Of a stretch of DNA of 40,019 nucleotides, positions 1 to 40,019 are shown piece by piece. The notes beneath the pieces were generated by a model, which had not been told where the DNA came from, ran no database searches, and saw nothing but the letters and a program-made list of their open reading frames with translations. Each line of letters begins with the position of its first letter. Within the stretch, counting starts at the first letter, position 1. Source of the DNA: a virus. The stretch spans positions 1 to 40,019 of the IMG/VR virus record IMGVR_UViG_3300034072_000784; one strand, written 5' to 3'. The position numbers and the translations under genes are program-made.

Positions 1-127
1 AGCAGTTCGGATTGCAGCAGCAGAAATTGCGCTCTGAAACCCAAAAAATGGGACTTGATAGCTATGCCGAGGCTATTCAGGACGTTCTCCGTCGCCCTGA
101 AAATGAGCGAGCATCAACATGGGACGC
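1..127. repeat. 127-bp exact direct repeat with window end (circular closure or terminal redundancy)
   Basis: Read base by base: positions 1-127 are identical to 39893-40019. 127 is a common assembler k-mer length. Confidence 0.95.
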
Positions 128-458
128 CTATGTGGACCAGTTCGTCGCAATGGGCCAGCCGGAAGCCGCGCAGTTGCGTGGTCGCTATTCGGAGCAGACG
201 GCACGCGCGATGCTGGCGCAGGCTGGAAAGCTGTCTGAGTTCAACAAGGCGTCCGAGGTCGATTATCAGGTGATCCCGCAGGGCGGTAAGTTGCAGGGCT
301 TTCAATTTGGCCAGCCGCTAGGCGGTGGTCAGCAGTCAGGCGGACCCCAGCCTGGGGTTATCGAGGACGGATATCGGTTCAAGGGCGGGAACCCCGCTGA
401 CCCGGCATCATGGGAACAGGTAGGAGGTCAGACGGCTCGCCCGTCTGGCGGCTTTTGA
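3..458 (+). CDS. 3' part of wrap-around internal virion/ejection protein (continues the ORF starting at 39745)
   Basis: The frame is open from the window start. The peptide EQQFGLQQQKLRSETQKMGLD is read across the 127-bp overlap in the frame of ATG 39745. The protein is Gln/Gly-rich and sits where a P22 ejection protein would. Confidence 0.8.
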   Translation, partial: QFGLQQQKLRSETQKMGLDSYAEAIQDVLRRPENERASTWDAYVDQFVAMGQPEAAQLRGRYSEQTARAMLAQAGKLSEFNKASEVDYQVIPQGGKLQGFQFGQPLGGGQQSGGPQPGVIEDGYRFKGGNPADPASWEQVGGQTARPSGGF

Positions 459-462
459 TCCC

Positions 463-705
463 ATGGGCATTCCGGGGGAACGAGTAACCAGCACATACAG
501 AGACCCGGCCAGGAACCGCCGTGTTGGAGGCGTCGCGAATAGTTACCATATGCGGCGCGGCCCGGATGGCCGGCCTCTGGCGCGCGATAGTGTTCCTCCT
601 CCTGGGGTGTCAATGGGGGATTATTATAGGCAGTTGCGGCAGCGCAACCCCTTGCTTGATGTTATCAATGAAGGCGATCATATCCATATGGAACCAAGGG
701 GCTAA
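463..705 (+). CDS. small LAS/peptidase M15-like zinc peptidoglycan peptidase (80 aa)
   Basis: It carries the motifs TYRDPARNRRVGG..NSYH...ARD...GDHIHME, i.e. S-x-H, D and H-x-H zinc-ligand spacing as in the M15/YcbK-like fold. ATG lies 5 nt after the upstream stop. Confidence 0.7.
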   Translation: MGIPGERVTSTYRDPARNRRVGGVANSYHMRRGPDGRPLARDSVPPPGVSMGDYYRQLRQRNPLLDVINEGDHIHMEPRG

Positions 706-707
706 TC

Positions 708-3392
708 GTGGCGGGACCGTGGGAAAGATACCAGCAACCGGGCCAGCCCCCTGCCGTCATTTATGGGGAACCTGACCCATTCAAGGCGTCCGCCGAAATT
801 CGTGCGGAGCGGTCCGCCAATCGTCAGGACGCGGCTGCTATCCGTGCGGCAGAGGCTTCCGACAGGGCAGCGGCAGCAGCAGAGCGAGCGGCGGCAACGG
901 ATGCGCGAAAGGTGGCAGCAGAAGAGCGCAAACTTGCCGCTGGTGGAGGGATTGACGCTACCGAGAGCGAGAGGACGGCGGCGTTTCTTGCCACTCGTGT
1001 AGCCAATGGGCTTGAAACGCTAAAGGGTATTGGTAGCGGTGGAGACGCCACGCTCGGCACTCGCATCGCTGAAAATCTGCCATTCGGGCTTGGTAATTAT
1101 GCCATCAGCGAGGATCGGCAAAGGGCCGCCACCGCGCAGTTGGACGTTCTGGATGCTGCGCTGACGCTGGGAACCGGAGCGGCCTATACCAAAGAGCAGA
1201 TTGAAGGATATCGTCAATCCTATTTCCCGCAGCCGGGGGATGGTGATGACGTTATTGCGGACAAGTCGGCCCGTCTGAAAGTCCTGCTTGAGGCTGCGCG
1301 GGTGAAGGCTGGCGCGGCGGCTCCGGCGATTGACCGGGCATTGGCCAATGCTGGAACGGACGCTCTGGCAGGCGCAGCCAAAGAGGAAACCGCCCCCGGC
1401 GACCGCAATGCCCTTATCAGCGCCACGCGCCGCGCAGATGGGCAGTATGATCTTGTGTGGGGTGATGGCCGCAAGCAAGTGTCGGACAGCATCCCTATGG
1501 CGTCCAGTGTCACGGCTGACATTGAGCCACCGCCTACAGACGAGGAACGCAATAGCGCGCTTGGGACGGTCGATGCTGTTGTGCGTGGTATAGCTGACAC
1601 GGTTACGCTTGGCTATGCAGACGAGATTGCGGCGGCTGGCAATACGCTCTTTGGCGGCGGCACCTATGACCAACAGCTTGCCCGCGAACGTGGCATTGAT
1701 CGTCAAGACGAAAGGGTTAATCCATATGCACGCTTGGGCGGACAGATCGCAGGCGGTTTTGCGCTTCCCACTGGAACGGCGACCGGGGCGCGAGGGCTGG
1801 CAAGGATCGGCGCACTATACGGCGCAGGATATGGGAGCGGGTCCGCAGAAGGATCGACAACCGACAGGCTTATCGGCGCTGCGCGGGGCGGTGCTACTGG
1901 CGCGCTCGTGGGCGGTGGATTGGGTGCAATCGGGTCGCGCTTTGCAGGGCGTGGCGGTGGTGGCGGCCCTAATGGTGGTGGGGCAAGCGCTCAAGATTTA
2001 GCGACCGCCGCACAACAGGAGGGTGTCCGGGTTAGTCGCCCTATCGTTGACCCAACGGCGCGACCGCGCATGGCCTACCTAGAGAGCAGTATCGGTGGAA
2101 GTGGGCGCGTTCGCGAGGGCTTGCAGAATACTCGCGACGATTTGGAAGCCCGTGTCACTAGCTTGGGGGATGGCGGGACTGTGCAGTCCCCCGGCATCAT
2201 CGGCCAGCGCGTTCAGGATGCGGCTGTCGGAGCGGATAAGGCTGCGCGCAATGTCGCGCGGCGGGACTATGAGCGCGCGGCGAAAATCGCCCCTGGTGCC
2301 AGGGTTACGGCGACTGAGGCCGTAGGCACTATTGACGGTCACATTCAGCGGTTGAGCGGCAACGCCAATAGCAACAAACCAATGATTGAATTCCTCGAAA
2401 ATGTGAAAGCTGATTTTGTTGGGCCGGACGGATTGCCGCGCGCTAAAACGATTGAGGAAATTCGTGACCTTCGCACGTCCCTGAATGATGAAATTAGCCG
2501 CTCCAACCTTAGCCGGACGCGGGCGGAGACGCTGGTTGAAGATGTAGTTAATGCGGCTAGCCAGGACATTACCCGTGAATTAGGGCAGCAGTCGCCAAAG
2601 GCTTTGGCCTTGTGGCAACGCGGTGACAAGAAGTGGGCGCAGTATAAAACGGACCAAAAGCAACTTACAAGCCTTGTGCTTGGACGGGCCGATGATCCAG
2701 TTAGCGGAGAGGCTGTATTTAATCGCTTGCGCACCATGGTTTCACAAAAAGGCGATGCTGATAAGGTCCAGCGGCTTTTCGATAAACTGCCAGACGATCT
2801 AAAGCGCGACTATGTGGCGACGGTGGCGGAAAGTTTAGGGCGTCGCGCGCCTGATGAGGATTTTTCACCAGCGCTGCTTGTCAGTGCGGCGCGCGGCTTT
2901 TCGGATGAGGCGGCGCAAACGATTTTTGGGCCAGATGGAGCGCGCTCCATCAAGAACCTGAAAATGCTTGCGGAGGCATATAAAAGCACAACCGGCGCGC
3001 TTAATAACACCCGCTCCGGCATGGTGGCGAATTGGGCTAATTTCTTCCGCGACATCGTTGGCGGCGGTTTCATTGGCACGATGCTGGGTGGGCCGGTTGG
3101 CGGCGCTACCGGCATTGCGCTGGGTGCAACGTCTGCCGCGCTAACCGCTGGCGCGCGCAATCTTTCGGCTAAGGCACTAATGAACCCCGATATGTCCAGA
3201 TGGTTGGCGGCGGCTCCGAGGGCTGCTTCTGGCGGCGCAATCAGCCGTCATATCGGAAGGCTGGATGAAATCGCCAAAAAGAACCCGGCAATTGCTCAGA
3301 ACGTCATTCAGTTGAAAGACGCCATTGTCCAGACGGTGAGAGGCGGAGGCCAACAGGCGGCTGCACAAGACACGCAATCAGGGCAAAGATAG
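708..3392 (+). CDS. large internal virion / DNA-ejection protein (894 aa, tape-measure-like)
   Basis: GTG start. It has an N-terminal Ala/Arg/Glu-rich helical region and two Gly-zipper hydrophobic segments (GGATGALVGGGLGAIG and GGGFIGTMLGGPVGGATGIALGA). It is the positional analogue of P22 gp16. Confidence 0.8.
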   Translation: MAGPWERYQQPGQPPAVIYGEPDPFKASAEIRAERSANRQDAAAIRAAEASDRAAAAAERAAATDARKVAAEERKLAAGGGIDATESERTAAFLATRVANGLETLKGIGSGGDATLGTRIAENLPFGLGNYAISEDRQRAATAQLDVLDAALTLGTGAAYTKEQIEGYRQSYFPQPGDGDDVIADKSARLKVLLEAARVKAGAAAPAIDRALANAGTDALAGAAKEETAPGDRNALISATRRADGQYDLVWGDGRKQVSDSIPMASSVTADIEPPPTDEERNSALGTVDAVVRGIADTVTLGYADEIAAAGNTLFGGGTYDQQLARERGIDRQDERVNPYARLGGQIAGGFALPTGTATGARGLARIGALYGAGYGSGSAEGSTTDRLIGAARGGATGALVGGGLGAIGSRFAGRGGGGGPNGGGASAQDLATAAQQEGVRVSRPIVDPTARPRMAYLESSIGGSGRVREGLQNTRDDLEARVTSLGDGGTVQSPGIIGQRVQDAAVGADKAARNVARRDYERAAKIAPGARVTATEAVGTIDGHIQRLSGNANSNKPMIEFLENVKADFVGPDGLPRAKTIEEIRDLRTSLNDEISRSNLSRTRAETLVEDVVNAASQDITRELGQQSPKALALWQRGDKKWAQYKTDQKQLTSLVLGRADDPVSGEAVFNRLRTMVSQKGDADKVQRLFDKLPDDLKRDYVATVAESLGRRAPDEDFSPALLVSAARGFSDEAAQTIFGPDGARSIKNLKMLAEAYKSTTGALNNTRSGMVANWANFFRDIVGGGFIGTMLGGPVGGATGIALGATSAALTAGARNLSAKALMNPDMSRWLAAAPRAASGGAISRHIGRLDEIAKKNPAIAQNVIQLKDAIVQTVRGGGQQAAAQDTQSGQR

Positions 3393-3460
3393 ACAGCCAT
3401 GGAAACGCATCAAACCACCATAGCAACGCTGCCCAGCCCGCAAATCGCAGGATTTTACCC

Positions 3461-5176
3461 ATGGTAACGATCAATCTCCCGCCCCTGCCTATCAACCCGT
3501 TGGGCAACGCTGATACGGTAGCAGCCTTGCGCGCCATTCCTAGCGCAAATCTGGAGAACAACCAAGCCGTCGCTGTGGCTGGGAACATCTCGTCCGGTGA
3601 CGGCGAGGGCGGTATTTATATTTGGTCAGAACTGACGACTACCGCAGACAATGGCACGACGATCATTAAGCCGACTGACCGTCCGCCGCTTGAGGCTGGC
3701 CGCTGGATACTCGTATCCGGTGGTGTCGCGGGCGGCTTCTATGGCCCATCCGCACAGGAGTTTGTCGCGACAGAGGGGCAAACCGACTTTGTTATGCCTT
3801 TCGATCTTGTCACGACGCCGGTTGTATTTGTGAATGGCACAAGGCAGGCATCCGCTGATTTCACCTATTCCGGGGACACATTGACACTTGTCACCCCCGC
3901 GAACGACAGCGATATTGTCACCATACTGGCGGCAGATGACGCTTTATTGCCCTATACCACCATAGACCGGGTTTCTGGCCTGCAAGCTGCGCTGGATAGC
4001 AAGGCAACGCCCGCCTATATCAGCGGCGTTCTTGGGTCGCGCCGGGCCAATGTGCTTGATATTGCGGATTGGGACAAGACCGGCACAAATGATATGGCGT
4101 CCAGTTATCAGGCACTGGTAATTGAAGCCGCAGAGGCAGGCGTCCCGCTAGATTGCGTGGCTGGCAAGGCTCTTCTTGGATCAACAATTACGTTGCCAGG
4201 CGGACATGTGTTTGAGGGCGTAAATAGTGGCGCAATTTTTATTGATCCCACGAAAGCATCATCATTTCTGATTGCGCATAGCGGAAAGGGCTTTATTCGC
4301 AGCGGCGGCAGTAATGCGCCTGTCTCGATCACGAACCAGGTCACGGTCCGCAACCAGCCGACACCTGTCACCAGCGTTCCCTATGTCCCGAACGACCACG
4401 ACTTTGATTATTATTTCGCTGATATCTCCGACCTGAAAATGTCTCGCATCCTTACGCTAAATGCTACGCGCGGCATATACTTCAACGGCGGTCGCAACAA
4501 TATTCATGAGTGGGGAGGCCAGTGCTTCAAGACAGGGCTTCAAGTTGATTGGTCATATGATACTTGCGATATTCAAAGCATACATCTCTGGCCATATTGG
4601 AACCAATCAGAAGAAGTAAAAGAATATATGCAGGATAATCTAACCTCATTCCTGCTTAAAAGGGTTGATAATTCATTCTTCAACAGGATTTTTAGCATTT
4701 GGCACAGATATGGATTTTATATCGATTGGTTTGCGGGTGATGGTCCGACTAAGCCAGCGGGTACCACTTACAAACTGAAACTGTGTCAGGCGGACCTTGA
4801 TATCGGTGATTATCCATATTGGGTTGCGGCAGCAGCAGATGGCCACACGGCGAAATTCTCTCAGGTCACAGCGCAGGCCCGTGACGAGATTATCGCTTCG
4901 TCGCTGCTGACGGTCAACGGCCCTAATTGTCGCATCACTGGCGAGTTTGATGGAGCAGGAAGTGGTGGCAATGTCATCCTATGCACGGCGACGAGCGCTG
5001 GTGGCTTCCTTGATTTGGTCGCGAGTGGAAATAACTGGAATAGAACGGCAACCGGCTTCCCTGCTGTGGAGGTGGAGACTGGTGGAGCGCATGTTGACCT
5101 TTTGCCGGGATCGCGCTTTACCAACGGAAACGGCGGCGCGGTTTCGTCCGGCGATGTAACTGTATGGATACCTTGA
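3461..5176 (+). CDS. tailspike / tail fibre with probable beta-helix (pectate-lyase-like) domain
   Basis: 571-aa ORF downstream of the ejection genes. Sequence character is typical of depolymerase-type tailspikes. Fold not verified. Confidence 0.7.
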   Translation: MVTINLPPLPINPLGNADTVAALRAIPSANLENNQAVAVAGNISSGDGEGGIYIWSELTTTADNGTTIIKPTDRPPLEAGRWILVSGGVAGGFYGPSAQEFVATEGQTDFVMPFDLVTTPVVFVNGTRQASADFTYSGDTLTLVTPANDSDIVTILAADDALLPYTTIDRVSGLQAALDSKATPAYISGVLGSRRANVLDIADWDKTGTNDMASSYQALVIEAAEAGVPLDCVAGKALLGSTITLPGGHVFEGVNSGAIFIDPTKASSFLIAHSGKGFIRSGGSNAPVSITNQVTVRNQPTPVTSVPYVPNDHDFDYYFADISDLKMSRILTLNATRGIYFNGGRNNIHEWGGQCFKTGLQVDWSYDTCDIQSIHLWPYWNQSEEVKEYMQDNLTSFLLKRVDNSFFNRIFSIWHRYGFYIDWFAGDGPTKPAGTTYKLKLCQADLDIGDYPYWVAAAADGHTAKFSQVTAQARDEIIASSLLTVNGPNCRITGEFDGAGSGGNVILCTATSAGGFLDLVASGNNWNRTATGFPAVEVETGGAHVDLLPGSRFTNGNGGAVSSGDVTVWIP

Positions 5177-5177
5177 T

Positions 5178-6389
5178 ATGACCCGTTCAAGAGACGCATC
5201 ACGGCTTGTTCCCGATGGGGCGGATATCATACCTTTCCGCGACGGCGTGCTTTCCGACAAGCTCGGGCAAACCCGCGCCGTCGAGGATTATGCCAATCAG
5301 GCTGATCCGTTTGTAGCGCTGGATGCGGCTACATCGGCCTATGAGCAGATGTTCTTCACGGGCCAAAGTTATACGCCCGAGACACGCCTGTTCAGCCCTG
5401 ACAAACTGCTTACGGGGAGCGGAACGACTTTCACAGCCAATGTCCCCGCTGGACTGACCGATAACCCGGCGAAAAGCGGCCTATGGCACGCTATGTATAT
5501 GGCGGATGATGGAGACGCCGAACTTGGGAGCGCGAACCAGAACGCGGTGTTCGTGTCTGCCTATATGGCCCCGACCGACAGCCTTGCACCTTACCAGAAA
5601 AACGGGGGGCTTTTTAAGATCAGGTCCGCCGACCCTTCCACGGGCTCCACGATCTACCGAGATGCCGTTGCCATGGAGGCGCAGGCCGATGCTGTCGCTG
5701 GCAATATGTTTGCCCGCCTGTTTGGCGCGCACAGCCGCGTTGCCTTCGTAACGGGCAGTGATGGCTATACGCCCGGCATTGAGAGTGAAATCTATAACGA
5801 GGGTGAGGATCAGCCCTTAATTAACCAAACGAATAGCAAGCACGCCTTTCATGGCGTAGCTTCACACGGTCTTGTCACGGCAGGCTTGAAGCTGACGGGC
5901 GTAAATGGCGGCACCTTCCAGCATGGCGTCTATGCGGACCCGGAATCCCTCGCCTCCAACTTCCTGCTGCTGCGTGACGTTTTTTCGGTGAACGCTGCCG
6001 GAACCGTGGCGTCTGCTACCGGCTATATGCCGTTAGTTAACAACGTGGCCACGCTTGGCGCTGGCGCGACACGGTTTAAGTATTCTTATGCCAATGAGAT
6101 TTCCGCAGTTTACAGAATGACCAGCGGAAGCTCGTACGACGTCACTGATAATGACAAGACGATTGTGGTAAACAAAGCAACAGGCAGTGGCACGTTTGTT
6201 GCGCTACCTCCTTCGCCAGTCACAGGGCGAACGATCATCGTAAAGGACGGTAAGGGCGATGCGGCAACTAATCCTATAACCGTGCTACCAACGTCTGGGA
6301 ACATTGATGGTGCTGCCAATTATGTTATATCTGTCAACCGTGCTAGCGCTACATTCCAGTACGACGGCACTGAATGGGTAGTTCTATAA
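5178..6389 (+). CDS. tail fibre protein
   Basis: 403-aa ORF starting 2 nt after the upstream stop. The C-terminal module (VVNKATGSGTFVALPPSP..IIVKDGKGDA..ITV..IDG) is a type I recall from phage fibre C-termini. Confidence 0.65.
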   Translation: MTRSRDASRLVPDGADIIPFRDGVLSDKLGQTRAVEDYANQADPFVALDAATSAYEQMFFTGQSYTPETRLFSPDKLLTGSGTTFTANVPAGLTDNPAKSGLWHAMYMADDGDAELGSANQNAVFVSAYMAPTDSLAPYQKNGGLFKIRSADPSTGSTIYRDAVAMEAQADAVAGNMFARLFGAHSRVAFVTGSDGYTPGIESEIYNEGEDQPLINQTNSKHAFHGVASHGLVTAGLKLTGVNGGTFQHGVYADPESLASNFLLLRDVFSVNAAGTVASATGYMPLVNNVATLGAGATRFKYSYANEISAVYRMTSGSSYDVTDNDKTIVVNKATGSGTFVALPPSPVTGRTIIVKDGKGDAATNPITVLPTSGNIDGAANYVISVNRASATFQYDGTEWVVL

Positions 6390-6390
6390 A

Positions 6391-6513
6391 ATGGATCAAG
6401 TTATGAAACCCTACGCAGTCACCGCGCAATATTACGCCACCGGAAAGAAGTATGTGCGCAATCCTGCCCGTCCGGTGGTTCGCCCTGTCACCCATGCGCT
6501 TGAAGAATATTAA
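6391..6513 (+). CDS. hypothetical 40-aa protein
   Basis: ATG lies 2 nt after the fibre stop and the ORF fills an otherwise empty gap. No clear SD. Confidence 0.3.
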   Translation: MDQVMKPYAVTAQYYATGKKYVRNPARPVVRPVTHALEEY

Positions 6514-6524
6514 GGAGCATTGAT

Positions 6525-6638
6525 ATGTCAGGCGGCACTCAAAAACCACCCCAGGATCAGCGGGCAATGAAGCCCAAGCCCAAGCCGGTTCAGACCGCAT
6601 CGGGTGGCACGCAAAAGCCAAAGGACAAGCGTGCTTGA
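6525..6638 (+). CDS. hypothetical 37-aa Lys/Pro-rich protein
   Basis: AAGGAG lies 7 nt upstream of the ATG. Peptide: MSGGTQKPPQDQRAMKPKPKPVQ... Confidence 0.4.
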   Translation: MSGGTQKPPQDQRAMKPKPKPVQTASGGTQKPKDKRA

Positions 6639-7119
6639 CCTAATACCATATATCCACACACTAGCTGGTGTGGCAGTTCTCTGCGTTGTGACATGGGCGT
6701 TTCTGCGTCCATGCTCCATCCTGCGCTGCCTCGCCGCCGTGGTTGCTGTATGGATCACTGGTTACATATATGGCGACCTAACAGGCGATTACACGCACTG
6801 GCAGTTCAATATCCTGACTGACGCGCTCGCCGCATGGATCATTCTTCGCCATCCTGCCGGAAAGGTGCAGTCCGCCCTTGGTGGCACGTTCGCGGTCCAG
6901 ATCGCGATGCACTCCGCTTATGGCGCAAGAGAATTGTGGAGCAAGGCTGACCCGGTTGCATATTACGAGATGCTGACAATCGTTGCCTACGCGCAACTCG
7001 CTATCATGGGGTTATGGTGTGGGGGACTATGGGGGCGCGCTGCTATTGATTGGTGGAGGCATCGTCATCGCGCGATGGATCGTCGGAAGGGCGCTCAAGG
7101 TGTGGGGCGCTTCGGATGA
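6604..7119 (+). CDS. multi-pass membrane protein, holin candidate
   Basis: It has four to five hydrophobic segments and a highly basic C-terminus (RHRHRAMDRRKG), and sits just upstream of the endolysin. Start is uncertain (GTG 6604 or GTG 6631). Confidence 0.6.
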   Translation: MARKSQRTSVLDLIPYIHTLAGVAVLCVVTWAFLRPCSILRCLAAVVAVWITGYIYGDLTGDYTHWQFNILTDALAAWIILRHPAGKVQSALGGTFAVQIAMHSAYGARELWSKADPVAYYEMLTIVAYAQLAIMGLWCGGLWGRAAIDWWRHRHRAMDRRKGAQGVGRFG

Positions 7120-7322
7120 GCGGTCCGCCGAGTGAATGGTTTACGCCGGGGACCATATTGGGGGTGATCGGCCTTATCGCGGCTGGGGGCGCTGCGTATA
7201 GCCGGTTTGACGGACGGGTCAGTGTTGCTGAGGTGCAAAACGCGGCGCTTGAGAAGCGACTAGACCGTTTGGAAACGAAGCTGGATTACCTTGTCGGTCA
7301 GGTAGCAAAGGGTGACAAATGA
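7116..7322 (+). CDS. single-pass membrane protein with coiled-coil tail (lysis accessory)
   Basis: ATGA overlap with the upstream stop. It has one TM segment (ILGVIGLIAAGGAAY) followed by a heptad-like helix. Confidence 0.6.
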   Translation: MSGPPSEWFTPGTILGVIGLIAAGGAAYSRFDGRVSVAEVQNAALEKRLDRLETKLDYLVGQVAKGDK

Positions 7323-7918
7323 CGATTGACGTCAAAAAGCTGCAAGCAAGCCTTGGCGTTTCTGCCGATGGGATCATTGGTCCCGGTACGCTCCGGGCGC
7401 TTTTCGAGCGCATGGGCGCGGCAACCAGCATGGCTGTTGAGCTTGGTATTGCTGCCAACGTGCATTTCCCTGCCTATGGCATTCTCGATAACCCCTATCG
7501 CCTTGCTCATTTCATGGCCCAGGTTGCGCATGAAAGTGGCGGATTTCGCTACATGGAGGAGATATGGGGGCCAACAGATGCGCAGAAGCGCTACGAAGGC
7601 CGCGCGGACCTTGGCAACACGGTCAAGGGTGACGGCTTCCTGTTCAAGGGGCGTGGGCCAATTCAGATAACCGGACGGTCAAACTACAACAAATATGGCC
7701 GCCTGATCGGGCTTTGGCTTACCGACAAGCCGACGCTTGCCGCCATTCCCGCTATAGGGCTTCATCTGGCCTGCGAATATTGGAAACAAAACGGATTGAA
7801 CGGACTGGCTGGCAATGATGACATTGTGGCCATCACGAAGCGCATAAACGGGGGTGTTAACGGCTTGGAAGACCGCAAAGCCCAGCTGGCAAAGATGAAG
7901 GGGCTTTTGGGGATATGA
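7319..7918 (+). CDS. endolysin: peptidoglycan-binding domain + glycoside hydrolase family 19-like catalytic domain
   Basis: The N-terminus (LGVSADGIIGPGTLRAL) resembles a PG_binding_1-type domain. HFMAQVAHESGGFRYMEE and FKGRGPIQITGRSNY match GH19 endolysin signatures. Confidence 0.9.
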   Translation: MTIDVKKLQASLGVSADGIIGPGTLRALFERMGAATSMAVELGIAANVHFPAYGILDNPYRLAHFMAQVAHESGGFRYMEEIWGPTDAQKRYEGRADLGNTVKGDGFLFKGRGPIQITGRSNYNKYGRLIGLWLTDKPTLAAIPAIGLHLACEYWKQNGLNGLAGNDDIVAITKRINGGVNGLEDRKAQLAKMKGLLGI

Positions 7919-8175
7919 AGCCTTGGTGGGTTCCCGATGCGCGCGGCGCTATTGGCATTGGCGTCTATCTGCTTGTGATGATGGTTTTTGCGCTGATGGC
8001 GTGGAAATCCGAACTAAGGCAGGATGAATTTTTCAAGACCGTATCAACCCTGATCGTCGGGGCATTCATCAAGGATGTTGTAGCTTGGGCCTTTAGCGCG
8101 ACAAAAGGCGGTGGCGAGCTTGCAGAGCGCAACGCGGCACTTGTGAAGCAAAAGGTCGAGGAGCAAAACCCATGA
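7915..8175 (+). CDS. two-TM membrane protein (holin/antiholin candidate)
   Basis: ATGA overlap with the endolysin stop. It has two hydrophobic segments and a charged C-terminus. Confidence 0.65.
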   Translation: MKPWWVPDARGAIGIGVYLLVMMVFALMAWKSELRQDEFFKTVSTLIVGAFIKDVVAWAFSATKGGGELAERNAALVKQKVEEQNP

Positions 8176-8462
8176 CAAAAATTCATGTCATAGACACGGA
8201 ATATGAGCATGGCAGTTATCTCGCCATGGCCGCGAGGTCGGGCCGCATCCTCGCGGAAATGTCGCAGGATGGTTCTGAATTGATCGGCCATGTCTCAATC
8301 GGCATTTATAGCGACGGCTCTTATAGCTGCGGCTTCAAGATGCCAGACGATCAACCATTCATGGGACCAACCCTATTCTGCGCGTTCATCAAGGAGGTGA
8401 TCGAGCGCGAAATGACAGGGAAGCTGGCCGCCGACGATTATGCCAAGGAGTTTCTTCTGTGA
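8172..8462 (+). CDS. hypothetical protein (96 aa)
   Basis: ATGA-coupled ORF inside the lysis cassette. It appears soluble. Confidence 0.6.
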   Translation: MTKIHVIDTEYEHGSYLAMAARSGRILAEMSQDGSELIGHVSIGIYSDGSYSCGFKMPDDQPFMGPTLFCAFIKEVIEREMTGKLAADDYAKEFLL

Positions 8463-8557
8463 ACCTCCCAGCATTCGTCCTCGGCCAGCTATCCGACCAT
8501 TGGCGTAAGGCTCTATGGATGGTGATTGGCGCGGGCGTGGTGTTTGTATTTCGATAA
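8459..8557 (+). CDS. 32-aa hydrophobic peptide
   Basis: GTGA overlap with the upstream stop and AAGGAG 8 nt upstream. It ends in a TM-like stretch (LWMVIGAGVVFVF). Confidence 0.4.
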   Translation: MNLPAFVLGQLSDHWRKALWMVIGAGVVFVFR

Positions 8558-8603
8558 GCATCCCGGCCACGGGGTTCAGTGGCATAGAAGAAGGAGAAGT
8601 TAA

Positions 8604-8846
8604 ATGTTGACCGTACTGCATCGCAAGCCTGATGGTTCCGAACGTATTTTCGAAGCCGAAAGTGTGACGCGCTTTCCGCCAGAGGGCGAGGAAAGCATTC
8701 CAGCGATGGGTAAAGTTGTGGCGCTTTTGGCCGATGGCGGCGATAGCCCGTCCAGTTGCGCAGAGCTATCTATCGCTCAGCCATTCGGCGCTGTCTTTGT
8801 GATGAACAGGTTTGGTGTAACTGTGGCTAGCTACAGGGGCGCATAA
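8604..8846 (+). CDS. hypothetical protein (80 aa)
   Basis: GAAGGAGAAG lies shortly upstream of the ATG. Confidence 0.6.
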   Translation: MLTVLHRKPDGSERIFEAESVTRFPPEGEESIPAMGKVVALLADGGDSPSSCAELSIAQPFGAVFVMNRFGVTVASYRGA

Positions 8847-8848
8847 CC

Positions 8849-9202
8849 ATGACGGCCCTCATAGCAGCATGGTCCGTTGTGAGGGCCAACTGGAAACTGG
8901 TGGCGGGTATCGCGCTCGGAGCGTTCCTCTGCTTTCCCCTCGCATATTGTCAGGGAAAGCGAGACGCGAAGATAGTCGGTGCCGCGAAGCTGGAGGCCGC
9001 ATCAGCCAAGGTCGAGCGGGCAGCGACACAAGCCGAACTGGCCGCTACGGTTGCTGATGCCATGCGCCGCGCTCAAACTAGGGAAGAAACCGATGAATTG
9101 CGAACGATCATCCAGGAAGCGCCTGCGGGCGATAATGCTGGCCCTGCCGTGTCTGCCGTTTTAAATAAGCTTCGATCGCGTCATCGGTCAAAATCTGAAT
9201 AA
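8849..9202 (+). CDS. i-spanin (Rz-like) candidate
   Basis: It has an N-terminal TM segment (WKLVAGIALGAFLCFPLAY) followed by an Ala/Glu/Arg-rich coiled coil. The last ~30 codons overlap the 3' end of the antisense HNH gene. Confidence 0.6.
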   Translation: MTALIAAWSVVRANWKLVAGIALGAFLCFPLAYCQGKRDAKIVGAAKLEAASAKVERAATQAELAATVADAMRRAQTREETDELRTIIQEAPAGDNAGPAVSAVLNKLRSRHRSKSE

Positions 9203-9767
9203 GTTCATGGGATAGCCTATTCCCGTGGTTAGGGTGAAACCCGAATTTTATTTCGGCCTCTTTTCTAGCCCTGACTGCTGCCGTTATGCTCTTGTGCTCA
9301 CCAAGGTAGTAGTTCTTATTTTTGTAAGTTATTTGGGCTACCCACTTCCCTAGCCTGTTTTGATACACGCCAGTAAATCCAGACTTATTATTCGAGAAAA
9401 GCCCGAGGTTCAGATTGTTATCTTCCGCGCACACCTCTCGCAAATTCTCGATCCTATTATCATGTCTGATGCCGTTGATATGATCGATCATATTCAATGG
9501 CCATTTGTTGTGAACCATTGCCCATGCTATCCAGTGCCCCTTATACTTGATACCGCAGATTTTGCCTGACCTGTATCCAGAGCCATTAATTGAAAAAACC
9601 TGCTTGCCGACATTTTTGGCATTCCACGTAGCAGCCTGAGCCTCTGCGGCGGGGTGTGGAGTTTGGAACATAGTTATGCTACGCTCCTTCCATAGCATTT
9701 CTCCAGTTTCTGGATCATATGTCAGGAGTTCGCGGATAAATGAAGGGGAATGTAATTCACGGCTCAT
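9108..9767 (-). CDS. HNH + AP2-domain homing endonuclease
   Basis: It contains IDHINGIRHDNRIENLREV..EDNNLN (HNH_3-type) followed by GFTGVYQNRLGKWVAQITYKNKNYYLGEH (AP2 DNA-binding). The gene is AT-rich, about 40-48% GC in the lines I counted. Start taken at ATG 9767. Confidence 0.85.
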   Translation of the reverse strand: MSRELHSPSFIRELLTYDPETGEMLWKERSITMFQTPHPAAEAQAATWNAKNVGKQVFSINGSGYRSGKICGIKYKGHWIAWAMVHNKWPLNMIDHINGIRHDNRIENLREVCAEDNNLNLGLFSNNKSGFTGVYQNRLGKWVAQITYKNKNYYLGEHKSITAAVRARKEAEIKFGFHPNHGNRLSHELIQILTDDAIEAYLKRQTRQGQHYRPQALPG

Positions 9768-9790
9768 GGCGCGGTACCTTCGCGTTATGT
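9150..9790 (-). mobile_element. free-standing homing-endonuclease cassette (approximate borders)
   Basis: An AT-rich block on the opposite strand to the surrounding late operon, located between the spanin candidates. Borders were estimated by eye from the composition change. Confidence 0.5.
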
Positions 9791-10060
9791 GTGGCAGCGG
9801 CAGGCTCGAAATTGCCGCTGCCACTTATTAGCAAATCAGCACCCTTGTTGCTAGCGTCTTTTTTCTTGCCAAGTTGCGGGAAAGAGATCGTCGTGCAGCG
9901 CGTTCCCGTCCCTGAGAAATGGCTGACGTGCGCCGCTCAACCCAAAGCGCCTGACGAAGATACGGACAAGGCTGTCGCCACGTTCATCGTGGACCTGATC
10001 GAGGCTGGGGAGGACTGTCGGGCGACTGTGGCGGCAATCAAGGCGTGGAATAAGCAGTGA
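9740..10060 (+). CDS. o-spanin (Rz1-like) lipoprotein candidate
   Basis: It contains a signal-peptide-like stretch and lipobox (SAPLLLASFFLPSCG). The true start is probably internal (GTG 9791 or TTG 9812). It is the last gene before the late-operon terminator. Confidence 0.5.
   Translation: MKGNVIHGSWRGTFALCVAAAGSKLPLPLISKSAPLLLASFFLPSCGKEIVVQRVPVPEKWLTCAAQPKAPDEDTDKAVATFIVDLIEAGEDCRATVAAIKAWNKQ
9791..9824. promoter_or_regulatory. perfect 12-bp inverted repeat, 10-nt loop
   Basis: GTGGCAGCGGCA-ggctcgaaat-TGCCGCTGCCAC, followed on the + strand by TTATTAG. It lies at the right edge of the HNH cassette and covers candidate o-spanin starts. Confidence 0.6.
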
Positions 10061-10119
10061 CTTGCCAACCCTCCATAACCAACCTATAACAATAGCGCAC
10101 CGCCTCCCTCCTTAGGTGC

Positions 10120-10163
10120 CAGCCCCCGCTTGTAGCTATATGCTCGCGGGGGCTGTGTTTTAT
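10120..10163 (+). terminator. rho-independent terminator of the late operon
   Basis: 10-bp GC stem CAGCCCCCGC/GCGGGGGCTG with a 16-nt loop, followed by TGTTTTAT. It lies between convergent genes. Confidence 0.7.
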
Positions 10164-10165
10164 GG

Positions 10166-10402
10166 TCAATCTGGATCGCTTGCCAAATAATCGCCGCGTT
10201 CGATGGCATCAGCAACATGGCGCGGGTACCACTCATCTTCTGGCAAATCGCGCAGCCACGCAACGATCCGCTCCCGCTCTGTCGGCTGTGGGGTGGCGAG
10301 GAAATAGCGATGCTCTAACCCGGCGTGGGTAGCTTTCCACATCACCGCCTCCACCCCTTGCTGGCCGCCCGGTTCATGGCTGGGGGTGTTGTTGCTGGTC
10401 AT
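10166..10402 (-). CDS. hypothetical acidic protein (78 aa)
   Basis: It is the last ORF of the leftward accessory block. AAGGAAGGAGG lies upstream of the ATG. Confidence 0.65.
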   Translation of the reverse strand: MTSNNTPSHEPGGQQGVEAVMWKATHAGLEHRYFLATPQPTERERIVAWLRDLPEDEWYPRHVADAIERGDYLASDPD

Positions 10403-10520
10403 GCCTTGCCTCCTTCCTTGTATGCCATGCTACATCATCCTGCCTGCATGTGGGACACATTAGTCCGTGATCGACTGGACGATTGCCGCATAAGGCGCAG
10501 CGTGGTTCAGTATGCCGCAC
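10374..10520 (-). CDS. 48-aa zinc-ribbon protein candidate
   Basis: GTG start is preceded by GGGAGGAG. The peptide contains CALC...(10)...CPTC. Confidence 0.4.
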   Translation of the reverse strand: MRHTEPRCALCGNRPVDHGLMCPTCRQDDVAWHTRKEARHDQQQHPQP

Positions 10521-10635
10521 GGCGCTCCTCCCTCAATTCCCTGTTGCGCCTTGCCTGTTCCGTTACAGGGCTGTGCTGGCCTACAGGGCTGTATGCGCGG
10601 CGGTGGTTCTGCTGATAGGGTTTGATGCGGGTCAT
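10510..10635 (-). CDS. 41-aa basic protein candidate
   Basis: ATG lies 1 nt after the upstream stop. Peptide: MTRIKPYQQNHRRAYSP... Confidence 0.35.
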
Positions 10636-10636
10636 A

Positions 10637-10741
10637 TCAATTCCCCGGAACAGCCTGCATGGCGATGATGAAAAATCCGCATATGGCCAGAGCGACGGCG
10701 GTTAGCTGCCAGATGGACCATTGTTCGCAGTTGTTGCTCAT
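10637..10741 (-). CDS. 34-aa membrane peptide candidate
   Basis: TGATG overlap with the upstream stop. It has a TM-like core (LTAVALAICGFFIIAM). Confidence 0.4.
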   Translation of the reverse strand: MSNNCEQWSIWQLTAVALAICGFFIIAMQAVPGN

Positions 10742-10917
10742 CACTTCCGCTCCTTAATGCGCCAGAAGCCGTCTAGGCGGATGCTTAAATTTTTTTCCCT
10801 ATAGCTCTTTGCTGCATCTTTAAGACTTTGCTCGCTTGGCCAATTTTCAGACCAGCCCCATGTGTGGTTACCGCCTTCCGATGACCATTGTGGGAACACA
10901 AATTTCTCAGCCATCAT
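10741..10917 (-). CDS. hypothetical Trp-rich protein (58 aa)
   Basis: ATGA overlap with the upstream stop, and GGGAGGTGGA lies upstream. Confidence 0.6.
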   Translation of the reverse strand: MMAEKFVFPQWSSEGGNHTWGWSENWPSEQSLKDAAKSYREKNLSIRLDGFWRIKERK

Positions 10918-11138
10918 TCCACCTCCCAAGGCTCAAAGGCCCGCTGAACGTCATCATAAGCGGCGACATAAGCGCGCTCGACCGGAGCCATGGCTTCGAT
11001 CCAATAGCGGTAATGCTCATCCTCATGATAGCTAGCGCCAAGCGGGCCACCATGCGACGGCTGCAAAATCTCCTGCACAATGTCGGCAAGATCGCGGGTC
11101 GAGCATGACGCGAGAAATGCGTATATTTCGGGTTTCAT
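10914..11138 (-). CDS. hypothetical acidic protein (74 aa)
   Basis: ATGA overlap with the upstream gene. Confidence 0.6.
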   Translation of the reverse strand: MKPEIYAFLASCSTRDLADIVQEILQPSHGGPLGASYHEDEHYRYWIEAMAPVERAYVAAYDDVQRAFEPWEVE

Positions 11139-11860
11139 GCGGCCTCCAACAGTTCAATGAGTTTTTCCGCCTGACTGATACGAGCGGCGGCACGGGCGTC
11201 GGCACGGGCGGCGGCATAGGCGGCATCGGCGGCGGCATCGGCGGCACGGGCGGCGGCATAGGCGGCACGGGCGGCGGCATCGGCGGCACGGGCGGCGGCA
11301 TAGGCGGCACGGGCGGCGGCATAGGCGGCACGGGCGGCGGCATCGGCGGCACGGGCGGCGGCATAGGCGGCACGGGCGGCGGCATAGGCGGCATCGGCGG
11401 CGGCATCGGCGGCATCGGCGGCATCGGCGGGAACCTCTACCCCATTCGCTTTGTCAGAAACGATCTTTAGTGCAGGGGCACAAGAGGCTCGCACGTCATC
11501 GGTCCCATGTTCACGCAGCACGTCATCAATCAGCCAGTGAAGAAATTTCCACGATACCAGCGACAGGTCGGCACCGATGCGCGGGGCATTGATAACCGCC
11601 TGCGGAAAGTCCTTCGCCTTTTCGTTCGGCAGACCCTCGAAAATACCCTCCGCAATGCGCGTAAGCATGATCGGGAAACCCGTCAATTCCTGAACCGAAT
11701 TAACGCTATCGCTATGGGCAATGCAGCCGATAAAGCAGCCCTTTCCGTTTTCCCAATAGCGCCCCTGGATAATCTCGTCCGCTGCCGTATGCGCGTTGAC
11801 TTGCGCCCGCACCATTTCGGCAAGCGCCGGATCGTTGTTGAAAGCAGTGTATTTCATCAT
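11135..11860 (-). CDS. early protein with globular N-domain and C-terminal alanine heptad-repeat tail
   Basis: AAGGAGGGA SD lies upstream. The C-terminus reads (A-Y/D-A-A-A-R/D-A) about 12 times and is followed by ISQAEKLIELLEAA. Confidence 0.75.
   Translation of the reverse strand: MMKYTAFNNDPALAEMVRAQVNAHTAADEIIQGRYWENGKGCFIGCIAHSDSVNSVQELTGFPIMLTRIAEGIFEGLPNEKAKDFPQAVINAPRIGADLSLVSWKFLHWLIDDVLREHGTDDVRASCAPALKIVSDKANGVEVPADAADAADAAADAAYAAARAAYAAARAADAAARAAYAAARAAYAAARAADAAARAAYAAARAADAAADAAYAAARADARAAARISQAEKLIELLEAA
11183..11429. repeat. tandem 21-bp repeat (about 12 units, with 63-bp higher order)
   Basis: The + strand unit is GGCGGCATAGGCGGCACGGGC, with ATA/ATC and ACG/ATC variants. 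All six frames are open here. Confidence 0.9.
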
Positions 11861-11884
11861 TCCCTCCTTACGGCTGATAGGTGC

Positions 11885-11912
11885 ATCATACAGATATGAT
11901 TATGTCTGTAAA
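11885..11912 (-). promoter_or_regulatory. sigma70-like leftward promoter
   Basis: On the minus strand: TTTACA-N16-TATGAT, about 25 nt upstream of the SD of gene 11135..11860. Confidence 0.5.
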
Positions 11913-11915
11913 GAC

Positions 11916-11943
11916 TTGCATAGAACTTTTTTTCGGTTATGAT
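11916..11943 (+). promoter_or_regulatory. sigma70-like rightward promoter
   Basis: TTGCAT-N16-TATGAT, upstream of AAGGAGGA and the XRE gene. Confidence 0.5.
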
Positions 11944-11968
11944 GGCCGTGTCAACAAAGGAGGAAACA

Positions 11969-12169
11969 TTGTTCGATCCGCTCAATATGGCATCACTAAA
12001 GCCCGCCCGTCACAAGGCTGGCCTTACACAGGAGGATTTGGCGGCAGAAGCCGAGGTCACGCAGAAATGTATCTCGGCCATTGAGATCGGCGCGCGCGAT
12101 CCAAAGCTATCTACCTGGATCAGGATCGCCAACGTCATTCGCGCGAAACTGGAGGCGAAAAATGGATGA
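11969..12169 (+). CDS. XRE-family helix-turn-helix regulator (Cro/CI-like)
   Basis: It contains GLTQEDLAAEAEVTQKCISAIEIGARDP, an HTH_3 pattern. TTG 11969 follows AAGGAGGA; ATG 11987 is an alternative start. The track ORF begins at 11939, inside the -10 box. Confidence 0.7.
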   Translation: MFDPLNMASLKPARHKAGLTQEDLAAEAEVTQKCISAIEIGARDPKLSTWIRIANVIRAKLEAKNG

Positions 12170-12530
12170 CACCCGCGACAAAATCCTGTCGTTCCTGATC
12201 GCCCATATCGGCGACCTAACTCCGAGCAACACGGACATGTCCGACCTTCTTGGATGCTCGTCCCGCAGGATCGACAACGAGATAAGTGCGCTCAAGTCAT
12301 CGGGCGTCCTGTTCTCCACCGGCAAGGGTCCGTCCCGCTATTTTCATTTCCGAGATCATGAGGGGCATACGCTTCCCCGCGTCGGCAAGGTATATCCTGA
12401 ACCGCCCATGATGCGCCGTCTGGAGGTCATGGATCGCCCTCAAGCCTGCCCATGGTGTCAGGTAAGGGGATGCGCCCGCCATAGCGCCTCGCGCATCTCT
12501 GTGGGCTTTGTGAGGAGATTTGCGGCATGA
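12162..12530 (+). CDS. winged-helix DNA-binding protein with C-terminal Cys motif
   Basis: GGAGG lies 7 nt upstream, with an 8-nt overlap onto the XRE stop. KILSFLIAH...RRIDNEISALKSSGVL resembles a DeoR/MarR-like wHTH. It also contains CPWC. Confidence 0.6.
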   Translation: MDDTRDKILSFLIAHIGDLTPSNTDMSDLLGCSSRRIDNEISALKSSGVLFSTGKGPSRYFHFRDHEGHTLPRVGKVYPEPPMMRRLEVMDRPQACPWCQVRGCARHSASRISVGFVRRFAA

Positions 12531-12691
12531 AGCGAAAGAAGGTTGATCCACGCGCCGTAGGCTTGGCTCTGGAGGGCGTCATAGACAGCCGACCCGGACC
12601 ATTTGATGCTGAGCAGCTATCGCGTTCCTACAGTATTCCAGCGGAGGAAGTTGTCCGCGTTCTCAAGATGAAAGGGAAGTATCATGGATAA
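12527..12691 (+). CDS. hypothetical 54-aa protein
   Basis: ATGA overlap at its start, and its stop overlaps the next ATG. Confidence 0.45.
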   Translation: MKRKKVDPRAVGLALEGVIDSRPGPFDAEQLSRSYSIPAEEVVRVLKMKGKYHG

Positions 12692-12977
12692 CCCCGAATA
12701 TCACGTTGAGCAATTCGCAAGGCGTCATGGCCTGTCAAAGCAAATGAGCCTGCGCGCCACACTCCTTCGCGGCTATGCGGATCAGGGAAAGCCCATCGAG
12801 GAGGCCGCCAAGCTATGCGGTATCGCCAAGGCTACAGCGCAGAAAGTCGCCCGCATCCTGATTATCGACTTTCAGGATTACCGGCCATATGCAGCGAAGG
12901 AAAAGAAAGGCGAGCCAAGGCCTCAGCCTTTTGTGCATTCCGACAATCCCGCAACCAATCTCCCGCTATTCTCATGA
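12684..12977 (+). CDS. hypothetical protein with HTH-like segment (97 aa)
   Basis: It contains IEEAAKLCGIAKATAQKVARIL, an HTH-like segment. Confidence 0.6.
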   Translation: MDNPEYHVEQFARRHGLSKQMSLRATLLRGYADQGKPIEEAAKLCGIAKATAQKVARILIIDFQDYRPYAAKEKKGEPRPQPFVHSDNPATNLPLFS

Positions 12978-13156
12978 CCATACAAGAGGCGATAGACCGC
13001 GCCGCCGCTCGCGCGAGGCGGTGGGAGGCAAGTCAGGCAAGGGACGAGGCAATCCTGTCCGCTGCCCTATGGATGCCATCCCCCGTTGTCGCGGTGAAAT
13101 ACGGCGTTTCAGAGCATTTCGTGGAGCAGCTTTTGCGAGCCAGTGGGAGGAAGTGA
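12974..13156 (+). CDS. hypothetical 60-aa protein
   Basis: ATGA overlap with the upstream stop. Confidence 0.5.
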   Translation: MTIQEAIDRAAARARRWEASQARDEAILSAALWMPSPVVAVKYGVSEHFVEQLLRASGRK

Positions 13157-13157
13157 G

Positions 13158-13625
13158 ATGAATAAAACGCATGAAATGTTCGATATTTCCCAGATGCAGG
13201 AATGGGCATCAAGCATCATGGCATCGCGCGCTCCCGATTTTATCATAGGCGATAATTATCTAAAGCGCTGGTGGGTGGTGCCGAGAAATCCATTTTGCTC
13301 AGTCTATCTCCACGAAATCCTGCATTCAGATGATGATAGGGCGCTGCATGATCATCCATGGGCAAATACGTCCGTCTTGTTGCGTGGCGGATATGTTGAG
13401 CATACCCCCAATGGGTCTTTTGAGCGCAAGGCTGGAGATGTGATTACCCGCGAAGCTGAAGCATTGCACAGGTTGGAAGTTCAAGAAGGCGGTGGCGCTA
13501 TATCTCTTTTCATGACCGGCCCAAGGGTTCGTGAATGGGGTTTTGATTGCCCAAATGGTTGGCGGATTTGGTCTGAATTTGTCGATGCGCGGGATAGTGG
13601 GAAAATAGGTCGCGGGTGCGATTGA
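13158..13625 (+). CDS. hypothetical protein with His-rich cupin-like motif
   Basis: GGGAGGA SD lies upstream. It contains LHEILHSDDDRALHDHPW...GGYVEH, a possible metal site. Family not recognised with confidence. Confidence 0.65.
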   Translation: MNKTHEMFDISQMQEWASSIMASRAPDFIIGDNYLKRWWVVPRNPFCSVYLHEILHSDDDRALHDHPWANTSVLLRGGYVEHTPNGSFERKAGDVITREAEALHRLEVQEGGGAISLFMTGPRVREWGFDCPNGWRIWSEFVDARDSGKIGRGCD

Positions 13626-13774
13626 TGCTTGACCTAACCCGCGAAATGGCAGTCAACCCCGCAGAGTTTGACCTAACAATCATGACCCAACGCAACATGC
13701 GCTTACACCTGGAAAAGGCTGTAGCGGAGAGTAAGCGGCGAAGGGAGGCGCAATACAAGCGATACGCAAAATGA
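13625..13774 (+). CDS. hypothetical 49-aa protein
   Basis: TGATG overlap with the upstream stop. It ends 3 nt before a strong hairpin. Confidence 0.45.
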   Translation: MLDLTREMAVNPAEFDLTIMTQRNMRLHLEKAVAESKRRREAQYKRYAK

Positions 13775-13800
13775 CAAAGGGGAGGTTAACAGCCTCCCCT
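13765..13800 (-). terminator. rho-independent terminator of the leftward recombination operon (hairpin may also stop the rightward island)
   Basis: 8-bp stem AGGGGAGG/CCTCCCCT with a 7-nt loop. On the minus strand it is followed by TTTGTCATTTT. Confidence 0.6.
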
Positions 13801-13970
13801 AATCGTATGCGCAAAGAAAAGGCGGGCCGACCGGGCGCACCCAATCAAAACCCGCCTTCACTGCATCCGGTGATCAACCCGGATGGCCAACTCCGCTACG
13901 CAGCGCTGGTCTTCAAGATTATCCGCTACCACTGTTGCCAGCTTCACATTTAAGTGAGTGGCGGACGGCT

Positions 13971-14366
13971 TTATGTAGCATAAGGGTTCGGCTCTGTCCA
14001 CCTTACGCCGTTGCGACCGCCCCATTCATAAAGCAGTTCAACCAGCCCGCTAAACTGCGCCACGGTAAGCGTTGAGGATCGCAGTCCAACCGGGAATGAG
14101 CCTTGCCCCTCAAGTGTCGGTAGAAATCGCATTTCCACCCCCAGGGCGTTCATGAAGCGGTTCTTTATGTCCTCCGGGCTGTACGCGGCCATTTCAGGCA
14201 CTTGATTGCGGATATCGCGAATGAGGCTCCAAAGCTTTCTGTTCTGGGCGTCACGGCGTGTTTCCGCTGCGATCTTGACGACATAACCGTCTGGCGCCTC
14301 CATGACTAGCCGCTGGGCGTGTTCGCGTTGACGCTGGCCGGTGAGGCGGACTGATTTGGCTTTCAT
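13971..14366 (-). CDS. ninB: NinB/Orf-like recombination mediator
   Basis: 131 aa and ATGA-coupled. Sequence character (QNRKLWSLIRDI...) and its position in the recombination module fit the NinB family. Assignment from memory. Confidence 0.6.
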   Translation of the reverse strand: MKAKSVRLTGQRQREHAQRLVMEAPDGYVVKIAAETRRDAQNRKLWSLIRDIRNQVPEMAAYSPEDIKNRFMNALGVEMRFLPTLEGQGSFPVGLRSSTLTVAQFSGLVELLYEWGGRNGVRWTEPNPYAT

Positions 14367-14707
14367 GTCCTCGTCTTCTCCTGCCGTATCTCAGCCGCCT
14401 TGGGGCTTGCCTTGGCAAACTCATCCGCTAACGCCTGCATGTCTATGCCGTGCGCCTTTTCAAAGGATCGCTCACCGACAGAGTGCTGCTCTTGGTGATG
14501 GTGCGAACACAGGCTTATGCAGCACCAGTCCGGGGGCTTAAAACCCATGCCGCCCTGCCCGCCAATCCTGACATGCGCAGCCTCGATAGGCCGCCTGTCG
14601 CAATTGGGAACGCAGCACTCATGGGAGCGTATGAATGAAAGATGCGCCGGACTTCTCCAGCGCTTCTCCTTCTTGGGTTGCTTGGGGATGCGACGGGGAA
14701 GTGTCAT
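14363..14707 (-). CDS. DUF968 / HNH-like Cys-His nuclease-family protein
   Basis: It contains SPAHLSFIRSHECCVPNC...EAAHVR...ISLCSHHHQEQH, a Cys/His pattern. Confidence 0.65.
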   Translation of the reverse strand: MTLPRRIPKQPKKEKRWRSPAHLSFIRSHECCVPNCDRRPIEAAHVRIGGQGGMGFKPPDWCCISLCSHHHQEQHSVGERSFEKAHGIDMQALADEFAKASPKAAEIRQEKTRT

Positions 14708-14916
14708 TCAGACTTTTCCGCAAAGTCGATAATTTCGGTTGGCACGTTGCGTTTCGCCTGCGCACAGACTTGCAACTGCACCTTAACCGTGCGTAGGATT
14801 TCCCGTGCCTGCGCGGCGACAGCATCACCTTGGCCGGGAAGCATATTATCCTCCTTAACAGCATTGAGCGTTTCCCACAGGGCTTCCTTGAGGCTAACAG
14901 CCGACAGCTTTTTCAT
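14704..14916 (-). CDS. hypothetical 70-aa protein
   Basis: Internal ATG of the track ORF 14704..15021. ATGA coupling to the downstream gene. Confidence 0.55.
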   Translation of the reverse strand: MKKLSAVSLKEALWETLNAVKEDNMLPGQGDAVAAQAREILRTVKVQLQVCAQAKRNVPTEIIDFAEKSE

Positions 14917-15418
14917 ATTCCCGTTTCCTTTTCTGAGTTTTGCAAAGTGTCCCGCGCTCTGAATAAATTTCGTAGCGGCTGGCGCGCTCAGCCACTTCCG
15001 TTTCCAATTCCTGCAAGGCAAGGAACGCCTCCGCGAAAGGGCCGTAAAATTTCACAGCCCTATGCTTGCGGTCGTATTCCTTCTTCCATTCTTTATATTC
15101 AGGGCGGCGGCAGTATTCGACATGCTGGGGCATTCGTCTCCGCCTCGCCTCGCGTTCCTTTTCACGATCCGCCGTTCTCCGATAATAGGCAGCTTTTTTA
15201 GCTTTCAGCTTTTCGGCTTCACGTTCTCGATACATGCGGTCATATTCTGCTTTCTCGGCAACCTTTTGAGCTTTTGATTTTTCGATACGCCGATCAAGCC
15301 CAAAGCAAGTTCTATTGCAAAACAGCTTCATGCCTTTTGCGACCGACCTATTTACATGGCAAGCCTCTCGCATGATTTTGGTATTGCAATGAGAGCATTG
15401 GGCTTGAACCAAAGCCAT
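14894..15418 (-). CDS. Lys/Arg/Glu-rich protein with N-terminal zinc-ribbon-like Cys pairs
   Basis: It contains CSHC...(about 25)...CNRTC followed by a highly charged helical region. TAATG coupling to ssb. Confidence 0.65.
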   Translation of the reverse strand: MALVQAQCSHCNTKIMREACHVNRSVAKGMKLFCNRTCFGLDRRIEKSKAQKVAEKAEYDRMYREREAEKLKAKKAAYYRRTADREKEREARRRRMPQHVEYCRRPEYKEWKKEYDRKHRAVKFYGPFAEAFLALQELETEVAERASRYEIYSERGTLCKTQKRKREYEKAVGC

Positions 15419-15873
15419 TACCAGTTGCCCCCCATGGTGATGAACGGCACATCGTCGTCCAGATCGTTATCAAAGCCCGATCCACCGCCAAACGAATTAT
15501 CCATTGATCCGCCACCACGCGGCGCATTACCTCCACCAAATCCCGACTGGTTCTCATGGCGTGGCCCGTCATTGCGCTGGCCGGATGGCTTTGCAGGCAT
15601 AGTGAAGTCACTGGCGCGAATGTTTAGCTGCTGCTTGCCGTTATATTCGCCAATCTCCAACTCGCCCACAACTGTCACCTGAGAGCCTTTAAGGAGGTAG
15701 GGAGCGGCCCCGGAGCCTTTCTTTCCCCATACGCTAACCCGATACCAGTTAGTCACCTTCTTATCGCCCCAGCCCTGATCGACGGCCAGATTGAAGGAGG
15801 TTACGGTATTGCTCTGAACCTCACGGGTTTCAGCGTCGGCGGACAATCGACCTGCTACGGTAATTTGCTGCAT
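15418..15873 (-). CDS. ssb: single-stranded DNA-binding protein
   Basis: It has an OB-fold N-terminus (TNWYRVSVWGK...), a Gly-rich linker and an acidic tail (DDDVPF). Confidence 0.9.
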   Translation of the reverse strand: MQQITVAGRLSADAETREVQSNTVTSFNLAVDQGWGDKKVTNWYRVSVWGKKGSGAAPYLLKGSQVTVVGELEIGEYNGKQQLNIRASDFTMPAKPSGQRNDGPRHENQSGFGGGNAPRGGGSMDNSFGGGSGFDNDLDDDVPFITMGGNW

Positions 15874-15894
15874 GATATAAACTTTCCCTTATGT

Positions 15895-16551
15895 TCAGAA
15901 ATCGACGGCTTCAAAGCGACGATAGATAGCCCGAACCGTCTCAACGTCATCCCGGCAATATTGAGCTATCTTTTCATGCTCGCCAGCAAGCCACGCCGCC
16001 GCGACCATGGAGCCATCGAAATCACCCTTCCCGGCCAGCCCTAGAGCCTTGGCAAGACGATCCTGGCCGATAGTGCCGCGCGGCCCAGCCCATGCCGTCA
16101 TGGTGTCGAAAATGCCTTCTGCCCACGGCTTGATATCGCGCGGAATGCAGCGGGGAATAGGAACGCCAAGCACGATAGCGCGGCAAAGCAAAAAGCGAAG
16201 ATCGAAGGCAGCGACATTGTGCCCGATGACCTTGACCATGCCCATTTTTGGCAGGCAGTCAAAGAAGTTGGCAAGAATGGCCTTCTCAGCCTCTACATCC
16301 TTCGCGGATAGCGACAAAGCCTCACCATCACCGATAGCCCAGCCGATGCAGCAGATATGCCCATGCGCCGGGTCGAAGCTGGTTTTGGCCACCGCCTCCT
16401 CAACGGCAGCGTCCCCATTCTCAGCCAGCCATGCGGCGATGCTATCGGCTTTCTTGATATTGCCGGGAGGCTTTAGGTTGTGTCGTACAGCCTCGCGATA
16501 GGCCGGATCTTGGCATGGTATGGTCTCGATATCCAAAAACACGTTGTTCAT
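15895..16551 (-). CDS. DEDD-type 3'-5' exonuclease (RNase H-like fold)
   Basis: Exo motifs present: FLDIET, GHNVAAFDLRFL and YCRDDVETV. Confidence 0.8.
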   Translation of the reverse strand: MNNVFLDIETIPCQDPAYREAVRHNLKPPGNIKKADSIAAWLAENGDAAVEEAVAKTSFDPAHGHICCIGWAIGDGEALSLSAKDVEAEKAILANFFDCLPKMGMVKVIGHNVAAFDLRFLLCRAIVLGVPIPRCIPRDIKPWAEGIFDTMTAWAGPRGTIGQDRLAKALGLAGKGDFDGSMVAAAWLAGEHEKIAQYCRDDVETVRAIYRRFEAVDF

Positions 16552-16561
16552 TATTCCCTCC

Positions 16562-17185
16562 TCAGTACGGAACCTGATCGTTCAATTCTTCCTCGCTGGC
16601 CGCGATGGTATTAGGCCTCTTCCGCAGCACAGACATGGCATCAGCGAATTGACTGGCAGACAGTTCGGCTACCGCCTTGACTGCATACCCCTTGCAGATG
16701 GCTTGCGGATCAGTACCCGTCCGATCAATCTCAGCCTGAATTTTGGCAAGCTGATCCTTGTTGATGGTGACGGACTTTCGCTGCTCATCGGCTTTCGGCG
16801 GATTGGCAGTCGCCGCATTACCATCGTCATCCTCCGGGCAAATCCCGAAAGCCGTCATCAGCGAATATCGGCGAGCATACGTCAATGCGCTGCCATAACC
16901 CTGCGCATCCTGCTTGCTGGCCGGGACAAACAGCTTGCCAAACGACATACTCTCGCCGCCTGAGTGATGCACGACCGTTTCAACGCACACACCGCCCGAT
17001 TGCTCATGGGTGATTTGCGCGAAGAAAAGTCCGTTCTCTACCAGAGCGGGCTTGATCGCGCTGGCCACGCTTTCGAGGTCAGCGTAACGTGATTTGAAAT
17101 GCGGGTTGCTGCTATCCTTCTTAGCGCCCTCCATGGCAGCGAACGCCTTGGCCATTGCAGGATATAGCCCTGTTTGGGTTGTCAT
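16562..17185 (-). CDS. erf: ERF-family single-strand annealing protein
   Basis: It contains NPHFKSRYADLESV and GSALTYARRYSL, which are ERF hallmarks. SD is AAGGAGGAAGT. Confidence 0.85.
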   Translation of the reverse strand: MTTQTGLYPAMAKAFAAMEGAKKDSSNPHFKSRYADLESVASAIKPALVENGLFFAQITHEQSGGVCVETVVHHSGGESMSFGKLFVPASKQDAQGYGSALTYARRYSLMTAFGICPEDDDGNAATANPPKADEQRKSVTINKDQLAKIQAEIDRTGTDPQAICKGYAVKAVAELSASQFADAMSVLRKRPNTIAASEEELNDQVPY

Positions 17186-17487
17186 ACTTCCTCCTTACCT
17201 AATGCTTTTGCGATGGCTTCCCGAATGAGTGGAAGAGAACCGCTGTCCGGCCTTGCCGACTTAATGACGAACTGCGCAGCGAGCAGAGCCTCGAGCAAAT
17301 CCGGCGCGGCGGCGATTAGATGGGCGTTTCGTAACTGCTTAAGAGCCGCTGTCATGGTCAATTCCTGGCCAATCGTAAGGCCTACAACAACTTCATCAAC
17401 CTTCATCCCATCGGGCCGCATCGGGCCGATCCAGAGCATTTCGCGGGTTTGTTCAATGCCCCACGATTTCAGCGTAAAATCGCTCAT
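17182..17487 (-). CDS. hypothetical protein (101 aa)
   Basis: Strong SD AGGAGGAAGT directly upstream of ATG 17487, and ATGA coupling to erf. The longer track ORF (to 17760) only adds the alternative Ala-Thr repeat frame. Confidence 0.7.
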   Translation of the reverse strand: MSDFTLKSWGIEQTREMLWIGPMRPDGMKVDEVVVGLTIGQELTMTAALKQLRNAHLIAAAPDLLEALLAAQFVIKSARPDSGSLPLIREAIAKALGKEEV

Positions 17488-17521
17488 ACTTCCTCCTATT
17501 GAATGACAAATATAATCCTCG

Positions 17522-17537
17522 CGGGGCGTTAGCCCCG
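17522..17537 (-). promoter_or_regulatory. GC hairpin between the Gly-Tyr ORF and the next gene
   Basis: CGGGGC-gtta-GCCCCG, 5 nt after the TAA of the Gly-Tyr ORF. On the minus strand it is followed by an A/U-rich stretch. Confidence 0.4.
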
Positions 17538-17542
17538 TCCGG

Positions 17543-17776
17543 TTATACTTGCTCGCCGTAGCCGGAGCCGTCGCCGTAGCCGTAGCCGTAGCCGTAGCCG
17601 GAGCCGTAGCCGTAGCCGTAGCCGTCGCCGTAGCCGGCTCCGGAGCCGTAGCCGTAGCCGTAGCCGGAGCCGTAGCCGTAGCCGTAGCCGTCGCCGTAGC
17701 CGTAGCCGTAGCCGGATCCGTAGCCGTAGCCGGAAACTCCAAACTCCTGACTGCTACCATATAGCAGCGCCGCCAT
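17543..17776 (-). CDS. Gly-Tyr dipeptide-repeat microprotein (77 aa)
   Basis: ATG lies 2 nt after the upstream stop, with its own TAA followed by a hairpin and the next gene's SD. Codons are GGC/TAC (GC3-rich), unlike the alternative frames. By my count it has 32 Gly and 21 Tyr. Confidence 0.55.
   Translation of the reverse strand: MAALLYGSSQEFGVSGYGYGSGYGYGYGDGYGYGYGSGYGYGYGSGAGYGDGYGYGYGSGYGYGYGYGDGSGYGEQV
17555..17733. repeat. hexanucleotide tandem repeat (about 30 units of GCCGTA on the + strand)
   Basis: Read directly. Interspersed GCCGGA, GCCGTC and GGCTCC variants keep the 6-nt register. Confidence 0.9.
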
Positions 17777-17777
17777 G

Positions 17778-18158
17778 TTATCGGCCCTGAACCTTGGCGC
17801 TAGACCAAGCCTTTACTGCCGCAGGATCGACGCTGAATATCGCAGTAACACCCTCAAGCGAAAGCGACGGAGCGGTTGCGCTGATTTTGCAATCCTTCGT
17901 CGGCCCCTTCTCAGCAAGGCCGAATACGCCGCCAACATCAGCCGACCAGTACAGGCACATGCGAGCATCAGTCAGTTTGATCGGGCGCGCTTCGACATTG
18001 TTGGTATAGCCAAACACCACGCCGCGCTTATCGGTACATACAACGACCGGAACAGCTTCGTGTTCGTCAGATACTGCATGGGCTGGAACCGCCTGAACGC
18101 CGCCAAACATGGCGGCGATTTGCTTCAACTGGCCGTAAGTGAGATTGTCGATTTCCAT
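17778..18158 (-). CDS. hypothetical protein, first gene of the leftward operon (126 aa)
   Basis: AAGGAGGAAGAAA precedes ATG 18158. The longer track ORF start (18212) lies in the promoter region. Confidence 0.7.
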   Translation of the reverse strand: MEIDNLTYGQLKQIAAMFGGVQAVPAHAVSDEHEAVPVVVCTDKRGVVFGYTNNVEARPIKLTDARMCLYWSADVGGVFGLAEKGPTKDCKISATAPSLSLEGVTAIFSVDPAAVKAWSSAKVQGR

Positions 18159-18184
18159 TTTCTTCCTCCTTGGTTGGTGACGCC

Positions 18185-18212
18185 AGCATAGCGATAAAAA
18201 AGCGTTGCGCAA
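18185..18212 (-). promoter_or_regulatory. candidate leftward early promoter
   Basis: On the minus strand: TTGCGC-N16-TATGCT. The -35 lies in the palindrome TTGCGCAA. Confidence 0.4.
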
Positions 18213-18253
18213 GCCATTTTGTTTCGATACGTATGAAGCAACAAGGAGGACGT

Positions 18254-18712
18254 ATGACGGAAGCCCAATACAAGATTTTGCAGCTACTCCGCGAAAGTGG
18301 AAGTGTGACGCCGACTTATCGTGAAATGGCGAACCATCTGGAATGGAAGTCGCACGGAGGCATTAAGGCTGTGATAGATGCCTTGGTAGACCGCGGTTAT
18401 GTCAAGCGTATCAATGGCAAGGCTCGCGGCCTCCGTGTCATCAAAGAAAAGTTACCATGGCTTCCGATTGAAACCGCGCCGAAGGATGGCAGTGAATTTC
18501 TTAGCTATGGTGGACCTGACAATGTGAAAGGAAAAGTGCAGCCGACGCGGTGGCTGTCGCCTGGGCCATACACGACGGAAAACGGGAAAAATTCAGAAGG
18601 ACAGCGCAGATATCAGTATCCAGATGGTTTTTATTGGGCTGGGTATGATGGGTTTGTCGGCCCTGTCCGCCCCACTAAGTGGATGCCTTTGCCGGATGCC
18701 CCCAGTGATTAA
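18254..18712 (+). CDS. LexA-type winged-helix DNA-binding domain fused to DUF551-like domain (no S24 peptidase domain)
   Basis: AAGGAGG SD. The N-terminus (LTEAQYKILQLLRESGSVTPTYREMANHL...ALVDRGYVKR..ARGLRV) resembles the LexA DBD. The C-terminus carries ETAPKDG...TKWMPLPDAP. Confidence 0.75.
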   Translation: MTEAQYKILQLLRESGSVTPTYREMANHLEWKSHGGIKAVIDALVDRGYVKRINGKARGLRVIKEKLPWLPIETAPKDGSEFLSYGGPDNVKGKVQPTRWLSPGPYTTENGKNSEGQRRYQYPDGFYWAGYDGFVGPVRPTKWMPLPDAPSD

Positions 18713-19061
18713 CATCACCCTGCCATATCCGCCCAGCGAACTGCGCCCCAACAAATCGCGCACTCGTTACTGGCGTAAGAACGCTGACACGGCCCGCGCT
18801 TTCAAGGCGCTGTGCCAAGTCGAGTTACGCGCTCAGGGTGTCGGCAAGGTTGATGCAGCCCGCCTGCATATATCGCTGACCTACTGCGCCAAGGATCGTT
18901 CGCGCAGGGATTTGGATGCCGACCTAGCGGCCAGCAAGGCAATGATTGATGCCTTGTCCGATGCACTTGGCGTTGATGACCAACATTTCAGCTACAGTTT
19001 GTTTCGCGGCCAGCCGGTAAAGGGTGGAGCCGTTAACGTGGTTATTACGGAGGAAGGATGA
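18696..19061 (+). CDS. rusA: RusA-like Holliday junction resolvase
   Basis: It contains RRDLDADLAASKAMIDALSDALGVDDQHF, the RusA Asp-rich catalytic pattern. Start is ATG 18696 or GTG 18705. Confidence 0.75.
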   Translation: MPPVINITLPYPPSELRPNKSRTRYWRKNADTARAFKALCQVELRAQGVGKVDAARLHISLTYCAKDRSRRDLDADLAASKAMIDALSDALGVDDQHFSYSLFRGQPVKGGAVNVVITEEG

Positions 19062-19474
19062 TGAGCCAAGTAAATCGCTATCTCGAAGACAAGGCAATGG
19101 ATCACATGGACCATGCGCTTGGCCGCCCGGTCGATCCTCGCGCTGAAACGTACCGCAATTACTTCTACGTGATTGGCGAAACCGATCTGCGCCGCGAGTT
19201 GGCATCGTCCCCGTATTGGCAGAGCAATGGGAAGACCAGAGAGGGGGAGTATTTCTCAGTCACTGCGGAAGGTCGTGAGGCGCTGGCTTCACACCTCAAG
19301 GCCATAGGTGACAGGCATAAACGCTGGGTCGTTTCATATGCTGGCTACCAGATGGAGGTTGTCGCTATATCGCGGGCCAAAGCGCGCTATTCCAAGTGGC
19401 TGGAAATCAGCGATGTCAATGATAGCCTGACGTTTGGTGAGTTTCAGCGAAAAAGCAAAGTGAGGTTGGTATGA
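19058..19474 (+). CDS. hypothetical protein (138 aa)
   Basis: ATGA-type overlap with the rusA stop. Confidence 0.65.
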   Translation: MMSQVNRYLEDKAMDHMDHALGRPVDPRAETYRNYFYVIGETDLRRELASSPYWQSNGKTREGEYFSVTAEGREALASHLKAIGDRHKRWVVSYAGYQMEVVAISRAKARYSKWLEISDVNDSLTFGEFQRKSKVRLV

Positions 19475-19599
19475 CCCCCCTACCAACAAGGCGCTCACAT
19501 GCGCAGTCTAGGCTACACAATCGATATATGTCCCTACCCTTTTGGAACGACAGCCAGGGTTGGGTGGATCAATGGATATGTGAACGGAGGAAGGTATGA
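19471..19599 (+). CDS. hypothetical 42-aa protein
   Basis: ATGA overlaps at both ends. A competing 37-aa ORF exists at 19499..19612 in another frame. Confidence 0.3.
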   Translation: MTPLPTRRSHAQSRLHNRYMSLPFWNDSQGWVDQWICERRKV

Positions 19600-19868
19600 A
19601 GCGAACAATTGAAATTGATGTTCCGATCACACCTCGCGAGCTAGCTGAAGCCTTTTGCGACATGATGGCAGATGAGCAGGAGCAGTTTCTTGCGCAGGTT
19701 TATGACATTGCGAAAACATGGCCCGGTGCCGGTTGGTGCCGACAGTCATGCAGTATCGTCCAATGCGCCACCCCATATGCCATAGAAACCATCCGCACAC
19801 TCGCCAGCCACCTTCCCAAAGAGGATGTGGAATGGATCGTAGCAGCGTCACAGGATGGCTCGTCATGA
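19596..19868 (+). CDS. hypothetical protein (90 aa)
   Basis: GGAGGAAGG SD lies upstream of the ATG. Confidence 0.7.
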   Translation: MKRTIEIDVPITPRELAEAFCDMMADEQEQFLAQVYDIAKTWPGAGWCRQSCSIVQCATPYAIETIRTLASHLPKEDVEWIVAASQDGSS

Positions 19869-20032
19869 CCACCCATGACAGCCTTTTAAAGGTGATAAGC
19901 TATACCATAGCCAACGCCTCCCCAAAGGCAGAGCAGAAGAAAGTGATAATCTTCTGCCAGGAAGCGGGTTTGCTTACCCTGACGGAGATGCACCGGCTGA
20001 TACGGGCTTATGGGCTGTCCGGTATTGCCTAG
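19865..20032 (+). CDS. hypothetical 55-aa protein
   Basis: ATGA overlap. It uses an internal ATG of the track ORF 19718..20032. Confidence 0.5.
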   Translation: MTTHDSLLKVISYTIANASPKAEQKKVIIFCQEAGLLTLTEMHRLIRAYGLSGIA

Positions 20033-20053
20033 CCGGATAATGTAGGGTATCTG

Positions 20054-20100
20054 GGGCGGGCGGGGATCGCGACTTCCACGAAGCGACCACCCGCCCTTTA
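20054..20100 (+). terminator. candidate terminator/attenuator hairpin
   Basis: GGGCGGG...CCCGCCC outer stem with an inner TCGC/GCGA stem, followed by TTTAT. Confidence 0.3.
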
Positions 20101-20174
20101 TCAACGCCTGAGAAGGAGGCGACTGACTTGTTTGTAATACCCAAATGCCGTCTTTTGTTCAAGGCCATTTTGGC

Positions 20175-20618
20175 ATGAGCAAGAAGCCATCGCACATTCC
20201 GCTTTTCCCAGATGCGTATCATCGTGACACCACGCACCTCACCACCGAGGAGCATGGCGCATATCTTTTGCTGCTTATGGCTGCATGGGGAAATGATGAC
20301 TGCTCTCTACCATCAGACGAGAAGCGACTGGCGGCTTTAGCAAAAATGCCGGTTCAGAAATGGAAGAAGATAGCACCCACCATACTTGAGTTCTGGAAGC
20401 TTGAAAACGGACGACTTACACAAGGCCGTTTGCTCAAAGAATGGTCCTATGTGAATGCCAGAAGGTCTAAGCGAAAAGAGGCCGCCGAAGCCCGCTGGGA
20501 CCGATCCAAATGCAATGCAAATGGATATGCAAATGGAATGCACCTTGGTGGAGGTGGAGGTGGAGGTGTTTCTAGCCGAGGTATAAACATTGATGATATA
20601 GGAGGCAGTGAGTTTTAA
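20175..20618 (+). CDS. DUF1376 (YdaU-like) replication-associated protein
   Basis: It contains FPDAYHRDTTHLTTEEHGAYLLLLMAAW, the DUF1376 N-terminal pattern. ATG 20145 is an alternative start. Confidence 0.75.
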   Translation: MSKKPSHIPLFPDAYHRDTTHLTTEEHGAYLLLLMAAWGNDDCSLPSDEKRLAALAKMPVQKWKKIAPTILEFWKLENGRLTQGRLLKEWSYVNARRSKRKEAAEARWDRSKCNANGYANGMHLGGGGGGGVSSRGINIDDIGGSEF

Positions 20619-20619
20619 C

Positions 20620-22110
20620 ATGCACGGCACCATGACAAAGACGCTGCGCCCGCATCAGGTGCGCGCCATCGAGATGCTCCGCAATTCCATTCGCGGCAAG
20701 AAAAGGCGGCCAGTCCTGAAACTGCCGACCGGCGCAGGGAAAACCCTCATTGCGACAAAGATCATTGCTAACGCCCGCGAGCGTGGCAACAGGGTCTTGT
20801 TCATCGTGGACGCCATCGAACTGATCGACCAGACGGTTAACGCATTTTACGGCGAAGGGCTTTCGGGCATCGGCGTAATTCAGGCAAACCACCAGATGAC
20901 GGATTATTCCCGCCCCATTCAGATCGCATCAGTCCAGACGCTGGCTCGTCGCAAGCCGCCAGAATTTGACATGGCGATAGTTGACGAATGCCACGCGCAA
21001 TACGCTGCCATTCGCGAACTGATGGACCAAAACCCCGGAAAGATTTTTATCGGGCTGTCCGCGACGCCATGGAGCAAGGGTCTTGGCCTGCTGTATGATG
21101 ATCTGATTGAACCGGCCACAATCCGCGATCTTACCGAGTTGGGCTATGTCGCAAAGCTGCAAGCCTATGCGCCGTCGCATCCCGACCTGACTGGGGTGAA
21201 GGTTCGGGCTGGCGAGTATCAGGAGGAGCAGCTTTCAAAGGTCATGCGCGGCGAAAAGCTGGTGGCCGATATCGTGGAGACATGGAAGCGGCTTGGTGAC
21301 AACCGGCCAACATTTTGCTTCTGCGTTGACCGCGCCCATGCTGCGGCCATGCAAGAGCGGTTTCAGCGGGAGTGGATCGGTTGCGGCTACATCGACGGAA
21401 TGACGGAGGCCCGCGAGCGTAAGGCGATCAAGGCCCAGCTTGACGCCGGAGAAATTCAGATCGTTGTTTCGGTTGGGACGATGATCAAGGGCGTTGACTG
21501 GAAAATCGGGACCATCATCGACGCACAGCCGACGAAAAGCCCGATGCGTCATGTCCAGAAGCTGGGACGGCTGCGCCCTTTCCCTGAGTGGGAGTATGCG
21601 CTGGTCCTCGACCATAGCGACAACATCCTTCGCTTGGGCCTGCCTATCGACATTCACCGCGATACGCTCTGCACGAAAAAGAAGGGCGAAAAGGGCGATG
21701 CCGAGGCGATGATGACCAAGCAGCCAACGGGATGCCCAGCCTGCGGTCAGGTCAGGTCTGATCGATCCAAGGCTTGCCCATGCGGTTTTGTGCCAAAGGT
21801 GCAAGGCGCGGATATTGAGGAGGGAGCGGGTTCCCTTGCGCTGGTGAATGGTGACAAGGCTGGCCCCAAAAAGCAGAAGGCCACGCCAGCGGAAAAGGCG
21901 CAATTCTTCGCCGAAATGCTGGGATATGCCAAGGAGAAGGGAAAGAAGGATAGCTACGCGCTCGCCGTGTTTCGCGAGAGGTATCAGGAATGGCCGCACA
22001 AGAAAAACGGGGTTCAGCCCGTAGAGCCGAGCATTGAAACCCGGATGTATATCCAGGCAAAGAATATAAGATGGAGCAAGGGAAAGGGGCGAAGCGATGC
22101 AAAGCGCTAA
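20620..22110 (+). CDS. superfamily-2 DEAD/DEAH-box helicase with C-terminal zinc ribbon
   Basis: It contains PTGAGKT (Walker A), VDECH (Walker B), LSATPW, QKLGRLRP and CPACG...CPCG. GTG 20608 is an alternative start. Confidence 0.85.
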   Translation: MHGTMTKTLRPHQVRAIEMLRNSIRGKKRRPVLKLPTGAGKTLIATKIIANARERGNRVLFIVDAIELIDQTVNAFYGEGLSGIGVIQANHQMTDYSRPIQIASVQTLARRKPPEFDMAIVDECHAQYAAIRELMDQNPGKIFIGLSATPWSKGLGLLYDDLIEPATIRDLTELGYVAKLQAYAPSHPDLTGVKVRAGEYQEEQLSKVMRGEKLVADIVETWKRLGDNRPTFCFCVDRAHAAAMQERFQREWIGCGYIDGMTEARERKAIKAQLDAGEIQIVVSVGTMIKGVDWKIGTIIDAQPTKSPMRHVQKLGRLRPFPEWEYALVLDHSDNILRLGLPIDIHRDTLCTKKKGEKGDAEAMMTKQPTGCPACGQVRSDRSKACPCGFVPKVQGADIEEGAGSLALVNGDKAGPKKQKATPAEKAQFFAEMLGYAKEKGKKDSYALAVFRERYQEWPHKKNGVQPVEPSIETRMYIQAKNIRWSKGKGRSDAKR

Positions 22111-23008
22111 GGAGATTTGCCGGGGCAAGTGGCATTCTATCCTGCCGCAATGCGGCGTCTCGCCCAAATTCCTCACCGGCAAGCAGACCCCTTGCCCATC
22201 GTGCGAAGGGAAAACACGCTTCCGCTTCGATGATCAGGAGGGGCGTGGAACGTGGTTCTGCAACAAGTGCGGGGCAGGCGATGGGTTCATGCTCATTTCA
22301 CTTGTGAAGGGCATCCCCAATCGCGAGGCGGTCAAGGCGGCGGTTCAATTGGCCGGTGAAGCGGAATTTCGCAAGCCGCGTCAATTGATGGATCAGGAGG
22401 AGGCTCATCGCAAAATGCGTGAGGTTTGGTCCATGAGCCGACCAATAACTCCCGAAGATGACGCTGGGCGCTATTTGAGGCACCGTAGGACGCCGATACC
22501 GACCTGTGATAGCCTTAGGTACGTCCCGATGCTTTCGGTGTCTGGTGAGGCTGTGAGAGGCTTTCCGGCCATGGTGGCAAGGGTGAGGGATAGCCGGGGT
22601 GCATCGTGCAACATACACCGGACATATTTGCTCGACGGAAAAAAGGCTCCAATCCAATCTCCGCGCAAGCTAATGGCTACCGGAAACGCTCCTAAGGCAG
22701 AGGGGTGTCGCATTGAGTTATTCGACGCAGCGGAGGAGATGGGTATCGCCGAGGGGATCGAGACGGCGCTAAGGGCGGCTGATATTTTTGGGCTTCCTGT
22801 CTGGTCGGCCATCAGTAGCGGGCACCTTGAGCAATTCCAGCCTCCAGCGATCGTGAGAAGACTGCATATTTTTGGCGATGCGGATTTGAAATTCGGCGGG
22901 CAGAAATCCGCTTACGCCTTGGCCCACCGGCTAGCCTGCGCGAAGAACCCGATAGGTATTGAGGTCCATATCCCTGACACGCTTGGCACGGATTGGGGCG
23001 ACCAATGA
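22097..23008 (+). CDS. DNA primase (zinc-ribbon + Toprim)
   Basis: It contains GKWHSILPQCGV...CPSCEGKTRFRFDD...FCNKCG, then IAEGIETAL...IFGDAD, a Toprim-like acidic motif. Confidence 0.8.
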   Translation: MQSAKEICRGKWHSILPQCGVSPKFLTGKQTPCPSCEGKTRFRFDDQEGRGTWFCNKCGAGDGFMLISLVKGIPNREAVKAAVQLAGEAEFRKPRQLMDQEEAHRKMREVWSMSRPITPEDDAGRYLRHRRTPIPTCDSLRYVPMLSVSGEAVRGFPAMVARVRDSRGASCNIHRTYLLDGKKAPIQSPRKLMATGNAPKAEGCRIELFDAAEEMGIAEGIETALRAADIFGLPVWSAISSGHLEQFQPPAIVRRLHIFGDADLKFGGQKSAYALAHRLACAKNPIGIEVHIPDTLGTDWGDQ

Positions 23009-23145
23009 TCCACGCGCCACTAACCGAATATATCCTCTACCTCCTGAAAGAACCCCGCACCCGCTCTGACGCAGGACAGGAGGCAAGGAGGCTAGGCGTC
23101 CGACTTGATTGGGCCGAAGAATATTGGCGGACCATGCGGAAATAG
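23005..23145 (+). CDS. hypothetical 46-aa wHTH-like protein
   Basis: ATGA overlap with the primase stop. Peptide: EYILYLLKEPRTRSDAGQEARRLGV. Confidence 0.45.
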   Translation: MIHAPLTEYILYLLKEPRTRSDAGQEARRLGVRLDWAEEYWRTMRK

Positions 23146-23147
23146 GG

Positions 23148-23176
23148 TTGACGCCTGCTATGTGATCCCATAGTAT
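23148..23176 (+). promoter_or_regulatory. sigma70-like internal promoter
   Basis: TTGACG-N17-TAGTAT. The -10 is flanked by the short inverted repeat GTGAT-N8-ATCAC. Confidence 0.5.
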
Positions 23177-23216
23177 CACCGCATAGGGAATGATCCCGCC
23201 GACAGGAGAATGTGAG

Positions 23217-23465
23217 ATGGCTCGTTATATTGATCTTTCTGATGCCGCTAAAGGGCGCGAACAGCGCAGAGACGCGGCGCGCACAGATTGGGACGCTGAA
23301 ATGCTTCGGCTGGAAAAGGAAGCTGAAAAAATTCGTGATGTTTATTTTGGCAAGCAAGCAGATCGCCTAATCGCCAGCCTCCGAACTGAATGGCTTGCCG
23401 CTAAGCGGATGAAGCATTTCGTAGAGACAGGAGAAAACATCATGCATCGTGGCCTGAAGGATTAA
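23217..23465 (+). CDS. hypothetical 82-aa charged helical protein
   Basis: AGGAGA SD 7 nt upstream. It is the first gene after the promoter. Confidence 0.6.
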   Translation: MARYIDLSDAAKGREQRRDAARTDWDAEMLRLEKEAEKIRDVYFGKQADRLIASLRTEWLAAKRMKHFVETGENIMHRGLKD

Positions 23466-23467
23466 AA

Positions 23468-23665
23468 ATGACCCCCGATCAACTTCGTGACACCCGCAAG
23501 CGTCTCAACCATACTCAGCACAGTCTAGCTGCAGCGTTAGGCATGGGAGTATGGGGCTGGCAGTCGATCAACGCCTTCGAGAAGGGCCGCAAGCCCATCT
23601 CGGCTGGATTTGCTGCCAAGGTGGAGCAACTAGACACCAACACCCGCAATAGCGGAGAGAAGTGA
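23468..23665 (+). CDS. small XRE-type HTH protein
   Basis: It contains LRDTRKRLNHTQHSLAAALGM...INAFEKGRKPIS, an HTH_3-like pattern. Confidence 0.7.
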   Translation: MTPDQLRDTRKRLNHTQHSLAAALGMGVWGWQSINAFEKGRKPISAGFAAKVEQLDTNTRNSGEK

Positions 23666-24117
23666 TGTCTGAGTTTTACAGCGAGCAGATCGTCAAGGTC
23701 CGCAAACCGAGGCCGTGCGCAGGGTGCAGCCAGAGGATTGAAAAGGGCGAGCGGGCACTGACCTATTCCGGCAAGTTCGAAGGTGATTTCGGCTCCTTCA
23801 CGCTGCATCCTGATTGCCGCGAGGCTGAGTTGGCTTGGAACAAGATGGCTGGCACATATGCAGATGAGTTTATCGCATTGGGCGAACTGGAGGCGGATGA
23901 ATGGGAATGGCTGTTGGCCGAGTTTCCAAATGTTGCCGCCCGTATGAACGTGACTGCTGAGCGAATTGCGAAGCATAAGGCTGATGAGCAGATCAGGCGG
24001 GAGTATTGGATGGCAGAAGCGCGCAAGCGTGAGGCTGAACGGTTGGCTAAACTGAACCAATCGCGGGCCATGACAGACCTACAGCGTCTAGGACAGGGGT
24101 TTGACAATGACCTATAA
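23665..24117 (+). CDS. hypothetical protein with CxxC...HxxC motif (150 aa)
   Basis: TGATG coupling. It contains CAGC...HPDC and has a charged C-terminal helix. Confidence 0.65.
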   Translation: MSEFYSEQIVKVRKPRPCAGCSQRIEKGERALTYSGKFEGDFGSFTLHPDCREAELAWNKMAGTYADEFIALGELEADEWEWLLAEFPNVAARMNVTAERIAKHKADEQIRREYWMAEARKREAERLAKLNQSRAMTDLQRLGQGFDNDL

Positions 24118-24502
24118 TATCGATTGGACGAAGCCGATTGAGGCGTACCATCCTGATGGTCGGGTGGTGCCTCAAGAGGTTGAACGCATGGGCGAAGAGC
24201 CATGGACTGTTGGGAATATCGCTGGAGGTGTTTGGAATAAAGATGGCACTCCATGGGAAGCCCCAGAGGGTGAAGAGGACTGGCGCATCCGCAACCGCGA
24301 GTCAGATAAACCCATCCAAGCCACAGGCATTGATGAGATGGTGGAGGCGCTGCGTCCGTTTGCCGAATGGGCCGATTGGTTCGATAGCTGCGAGCAGCAC
24401 CCGGCAGGCTGCCCAGATGAGGCGGCGGCGGATGAGGCTGTTGAAATAACGGTTGGCCAGTTACGTGCCGCTCGCACCGCCCTACAGAAGATGGAGGAAT
24501 GA
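24107..24502 (+). CDS. strongly acidic, Trp-rich hypothetical protein (131 aa)
   Basis: My count gives 29 Asp+Glu against 12 Lys+Arg, and 7 Trp. Confidence 0.65.
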   Translation: MTYNIDWTKPIEAYHPDGRVVPQEVERMGEEPWTVGNIAGGVWNKDGTPWEAPEGEEDWRIRNRESDKPIQATGIDEMVEALRPFAEWADWFDSCEQHPAGCPDEAAADEAVEITVGQLRAARTALQKMEE

Positions 24503-24503
24503 T

Positions 24504-24689
24504 ATGAGGGTCGTGATATATGATGATGAGGACATGGAGCCTATCACGGTCATCAACCTCAAGGGATTGACTAGGCGGGATTTGGAGCAGCGAGGGATGC
24601 GTTGGTGCGTATGCGTATTATTGAGGCCAGGAATAAAAATGCGATCCGTGCAAAATAGTGCTTTACAGCGGCACATTGTTCCTGCATAA
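24504..24689 (+). CDS. hypothetical 61-aa protein
   Basis: GGAGGA SD. ATG lies 1 nt after the upstream stop. Confidence 0.55.
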   Translation: MRVVIYDDEDMEPITVINLKGLTRRDLEQRGMRWCVCVLLRPGIKMRSVQNSALQRHIVPA

Positions 24690-24733
24690 GAGGTTCAACA
24701 GCAACGGAGCAGCGCTCCACCGGATACGGGAGA

Positions 24734-24961
24734 ATGAAGATGCGTTACATTGATATGACCCCCGCTCAACGTGAAGAAGCTTATGCGGACAACGCGCAGG
24801 CCGCGTACATCCATGCGCATGGGTTCGCTATGCGCCCCGGTTACACCAGCGCCGACCGCGAGGCAGAGCGGCACTGGAACAAGGTTGTCCGAGAATGCAA
24901 CTTCATCCTCCGTTGCGCTCGCTCGCGTGGGGATGAATGGGCAAAGAAAATTCGCACTTAG
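24734..24961 (+). CDS. hypothetical protein (75 aa)
   Basis: GGGAGA lies upstream of the ATG. Confidence 0.6.
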   Translation: MKMRYIDMTPAQREEAYADNAQAAYIHAHGFAMRPGYTSADREAERHWNKVVRECNFILRCARSRGDEWAKKIRT

Positions 24962-25020
24962 CCTCCGATGAGGGCGGTTTTGGCCGCCCTATCATGAGAT
25001 TGGGAATATGGAGAGCAATA

Positions 25021-25188
25021 ATGGCATACGCACACTATTTTAACAAAACCCGCCGCAATCCCGCAGAGGTGATTATCACCGTAGGTCCGTCTTTAACCAG
25101 CGGCACGGTGTTTCAGTCCTATGTGTCTGGAAAGCGAGAGGCTGCTAAGCATGCGGCTGAGAACAATGCCAAGCCATGGAATTTCTAA
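25021..25188 (+). CDS. hypothetical 55-aa protein
   Basis: GGAGAG 5 nt upstream. Its TAATG stop-start overlaps the following HTH gene. Confidence 0.5.
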   Translation: MAYAHYFNKTRRNPAEVIITVGPSLTSGTVFQSYVSGKREAAKHAAENNAKPWNF

Positions 25189-25376
25189 TGTCACCGGAGA
25201 CCTTTAAATCAATCCGCAAGCGCGCTGGTCTTACACAGGCTGGCGTTGCTTCGTTCCTATGCCTGGAAGCAAACGGCGGCCGTTACATCAGGGCTATCGA
25301 GAGTGGGGAGCGTAATGCGTCTGGCCCTGTCGCCAAGCTGATGCGCCTGTTGGATGATGGTGTCATATCGCCATGA
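25188..25376 (+). CDS. small XRE/MqsA-like HTH protein
   Basis: It contains FKSIRKRAGLTQAGVASFL...IRAIESGERNASGPVAKLMRLLDD, which resembles antitoxin-type HTH C-termini. Confidence 0.65.
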   Translation: MSPETFKSIRKRAGLTQAGVASFLCLEANGGRYIRAIESGERNASGPVAKLMRLLDDGVISP

Positions 25377-25571
25377 GCCACTATCTACGCGGCTTCTTTT
25401 GGCGCTCAGGTACAATATGGGCGAACGCGGTTCACAGGTTGATGGGGATAAGGTAACGTGGCTGGCATACGTTCAAGGCTGAGGCTTGCAACCTTCGTCA
25501 AGCTGTGGCAATGTTGCCCAGCAACCAAAGCGAAAGGTGGGTGATCGGCTCAGTGCCATATCTAACCAAGC

Positions 25572-25613
25572 GGCGGTTGTCTGATGGAAGTGAGGGCAAC
25601 CGCCCTTGTGTTT
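25572..25613 (+). terminator. candidate terminator between the early-right and late operons
   Basis: 8-bp stem GGCGGTTG/CAACCGCC with a 17-nt loop, followed by CTTGTGTTTGG. Confidence 0.4.
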
Positions 25614-25623
25614 GGAGGATACC

Positions 25624-25698
25624 ATGAGCATAGAGCGAGCAATCTGCATCGGTATCCTTGCTGTCGTATTCGTGTGGCTCGCAACTAGGTTGCTTTGA
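25624..25698 (+). CDS. 24-aa hydrophobic micro-protein coupled to terS
   Basis: GGAGGA 6 nt upstream. Peptide is MSIERAICIGILAVVFVWLATRLL. Its TGA overlaps the terS ATG (TGATG). Confidence 0.45.
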   Translation: MSIERAICIGILAVVFVWLATRLL

Positions 25699-26078
25699 TG
25701 CCCGCTGGCCGACCTTCCAAATACGATCCTGCGTATTGCGATAGTGTTGTAGAGGTTATGGCGACAGGCCTATCTCTAACTGCATTCGCCGGAGAGATTG
25801 GTGTCCATCGTGGTACCATCAATGAATGGATGGAAGTCCACCCTGAATTTTCCGAAAGTGTACGCGTTGGCAAGGCTAAACGCACCCTTGCACTAGAGCG
25901 CGGAATGCTTGGAGCAGAGAGTGGTCCGGCTGTTACAGCGCGCATGTTTGCTCTCAAGAATGCTGACCCGGAAGAGTGGCGTGAGAAGCAGCACGTTGAG
26001 CATTCTGGCGAGATAGCCACGACGACGAAAGAGCAGAGGGACGCAGCAGTTGCAGCCGCAAGCCGCGCCGACGCCTGA
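25698..26078 (+). CDS. terS: terminase small subunit
   Basis: It contains GRPSKYDPAYCDSVVEVMATGLSLTAFAGEIGVHRGTINEWM, a typical terS HTH N-terminus, directly upstream of terL. Confidence 0.85.
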   Translation: MPAGRPSKYDPAYCDSVVEVMATGLSLTAFAGEIGVHRGTINEWMEVHPEFSESVRVGKAKRTLALERGMLGAESGPAVTARMFALKNADPEEWREKQHVEHSGEIATTTKEQRDAAVAAASRADA

Positions 26079-27483
26079 GGATTATGCGTTTTCGCGCTTG
26101 ATTTGTTATGCGGCGTATCAATGGCCGCAATATCGCGACGCCGCGCATCATCGTCTGATCGCCCGTCACCTAGAGGCAGTAGAGCGCGGTGATATCAAGC
26201 GTCTCATGATTACGATGCCGCCTCGCCACGGGAAATCCATGCTGGCGAGCGAGTTCTTTCCTGCATGGTATCTGGGGCGCAATCCAGATCACTACGTTGT
26301 CACGGCGACATACAGTCAGGACTTGGCAGACGATTTTGGGCGGAAGGTGAAGAACCAGATCGCCGACGATGCATTCAAGGCGGTGTTTCCTGGCGTCACA
26401 CTGGCCAATGACAGCAAGAGCGCCAAGCGGTTCAACGTTGAGGGGGCGATTGGATTTGAGCAGGCCACAAATCTGCGAGGCGCTTATTATGCCGTAGGCG
26501 TTGGTGGCCCATTGACGGGCCGTGGCGCGCATCTTCTGTTGATCGATGATCCGGTAAAGAACCGCGAGGATGCGGATAGCGAGACAATCCGCAAGAAGAT
26601 GATGGATTGGTACACGTCCACAGCTTACACGCGATTGATGCCAGGTGGCCGCGTGGTGATAATCCAGACCAGGTGGCACGAAGCGGATTTGTCGGGCTGG
26701 CTCCAGGAAGAACATGGACATGAGGGTTGGGTGGTTTTGGACCTTCCAGCCATTAGCAATGACGGTAAGGCTTTGTGGCCTGAGCAGTACGATCTTGAGG
26801 CGCTGGAGGCTATCAAGCGCGCAATCGGTCCGCGTGAATGGTCAGCGCTGTATCAGCAGAGGCCTCAGCCTGATGAAGGCGGGTTCTTTCAGCGGGCATG
26901 GTTTAAGGAGTGGGACAAGAAGCCGCTTGTCAATGTGTATGGCACGTCAGACTACGCTGTGACTGACGAGGGTGGGGACTATACCGTTCATCGCGTTTGG
27001 GGCGTGGACGCAGAGGACAACCTCTATCGCCTTGATGGATGGAGGGGGCAGACAAGCGCAGACGTGTGGATTGAGCAGAAGCTTAACCTGATAGCCAAGT
27101 GGAAGCCGCTCGCTTGGTTTGGAGAGGGCGGGGTCATTCAAAAGGCCATTGAGCCTATGCTGCGAAAGAGAATGCTGGAGAGGAAGGTGTTTTGTCGGCT
27201 TGAATGGCTTTCCAGCATACACGACAAACCCACCAGGGCGCGCGGTTTTCAGGCTCGCGCCGCTATGGGCAAGGTATTTCTAGAGAAGGGTGCTGACCTC
27301 AGCGAATTTCTGGTGTTCCCCGCTGGCAAGCATGATGATGAAGTTGACACCGCATCCATGATCGGTCGGGCGCTGGACATGGCGCACCCAGCGATTGTCC
27401 CTGCCGTCATTCCCGTTCGCAATCCATCCGACTATCGTGGGCAGTCGAAGCCCAGCGACATATCATCTAGCGCTTGGGGCTAG
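26050..27483 (+). CDS. terL: terminase large subunit
   Basis: It contains MPPRHGKS (Walker A-like), LLLIDDP (Walker B), IIQTRWHEADL and a C-terminal nuclease region. No in-frame ATG lies near the N-terminus, so the start is TTG 26050 or TTG 26098. Confidence 0.9.
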   Translation: MQPQAAPTPEDYAFSRLICYAAYQWPQYRDAAHHRLIARHLEAVERGDIKRLMITMPPRHGKSMLASEFFPAWYLGRNPDHYVVTATYSQDLADDFGRKVKNQIADDAFKAVFPGVTLANDSKSAKRFNVEGAIGFEQATNLRGAYYAVGVGGPLTGRGAHLLLIDDPVKNREDADSETIRKKMMDWYTSTAYTRLMPGGRVVIIQTRWHEADLSGWLQEEHGHEGWVVLDLPAISNDGKALWPEQYDLEALEAIKRAIGPREWSALYQQRPQPDEGGFFQRAWFKEWDKKPLVNVYGTSDYAVTDEGGDYTVHRVWGVDAEDNLYRLDGWRGQTSADVWIEQKLNLIAKWKPLAWFGEGGVIQKAIEPMLRKRMLERKVFCRLEWLSSIHDKPTRARGFQARAAMGKVFLEKGADLSEFLVFPAGKHDDEVDTASMIGRALDMAHPAIVPAVIPVRNPSDYRGQSKPSDISSSAWG

Positions 27484-27502
27484 CAACGGGTATAGGGATA
27501 CC

Positions 27503-27631
27503 ATGACCGAGCAAGAGCGAGAGATTGAACGGCTAGAGGCCAAGCTTGCATCCTCCGAGAACAAGGAGGGCATGGCCCAGCGCGTGGAGGCTATCAAGGC
27601 GAGGCTGGAGGAGTTGCGGAATGATCTTTGA
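27503..27631 (+). CDS. 42-aa coiled-coil protein
   Basis: Peptide: MTEQEREIERLEAKLASSENKEG...RLEELRNDL. Weak SD. Confidence 0.45.
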   Translation: MTEQEREIERLEAKLASSENKEGMAQRVEAIKARLEELRNDL

Positions 27632-27818
27632 ATGGTCGCCACCCAAGGGAACGCCAACACCAGACAATTGGGACGCATTCAGCGCCATGGCGGATGATCC
27701 CTCTGTTCCTGCAATCATCATCCCTGGGCACATGGTCGAAAGCGCAAGGGCCGCATTGGGGAGCGACAAGATCATGGACTTTGCGGCGGCGCGCAAATTG
27801 GGGCTATCTAATGGATAG
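27621..27818 (+). CDS. hypothetical 65-aa protein
   Basis: GGAGGAG 7 nt upstream of the ATG. Confidence 0.55.
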   Translation: MIFEWSPPKGTPTPDNWDAFSAMADDPSVPAIIIPGHMVESARAALGSDKIMDFAAARKLGLSNG

Positions 27819-27984
27819 TGGATTACATGCCGCAGCCGTAAACCGGATGAGGGAGTTTGATGCCATGCCCGCACATATCCGCAGCATAGCCAATGAACAC
27901 GGACTGCGAGCGGCGCGGGCGGCCATTAAGGCGGAGGCGAGTAAGGGTATGGCTATCGTGGAAAGCGTGTTCAATGCTGGATGA
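27811..27984 (+). CDS. hypothetical 57-aa protein
   Basis: Overlaps the neighbouring genes by 8 and 11 nt, consistent with coupling. Confidence 0.5.
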   Translation: MDSGLHAAAVNRMREFDAMPAHIRSIANEHGLRAARAAIKAEASKGMAIVESVFNAG

Positions 27985-29914
27985 CAACATATCCGCCGTG
28001 TCTGCGCCTATCAGCGCAAAGAGCGACACGACACCGGGAGGTCCGACGCCCCCACCCATGATGCGCCTGCGCAAGATGTTCGATGATGCGCGTCAGTTGC
28101 AGAATGACAACCGCATCCGGGCAGAGAAGGACAGGGACTATTATGACGGCCCTGAGCAGCTAAATTCAGAAGTCCGCCGCGTTCTGGAAATGCGCAAGCA
28201 GCCAGCGATCTACACGAACCGCATCCAGCCGATGATCGATGGTATCCTTGGTGTGCTGGAGACGAGCAAGACGGACCCGCAGGCATTCCCGCGCAATCCT
28301 GTCCAGTCGGATGAGAATGCTTCGGACGTAGTAACGAAGGTTCTCCGCTACATCGCGGACGTAAACAGTTTCGAGCAGACTATTCTCAACTGCGCCGAGA
28401 ATTTCCTCATCGAGGGCATCGAGGCAGCGATTATCGAGGCGGACGGGGAAGAAATCCCCATGACGCAAATCCGCTATGAAGAGTTCTTCTATGATCCCTA
28501 TTCTCGCCGTCCTGACTTCAAGGATGCGAAATATATGGGCATCGCGCAATGGAAGGATGCGGCTGATGTTGAGCGCGCATGGCCCGAAGAGTGGAAGCGG
28601 ATGGGCGATCCCTTCACTTACGGCATTGGCGGTCCGAACGGCGCTGTAGACAGCACATGGAATGACAGGCCTGATCAGGCTTACCCATGGGTGGACATTA
28701 CGCGCCGCCGCATGATGGTGGTGGAAGTCTACTATAACGAAGGTGGCGTATGGATGCATTGCATCTACTGCGCGGCTGGCGTGTTCGTCATGGAGGAAAG
28801 CCCTTATCGCAATGTAGTGACGGGCGAGACGCTAAACCCGATTGAAGCGCAGTCATGCTATGTGAACAGGAAGAACGAGCGCTATGGTCGCGTGCGCAAT
28901 TCCATTCCGATCCAGGATGAGATCAACGCCCGCCGCTCGCGCCTGCTTCACCTGTCCAACAGCCGCCAGTTGCAGGAGCGCGAATTGGGAGCCTCTCCCA
29001 TTGATGCGGAGACGGCACGACAGGAGGCTGCGCGCTCCGATGGCATCATTCCTCCCGGCTGGCAGATTGTCCCCACTACGGACATGGCTAGCGGTCAGCA
29101 GCTTCTATTGGCGGAAAGCAAGTCCGAGATCGAGCGCATGGGTCCGACGCCGGGCGTTCTCGCGCAGGACAACCGTTCGCGTTCCGGCAGGCAGTCGCAG
29201 ATAGTTCAGCAGGCGGGTATGACTGAACTGGCCCGCCCCCTTGGCCGCCACTATGATTTTCAGCAGCGCTGCTATCGTGCGGCATGGATGCGCGCTCAGC
29301 AGTTCTGGACGGGCAAGAAATATATCCGCGTGACGGACGAAACCCGCGCGCCAGAGTTCCTGACGATCAATGAGCCTGTAATGGGTCCGGTGATGCAGCC
29401 CGTGATTGATCCGGCGACGGGACAGCCTGCCGTCGATCCCATGACCGGCCAGCCCATTGTCCAGCCGGGTATCGGGGTTGTTGAGATAAAGAACCGCATC
29501 GCTGAGCTTGACGTAGATATCATCGTCAGCAGCGTTCCTGACACGACCACGCTTGCTCAGGAAGTATTCGCAGACCTGTCCGATCTTATCCGCACGACAG
29601 GCATGCAGGCCATCTTCGATCCGGCGTTCGAGATACTGATCGAAATGTCCCCGCTGGCCGACAAGCAGCGCATACTTGAGAAGCTGAAAGCCGCCAAGGA
29701 GGACGCGCAGACGGGCCAGATGGCGCAGATGCAACAGGTCATCCAGGCATTGCAGGCAGAGATCGCCAACCTCACCCAGGGGCAGGCAGCGGCGGACATG
29801 CAGAAGACCGCGAGCGAGACGCGCGAGAATATAGCGCAGGCCGCAAAGATCGAAGCGGAAACCGTCAGAGTGCTAGTTGAACCCTTTAAGAATGCGGGTG
29901 GCATGGAGCCGTAA
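27974..29914 (+). CDS. portal protein
   Basis: 646 aa, following terL. It contains DRDYYDG near the N-terminus and has a long C-terminal helical (barrel-like) tail as in P22-type portals. Confidence 0.85.
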   Translation: MLDDNISAVSAPISAKSDTTPGGPTPPPMMRLRKMFDDARQLQNDNRIRAEKDRDYYDGPEQLNSEVRRVLEMRKQPAIYTNRIQPMIDGILGVLETSKTDPQAFPRNPVQSDENASDVVTKVLRYIADVNSFEQTILNCAENFLIEGIEAAIIEADGEEIPMTQIRYEEFFYDPYSRRPDFKDAKYMGIAQWKDAADVERAWPEEWKRMGDPFTYGIGGPNGAVDSTWNDRPDQAYPWVDITRRRMMVVEVYYNEGGVWMHCIYCAAGVFVMEESPYRNVVTGETLNPIEAQSCYVNRKNERYGRVRNSIPIQDEINARRSRLLHLSNSRQLQERELGASPIDAETARQEAARSDGIIPPGWQIVPTTDMASGQQLLLAESKSEIERMGPTPGVLAQDNRSRSGRQSQIVQQAGMTELARPLGRHYDFQQRCYRAAWMRAQQFWTGKKYIRVTDETRAPEFLTINEPVMGPVMQPVIDPATGQPAVDPMTGQPIVQPGIGVVEIKNRIAELDVDIIVSSVPDTTTLAQEVFADLSDLIRTTGMQAIFDPAFEILIEMSPLADKQRILEKLKAAKEDAQTGQMAQMQQVIQALQAEIANLTQGQAAADMQKTASETRENIAQAAKIEAETVRVLVEPFKNAGGMEP

Positions 29915-29929
29915 TATATAACATAATGC

Positions 29930-29966
29930 AAGGGCTGGCGCGGGACTTCAATTCCGGCCAGCCCTT
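29930..29966 (+). promoter_or_regulatory. 10-bp hairpin downstream of portal
   Basis: AAGGGCTGGC-(17 nt)-GCCAGCCCTT. It marks the left edge of the AT-rich HNH insert. Confidence 0.5.
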
Positions 29967-29989
29967 TAACCACGCGAACGGAGATCGCA

Positions 29990-30469
29990 ATGGCTGTTTA
30001 TGACATAGCATTAATTAAGCCAAAAACAATTGAGCGTTTTTGGTCTAGGGTGGATAAATCTGGAATAGGCGATTGCTGGGAATGGAAGGGGAGCAAAGAT
30101 ACATCCGGATACGGGCTTATAAAGGTCAGGTCAAAGCATTCAAAGGCACATAGGATTTCATTAGTGCTCCATGGTTTCCCAGCCGTGGACGGGATGCACG
30201 CATTGCACTCCTGCGACAACCCTGGATGCGTAAACCCCTCACATCTCAGGTGGGGCACAAGGCGCGACAATATGCGGGACCGCAGTGAGCGAGGGCGCGC
30301 TAATTTACCAAGGGGGCAAAACCACCACATGACCACCTTGACCGACGATAACGTCAGGGAAATTAGAATGTCTCACTTGAGTGGCGTTGATCTTGCAAGG
30401 AAATTCGGCGTCACACGGGCAACTATATGCGACATACGAAAGCGTAGAGTTTGGAACCATATTGCGTAA
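29990..30469 (+). CDS. HNH homing endonuclease with C-terminal HTH
   Basis: It contains CWEWKGSKDTSGYG...HSCDNPGCVNPSHLRWGTRRDNMRD (HNH_3-type) and a C-terminal HTH (DLARKFGVTRATICDIRKRRVW). GC is about 35% in the line I counted. Confidence 0.85.
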   Translation: MAVYDIALIKPKTIERFWSRVDKSGIGDCWEWKGSKDTSGYGLIKVRSKHSKAHRISLVLHGFPAVDGMHALHSCDNPGCVNPSHLRWGTRRDNMRDRSERGRANLPRGQNHHMTTLTDDNVREIRMSHLSGVDLARKFGVTRATICDIRKRRVWNHIA

Positions 30470-30495
30470 CGTCCGGTATCATGATACCCGTTACG
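30465..30495 (+). promoter_or_regulatory. nested hairpin downstream of HNH
   Basis: CGTAAC-gtcc-GGTATC-at-GATACC-c-GTTACG, overlapping the HNH stop codon. Confidence 0.5.
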
Positions 30496-30613
30496 AATAG
30501 GTGCAGCCGACCTTACGGGCTTATCGAGGCGCAGCCACTCGCTAAACGCTGCCGGGAAGCCGCCGATGCGGGCTGTTCGGACGATGCCACGAGACGGCAT
30601 GGATGGAGTAGGT

Positions 30614-31348
30614 ATGGGGATCGAAGATATTTTCAACATGCAGGGCGAGATCAACGATCAGCGTGACGAAGCGCTTGAAAAGATCGAGGATTTGGCTCCG
30701 ATTGAAGAGAGTATCGAACCGGAAGTTCCGGTAGTTGACCCTGAACCTGTTGCTGAACCCGAAAGGGAGGATAAGAGCGTTCCGCTCCCAACCTTCCTAG
30801 ACATGCGAGACAAGCAGAAAGAGGCTGAGCGCCGTGCCGCAGAAGCGGAGCGCCGACTGGCTGAACTGGAAGCGAGCAAGCAGAAGCAGCAGGCACCCGA
30901 TCCATTTGACGACCCGCAGGGTTATCAGGCGTACCAGAGCCGTCAGGTTCAGGAGGCTGTGATTGCTCAGAAGTTCGATATGAGCGACCTTATTGCTCGG
31001 CAGGCGCATGGCGATGAAGCGGTGGAAGCCGCAACGACATGGGCGGCTGAAAAGGCGAAGGCCAATCCGGCTTTTGCTGCTGAGTATATGAAAGAGCGCC
31101 ACCCTATCGACTGGATCGTCCGACAGCACAAGCGTGACAGCCTGATGAGCCAAGTCGGCGAAGACCCGGATGAATTTGTCCGTCGCCGTGCCGCAGAATT
31201 GGGCCTGATCGCACCGGCTGCTCAGGCAGTCGAACCGCAACAGGTGGCGACGCCCGCAAGAAGTCTGGCTTCCACGCCCTCCAAGATCGGAGCGGTCAAG
31301 GATGTACCCGTTGGACCTATGACGGCGCTCAACACCCTATTCAAATAG
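30614..31348 (+). CDS. scaffolding protein
   Basis: An acidic, helical, Ala/Glu-rich ORF immediately upstream of the capsid gene. GGAG lies upstream of ATG 30614; the track start is 30566. Confidence 0.7.
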   Translation: MGIEDIFNMQGEINDQRDEALEKIEDLAPIEESIEPEVPVVDPEPVAEPEREDKSVPLPTFLDMRDKQKEAERRAAEAERRLAELEASKQKQQAPDPFDDPQGYQAYQSRQVQEAVIAQKFDMSDLIARQAHGDEAVEAATTWAAEKAKANPAFAAEYMKERHPIDWIVRQHKRDSLMSQVGEDPDEFVRRRAAELGLIAPAAQAVEPQQVATPARSLASTPSKIGAVKDVPVGPMTALNTLFK

Positions 31349-31358
31349 GGCATGAGAA

Positions 31359-32498
31359 ATGGCAGAAGTGATTTTGGCCTCGGCCAGTGAAAAGCAGGTT
31401 TGGACGAACAAGTTTCTTCTCGAATACGTCCGCGAGAGTTCTTTCCTCCCCTACATGGGTACCTCGGCAAGCAGCATCATCCGCATTCGGAATGAGTTGC
31501 AGCAGCAGGGTGGGGCCTATCTCAATGTTCCGCTGATTACGCGCCTCAAGGGTCGTGGCGTCCGTGGTGCGGAGGTTCTCAAGGGCAATGAAGACGACCT
31601 GGGCAACTACAACGATCAGGTTCGGATCGACTGGATCAGGAACGCGGTCAAGGTTCCCAAGTCCACCAGCTACAAGACCGATATCGACCTGTTCGAGGCC
31701 GCCAAGCCGCAGCTTCGCACCTGGGACGCGGAAGTCCTGCGCGATGACGTGATTGACGCTTTCGCCTCGATCATCATCAAGGGCAACCCTGACGCAAACG
31801 GCATTGCTGGCACTGACAGCGCCGTCCTGTACGATCAGGCGAGCGCGGCGCAGCGCAATGCCTTCCTTGTGAACAACAAGGATCGCATCCTGTTCGGCAG
31901 CAGCAAGTCCAATTCGTCCTCGAACGTTTGGGCAACCTCGCTGGCTAACGTTGACAGCACCAACGACAAACTGTCGGCTTCGACCATCACGCTCGCCAAG
32001 CGCATGGCTCGCACCGCTGGCCAGACGACCGGCTCGATCAATATTCGTCCGTTCAAGTCGGATATGACGGCTGGCCGTGAATGGTTCGTGCTGTTCGCCA
32101 ACAGCCTTGCATTCCGCGACCTGACGCAGGACCAGACCATCATCAACGCCAACACGCAGGCTCGTGCGCGTGAAGGTGACGGGATGGAGCGTAACCCGCT
32201 GTTCCAGGATGGCGACCTGATCTACAACGGCGTCATCATCCGCGAAGTGCCGGAACTGCCGGTCATCACGGGCGCGGGTGCTGGTGGTATCGATGTTGGC
32301 ATGAGCTTCCTGTGTGGTCAGTCGGCCATTGCGGTTGCTTACGGTCAGGATCCGATGCTGCGCGTGGACCTCAAGGAAGATTACGAGTTCCGCCCCGGTG
32401 TCGCCATTGAGGAACTGCGTGGCCAGAAGAAGGTCAGCTATAACGGCGTCCAGTATGGATGTGTGACCCTCATCAACAGCGCTGTCGCCGACGCTTAA
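31359..32498 (+). CDS. major capsid protein (HK97-fold; resembles the DUF4043/N4 gp56-type family from memory)
   Basis: 379 aa, positioned after the scaffold gene. Family assignment unverified. Confidence 0.85.
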   Translation: MAEVILASASEKQVWTNKFLLEYVRESSFLPYMGTSASSIIRIRNELQQQGGAYLNVPLITRLKGRGVRGAEVLKGNEDDLGNYNDQVRIDWIRNAVKVPKSTSYKTDIDLFEAAKPQLRTWDAEVLRDDVIDAFASIIIKGNPDANGIAGTDSAVLYDQASAAQRNAFLVNNKDRILFGSSKSNSSSNVWATSLANVDSTNDKLSASTITLAKRMARTAGQTTGSINIRPFKSDMTAGREWFVLFANSLAFRDLTQDQTIINANTQARAREGDGMERNPLFQDGDLIYNGVIIREVPELPVITGAGAGGIDVGMSFLCGQSAIAVAYGQDPMLRVDLKEDYEFRPGVAIEELRGQKKVSYNGVQYGCVTLINSAVADA

Positions 32499-32510
32499 GG
32501 AGTAATTGAC

Positions 32511-32978
32511 ATGGCTGATCTTTATTCTGTTGAACTTGGCGGAACCCGTGCACTGACCGGCGCTCGCACCTATCCGGTGTCGGGCGTTGGCATGGGTGGC
32601 CGCACCACGCACGCAGCACGCGGTGAATACACCATCACGGCGGCGCTTGCCCTGAACGATACCATCCAGCTTTTTGACCTCCCGCCCAATGCTCGCATTG
32701 TGTCGGGCTTCATCAAGTCGGACGACCTTGACAGCGGCGGCACCGGCCTGCGTATCGATGTTGGCGATGCTGGCGACACTGACCGTTATCTGACGGGCGG
32801 TGCTGGCACTCCCGGCCCGGTCGCGGGCGTTACGAACGTGCTGGCGGCGACTGCTTACGATTATGTCACCACGGCAAAAACCCGCGTCTATGCGACCGTT
32901 TCGGTTGCTCCGACCACGGGTGCAACGACCGGAACCTTCGTTGTGGTTCTGGAATATATGGTGAATGAGCCTAAGTAA
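32511..32978 (+). CDS. capsid-associated (decoration-like) protein
   Basis: 155 aa, Gly/Thr-rich, directly after the capsid gene, with AAGGAG upstream. Confidence 0.65.
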   Translation: MADLYSVELGGTRALTGARTYPVSGVGMGGRTTHAARGEYTITAALALNDTIQLFDLPPNARIVSGFIKSDDLDSGGTGLRIDVGDAGDTDRYLTGGAGTPGPVAGVTNVLAATAYDYVTTAKTRVYATVSVAPTTGATTGTFVVVLEYMVNEPK

Positions 32979-32988
32979 GGAGGCCGTT

Positions 32989-33306
32989 ATGGCACAGGTG
33001 ACTTGGCTGGGGGATGAAGATCCCGAAGCGCAGGTAATCACCATGTTTGGGCACGAATTTGTCAAGGGCGTTCCGACGAGTGTCCCTGACAAAGACCCAT
33101 CCATGGAGAAGCTGAAAGGCAATGCCTTCTTTTCGGTCGGCAAGGGTGGCGACGTGGTTGAAAGCCACGAACCCGATCCGGTTGATCCAGACGAAGGCAC
33201 GGAGCGCGCAGCGGTGAAGGCTGAGCTTGACCGTATGAACGTCAAGTATGACGGACGGGCGAAGCTGGAAACCTTGCGCGAAGCCCTGGCGAAGGCCAAG
33301 GCGTAA
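32989..33306 (+). CDS. head-associated hypothetical protein (105 aa)
   Basis: AAGGAGG 6 nt upstream of ATG 32989. Confidence 0.65.
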   Translation: MAQVTWLGDEDPEAQVITMFGHEFVKGVPTSVPDKDPSMEKLKGNAFFSVGKGGDVVESHEPDPVDPDEGTERAAVKAELDRMNVKYDGRAKLETLREALAKAKA

Positions 33307-33948
33307 GTGGCGGACACTTACTCCTGTCTGGATATTGTGAAGGGCGCTCTGCGAAAGCTGGGCGTCCTCGCATCCGGTCGCGAGCCTCGCGCCGTAGACC
33401 GTGACGACACGTTCGAGGCCCTCAAGGGCATGTATCGCCAGATGGTGAATAACGGCACACTTGGTCGTCTATGCGACGTTGTGCCAACTTCCGATTATAC
33501 CGCCCATCCGAACGAGCGTATATATCGCTCGTCTGATACGGCTGAACTGTCCATCACACTCCCTGAACTGGTAAACAAGTGGGAGTTTTGGGCGGGCTAT
33601 AACATATTCGGGCTTTATCCCACGGAGCCGGAGGGTCGCAACCTCACCACGCCGCGAGACTGTTCGGTCGTCACCATTTCTGACGCCGTGGTAGGCTCTA
33701 CATATGACTTCATCTATGATGGCCAGTTGAAGCGCTGGGAAGGTATCTACGCGCTTGAGATAGAAGATAGAGCGCCCCTCGCATGGCGTGATCCACAGGG
33801 GCTTATGGCGTCTCTCGCCGTACAGGTTGCGGACGAATTTGGCGCTCAGGTGGGGCCGTCAGCCAACTATCAGGCACGCTCATTCATGACGAGCCTGACG
33901 AGCCGCTACAGCACGCCAATCAGACAGCAGCCGGGGGTGTATTACTGA
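33307..33948 (+). CDS. P22 gp4-like head-to-tail adaptor
   Basis: GTG start. The N-terminal DIVKGALRKLGV closely parallels the P22 gp4 motif DLVRAALRKLGV. Confidence 0.7.
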   Translation: MADTYSCLDIVKGALRKLGVLASGREPRAVDRDDTFEALKGMYRQMVNNGTLGRLCDVVPTSDYTAHPNERIYRSSDTAELSITLPELVNKWEFWAGYNIFGLYPTEPEGRNLTTPRDCSVVTISDAVVGSTYDFIYDGQLKRWEGIYALEIEDRAPLAWRDPQGLMASLAVQVADEFGAQVGPSANYQARSFMTSLTSRYSTPIRQQPGVYY

Positions 33949-34081
33949 TGGTCGATCAGTTCGCGCGGCGTGGCGGGCAGTTCTATTTTTTATATGCTGA
34001 TCCAGAATATAGGCACCGGCATATTCGAGGGTGTCATTTCCATTCGCTGGAAAGAAAGGGTTTGAAAGAGGTGATTTGCCA

Positions 34082-34492
34082 ATGACAGCACTATCGACAA
34101 ATTCCATCGCCCAACCTGTCTACGTGGTGGATGGCGTTACCGGCTCCCCATCCTCGACCAGTGGGACAACCGCGAACCCGACTGTCACGCAGACGGCGCA
34201 AAACACCTACACGCTTGCCAGCAATGTCGCGTCCCTCGCCGCACAGACGGGGACCACGCCTGTCACCGGAGTGAAGTCCGGTGTCTATGTCTGGGATGCG
34301 CAATTCACCGGCACCGGCCCGCTTGTTCTCCAGTCCCTTGGCTCCGATGGGGTGACGTGGCGCACGGTGGCCAGCCTTGCTGCATCTGGTGCATTTGCCG
34401 GGGAAATCCGCATTGGAGCTAACGCCCAGGTGCGTGTTTTCAATAACCATGCGACCGACCCTGTAACGTCCGTCTATTCGAGCCTAAGCTGA
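34082..34492 (+). CDS. hypothetical Thr/Ser/Gly-rich virion protein (136 aa)
   Basis: AAGAGGTGA lies upstream of ATG 34082. GTG 34031 is an alternative start. Confidence 0.6.
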   Translation: MTALSTNSIAQPVYVVDGVTGSPSSTSGTTANPTVTQTAQNTYTLASNVASLAAQTGTTPVTGVKSGVYVWDAQFTGTGPLVLQSLGSDGVTWRTVASLAASGAFAGEIRIGANAQVRVFNNHATDPVTSVYSSLS

Positions 34493-34614
34493 TGGCTGTG
34501 ACGGCATGGGCACCAGGGCAACCCCTTCCGCTTGAAGAGCAGTTCCTAATAGGAACTGACGGGCAGCAGCTTATCGGAGATGATGGCGAAGAATTATATG
34601 GAGAAATTCAATGA
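34492..34614 (+). CDS. 40-aa acidic micro-protein upstream of tailspike
   Basis: TGATG overlap at its start and ATGA overlap at its end. Peptide: ...GTDGQQLIGDDGEELYGEIQ. Confidence 0.4.
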   Translation: MAVTAWAPGQPLPLEEQFLIGTDGQQLIGDDGEELYGEIQ

Positions 34615-36494
34615 GCCGCCTGCTGAACGCTGAAGATATCCGCAATGCGACCGGGATGGTATCGCTGTTCCGCTTTCTGTCTACCGCGCAGATCGCGGCT
34701 GTAACGGGCCGGACATTCAGTGTCGACCTCACCGCCGCAATCCAGTCCGCGTTTGACAGTGGCGAGGCGCTGATCGCTCCGCCGGGCGGCTACCTCCTCG
34801 ACGGGCCGGTCTACACGCCCAACACCGCGGCATTTAGGCTTCAGGGCTTCGGCAAGAAGACCGAGTTCCGCCCCGCCCAGGCCATCCCCTTCATGATCCG
34901 CAAGCGCGACCGCGCGGACGGCGCGACCATCGAGCCGGTGGACATCACCGACCTGTACTTCGACTGCAACCGGCTGGCCGACAGCGCGATGTGGATCGGC
35001 ATCGGCAAGAAGGGCCGGATTGGTAACATCATCATCGATGACATGCTGGTCCATGCGATCAAGCTTGGCGACGACGAAGACACGCAAGTGAGCGCCTTCT
35101 ACGAGAACCTCATCAGCCACATCGTCATCGACGGTGGGGCGGAATATGCCGGGTCGGCCGGAACGATGCCCGACTACGGACTGGTGGGCACAAAGAACGC
35201 CACCGACAACCTGATCCAGCACATCCAGGTAGGTTATGTATCGGAGGCCGCCGCGATGCTTGCCGGGGGGTTCAACACCGCGCAGAAGGTCCACGGCTAC
35301 GGCCTCAACAGTGCCGACACCGGGCCGAAATACTGCGTCCACGCCAAGGCGGCGATGAACATCATCGACATCGAGGCCGACAACGTGACGGTGGCTGGCG
35401 TGAAGGTCAGCGCCAACAATGTGCAGGTGACGGCAGGCTCCTATTATTGGGCGTCCGACAACACGCCTTCGGTCGGTGGCGCGGTGCCTGTAGAGGTTGA
35501 TGAGCTGAGCGCGGTCGATGGCGCGACCATTTCCGCCGTGCAGGTCAATGGCGGCCAGATACGCGGCGGCAATACAGCGAACCCTGCCGTCCGCTGGCTC
35601 GGTCCCAACCGTCCGTCGAGCCTCGTCGTCATTCCCATGACTGGCACCTACGCGCCACAGGCGGGCGATGAGCATAACAGCATCCGGGGCAACCTGCTCC
35701 AGCGGGGATTCACCGGCGTCGACGCGAAGCACCGCATCCAGGCTCAGTCCAACACCGTGCGGGCGTCCGTCACCTATGATGCGAACGGTACCGAATTCCA
35801 CCGCGAGGGGACGGACGGGACGAGCGTATCGGACTGGACCAAGGACTACTGGAACGGCTCAGCGTGGGTCGAAGTCGCCCGGCTGAAGCGCGCCACGGGC
35901 GCGTTCACCTTCAACGGATCGTCCGTCCGCAAGCGTCGCGCCCGCTATGCCGGACAGTGGTTCAATCCCGTGCCGGGATCGTCCGTCCAGACGGGCAGCG
36001 CGGCGACCGGGGCGGATAGCCTTCGCCTGGTGCCGTTCTACCTTGACCAGGCGGTGGCGCTCTCCAACCTCGGCCTGCGCGTTACGACGACCGGCAGTGG
36101 TAATTTCCTGCTCGCCATCTATGCCGACGACGGCGCGGGCAAGCCGACCGGAAGCCCGTTGGCGGTTGCGGCCGCAGGCGCGACAAGCAGCGCGGCCGCG
36201 ATTGTCGTCAACCTCTCAAGCTCTCTCAATCTGGAACCGGGTGCCTATTGGGTGGCATTCCTCTCCAGTGACGCGACCGCAGTGTTTCAATGCTATGCGA
36301 GCGGAAACGCGCAGATGGCACACGAGGCAGGCGCGCTGACATTGGGAGGCGTATCCACCGGCGCATCGACCAGCTTCGCGGGCTATTCGATGGCATCGAG
36401 CTATGCTGGCGGGATGCCTGATCTCACGGGCGCGAGCCTGACCGCAGTGTCCGCGTCAACGACGCCAGCCATGTATCTTAGAATTGCGCCTTAA
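34611..36494 (+). CDS. tailspike/depolymerase-like protein (beta-helix-like), GC-rich
   Basis: 627 aa. GC is about 65-67% in the lines I counted and third positions are strongly G/C. Sequence character fits the pectate-lyase superfamily. Confidence 0.75.
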   Translation: MSRLLNAEDIRNATGMVSLFRFLSTAQIAAVTGRTFSVDLTAAIQSAFDSGEALIAPPGGYLLDGPVYTPNTAAFRLQGFGKKTEFRPAQAIPFMIRKRDRADGATIEPVDITDLYFDCNRLADSAMWIGIGKKGRIGNIIIDDMLVHAIKLGDDEDTQVSAFYENLISHIVIDGGAEYAGSAGTMPDYGLVGTKNATDNLIQHIQVGYVSEAAAMLAGGFNTAQKVHGYGLNSADTGPKYCVHAKAAMNIIDIEADNVTVAGVKVSANNVQVTAGSYYWASDNTPSVGGAVPVEVDELSAVDGATISAVQVNGGQIRGGNTANPAVRWLGPNRPSSLVVIPMTGTYAPQAGDEHNSIRGNLLQRGFTGVDAKHRIQAQSNTVRASVTYDANGTEFHREGTDGTSVSDWTKDYWNGSAWVEVARLKRATGAFTFNGSSVRKRRARYAGQWFNPVPGSSVQTGSAATGADSLRLVPFYLDQAVALSNLGLRVTTTGSGNFLLAIYADDGAGKPTGSPLAVAAAGATSSAAAIVVNLSSSLNLEPGAYWVAFLSSDATAVFQCYASGNAQMAHEAGALTLGGVSTGASTSFAGYSMASSYAGGMPDLTGASLTAVSASTTPAMYLRIAP

Positions 36495-36504
36495 CCGATC
36501 AAAA

Positions 36505-37854
36505 ATGATCCACAATAAAGGGTTAAATTCTGTGCCGCAGATACCTTTGGGAAACGCCGCATATAAAAGGGATGTCGGTTTTCAGACCGAAGTCCTGCTC
36601 GAAAATCTCGTCATGGAAAAGGACGACAGCGGCGCGTCTCCTGATGGCTTTATGCGTATCCAGAGGCCTGGCCTTACAGCAAACTACACGATTAACTCGC
36701 CGGTGCGCGGACTTTATCAGCAACAGGGTATATTCGACGGCGATGTTTTTTCCGTTGGAGGGTCAAACTTCTACCGTGACCAAACTCTGGTTAGCGCCAT
36801 AACAGGTACGGGCATCGCCTCAATGGCAAGCAGCATAGACCGTATCGGCGTTGTGCTGAACCCAAATTTCTACACTTATGACGGCACACTGGATCAGGTT
36901 ACAGTCCCTGACGACAGGGAGGCAATCGACCTTGAGCAGCTAAATTCGTATCTGATCGTGCTTACGCCGACAGGCCGCTTCTACTGGCTTGTACCGGGTG
37001 AGGCGGCAATTGATCCGCTGGACTTCGCCAATGCAGAAAGCAGCCCCGATGGCGGGGTGGCGGTGAAGCGGCTTGTCGATGAACTGTTCTTTTTCAACAC
37101 CACCACGGTTGAGGTGTGGCAGACGACAGGCGACCTGAACGCGCCATTTCAGCGAGCGGCTGGCCGCATATACGATAAGGGATGCCTGAACAAGGATACG
37201 GTGCAGCGCTTCGATAATTCCATTATATGGGTTGGCGACGACCTGTCTGTTTATCGCGCCTCACAGGTTCCGCAAGACATTGGATCACCCTTCCTGTCTG
37301 AGAGGCTCCGCAAGCGGACTGGCGACCCCACTGCTATCGTTCTGAAATTTGACGACCATGAAGTCTATGTCCTTCGCATTCCCGGCCAGGGGTCCTTTGC
37401 CTTCGATGCACTGACACAGACATGGAGCGACTGGAAGACTTACGGGATGACGGAATGGACCCCGCATGTCGCTGTCGGTGAGGTTGATTTGGTAGGGGAC
37501 AGCGCTACCGGCAAAATATGGCGGTTCGATCCTGAAAACGGGACGGATGACGGCTTGCCAATCGTCCGCAAAGTTACAGGGACTATTTCCATCCCATCCC
37601 GCCCTGTTGCTTCCAGCAATTTCACGGTTGGTGTTGGCGCGTCCGATGACACTACCGCCTATATCCGGTGGAAGGATGGTAGGGACGAGTGGCCCGCATA
37701 TTATGAGGATATTGAGGTTCGCGCGCCATATGACATTGTGAATATCTACCGCACCGGCCAGATGCGCGAGCCTTTTAGGTCATGGGAGGTTATGTTTGAC
37801 GGACCTGAAAGGGTAAGGATAAGTGCTGCCCTGTTCGCGGAGGCATGGGCATGA
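36505..37854 (+). CDS. P22 gp10-like tail hub protein
   Basis: AESSPDGGVAVKRLVDELFFFNTTTVEVWQTTGD parallels the P22 gp10 motif ESQPDGIIGIGTWRDFIVCFGSSTIEYFSLTGA. GTG 36532 would give MPQIPL, resembling the P22 N-terminus MPIQQLP. Confidence 0.75.
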   Translation: MIHNKGLNSVPQIPLGNAAYKRDVGFQTEVLLENLVMEKDDSGASPDGFMRIQRPGLTANYTINSPVRGLYQQQGIFDGDVFSVGGSNFYRDQTLVSAITGTGIASMASSIDRIGVVLNPNFYTYDGTLDQVTVPDDREAIDLEQLNSYLIVLTPTGRFYWLVPGEAAIDPLDFANAESSPDGGVAVKRLVDELFFFNTTTVEVWQTTGDLNAPFQRAAGRIYDKGCLNKDTVQRFDNSIIWVGDDLSVYRASQVPQDIGSPFLSERLRKRTGDPTAIVLKFDDHEVYVLRIPGQGSFAFDALTQTWSDWKTYGMTEWTPHVAVGEVDLVGDSATGKIWRFDPENGTDDGLPIVRKVTGTISIPSRPVASSNFTVGVGASDDTTAYIRWKDGRDEWPAYYEDIEVRAPYDIVNIYRTGQMREPFRSWEVMFDGPERVRISAALFAEAWA

Positions 37855-38444
37855 CAATTCCGCCAAGGGCGCAGAAATTTCGGCAGGACAGACAGATAGT
37901 CGATCCAAAAAATGGGTATCCGACCACTGAGTTCCTGCGCAATATCAATAGCGGCCTCGACCTGTTGAATTACCTTGCTGACATTCAAGCGGCGGCAGAT
38001 GCTGCCAATGCAGCAGCGGCGGCGGCTCAGGCGTCGGCAGATGCAGCGCTTGCGGCTGCGAATGGCACTGCTGACGCCTACGCTCTGGCAAATTCATACC
38101 CAACCGGACTGACGATCACTTCTGTTGATGTTGGGGCTGGCACGTCCTCGACCATCAACATATCTGCGCACAGTCGGGTTTATGCAACCGCTCCACCGAC
38201 AACAGTTTCTGTTGATGCGGGGGCCATTCCATCGCTTGCGCCATCGACAAGGTATTACATCTATTATGACGATCCATCACGCGCGGGCGGTTCTGTCGCC
38301 TATGTAGCGACCACAAGCAAATCCAATGTCGCCCAGGTAGGGGACAGACATTCGGTCGGCACGATTGTGACGCCAGCACCATCAGCCGGGCCTACCAATG
38401 GTGGAGGCGTTACCCCACCGGGTGGAAACTATGATGAGCCTTGA
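37845..38444 (+). CDS. tail needle/plug-like protein (positional analogue of P22 gp26)
   Basis: It has an Ala-rich coiled-coil centre (AAADAANAAAAAAQASADAALAAANG) and a C-terminal beta-rich domain. Confidence 0.6.
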   Translation: MGMTIPPRAQKFRQDRQIVDPKNGYPTTEFLRNINSGLDLLNYLADIQAAADAANAAAAAAQASADAALAAANGTADAYALANSYPTGLTITSVDVGAGTSSTINISAHSRVYATAPPTTVSVDAGAIPSLAPSTRYYIYYDDPSRAGGSVAYVATTSKSNVAQVGDRHSVGTIVTPAPSAGPTNGGGVTPPGGNYDEP

Positions 38445-38453
38445 TATGAAAGA

Positions 38454-38467
38454 GGTATCCTGATACC
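38454..38467. promoter_or_regulatory. palindrome GGTATC-ct-GATACC
   Basis: It has the same arms as the palindrome at 30475..30488 and lies in the intergenic gap before gene 38475. Confidence 0.4.
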
Positions 38468-38474
38468 GTTCCGC

Positions 38475-38900
38475 ATGAGAATTTACGACGCCTCCATTGT
38501 GAATGAGATTGCCAACATTCCAGAGGTTTCGCGGGAGTTGTCCGTTGATGGCGAGGAGTGCGAGTTTGACTTTTCAGACGCCATTGCAAGCCGATCAAGT
38601 GTGTTTCTGCACTGTGGCGGTGGTGTCGGAATGTTCTTCTGGTCCGCTCCCCGCGTCTATGAGTGTCATATCCTGTTCCCTCCAGACAAGCGAGGGGCCA
38701 ATGCTTTCCAAGCCTGCCTTGCCATGCGTGACGAAATGATGGGCATGGCTGATATGTTGTGGGGCCAGCCAAAGCTTTCCAACCGCAAGGCAATCTGCCT
38801 GATCCGCAGGCTTGGCTTTTCCCCGGCTGGCATTGGTGAAAATCCGATTATCGGCCCTGTTCAATATCTCGTTTATGGAGGTGTGAAATGCCACCCGTAG
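38475..38900 (+). CDS. hypothetical protein at the P22 gp14 position (141 aa)
   Basis: ORF lies between the needle-like and ejection genes. Function is inferred from position only. Confidence 0.6.
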   Translation: MRIYDASIVNEIANIPEVSRELSVDGEECEFDFSDAIASRSSVFLHCGGGVGMFFWSAPRVYECHILFPPDKRGANAFQACLAMRDEMMGMADMLWGQPKLSNRKAICLIRRLGFSPAGIGENPIIGPVQYLVYGGVKCHP

Positions 38901-39745
38901 TTGTTGCGGCAGGCGTGGCAGCCGTTGGTGCTGGCGCCTCCGCTGCCATCAATTCGAGCGCAGCAAAGAAGGCGTCGAAGACGCAGGCAAACGCCGCTAA
39001 TGCTCAGATCGCGGCGGCAGAGGCGAACCGTGATTATCAATATAACCTGAACGCGCCAACGATTGACGCGGGCAATCGTGCCAATGAACTATATTCAGGG
39101 TTCCTTGGCGCTGGAGACCCCGCGAAAGCGACTGATTGGGCTGCGTATGTCAGGGCAAACCCTGATGCCATGGCAAACTGGATGGCTATTCAGGGGTCAA
39201 CCGATGCTGCGCCGTTCAATGGGGACATTGCGGCTTTTGGTCAGTATCACTACAACAAGGATGGAGCGCGGCGAGATATCTCTGCCTTTACCGATACTGG
39301 CGGCGGTTCTCAGGCGGCACTTGACACGTTCCGCAATTCATCGGGATATCAGGACTTGCTCAAGCAGGGCTTGGGCGCGGTCAATGCTAACGCCTACGCT
39401 TCGGGCATGGGAGATAGTGGCGCTACGCTCAAGGCTCTACAGGATCGCGGCACGAATATCGCCAACAGTTCTGCGCAGCAATGGCTTGGCAATCTCGGAA
39501 ACCTGATGAGCGCAGGCGGTCAGGCGCGCGGGCTTGTGGCTGGCATCGGAACGAACACGGTCAACAGCACCAATCAGTCAACGCAAAACGCGGCCAACGT
39601 TTCGAGCAACGCCACGCTTGCCAGCGCTGGACAGACCAGTTCCGCATTGCAAGGGCTGCTTAATGCAGGCGCGTATGCCTATTCTTCCAGCTACGGACAA
39701 CCGCAGAATAGCCCATACGGCGGATCGCTTGGGGGTATTTACTAA
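38888..39745 (+). CDS. internal virion/ejection protein (gp7-position)
   Basis: GGAGGTG SD. It has a hydrophobic N-terminus (VVVAAGVAAVGAGASAAI) and is Ala/Asn/Gly/Ser-rich. Confidence 0.7.
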   Translation: MPPVVVAAGVAAVGAGASAAINSSAAKKASKTQANAANAQIAAAEANRDYQYNLNAPTIDAGNRANELYSGFLGAGDPAKATDWAAYVRANPDAMANWMAIQGSTDAAPFNGDIAAFGQYHYNKDGARRDISAFTDTGGGSQAALDTFRNSSGYQDLLKQGLGAVNANAYASGMGDSGATLKALQDRGTNIANSSAQQWLGNLGNLMSAGGQARGLVAGIGTNTVNSTNQSTQNAANVSSNATLASAGQTSSALQGLLNAGAYAYSSSYGQPQNSPYGGSLGGIY

Positions 39746-40019
39746 TGGCGGTGGAATTTGGCCTCCTGGGCAACCCAGTCAACCCGCTACAGGTGTTGCA
39801 GTCGCTTGCCCTTGGGCAGCAGCAAGTCCAGCAACGTCAGCAGATGGAGGAGGAACGCGCAAGCCGCCAGAGGGAAATGGCGTTGCGCGAACAGCAGTTC
39901 GGATTGCAGCAGCAGAAATTGCGCTCTGAAACCCAAAAAATGGGACTTGATAGCTATGCCGAGGCTATTCAGGACGTTCTCCGTCGCCCTGAAAATGAGC
40001 GAGCATCAACATGGGACGC
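39745..40019 (+). CDS. 5' part of wrap-around ejection protein (continues at position 128 of the window)
   Basis: TAATG overlap with the upstream stop. The frame stays open to the window end and matches the frame of 3..458. Confidence 0.8.
   Translation, partial: MAVEFGLLGNPVNPLQVLQSLALGQQQVQQRQQMEEERASRQREMALREQQFGLQQQKLRSETQKMGLDSYAEAIQDVLRRPENERASTWD
39893..40019. repeat. second copy of the 127-bp terminal overlap
   Basis: Identical to positions 1-127. Confidence 0.95.

Follow-up and report, generated by a model that had tools for sequence, protein, structure and literature searches.

Endonuclease genes lodged between spanin genes have a described precedent in the T5-like phages Shivani and phiR201, whose spanins lie ~700 bp apart with a GIY-YIG endonuclease between them; whether insertion or deletion produced this arrangement was left open (Kongari et al. 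2018, PMC6139136). In our alignment of Shivani with DT571/2, the insert came to 708 bp and contained one endonuclease gene. This insert interrupts the shared stretch of spanin genes that otherwise overlap and replaces an end of each (changes are confined to the very C-terminus of the i-spanin and to the o-spanin signal sequence), and most relatives have an empty site. Here, we describe a locus that is alike in all of these respects, found in the uncultivated viral genome IMGVR_UViG_3300034072_000784 (the window, i.e., the whole stretch of 40,019 nucleotides that was analysed). On the other hand, the GIY-YIG enzyme (phrog_681) of the T5-like phages and the HNH_3 plus AP2 enzyme (phrog_99) of this locus come from unrelated nuclease families that occupy the same niche. 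The T5-like gene is co-oriented with the spanins and overlaps both at its ends, whereas the gene studied here is antisense; the T5-like cut lies 6 codons into the signal peptide and only 6 o-spanin residues are replaced, whereas the whole n- and h-region is new here; and the new 7-aa i-spanin tail of the T5-like phages is unlike the old one, whereas the tail found here appears to mimic that of its family. The locus is a clean further example beside the published T5-like case and not a new kind of element. A 0.6-kb spacer between spanins, which the original prediction had considered unusual, is less so in view of this precedent (PMC6139136).

Free-standing HNH(HNN)-AP2 homing endonucleases have been described in phages Xp10, Xop411 and OP1 (group I; PMC2248197) and in ICP1 ('IPA-HNH'; PMC10448857). 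The nuclease of this locus shares with them an N-terminal HNH_3 domain with the D-H ... N ... N pattern, a candidate C-terminal AP2-like domain and a core of ~185 aa, and the WP, DNR, NLRE and EN boxes of the Xanthomonas-phage enzymes (PMC2248197) are all present. The phage HNH(HNN)-AP2 family is scattered over many genomes at different sites. The member described here differs by a 35-aa C-terminal run-on and by at most 56% identity to anything found, and its cleavage activity is predicted.

Homing endonuclease genes are also known to split other genes, as mobE splits nrdA of Aeromonas phage Aeh1, and fungal mitochondrial endonuclease ORFs bring a substitute gene end. As in these cases, a selfish nuclease gene sits in coding DNA and host function would be preserved by sequence associated with the element; unlike them, two overlapping genes are cut at one point and one cassette re-ends both.

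Layout of the locus and boundaries of the insert

The window is a complete 40-kb phage genome with terminal repeats. Its terminase, portal, head, tail and lysis genes are all on the + strand, and the long minus-strand ORFs of the late region are antisense to + strand genes having strong matches; the view that the late operon runs entirely on the + strand except for the nuclease gene is broadly right. The i-spanin gene lies downstream of a GH19 endolysin gene and a two-TM holin-like ORF. The features of the locus are as follows.

8849-9202, + strand: i-spanin as now read (117 aa); 8849-9161 is native, and the insert contributes the 13 final codons with their stop (9161/9162-9202)
9093-9164, + strand: remnant of the former o-spanin N-terminus (o-spanin ghost), 23 codons long in the i-spanin +1 frame and closed by a stop at the edge of the insert
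9162-9865, no strand assigned: insert of 704 bp, with a boundary uncertain by ~1 nt owing to a T run
9162-9215, + strand: left arm of the insert, giving the replacement i-spanin tail and stop; its minus strand is read-through of the nuclease ORF
9108-9767, - strand: HNH(HNN)-AP2 homing endonuclease ORF (219 aa; HNH_3 at 9414-9536, AP2 at 9267-9380)
9768-9865, + strand: right arm of the insert, giving the new o-spanin N-terminus; its minus strand is the 5' leader of the nuclease gene
9791-9824, no strand assigned: perfect 12-bp inverted repeat with a 10-nt loop (self-match), within the right arm
9740-10060, + strand: o-spanin ORF as called (106 aa), of which only 9866-10060 is native
9865-9915, + strand: ghost of the ancestral i-spanin tail (16 codons and stop, i-spanin frame), inside the o-spanin 5' region
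10120-10155, + strand: GC-rich hairpin with a U run on this strand only, located after the o-spanin and before the convergent early genes, which run leftward; the likely terminator of the late operon

All the sequence features listed in the original prediction are present, among them the Rz-like ORF at 8849-9202 and the lipobox ORF at 9740-10060 (both in the ORF list), the low-GC minus-strand HNH/AP2 gene between them, and the convergent 3' overlap of i-spanin and nuclease (9108-9202, 95 nt). The composition switch had been placed near 9150-9160 and was located at 9161/9162. GC falls to 0.41-0.46 over 9150-9600 against 0.55-0.64 on either side, and the 704-bp insert, with a GC of 0.462, is the minimum among all windows of this size in the genome (mean 0.562, sd 0.033). 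The left arm has a GC of 0.39 and the right arm 0.54, and GC3 drops from 0.61-0.72 in the native spanin parts to 0.23 in the new i-spanin tail.

In-silico removal of 9162-9865 restores both ancestral reading frames together. Joining 9093-9161 to 9866-10060 gives an 87-aa o-spanin that matches the natural protein P0008 from end to end, with 85 of 87 positions identical; the o-spanin ghost by itself matches the P0008 N-terminus at 22 of 23 residues, and the i-spanin ghost tail closely matches the C-terminus of the i-spanin homolog P0003. Judging from this match P0008 is the empty-site allele, although both P0008 and P0003 are known as proteins only. An earlier impression from alignment, that the ancestral i-spanin tail ended near 9190, was dropped after the ghost tail at 9865-9915 and P0008 had been recognised. 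The insertion point lies three codons 5' of the o-spanin lipobox Cys and ~17 codons before the old i-spanin stop.

Both flanking ORFs belong to spanin families by sequence. The o-spanin matches PF23793 LysC (30.6 bits, cut-off 27) and phrog_456 'Rz-like spanin' (1.5e-10), and the Cys-Gly of the lipobox does not vary among 12 family members. The i-spanin has an N-terminal hydrophobic segment (peak from residue 17, residues 17-35, Kyte-Doolittle 1.82 over 19 aa) and no match to any Pfam or PHROG family; 41 homologs were found in the representative library, closer ones were found at 58-75% identity, and in every relative the i-spanin is paired with a LysC-type gene. In six of six related IMG/VR loci (L015, L016, L017, L022, L024 and L025) the spanins overlap by ~68-95 nt with no gene between them, the o-spanin starting in the +1 frame 68-95 nt ahead of the i-spanin stop. 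All eight o-spanin homologs are 75-87 aa long with short family-type signal peptides. The overlapped architecture was observed in every relative examined, down to 44-50% identity.

Presence or absence of the gene at a fixed site is therefore polymorphic, with P0008 uninterrupted and six relatives lacking the gene, the nearest empty allele being seen as protein only. Relatives were recovered by a profile scan of IMG/VR, where a search with the i-spanin sequence alone gave no matches. No matches came either from GTDB genomes or JGI metagenomes scanned with the i-spanin profile, from metagenomes scanned with an o-spanin DNA pattern, or from an exact-pattern scan of IMG/VR for the rejoined-junction DNA. 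The only match of the region to cultured phages by blastn was the GH19 endolysin, and the native o-spanin part hit a single Haematospirillum record in tblastn. The filled allele was found in more than one assembly source.

By these comparisons, the cassette lies in antisense orientation within DNA once shared by the overlapping i-spanin and o-spanin genes, a pair of the P2 LysB/LysC type; as in that type the o-spanin matches LysC, and unlike in it the pair is separated. One insertion removed the i-spanin tail together with the o-spanin start and signal peptide, and turned an overlapped pair into a separated one, with a gap of 537-609 nt according to the start used. The restored frames, the P0008 match, the GC outlier and the gene-free relatives support the predicted insertion of a mobile homing endonuclease at the spanin junction. 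Neither of the two outcomes named beforehand as contrary to it was observed, relatives having no such gene at this position and the flanking ORFs being of spanin families. The site itself needs amendment, as the cassette did not arrive between two genes but inside the overlap of both. Because the ancestral pair overlapped, both genes were cut, and the insert is also the source of the o-spanin start and of the entire n- and h-region in its signal peptide.

The HNH-AP2 endonuclease gene

The minus-strand ORF extends over 9108-9824, and ATG 9767 is the start consistent with the family. The product matches HNH_3 (PF13392) with 39.2 bits against a cut-off of 24.8 and phrog_99 'HNH endonuclease' with an E-value of 1.6e-58. 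Its Pfam AP2 score (19.3 bits) is below the cut-off of 33.3; several homologs carry PF00847, and the family profile matches plant AP2 domains (7wq5, 2e-6; another, 3e-3) as well as the HNH homing endonuclease 1u3e (1.2e-4). Searching PDB sequences with the single nuclease sequence by phmmer gave no matches. All family-invariant residues (D114, H115, N127, N136 and N139) are kept and there are no internal stops.

The core homologous to the family corresponds to 9216-9767. Family members end 1-3 residues past a conserved HG; since no stop follows the core here, the ORF runs on for 35 aa (9111-9215) beyond family homology. The last 17 codons of this extension (9111-9161) are antisense to the native i-spanin. 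Thus, of the two convergent ORFs that had each been thought to run on into antisense sequence until a chance stop, the nuclease does so, whereas the i-spanin tail is not a chance run-on and mimics the family tail.

In phages, the nuclease family comprises 2552 records at many genomic sites, all with <60% identity to this protein (56% for the closest homolog), and the same cassette was not found at another site or in another genome background in the collections searched.

Replacement ends of the two spanin genes

It is the cassette that completes both spanin ORFs, with the i-spanin end coming from its left arm and the o-spanin start from its right arm. The last 13 residues of the i-spanin come from the insert, close to the ~15 proposed earlier. 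Compared with the family tail in position-locked fashion, the new tail has a BLOSUM62 score of 24 (p ~1e-5 versus random DNA of insert composition), a value reached by only 7 of 54,218 genomic 13-mers. Although only 13 residues are involved, the new tail reads as a mimic of the basic tail of the family at the protein level, without DNA similarity. Such mimicry, in a tail that no longer has to encode the lipobox in the other frame, suggests that the basic K-L-R tail matters to the i-spanin itself; its conservation would then not be a mere by-product of the overlapping lipobox codons.

Native o-spanin sequence (9866-10060) sets in three codons ahead of the lipobox Cys, which is encoded at 9875-9877, and continues to the stop. 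Candidate starts are ATG 9740 (with AGGAG 11 nt upstream), which would give an unusually long signal peptide of 45 aa, GTG 9791 and TTG 9812. In RNA folds, the 12-bp hairpin at 9791-9824 dominates on both strands; it covers GTG 9791 and abuts TTG 9812. The new n- and h-region supplied by the right arm is predicted to lead into the retained lipobox, with a basic residue and a hydrophobic core (Kyte-Doolittle 2.24 versus 2.5 in the native one). We also considered the inverted repeat as an intrinsic terminator and dropped this idea, as no U run follows the repeat on either strand.

We regard it as highly probable that an HNH-AP2 cassette occupies the spanin overlap and re-ends both genes, with the function and homing set out below. 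Quite possibly, though with somewhat less than an even chance, the arms are genuine ends of spanin genes, acquired from a diverged donor phage of lower GC that already carried the endonuclease between separated spanins; they would then share ancestry with the spanin ends and not have been shaped out of unrelated cassette DNA. Such a source would fit the L-x-[KR]-L-R signature of the new tail, which is family-wide, and the 7 of 12 residues that this tail has in common with the tail of L022. Its K-L-R codons differ from the dual-coded block of the family only at i-spanin third positions, with the result that the other frame no longer encodes Cys and Gly there. In the right arm, 9827-9865 is in register with family signal peptides and has ATT where relatives have ATG, and the spanin-like parts of both arms total ~80 nt, roughly one overlap length. 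However, signal peptides are of low complexity and their alignment is of little weight. Moreover, nucleotide local alignments of either arm with seven spanin overlap regions (the window's own flanks and those of the six relatives) were no better than shuffles (all p > 0.1), and a phage of the donor type was not found in any collection searched. On the same alignments, a recent duplication of the phage's own overlap was dropped as the source of the arms.

It is unlikely that the insertion is real but its completed frames are accidental, with at least one spanin crippled and the phage either lysing without a working spanin or defective. Any insert would give a stop within 8-22 codons ~31% of the time, a strong hairpin partly hides the o-spanin start, which is ambiguous, and 91 of 677 phage genomes had no spanin candidate meeting the criteria of a published survey (Kongari et al. 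2018, PMC6139136). Nevertheless, accident would have to account for a tail that reproduces the family signature and for a right arm in which a basic residue and a hydrophobic core of near-native strength fall in register with family signal peptides. In addition, what is left of the native sequence is undamaged in both genes and almost the same as in the allele without the endonuclease, and the genome is complete with terminal repeats.

Could the separated arrangement with its endonuclease be ancestral, the relatives having lost the gene by precise deletion with a secondary overlap? This direction was not excluded for the T5-like phages (PMC6139136), but it is very improbable for the present locus: every relative has the overlap, the insert stands out in composition, the ghosts correspond to sequences that are functional in the relatives, and two functional overlapping frames would have to arise together from a deletion. 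The direction is settled as insertion here because of the ghosts and the GC. As for an assembly chimera, a concern for any uncultivated viral genome, the idea is scarcely credible, given that two contigs, with records in JGI/IMG, Logan and ENA, carry the patched o-spanin and a separate 16.4-kb Logan contig carries the patched i-spanin, and that both junctions lie within reading frames completed in a family-like manner.

Predicted homing and expression, and spanin architecture

In the reading that we favour, both patched spanins would still work, and the arms may be kept by selection as part of the mobile unit; they would leave no repeat for excision of the cassette and no intact target site. 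During co-infection, the nuclease would cut endonuclease-free relatives near the conserved lipobox-coding DNA, and repair of the break would then copy the cassette into the cut relative. The locus represents a direction-resolved example of spanin architecture change by a single endonuclease insertion, and it implies that a selfish element can occupy two overlapping genes if it brings substitutes for both cut ends.

A broader reading, which we hold tentatively and at only slightly less than an even chance, is that the cassette is a co-evolved, self-patching unit and that the spanin overlap is a general preferred landing site. The arms would be recoded stand-ins for the overlap that travel with the nuclease gene; on arrival, both lysis genes would be repaired and the nuclease's own target erased, with no repeat left for excision, and overlapped spanins would become separated in one step. 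If this is true, insertion into the dual-coded overlap would be a main route of change in spanin architecture.

With regard to expression, a promoter scan revealed no sigma-70-like promoter upstream of the nuclease start at 9767, and promoter-like hits inside the AT-rich insert were dropped as candidates because they are consensus matches only. The neighbouring leftward operon has the same orientation as the nuclease and ends 399 nt upstream of it; read-through of this operon, and not a promoter of its own, may give early transcription of the nuclease.

The public gene call for the nuclease starts 32 codons late; loci of this kind are prone to wrong starts in annotation.

Genes at the spanin junction

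Every element of the spanin junction named in the original prediction was found at its coordinates in the record of 40,019 bp, which is complete and has direct terminal repeats at its ends. The + strand from about 26 kb to the record end, continuing through 1-6.4 kb, carries terminase, portal, major head, connector and tail genes. The lysis block is next after the tail genes, followed by the spanin/nuclease region and then a terminator hairpin, past which the genes lie on the minus strand and run leftward.

7050-7322, lysis block: TM/coiled ORF
7319-7918, lysis block: GH19 endolysin
7915-8175, lysis block: two-TM holin-like ORF
8172-8462 and 8604-8846, lysis block: two small unknown ORFs, after the holin-like gene and ahead of the i-spanin
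8849-9202, + strand: i-spanin
9108-9767, - strand: nuclease
9162-9865: insert of 704 bp
9768-9865: right arm of the insert, with a perfect 12-bp inverted repeat in the nuclease leader; its + strand encodes the new o-spanin N-terminus
ending at 10060, + strand: o-spanin
10120-10155, + strand: likely terminator hairpin after the o-spanin

As had been proposed, the genes flanking the nuclease belong to spanin families: the downstream + strand ORF encodes a LysC/Rz1-family lipoprotein, and the upstream ORF is a member of a small i-spanin family that no Pfam or PHROG model matches. The minus-strand ORF encodes an HNH_3 nuclease above the Pfam cut-off with an AP2-like C-terminal half, and the profile of its family matches the HNH homing endonuclease of solved structure, 1u3e, as well as AP2 domains from plants. 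It has a D-H...N...N pattern and the WP, DNR, NLRE and EN boxes, all of which are shared with the 'HNN-AP2' endonucleases of Xanthomonas phages, where these boxes were described as features (PMC2248197). The AT-richness claimed for this gene is sharply delimited, with GC falling from about 0.60 to 0.41-0.46 exactly across the nuclease. As annotated publicly, the nuclease (P0016, 187 aa) starts 32 codons after ATG 9767, the start consistent with the family (interval 9671-9767), and therefore lacks the conserved N-terminal motif common to all homologs. ORFs of this family end 1-3 residues past a conserved H-G, whereas the window copy continues 35 codons further (18 in the left arm of the insert, 17 antisense to native i-spanin DNA). 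Its tail is thus a run-on, as was suspected.

A promoter scan found no sigma-70-like promoter upstream of the nuclease. The gene has the orientation of the early operon that runs leftward to 10166, and the hairpin between the two has a U run on the + strand only. Early read-through out of this operon could plausibly supply nuclease mRNA, and would keep clear of conflict with late transcription.

Insertion into an overlapped spanin pair

Searches of IMG/VR with i-spanin and o-spanin profiles yielded six related loci in total. All six have an o-spanin start in the +1 frame, 68-95 nt ahead of the end of the i-spanin, and no intervening gene, and the ancestral architecture of the family is therefore overlapped. 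In four of the overlaps (L015, L022, L024 and L025), as at window 9867-9875, the same nine bases encode, in two frames, the conserved K-L-R of the i-spanin and the lipobox S-C-G of the o-spanin; close to the insertion point, no DNA block other than the hexamer CTGCGG is strongly conserved.

Remains of such an overlap flank the insert, which is the lowest-GC 704-bp window of the whole genome. To the left of the GC switch, 23 codons are present in the +1 frame of the i-spanin, ended by a stop at 9162-9164; to the right, 16 codons and a stop in the i-spanin frame lie within the o-spanin (9865-9915). In-silico removal of 9162-9865 restores both ancestral frames together. The o-spanin rejoined from 9093-9161 and 9866-10060 is identical end to end at 85 of 87 positions to the natural 87-aa homolog P0008, which originates from another assembly, and the i-spanin remnant matches the C-terminal end of P0003, also a natural homolog. 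These two matches place the insertion precisely, three codons ahead of the lipobox cysteine.

The claim that a mobile endonuclease had inserted at the spanin junction is thereby supported and refined, and the proposed comparison with relatives lacking the cassette recovered the empty-site allele in the form of proteins. P0008 and P0003 provide direct evidence, at the level of protein sequence, that nearly the same phage exists with overlapped alleles free of the endonuclease. That the insertion hit an overlapped pair is about as secure as sequence comparison allows, short of empty-site DNA. We infer the function of the patched spanins, the activity of the nuclease and the origin of the insert arms.

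Spanin ends supplied by the insert

On the + strand, the left arm supplies 13 new i-spanin residues, LNKLRSRHRSKSE, and a stop, in place of an ancestral tail of 16 residues. The i-spanin C-terminal end is hence insertion-derived, as predicted, over 13 residues rather than about 15. Compared position for position, the new and ancestral tails reach a BLOSUM62 score of 24 with six identities, a score that random DNA of insert composition attained in approximately one of 100,000 trials and that only 7 of the 54,218 genomic 13-mers in all six frames reach, one of them being the ancestral remnant itself. An L-x-[KR]-L-R signature is preserved throughout the i-spanin family, down to about 35% identity. 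In nucleotide sequence, identity between the new tail and each family tail is close to the random level, and local alignments of either arm to seven overlap regions were no better than shuffles, so the mimicry is at the protein level only.

In alignment, the last 13 codons of the right arm fall into register with signal peptides of the family, and the hydrophobic core they encode roughly equals native cores in strength. The o-spanin start is uncertain: a good Shine-Dalgarno sequence precedes ATG 9740, but this codon lies 45 residues ahead of the Cys, while TTG 9812 is at the typical 21 residues but adjoins the hairpin. The arms may be spanin ends that were carried in from another source and are long diverged or recoded; alternatively, selection may have shaped them out of cassette DNA.

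Related insertions and probable lysis gene mosaicism

In the T5-like phages Shivani and phiR201, the spanins are about 700 bp apart with a GIY-YIG endonuclease between them, whereas T5 spanins overlap by 70 bp; insertion versus deletion was left undecided (Kongari et al. 2018, PMC6139136). In our re-analysis, the T5-like insert is 708 bp, lies within the overlap, is co-oriented with the spanins and replaces only 6 o-spanin and 13 i-spanin residues, with no mimicry. Approximately 18 of 449 records related to the T5-like query cover at least 80% of it, consistent with carriage of the insert. The kind of event is identical in the window; however, its nuclease is of an unrelated family and antisense, and the whole signal peptide is replaced. 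The window insertion is an event independent of the T5-like one, and a further member of an already known kind, in which endonuclease insertion splits overlapped spanins.

A second HNH_3 endonuclease gene (29990-30469, + strand, 159 aa, phrog_59 2.7e-29, GC 0.49) lies between the portal and scaffold/major head genes, co-oriented with the late operon, and may be another free-standing homing endonuclease. Two sister IMG/VR phages, L016 and L017, have the same o-spanin; directly downstream of it, L017 carries a 252-aa HNH endonuclease gene (5540-6298; phrog_374, 6e-63) that is absent from L016. In this group of phages, endonuclease genes therefore seem to be drawn to the end of the spanin locus.

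The small ORF at 8172-8462 is 91% identical to its positional counterpart in L015, although the neighbouring i-spanins are only about 50% identical, and L022 lacks equivalents of both small ORFs. This comparison points to a mosaic gene content of the lysis cassette. The i-spanin homolog P0002 is near-identical to the window i-spanin in the first two thirds and diverges sharply in the last third, which looks like a recombination boundary within the gene. Only one further stretch (about 4081-4865, GC about 0.47) matches the low GC of the insert; it is inside the gene (3461-5176) for a pectin-lyase-like tail fibre or tailspike of 571 aa. At 11135-11470, GC rises up to 0.82 over tandem repeats; one strand of these reads as alanine-rich heptads, the other as Pro-Met-Pro repeats.

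Follow-up and report, generated by a model that had tools for sequence, protein, structure and literature searches.

A long hexanucleotide array in the early region of a phage genome raises a simple question: is it a gene, and if so, what might its product do? We addressed this for the window, the whole 40,019-nt stretch of viral DNA that was analysed (IMG/VR record IMGVR_UViG_3300034072_000784). A sequence-only reading had proposed that the array encodes a Gly-Tyr dipeptide-repeat microprotein placed directly upstream of a small gene and the ERF, exonuclease and SSB genes. Our analysis indicates that the array lies within a real gene, the second member of a two-gene cassette that recurs across hundreds of phage contigs and that we could not find described. 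Its partner is the upstream gene, which encodes a DUF6948 protein with a predicted Sm/LSm-like fold. The arrangement of the locus is given below.

Table. Features of the Gly-Tyr repeat locus and its neighbours in the window.
Coordinates	Strand	Feature	Product or extent
18254..18712	+	Divergently transcribed gene with a LexA-type winged-helix domain	
17778..18161	-	DUF6948 gene, first gene of the cassette and of the leftward early operon	127 aa
17543..17776	-	Gly-Tyr dipeptide-repeat protein gene	77 aa, about 7.7 kDa, pI about 4.05
17732..17776	-	Leader, MAALLYGSSQEFGVS	15 aa
17555..17732		Hexanucleotide array, GCCGTA on the + strand and GGCTAC on the minus strand; in codon register the tract is 17552-17731	29.7 copies
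17506..17552	-	RNA hairpin spanning the stop codon and the intergenic spacer	
17182..17487	-	Downstream gene with its own strong Shine-Dalgarno sequence, AGGAGGAAGT	101 aa

The observation itself was confirmed. Tandem Repeats Finder (TRF) identified an array of period 6 with 87% matches and 0% indels, and the minus-strand ORF encodes the leader, 29 G-X dipeptides (20 GY, 5 GS, 3 GD and 1 GA), and then GEQV and TAA, exactly the counts first given. Three details required correction. The ATG is separated from the TAA of the upstream gene by 1 nt (C at 17777) rather than 2 nt. The remark that the array uses G/C-ending codons like the rest of the genome is only half right: ordinary genes in the window prefer TAT over TAC (109:48) and use GGC for only 49% of Gly codons, while the array uses TAC in 20 of 20 cases and GGC in 28 of 32. 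The array is therefore more uniform than the genome, as would be expected if one DNA unit was amplified. Finally, the rule that a GS or GD interrupts the run after about every third GY holds in this window but not across the family. The hairpin described after the stop codon is present (-24.8 kcal/mol, z = -2.6), although it has no T-run on the coding strand, no minus-strand terminator-like site was found, and it has no Rfam match; it is not a classical terminator.

Is the tract read as Gly-Tyr? Several lines of evidence support this frame over the alternatives. Exact (GGCTAC)4 occurs in more than 119 viral contigs, almost always as an open G-[Y/D/S/N] ORF, and the same kind of tract recurs in hundreds of independent phage contigs, in the same frame and the same gene position. 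In the Gly phase, 98.7% of codons encode Gly, with synonymous variants making up 8.0% and nonsynonymous variants 1.3%. At the X position TAC, GAC, TCC and AAC make up 90% of codons, while CAC, TTC and TGC each account for 0.6% or less, although each is also one mutation from TAC. Some lineages use TAT, GGG or GGT units and still encode Gly-Tyr. In addition, the tract is fused in frame to conserved domains on both sides, and in 110 close relatives of one such class it is 7-87 aa long and always of the same parity. The downstream gene matches phrog_1273 end to end from ATG 17487 (residues 2-100 against profile positions 6-102 of 103), which argues against a fusion between it and the array. Relatives have different downstream genes, so this gene is not a conserved part of the cassette.

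We next asked what the repeat gene travels with. Of 129 such tracts, 95 lie directly downstream of a DUF6948 gene on the same strand; most of the rest sit at contig ends, and 20 tracts cannot be assessed. In the reverse direction, 73 of 80 loci chosen by DUF6948 alone carry a G-X repeat ORF next to it, and 5 more begin one before the contig ends. A family-wide DUF6948 alignment was too divergent for locus finding, and one clade was used instead. The start codon lies within -22 to +11 nt of the DUF6948 stop in 109 of 111 pairs. Because the relative frame differs between loci and every locus has its own start codon, programmed frameshifting or readthrough fusing the two genes can be rejected as a general mechanism. 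The leader carries a clade-specific motif (two hydrophobic residues, x, G, then often P or E) that is shared with relatives, as in the syntenic leaders MAEMIYGDKP and MAKLLQGTAEEF, and leader class follows DUF6948 clade, although this co-variation could reflect shared ancestry alone. A scan of GTDB species genomes gave only 7 loci, all from MAGs with unreliable host assignment; all assessable MAG loci have the repeat ORF, but we make no host claim beyond the cultured phages.

The upstream gene is a clear member of Pfam DUF6948 (PF22253; 81.9 bits against a cut-off of 27, E = 3.6e-23, profile positions 3-85 of 85), and all 120 homologues listed carry this domain. Its AlphaFold2 (AF2) model (pLDDT 85) contains a helix at residues 9-18 followed by a five-stranded, strongly bent beta-sheet, and the top 50 Foldseek matches in the PDB are all Sm/LSm proteins, with target-normalised TM-scores up to 0.67 and an rmsd of about 3 Å over about 79 columns. 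This assignment rests on fold only. Foldseek E-values are modest (8e-4 to 1e-2) and query-normalised TM-scores are 0.35-0.48, while a Pfam search at E <= 0.1 returned only DUF6948 and a weak DUF2110 hit, with no match to LSM or Hfq, and a profile search of PDB sequences found nothing at E <= 10.

The repeat protein, in contrast, is predicted to be disordered (AF2 pLDDT 36, with no secondary structure). Family-wide, the X position is occupied by Tyr (47%), Asp (25%), Ser (14.5%) and Asn (8.4%), and Lys and Arg together occupy only 18 of 5214 X positions. The order of X residues is close to random: Tyr run lengths approach a shuffled null and autocorrelation is about 0, so a fixed supra-repeat such as (GY)3-G[SD], and with it a defined repeating fold, is not supported. 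The median pI of the DUF6948 domain is 8.5, but its charge does not co-vary with the acidity of the tract (rho = 0.10, p = 0.20).

Tract length changes quickly, and only in 6-nt steps. Comparison of related genomes, which had been proposed beforehand as a check of the coding frame, showed that relatives differ widely in repeat number and always keep the frame. An identical DUF6948 protein is followed by a 77-aa ORF on one contig and a 131-aa ORF on another, and five Barba phage isolates of one species carry three alleles that differ only by two separate 6-nt indels and one Y/N substitution. The locus thus shows the repeat-number polymorphism of a phase-variable contingency locus but not its on/off switch, as slippage of a 6-nt unit changes length and not frame. 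Both genes are transcribed early in the lytic Rheinheimera phage Barba18A, which carries the same cassette and in which gp017 and gp018 peak at the first time point. In the window, the divergent gene with its LexA-type domain (Pfam LexA_DNA_bind, E = 2.6e-8) marks the cassette as the promoter-proximal end of the leftward early operon, and the 99%-identical contig L132 has the same arrangement.

We found no Pfam, PHROG, NCBIfam or PADLOC family and no paper that describes the repeat protein. PHROGs, NCBIfam and PADLOC gave nothing for the repeat protein, for DUF6948 or for the fused domains, and PDB sequence searches gave nothing for the two common fused C-terminal domains. A megablast search of the 4.1-kb region against 50,697 phage records found no match, and tblastn with a Gly-Tyr protein found nothing because the low-complexity filter removes it. 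A word-indexed protein search with the window protein gave at least 8,000 candidates, all unnamed hits that were useful only for seeing architectures. Pfam returned sub-threshold matches to KRTAP (18.2 bits against a cut-off of 21.1) and TrAA12 (17.7 against 30.9), which are compositional only. Literature searches on the peptide strings, on DUF6948 and DUF7666, and on fibroin heavy chain in phages found no description of the family.

The sequence-only interpretation was therefore supported in part. It was right that the array encodes a Gly-Tyr dipeptide-repeat microprotein, rather than an Ala-Thr or Ala-Val product or an extension of the downstream gene, and that no such phage family appears to have been described. 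The suggested link to recombination genes is loose, however, with ERF lying within 3 kb in only 11 of about 115 loci, and the conserved partner, DUF6948, had been used only as a landmark. The functional ideas offered (condensate, toxin, decoy) remain hypotheses, while a microcin-like role is unlikely.

We are now able to propose a tentative model. The analysis establishes that the 77-aa ORF is a genuine protein-coding gene and the second gene of a conserved phage cassette; that it encodes a clade-specific leader and an acidic, tyrosine-rich tract, almost free of lysine and arginine and predicted to be disordered; that selection acts on the composition of this tract and not on the order of its residues; that its length changes by gain and loss of whole hexanucleotide units; and that the pair is transcribed early in a lytic phage. 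Everything beyond this is inference, including translation as seen directly, contact between the two proteins, oligomerisation of DUF6948, nucleic-acid binding and self-assembly. In our favoured reading, which is our best guess but still less likely than not, the leader docks the chain onto the DUF6948 barrel, which probably forms an oligomer, and the tract acts as a flexible tail supplied in trans, with many weak binding sites, tyrosines serving as stickers and Gly/Ser/Asn/Asp as spacers that keep it soluble. This would resemble the Gly/aromatic or Arg-Gly tails that Hfq and Sm proteins carry in cis. Such a tail would drive self-association of the complex (condensate, gel or fibril), or compete with nucleic acid on the mildly basic partner, or both, and in other phages the same tract would tether additional C-terminal domains to the same leader. 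Several observations sit uneasily with this view, among them the lack of co-variation between DUF6948 charge and tract acidity noted above. DUF6948 and the repeat are never fused into one polypeptide among the best 150 hits listed, out of 905 family clusters, which is unexpected if the tail simply works like a cis tail, and with 25% Asp the tract should resist the amyloid assembly seen for pure (GY)n peptides.

A more speculative and rather unlikely extension is that phages of diverse Proteobacteria encode a minimal two-part kit for building a membrane-less compartment. Here an Sm-like oligomer would bind phage or host RNA or ssDNA, and the separately encoded Gly-Tyr chain would dock on it through its leader and drive condensation around early replication and recombination intermediates. 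Hexanucleotide slippage would then act as a fast evolutionary dial on phase behaviour, with optional C-terminal domains recruited as clients, in a bacterial-virus counterpart of LSm/P-body or FUS-type granules.

Among the alternatives, the one that survives best, although we consider it unlikely, is a nucleic-acid mimic or anti-defence decoy, in which Asp stands in for phosphate and Tyr for base, and the chain blocks a host DNA- or RNA-binding protein such as a RecBCD-type nuclease, a restriction system or another defence sensor, with DUF6948 as carrier or co-factor. The acidity of the tract, its early and promoter-proximal position, its frequent proximity to ERF, exonuclease, SSB or NinB genes, where phages keep Gam- or Abc-type inhibitors, and its rapid turnover in repeat number and composition, which would reflect an arms race, are consistent with this. 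However, there is no similarity to any known anti-defence or DNA-mimic protein and no PADLOC context, known mimics are folded proteins with fixed charge spacing whereas here the order of residues is close to random, and the idea does not explain the obligatory, predicted Sm-like partner or the fused C-terminal domains.

Two further readings are less likely still, and equally so. The chain could be a self-assembling fibril or toxic host-takeover peptide, forming cross-beta or polyglycine-II type assemblies that disturb a host structure, with DUF6948 as the chaperone or antidote that keeps it soluble until needed. The fibril formation of short (X-Tyr)n peptides, the tight spacing of the genes (if translational coupling sets a controlled stoichiometry) and the separate polypeptides fit this view, but a quarter of X positions are Asp and hydrophobic residues are selected against, both of which favour solubility, lengths from 7 to 87 aa are tolerated within one protein class, and no structure is predicted. 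Alternatively, the tract could be a largely passive, protease-resistant linker or entropic bristle whose length drifts because the microsatellite is unstable, the functional parts being the leader, the optional C-terminal domain and DUF6948. In the fusion classes it does sit between a conserved leader and a conserved domain, its length varies about 12-fold, and it lacks positional order or periodicity. In the window and in most loci, however, nothing is attached to the tract apart from 2-10 residues, and its composition is tightly constrained (about 45% Tyr, with H, F, C, K and R excluded) in a way that a neutral Gly/Ser linker would not need.

A RiPP- or microcin-like precursor, with DUF6948 recognising the leader, is very unlikely. 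The short conserved leader and repetitive Gly-rich core suggest such an architecture, but no modification enzyme, protease or exporter recurs within 3 kb in about 115 loci (apart from DUF6948, the recurrent neighbours are ERF, YqaJ-type exonuclease, SSB, ATPase, methylase and HNH genes), the predicted barrel is not the winged-helix fold of known leader-recognition elements, and many members carry large C-terminal domains. Least likely of all is a DNA- or RNA-level element or an Ala-Thr reading, for although five of the six frames of a perfect array are open and Y/D/N changes would, by inference from the codons, be silent in the Ala-Thr frame, GCC would then appear at the variable Ala codon only 0.5% of the time in G+C-rich genomes whose ordinary genes use it freely, third-position changes in Gly codons would become nonsynonymous, only the Gly-Tyr frame has a start codon coupled to DUF6948 and conserved termini, and there is no Rfam match.

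The implications are substantial in scale. DUF6948 comprises 905 clusters at 50% identity, one clade alone is found on 557 viral contigs, and one fusion class of the repeat protein adds 1,633 clusters at 90% identity. While low-complexity, tyrosine-rich proteins are central to condensate biology in eukaryotes, they are barely known in phages, and an almost pure dipeptide repeat kept under selection for composition while its length changes by microsatellite slippage is an unusual gene product. The question is experimentally accessible, as cultured systems exist in Rheinheimera phage Barba18A (with RNA-seq data), Rhodobacter phage RcapNL and Ralstonia phage NK-7. More practically, the arrays break metagenome assemblies, attract misleading annotations and are invisible to BLAST searches that filter low-complexity sequence.

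Finally, comparison with known systems places the cassette in context. The closest is Hfq of Acinetobacter, in which an Sm core carries a long GGFGGQ-repeat C-terminal domain with an acidic tip that is needed for function and whose repeat number matters. Both combine an Sm fold, predicted in our case, with a redundant, glycine/aromatic, disordered repeat and acidic residues, but here the unit is a G-[YDSN] dipeptide on a separate polypeptide, and DUF6948 has no sequence similarity to Hfq or LSM. Eukaryotic SmB/SmD1/SmD3 and LSm4 likewise pair an Sm barrel with a Gly-X dipeptide-repeat tail that mediates interactions and assembly, although those Arg-Gly tails are basic and fused in cis, while the phage tract is acidic, aromatic and separately encoded. 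FUS-family [G/S]Y[G/S] low-complexity domains share tyrosine stickers in a Gly/Ser/Asn spacer background, predicted disorder and a dependence on composition rather than residue order, and GYG and SGY motifs occur throughout the window protein; the phage tract differs in its strict two-residue register, its 25% Asp and lack of Gln, its length of only 40-140 aa and its bacterial virus context. The same dipeptide chemistry is seen in the synthetic prion-inspired heptapeptides GYGYGYG, SYSYSYS and NYNYNYN, which self-assemble into fibrils with polar zippers (PMC8163036, PMC11093263), but these are uncharged, whereas the natural tracts are 5-20 times longer and interrupted by Asp. High glycine-tyrosine keratin-associated proteins, lamprin and silk fibroin, the source of the GenBank labels 'lamprin' and 'fibroin heavy chain-like protein' given to homologues, are extracellular animal structural proteins that resemble the tract in composition only, without homology. 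Acidic DNA-mimic phage proteins such as Ocr, Gam and T7 gp5.9 are also small, early and very acidic, and some are encoded next to recombination genes, but they are folded, with fixed charge geometry, and have no repeat, no Tyr enrichment and no Sm-like partner.

The hexanucleotide array and the open reading frame described in the sequence-only reading were recovered, and that observation holds. Tandem Repeats Finder reports a period-6 array of 29.7 copies with 87% matches and no indels, and the minus-strand ORF that contains it reads MAALLYGSSQEFGVS, followed by 29 G-X dipeptides (20 GY, 5 GS, 3 GD, 1 GA), then GEQV and a stop codon. The ATG lies 1 nt after the TAA of the upstream gene. A stable hairpin (-24.8 kcal/mol, z = -2.6) spans the stop codon and the spacer, with no T-run and no Rfam match. 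The next gene is preceded by a strong AGGAGG and matches phrog_1273 over its whole 101 aa from its own ATG, and an extension of this gene by an Ala-Thr repeat from the ATG at 17760 is therefore not supported. The earlier claim that the array shares the codon preferences of the rest of the genome requires correction, since ordinary genes in the window prefer TAT over TAC (109:48) and use GGC for only 49% of Gly codons, while the array uses TAC 20/20 and GGC 28/32. The array is thus more uniform than the genome, as amplification of a single DNA unit would produce.

Coordinates of the features discussed, in the window unless another sequence is named
Feature	Sequence	Coordinates	Strand
Hexanucleotide array	window	17555-17732	
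Gly-X array	window	17552-17731	
Gly-Tyr repeat ORF	window	17543-17776	-
Hairpin spanning the stop codon and spacer	window	17506-17552	
Start codon of the downstream phrog_1273 gene	window	17487	
DUF6948 gene	window	17778-18161	-
Second repeat protein (241-aa ORF)	window	11135-11860	-
Tandem repeat within the second repeat protein	window	11200-11422	
Surrounding lambdoid-style early region	window	13971-15418; 18624-23008	-; +
Locus with a heptapeptide-repeat protein after the DUF6948 gene	L129 (a relative)	4359-4700	+
Repeat gene homologue	L135 (Ralstonia phage NK-7)	2153-2566	
Repeat gene homologue	L145 (Myoviridae sp. ctOK67)	2734-3048	

The array is not unique to this virus. An exact search for (GGCTAC)4 in IMG/VR found at least 119 contigs, and in nearly all of them the Gly-Tyr frame is an ORF encoding G-[Y/D/S/N] dipeptides. 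Most of these ORFs encode stand-alone proteins of 60-150 aa with a few recurring types of N- and C-terminus, while others are in-frame fusions to a conserved C-terminal domain of about 154 aa (IKSFNG...HHRLTGSCxxGRxxFA), to a second C-terminal domain (AFWRS...LHAT), to an N-terminal 'GAC' domain or, in one case, to DUF7666. Neither Pfam, PHROGs, NCBIfam nor PADLOC has a model for the repeat protein or for these domains, apart from DUF7666. The 154-aa domain, which is fused to many Gly-Tyr tracts, is itself a large family, with 1,633 clusters at 90% identity and no hit in Pfam, PHROG, NCBIfam or PDB sequences. Many metagenome contigs end inside the Gly-Tyr array, including one that is 99% identical to the window and stops 24 codons into the gene. 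The arrays therefore act as assembly breakpoints, and counts of complete cassettes are underestimates.

The reading frame is settled. In 199 distinct arrays, 98.7% of the 6,403 codons in the Gly phase encode Gly, with synonymous non-GGC codons making up 8.0% and nonsynonymous codons only 1.3%, whereas neutral mutation of GGC would give about two nonsynonymous changes for every synonymous one. At the X position TAC is 44%, GAC 24%, TCC 15% and AAC 8%, yet CAC, TTC and TGC, each also one mutation from TAC, are each 0.6% or less. This excludes the Ala-Thr frame, in which the variable base would be the third position of an Ala codon and GCC would be almost absent, although ordinary genes in the window use GCC freely (165 of 636 Ala codons). 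Loci chosen through the neighbouring gene, and so without bias from the DNA pattern, show arrays that are internally uniform, and some of these lineages use TAT, GGG or GGT units and still encode Gly-Tyr. The peptide is what is conserved, not the DNA. The strongest evidence comes from 110 close relatives (C-terminal domain at least 72% identical) of the class with the 154-aa domain, in which the tract sits between a conserved 13-20-aa leader and the conserved domain and ranges from 7 to 87 aa, with all 110 lengths sharing the same parity. Three of the four common X residues (Tyr, Asp and Asn) are encoded by NAC codons, which are read by queuosine-modified tRNAs. The C-ending codon is used about 90% of the time within arrays, against about 50-58% in neighbouring genes, although this may be only a by-product of unit amplification.

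The conserved partner of the repeat gene is the gene upstream. Clustering of every ORF within 3 kb of the repeat ORFs gave one dominant family, present in 82 loci on the same strand and abutting the repeat ORF, which includes the window gene identified as Pfam DUF6948 (E = 3.6e-23). Using a profile of that cluster, 95 of 129 tracts have DUF6948 immediately upstream, 20 cannot be judged because fewer than 400 nt of sequence lie upstream, 4 belong to repeat-DUF6948-repeat arrangements or have the DUF6948 gene downstream, and several of the remaining 9 are second or third tandem repeat genes. Some phages carry two or three repeat genes in this way, either flanking a single DUF6948 gene or in tandem, with near-identical leaders, which suggests local duplication of the repeat gene. 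The association also holds in the other direction. Of 80 viral loci chosen only through one DUF6948 clade (557 were found), 73 have a G-X repeat ORF directly downstream, 5 run off the contig but begin one, and 2 have degenerate versions, while every assessable relative of the window gene in viral contigs and MAGs has one as well. In one relative the DUF6948 gene, 52% identical to that of the window, is instead followed by a heptapeptide-repeat protein, (G[DN]VTGL[YS])n, and the slot may accept other repeat types.

The start codon of the repeat gene lies within -22..+11 nt of the DUF6948 stop codon in 109 of 111 pairs, with ATGA, TAATG or a 1-nt gap as typical junctions, an arrangement that points to coupled translation. 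Beyond the pair the flanks vary, and include ERF, terminase small subunit, SSB, NinB and others. The two-gene cassette is therefore the unit, and the recombination genes are not part of it. The interpretation offered in the sequence-only reading is thus supported in part: the Gly-Tyr frame was correctly chosen, but the neighbouring ERF, exonuclease and SSB genes from which a recombination or replication role was suggested do not belong to the conserved cassette. In the window these genes form part of a lambdoid-style early region, with NinB, a DUF968/HNH protein, SSB, an exonuclease and ERF on the leftward strand, and a LexA-type regulator, a SNF2/DEAD-type helicase and a primase with zinc-ribbon and Toprim domains on the rightward strand. 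The window contains no tRNA genes. It does encode a second repeat protein, a 241-aa ORF ending in about 10 heptads of AA[Y/D]AAAR encoded by a 21-bp repeat of 10.6 copies with 93% matches. Two other frames across this repeat are also open (PMPPPVP and GGTGGGI), and the protein gives only weak PHROG hits of unknown function and no Pfam hit.

DUF6948 gives a confident AF2 model (pLDDT 85) with an N-terminal helix, five strands, one inserted helix and a C-terminal helix. All 50 best Foldseek matches in the PDB are Sm/LSm proteins, with E-values of 8e-4 to 1e-2, target-normalised TM-scores reaching 0.67 and an rmsd of about 3 A over about 79 columns, while matches in the viral structure library are other DUF6948 proteins together with entries labelled Sm-like or RNA-binding. 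We found no sequence-level link to LSM or Hfq, and therefore refer to the protein as Sm-like in predicted fold only. The family has 905 clusters at 50% identity, and in the best 150 hits listed nearly all are proteins of 90-130 aa in which the domain ends at the C-terminus, so that the domain is not fused to the repeat in any of them.

The repeat protein, by contrast, is predicted by AF2 to be fully disordered (pLDDT 36). It is acidic (pI about 4.05), and K+R occupy only 18 of 5214 X positions. The order of X residues is close to random, and the interruption after about every third GY that was noted in the window is not seen across the family. Selection therefore acts on composition, as in low-complexity domains built from stickers and spacers. 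Leader motifs strictly follow DUF6948 clades, with LTLD|G found with one clade, FRPV|G with another, and the window type (two hydrophobic residues, x, G, then often P or E) with the clade of the window, whether or not a C-terminal domain is attached. This fits a model in which the leader docks on DUF6948, but it also fits simple co-inheritance.

Tract length varies between close relatives. The same DUF6948 protein, 100% identical, is followed by a 77-aa repeat ORF on one contig and by a 131-aa ORF on another, and syntenic relatives of the window (DUF6948 69-74% identical) have repeat proteins of 44-112 aa. The cassette occurs in cultured phages, namely 115 Rheinheimera 'Barba' isolates, Rhodobacter phage RcapNL and Ralstonia phage NK-7. 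Five Barba isolates carry three alleles, which differ only by two independent 6-nt indels and one TAC/AAC change. In published RNA-seq of Barba18A, gp018 (DUF6948) and gp017 (the repeat gene) belong to the early/replication cluster and peak at the first time point. In the window the cassette is the promoter-proximal end of the leftward operon, divergent from the LexA-type regulator gene, and the contig that is 99% identical to the window has the same layout.

The coding frame, the pairing with DUF6948, the compositional constraint, the variation in length and, in Barba18A, the early transcription are shown by these analyses, while any function of the two proteins, including docking, oligomerisation, nucleic-acid binding and self-association, is inferred. 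Our preferred reading, which we hold only tentatively, is that the leader docks the chain on a DUF6948 oligomer, and that the Gly-Tyr tract would act as a low-complexity tail supplied in trans. Such a tail would promote self-association, or compete with nucleic acid on the mildly basic partner (median domain pI 8.5), or both. Several points count against this reading: fusions of the two proteins are absent from the hits examined, charge does not co-vary between them, and 25% Asp should oppose amyloid formation. Among the alternatives, a nucleic-acid mimic or anti-defence decoy is less likely but survives best. A fibril or toxin with a dedicated chaperone and an essentially passive linker are both doubtful, and equally so. 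A RiPP-like precursor is very improbable, and a non-coding element or a product of the Ala-Thr frame more so still.

We found no paper that describes these proteins or either DUF (DUF6948 or DUF7666). The GenBank labels 'fibroin heavy chain-like protein' and 'lamprin' carried by the homologous repeat genes of Ralstonia phage NK-7 and Myoviridae sp. ctOK67 are artefacts of compositional similarity and are misleading. The pair is a widespread and apparently undescribed module, which we consider new in kind as a system, although its function is at present a matter of inference, and its resemblance to known systems is by analogy only. The closest precedents are Acinetobacter Hfq, whose GGFGGQ repeats and acidic tip are needed for function, the RG tails of Sm proteins, and short (X-Tyr)n peptides, which self-assemble into fibrils. 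If the analogy with Hfq proves correct, the cassette would instead count as a split form of a known design.
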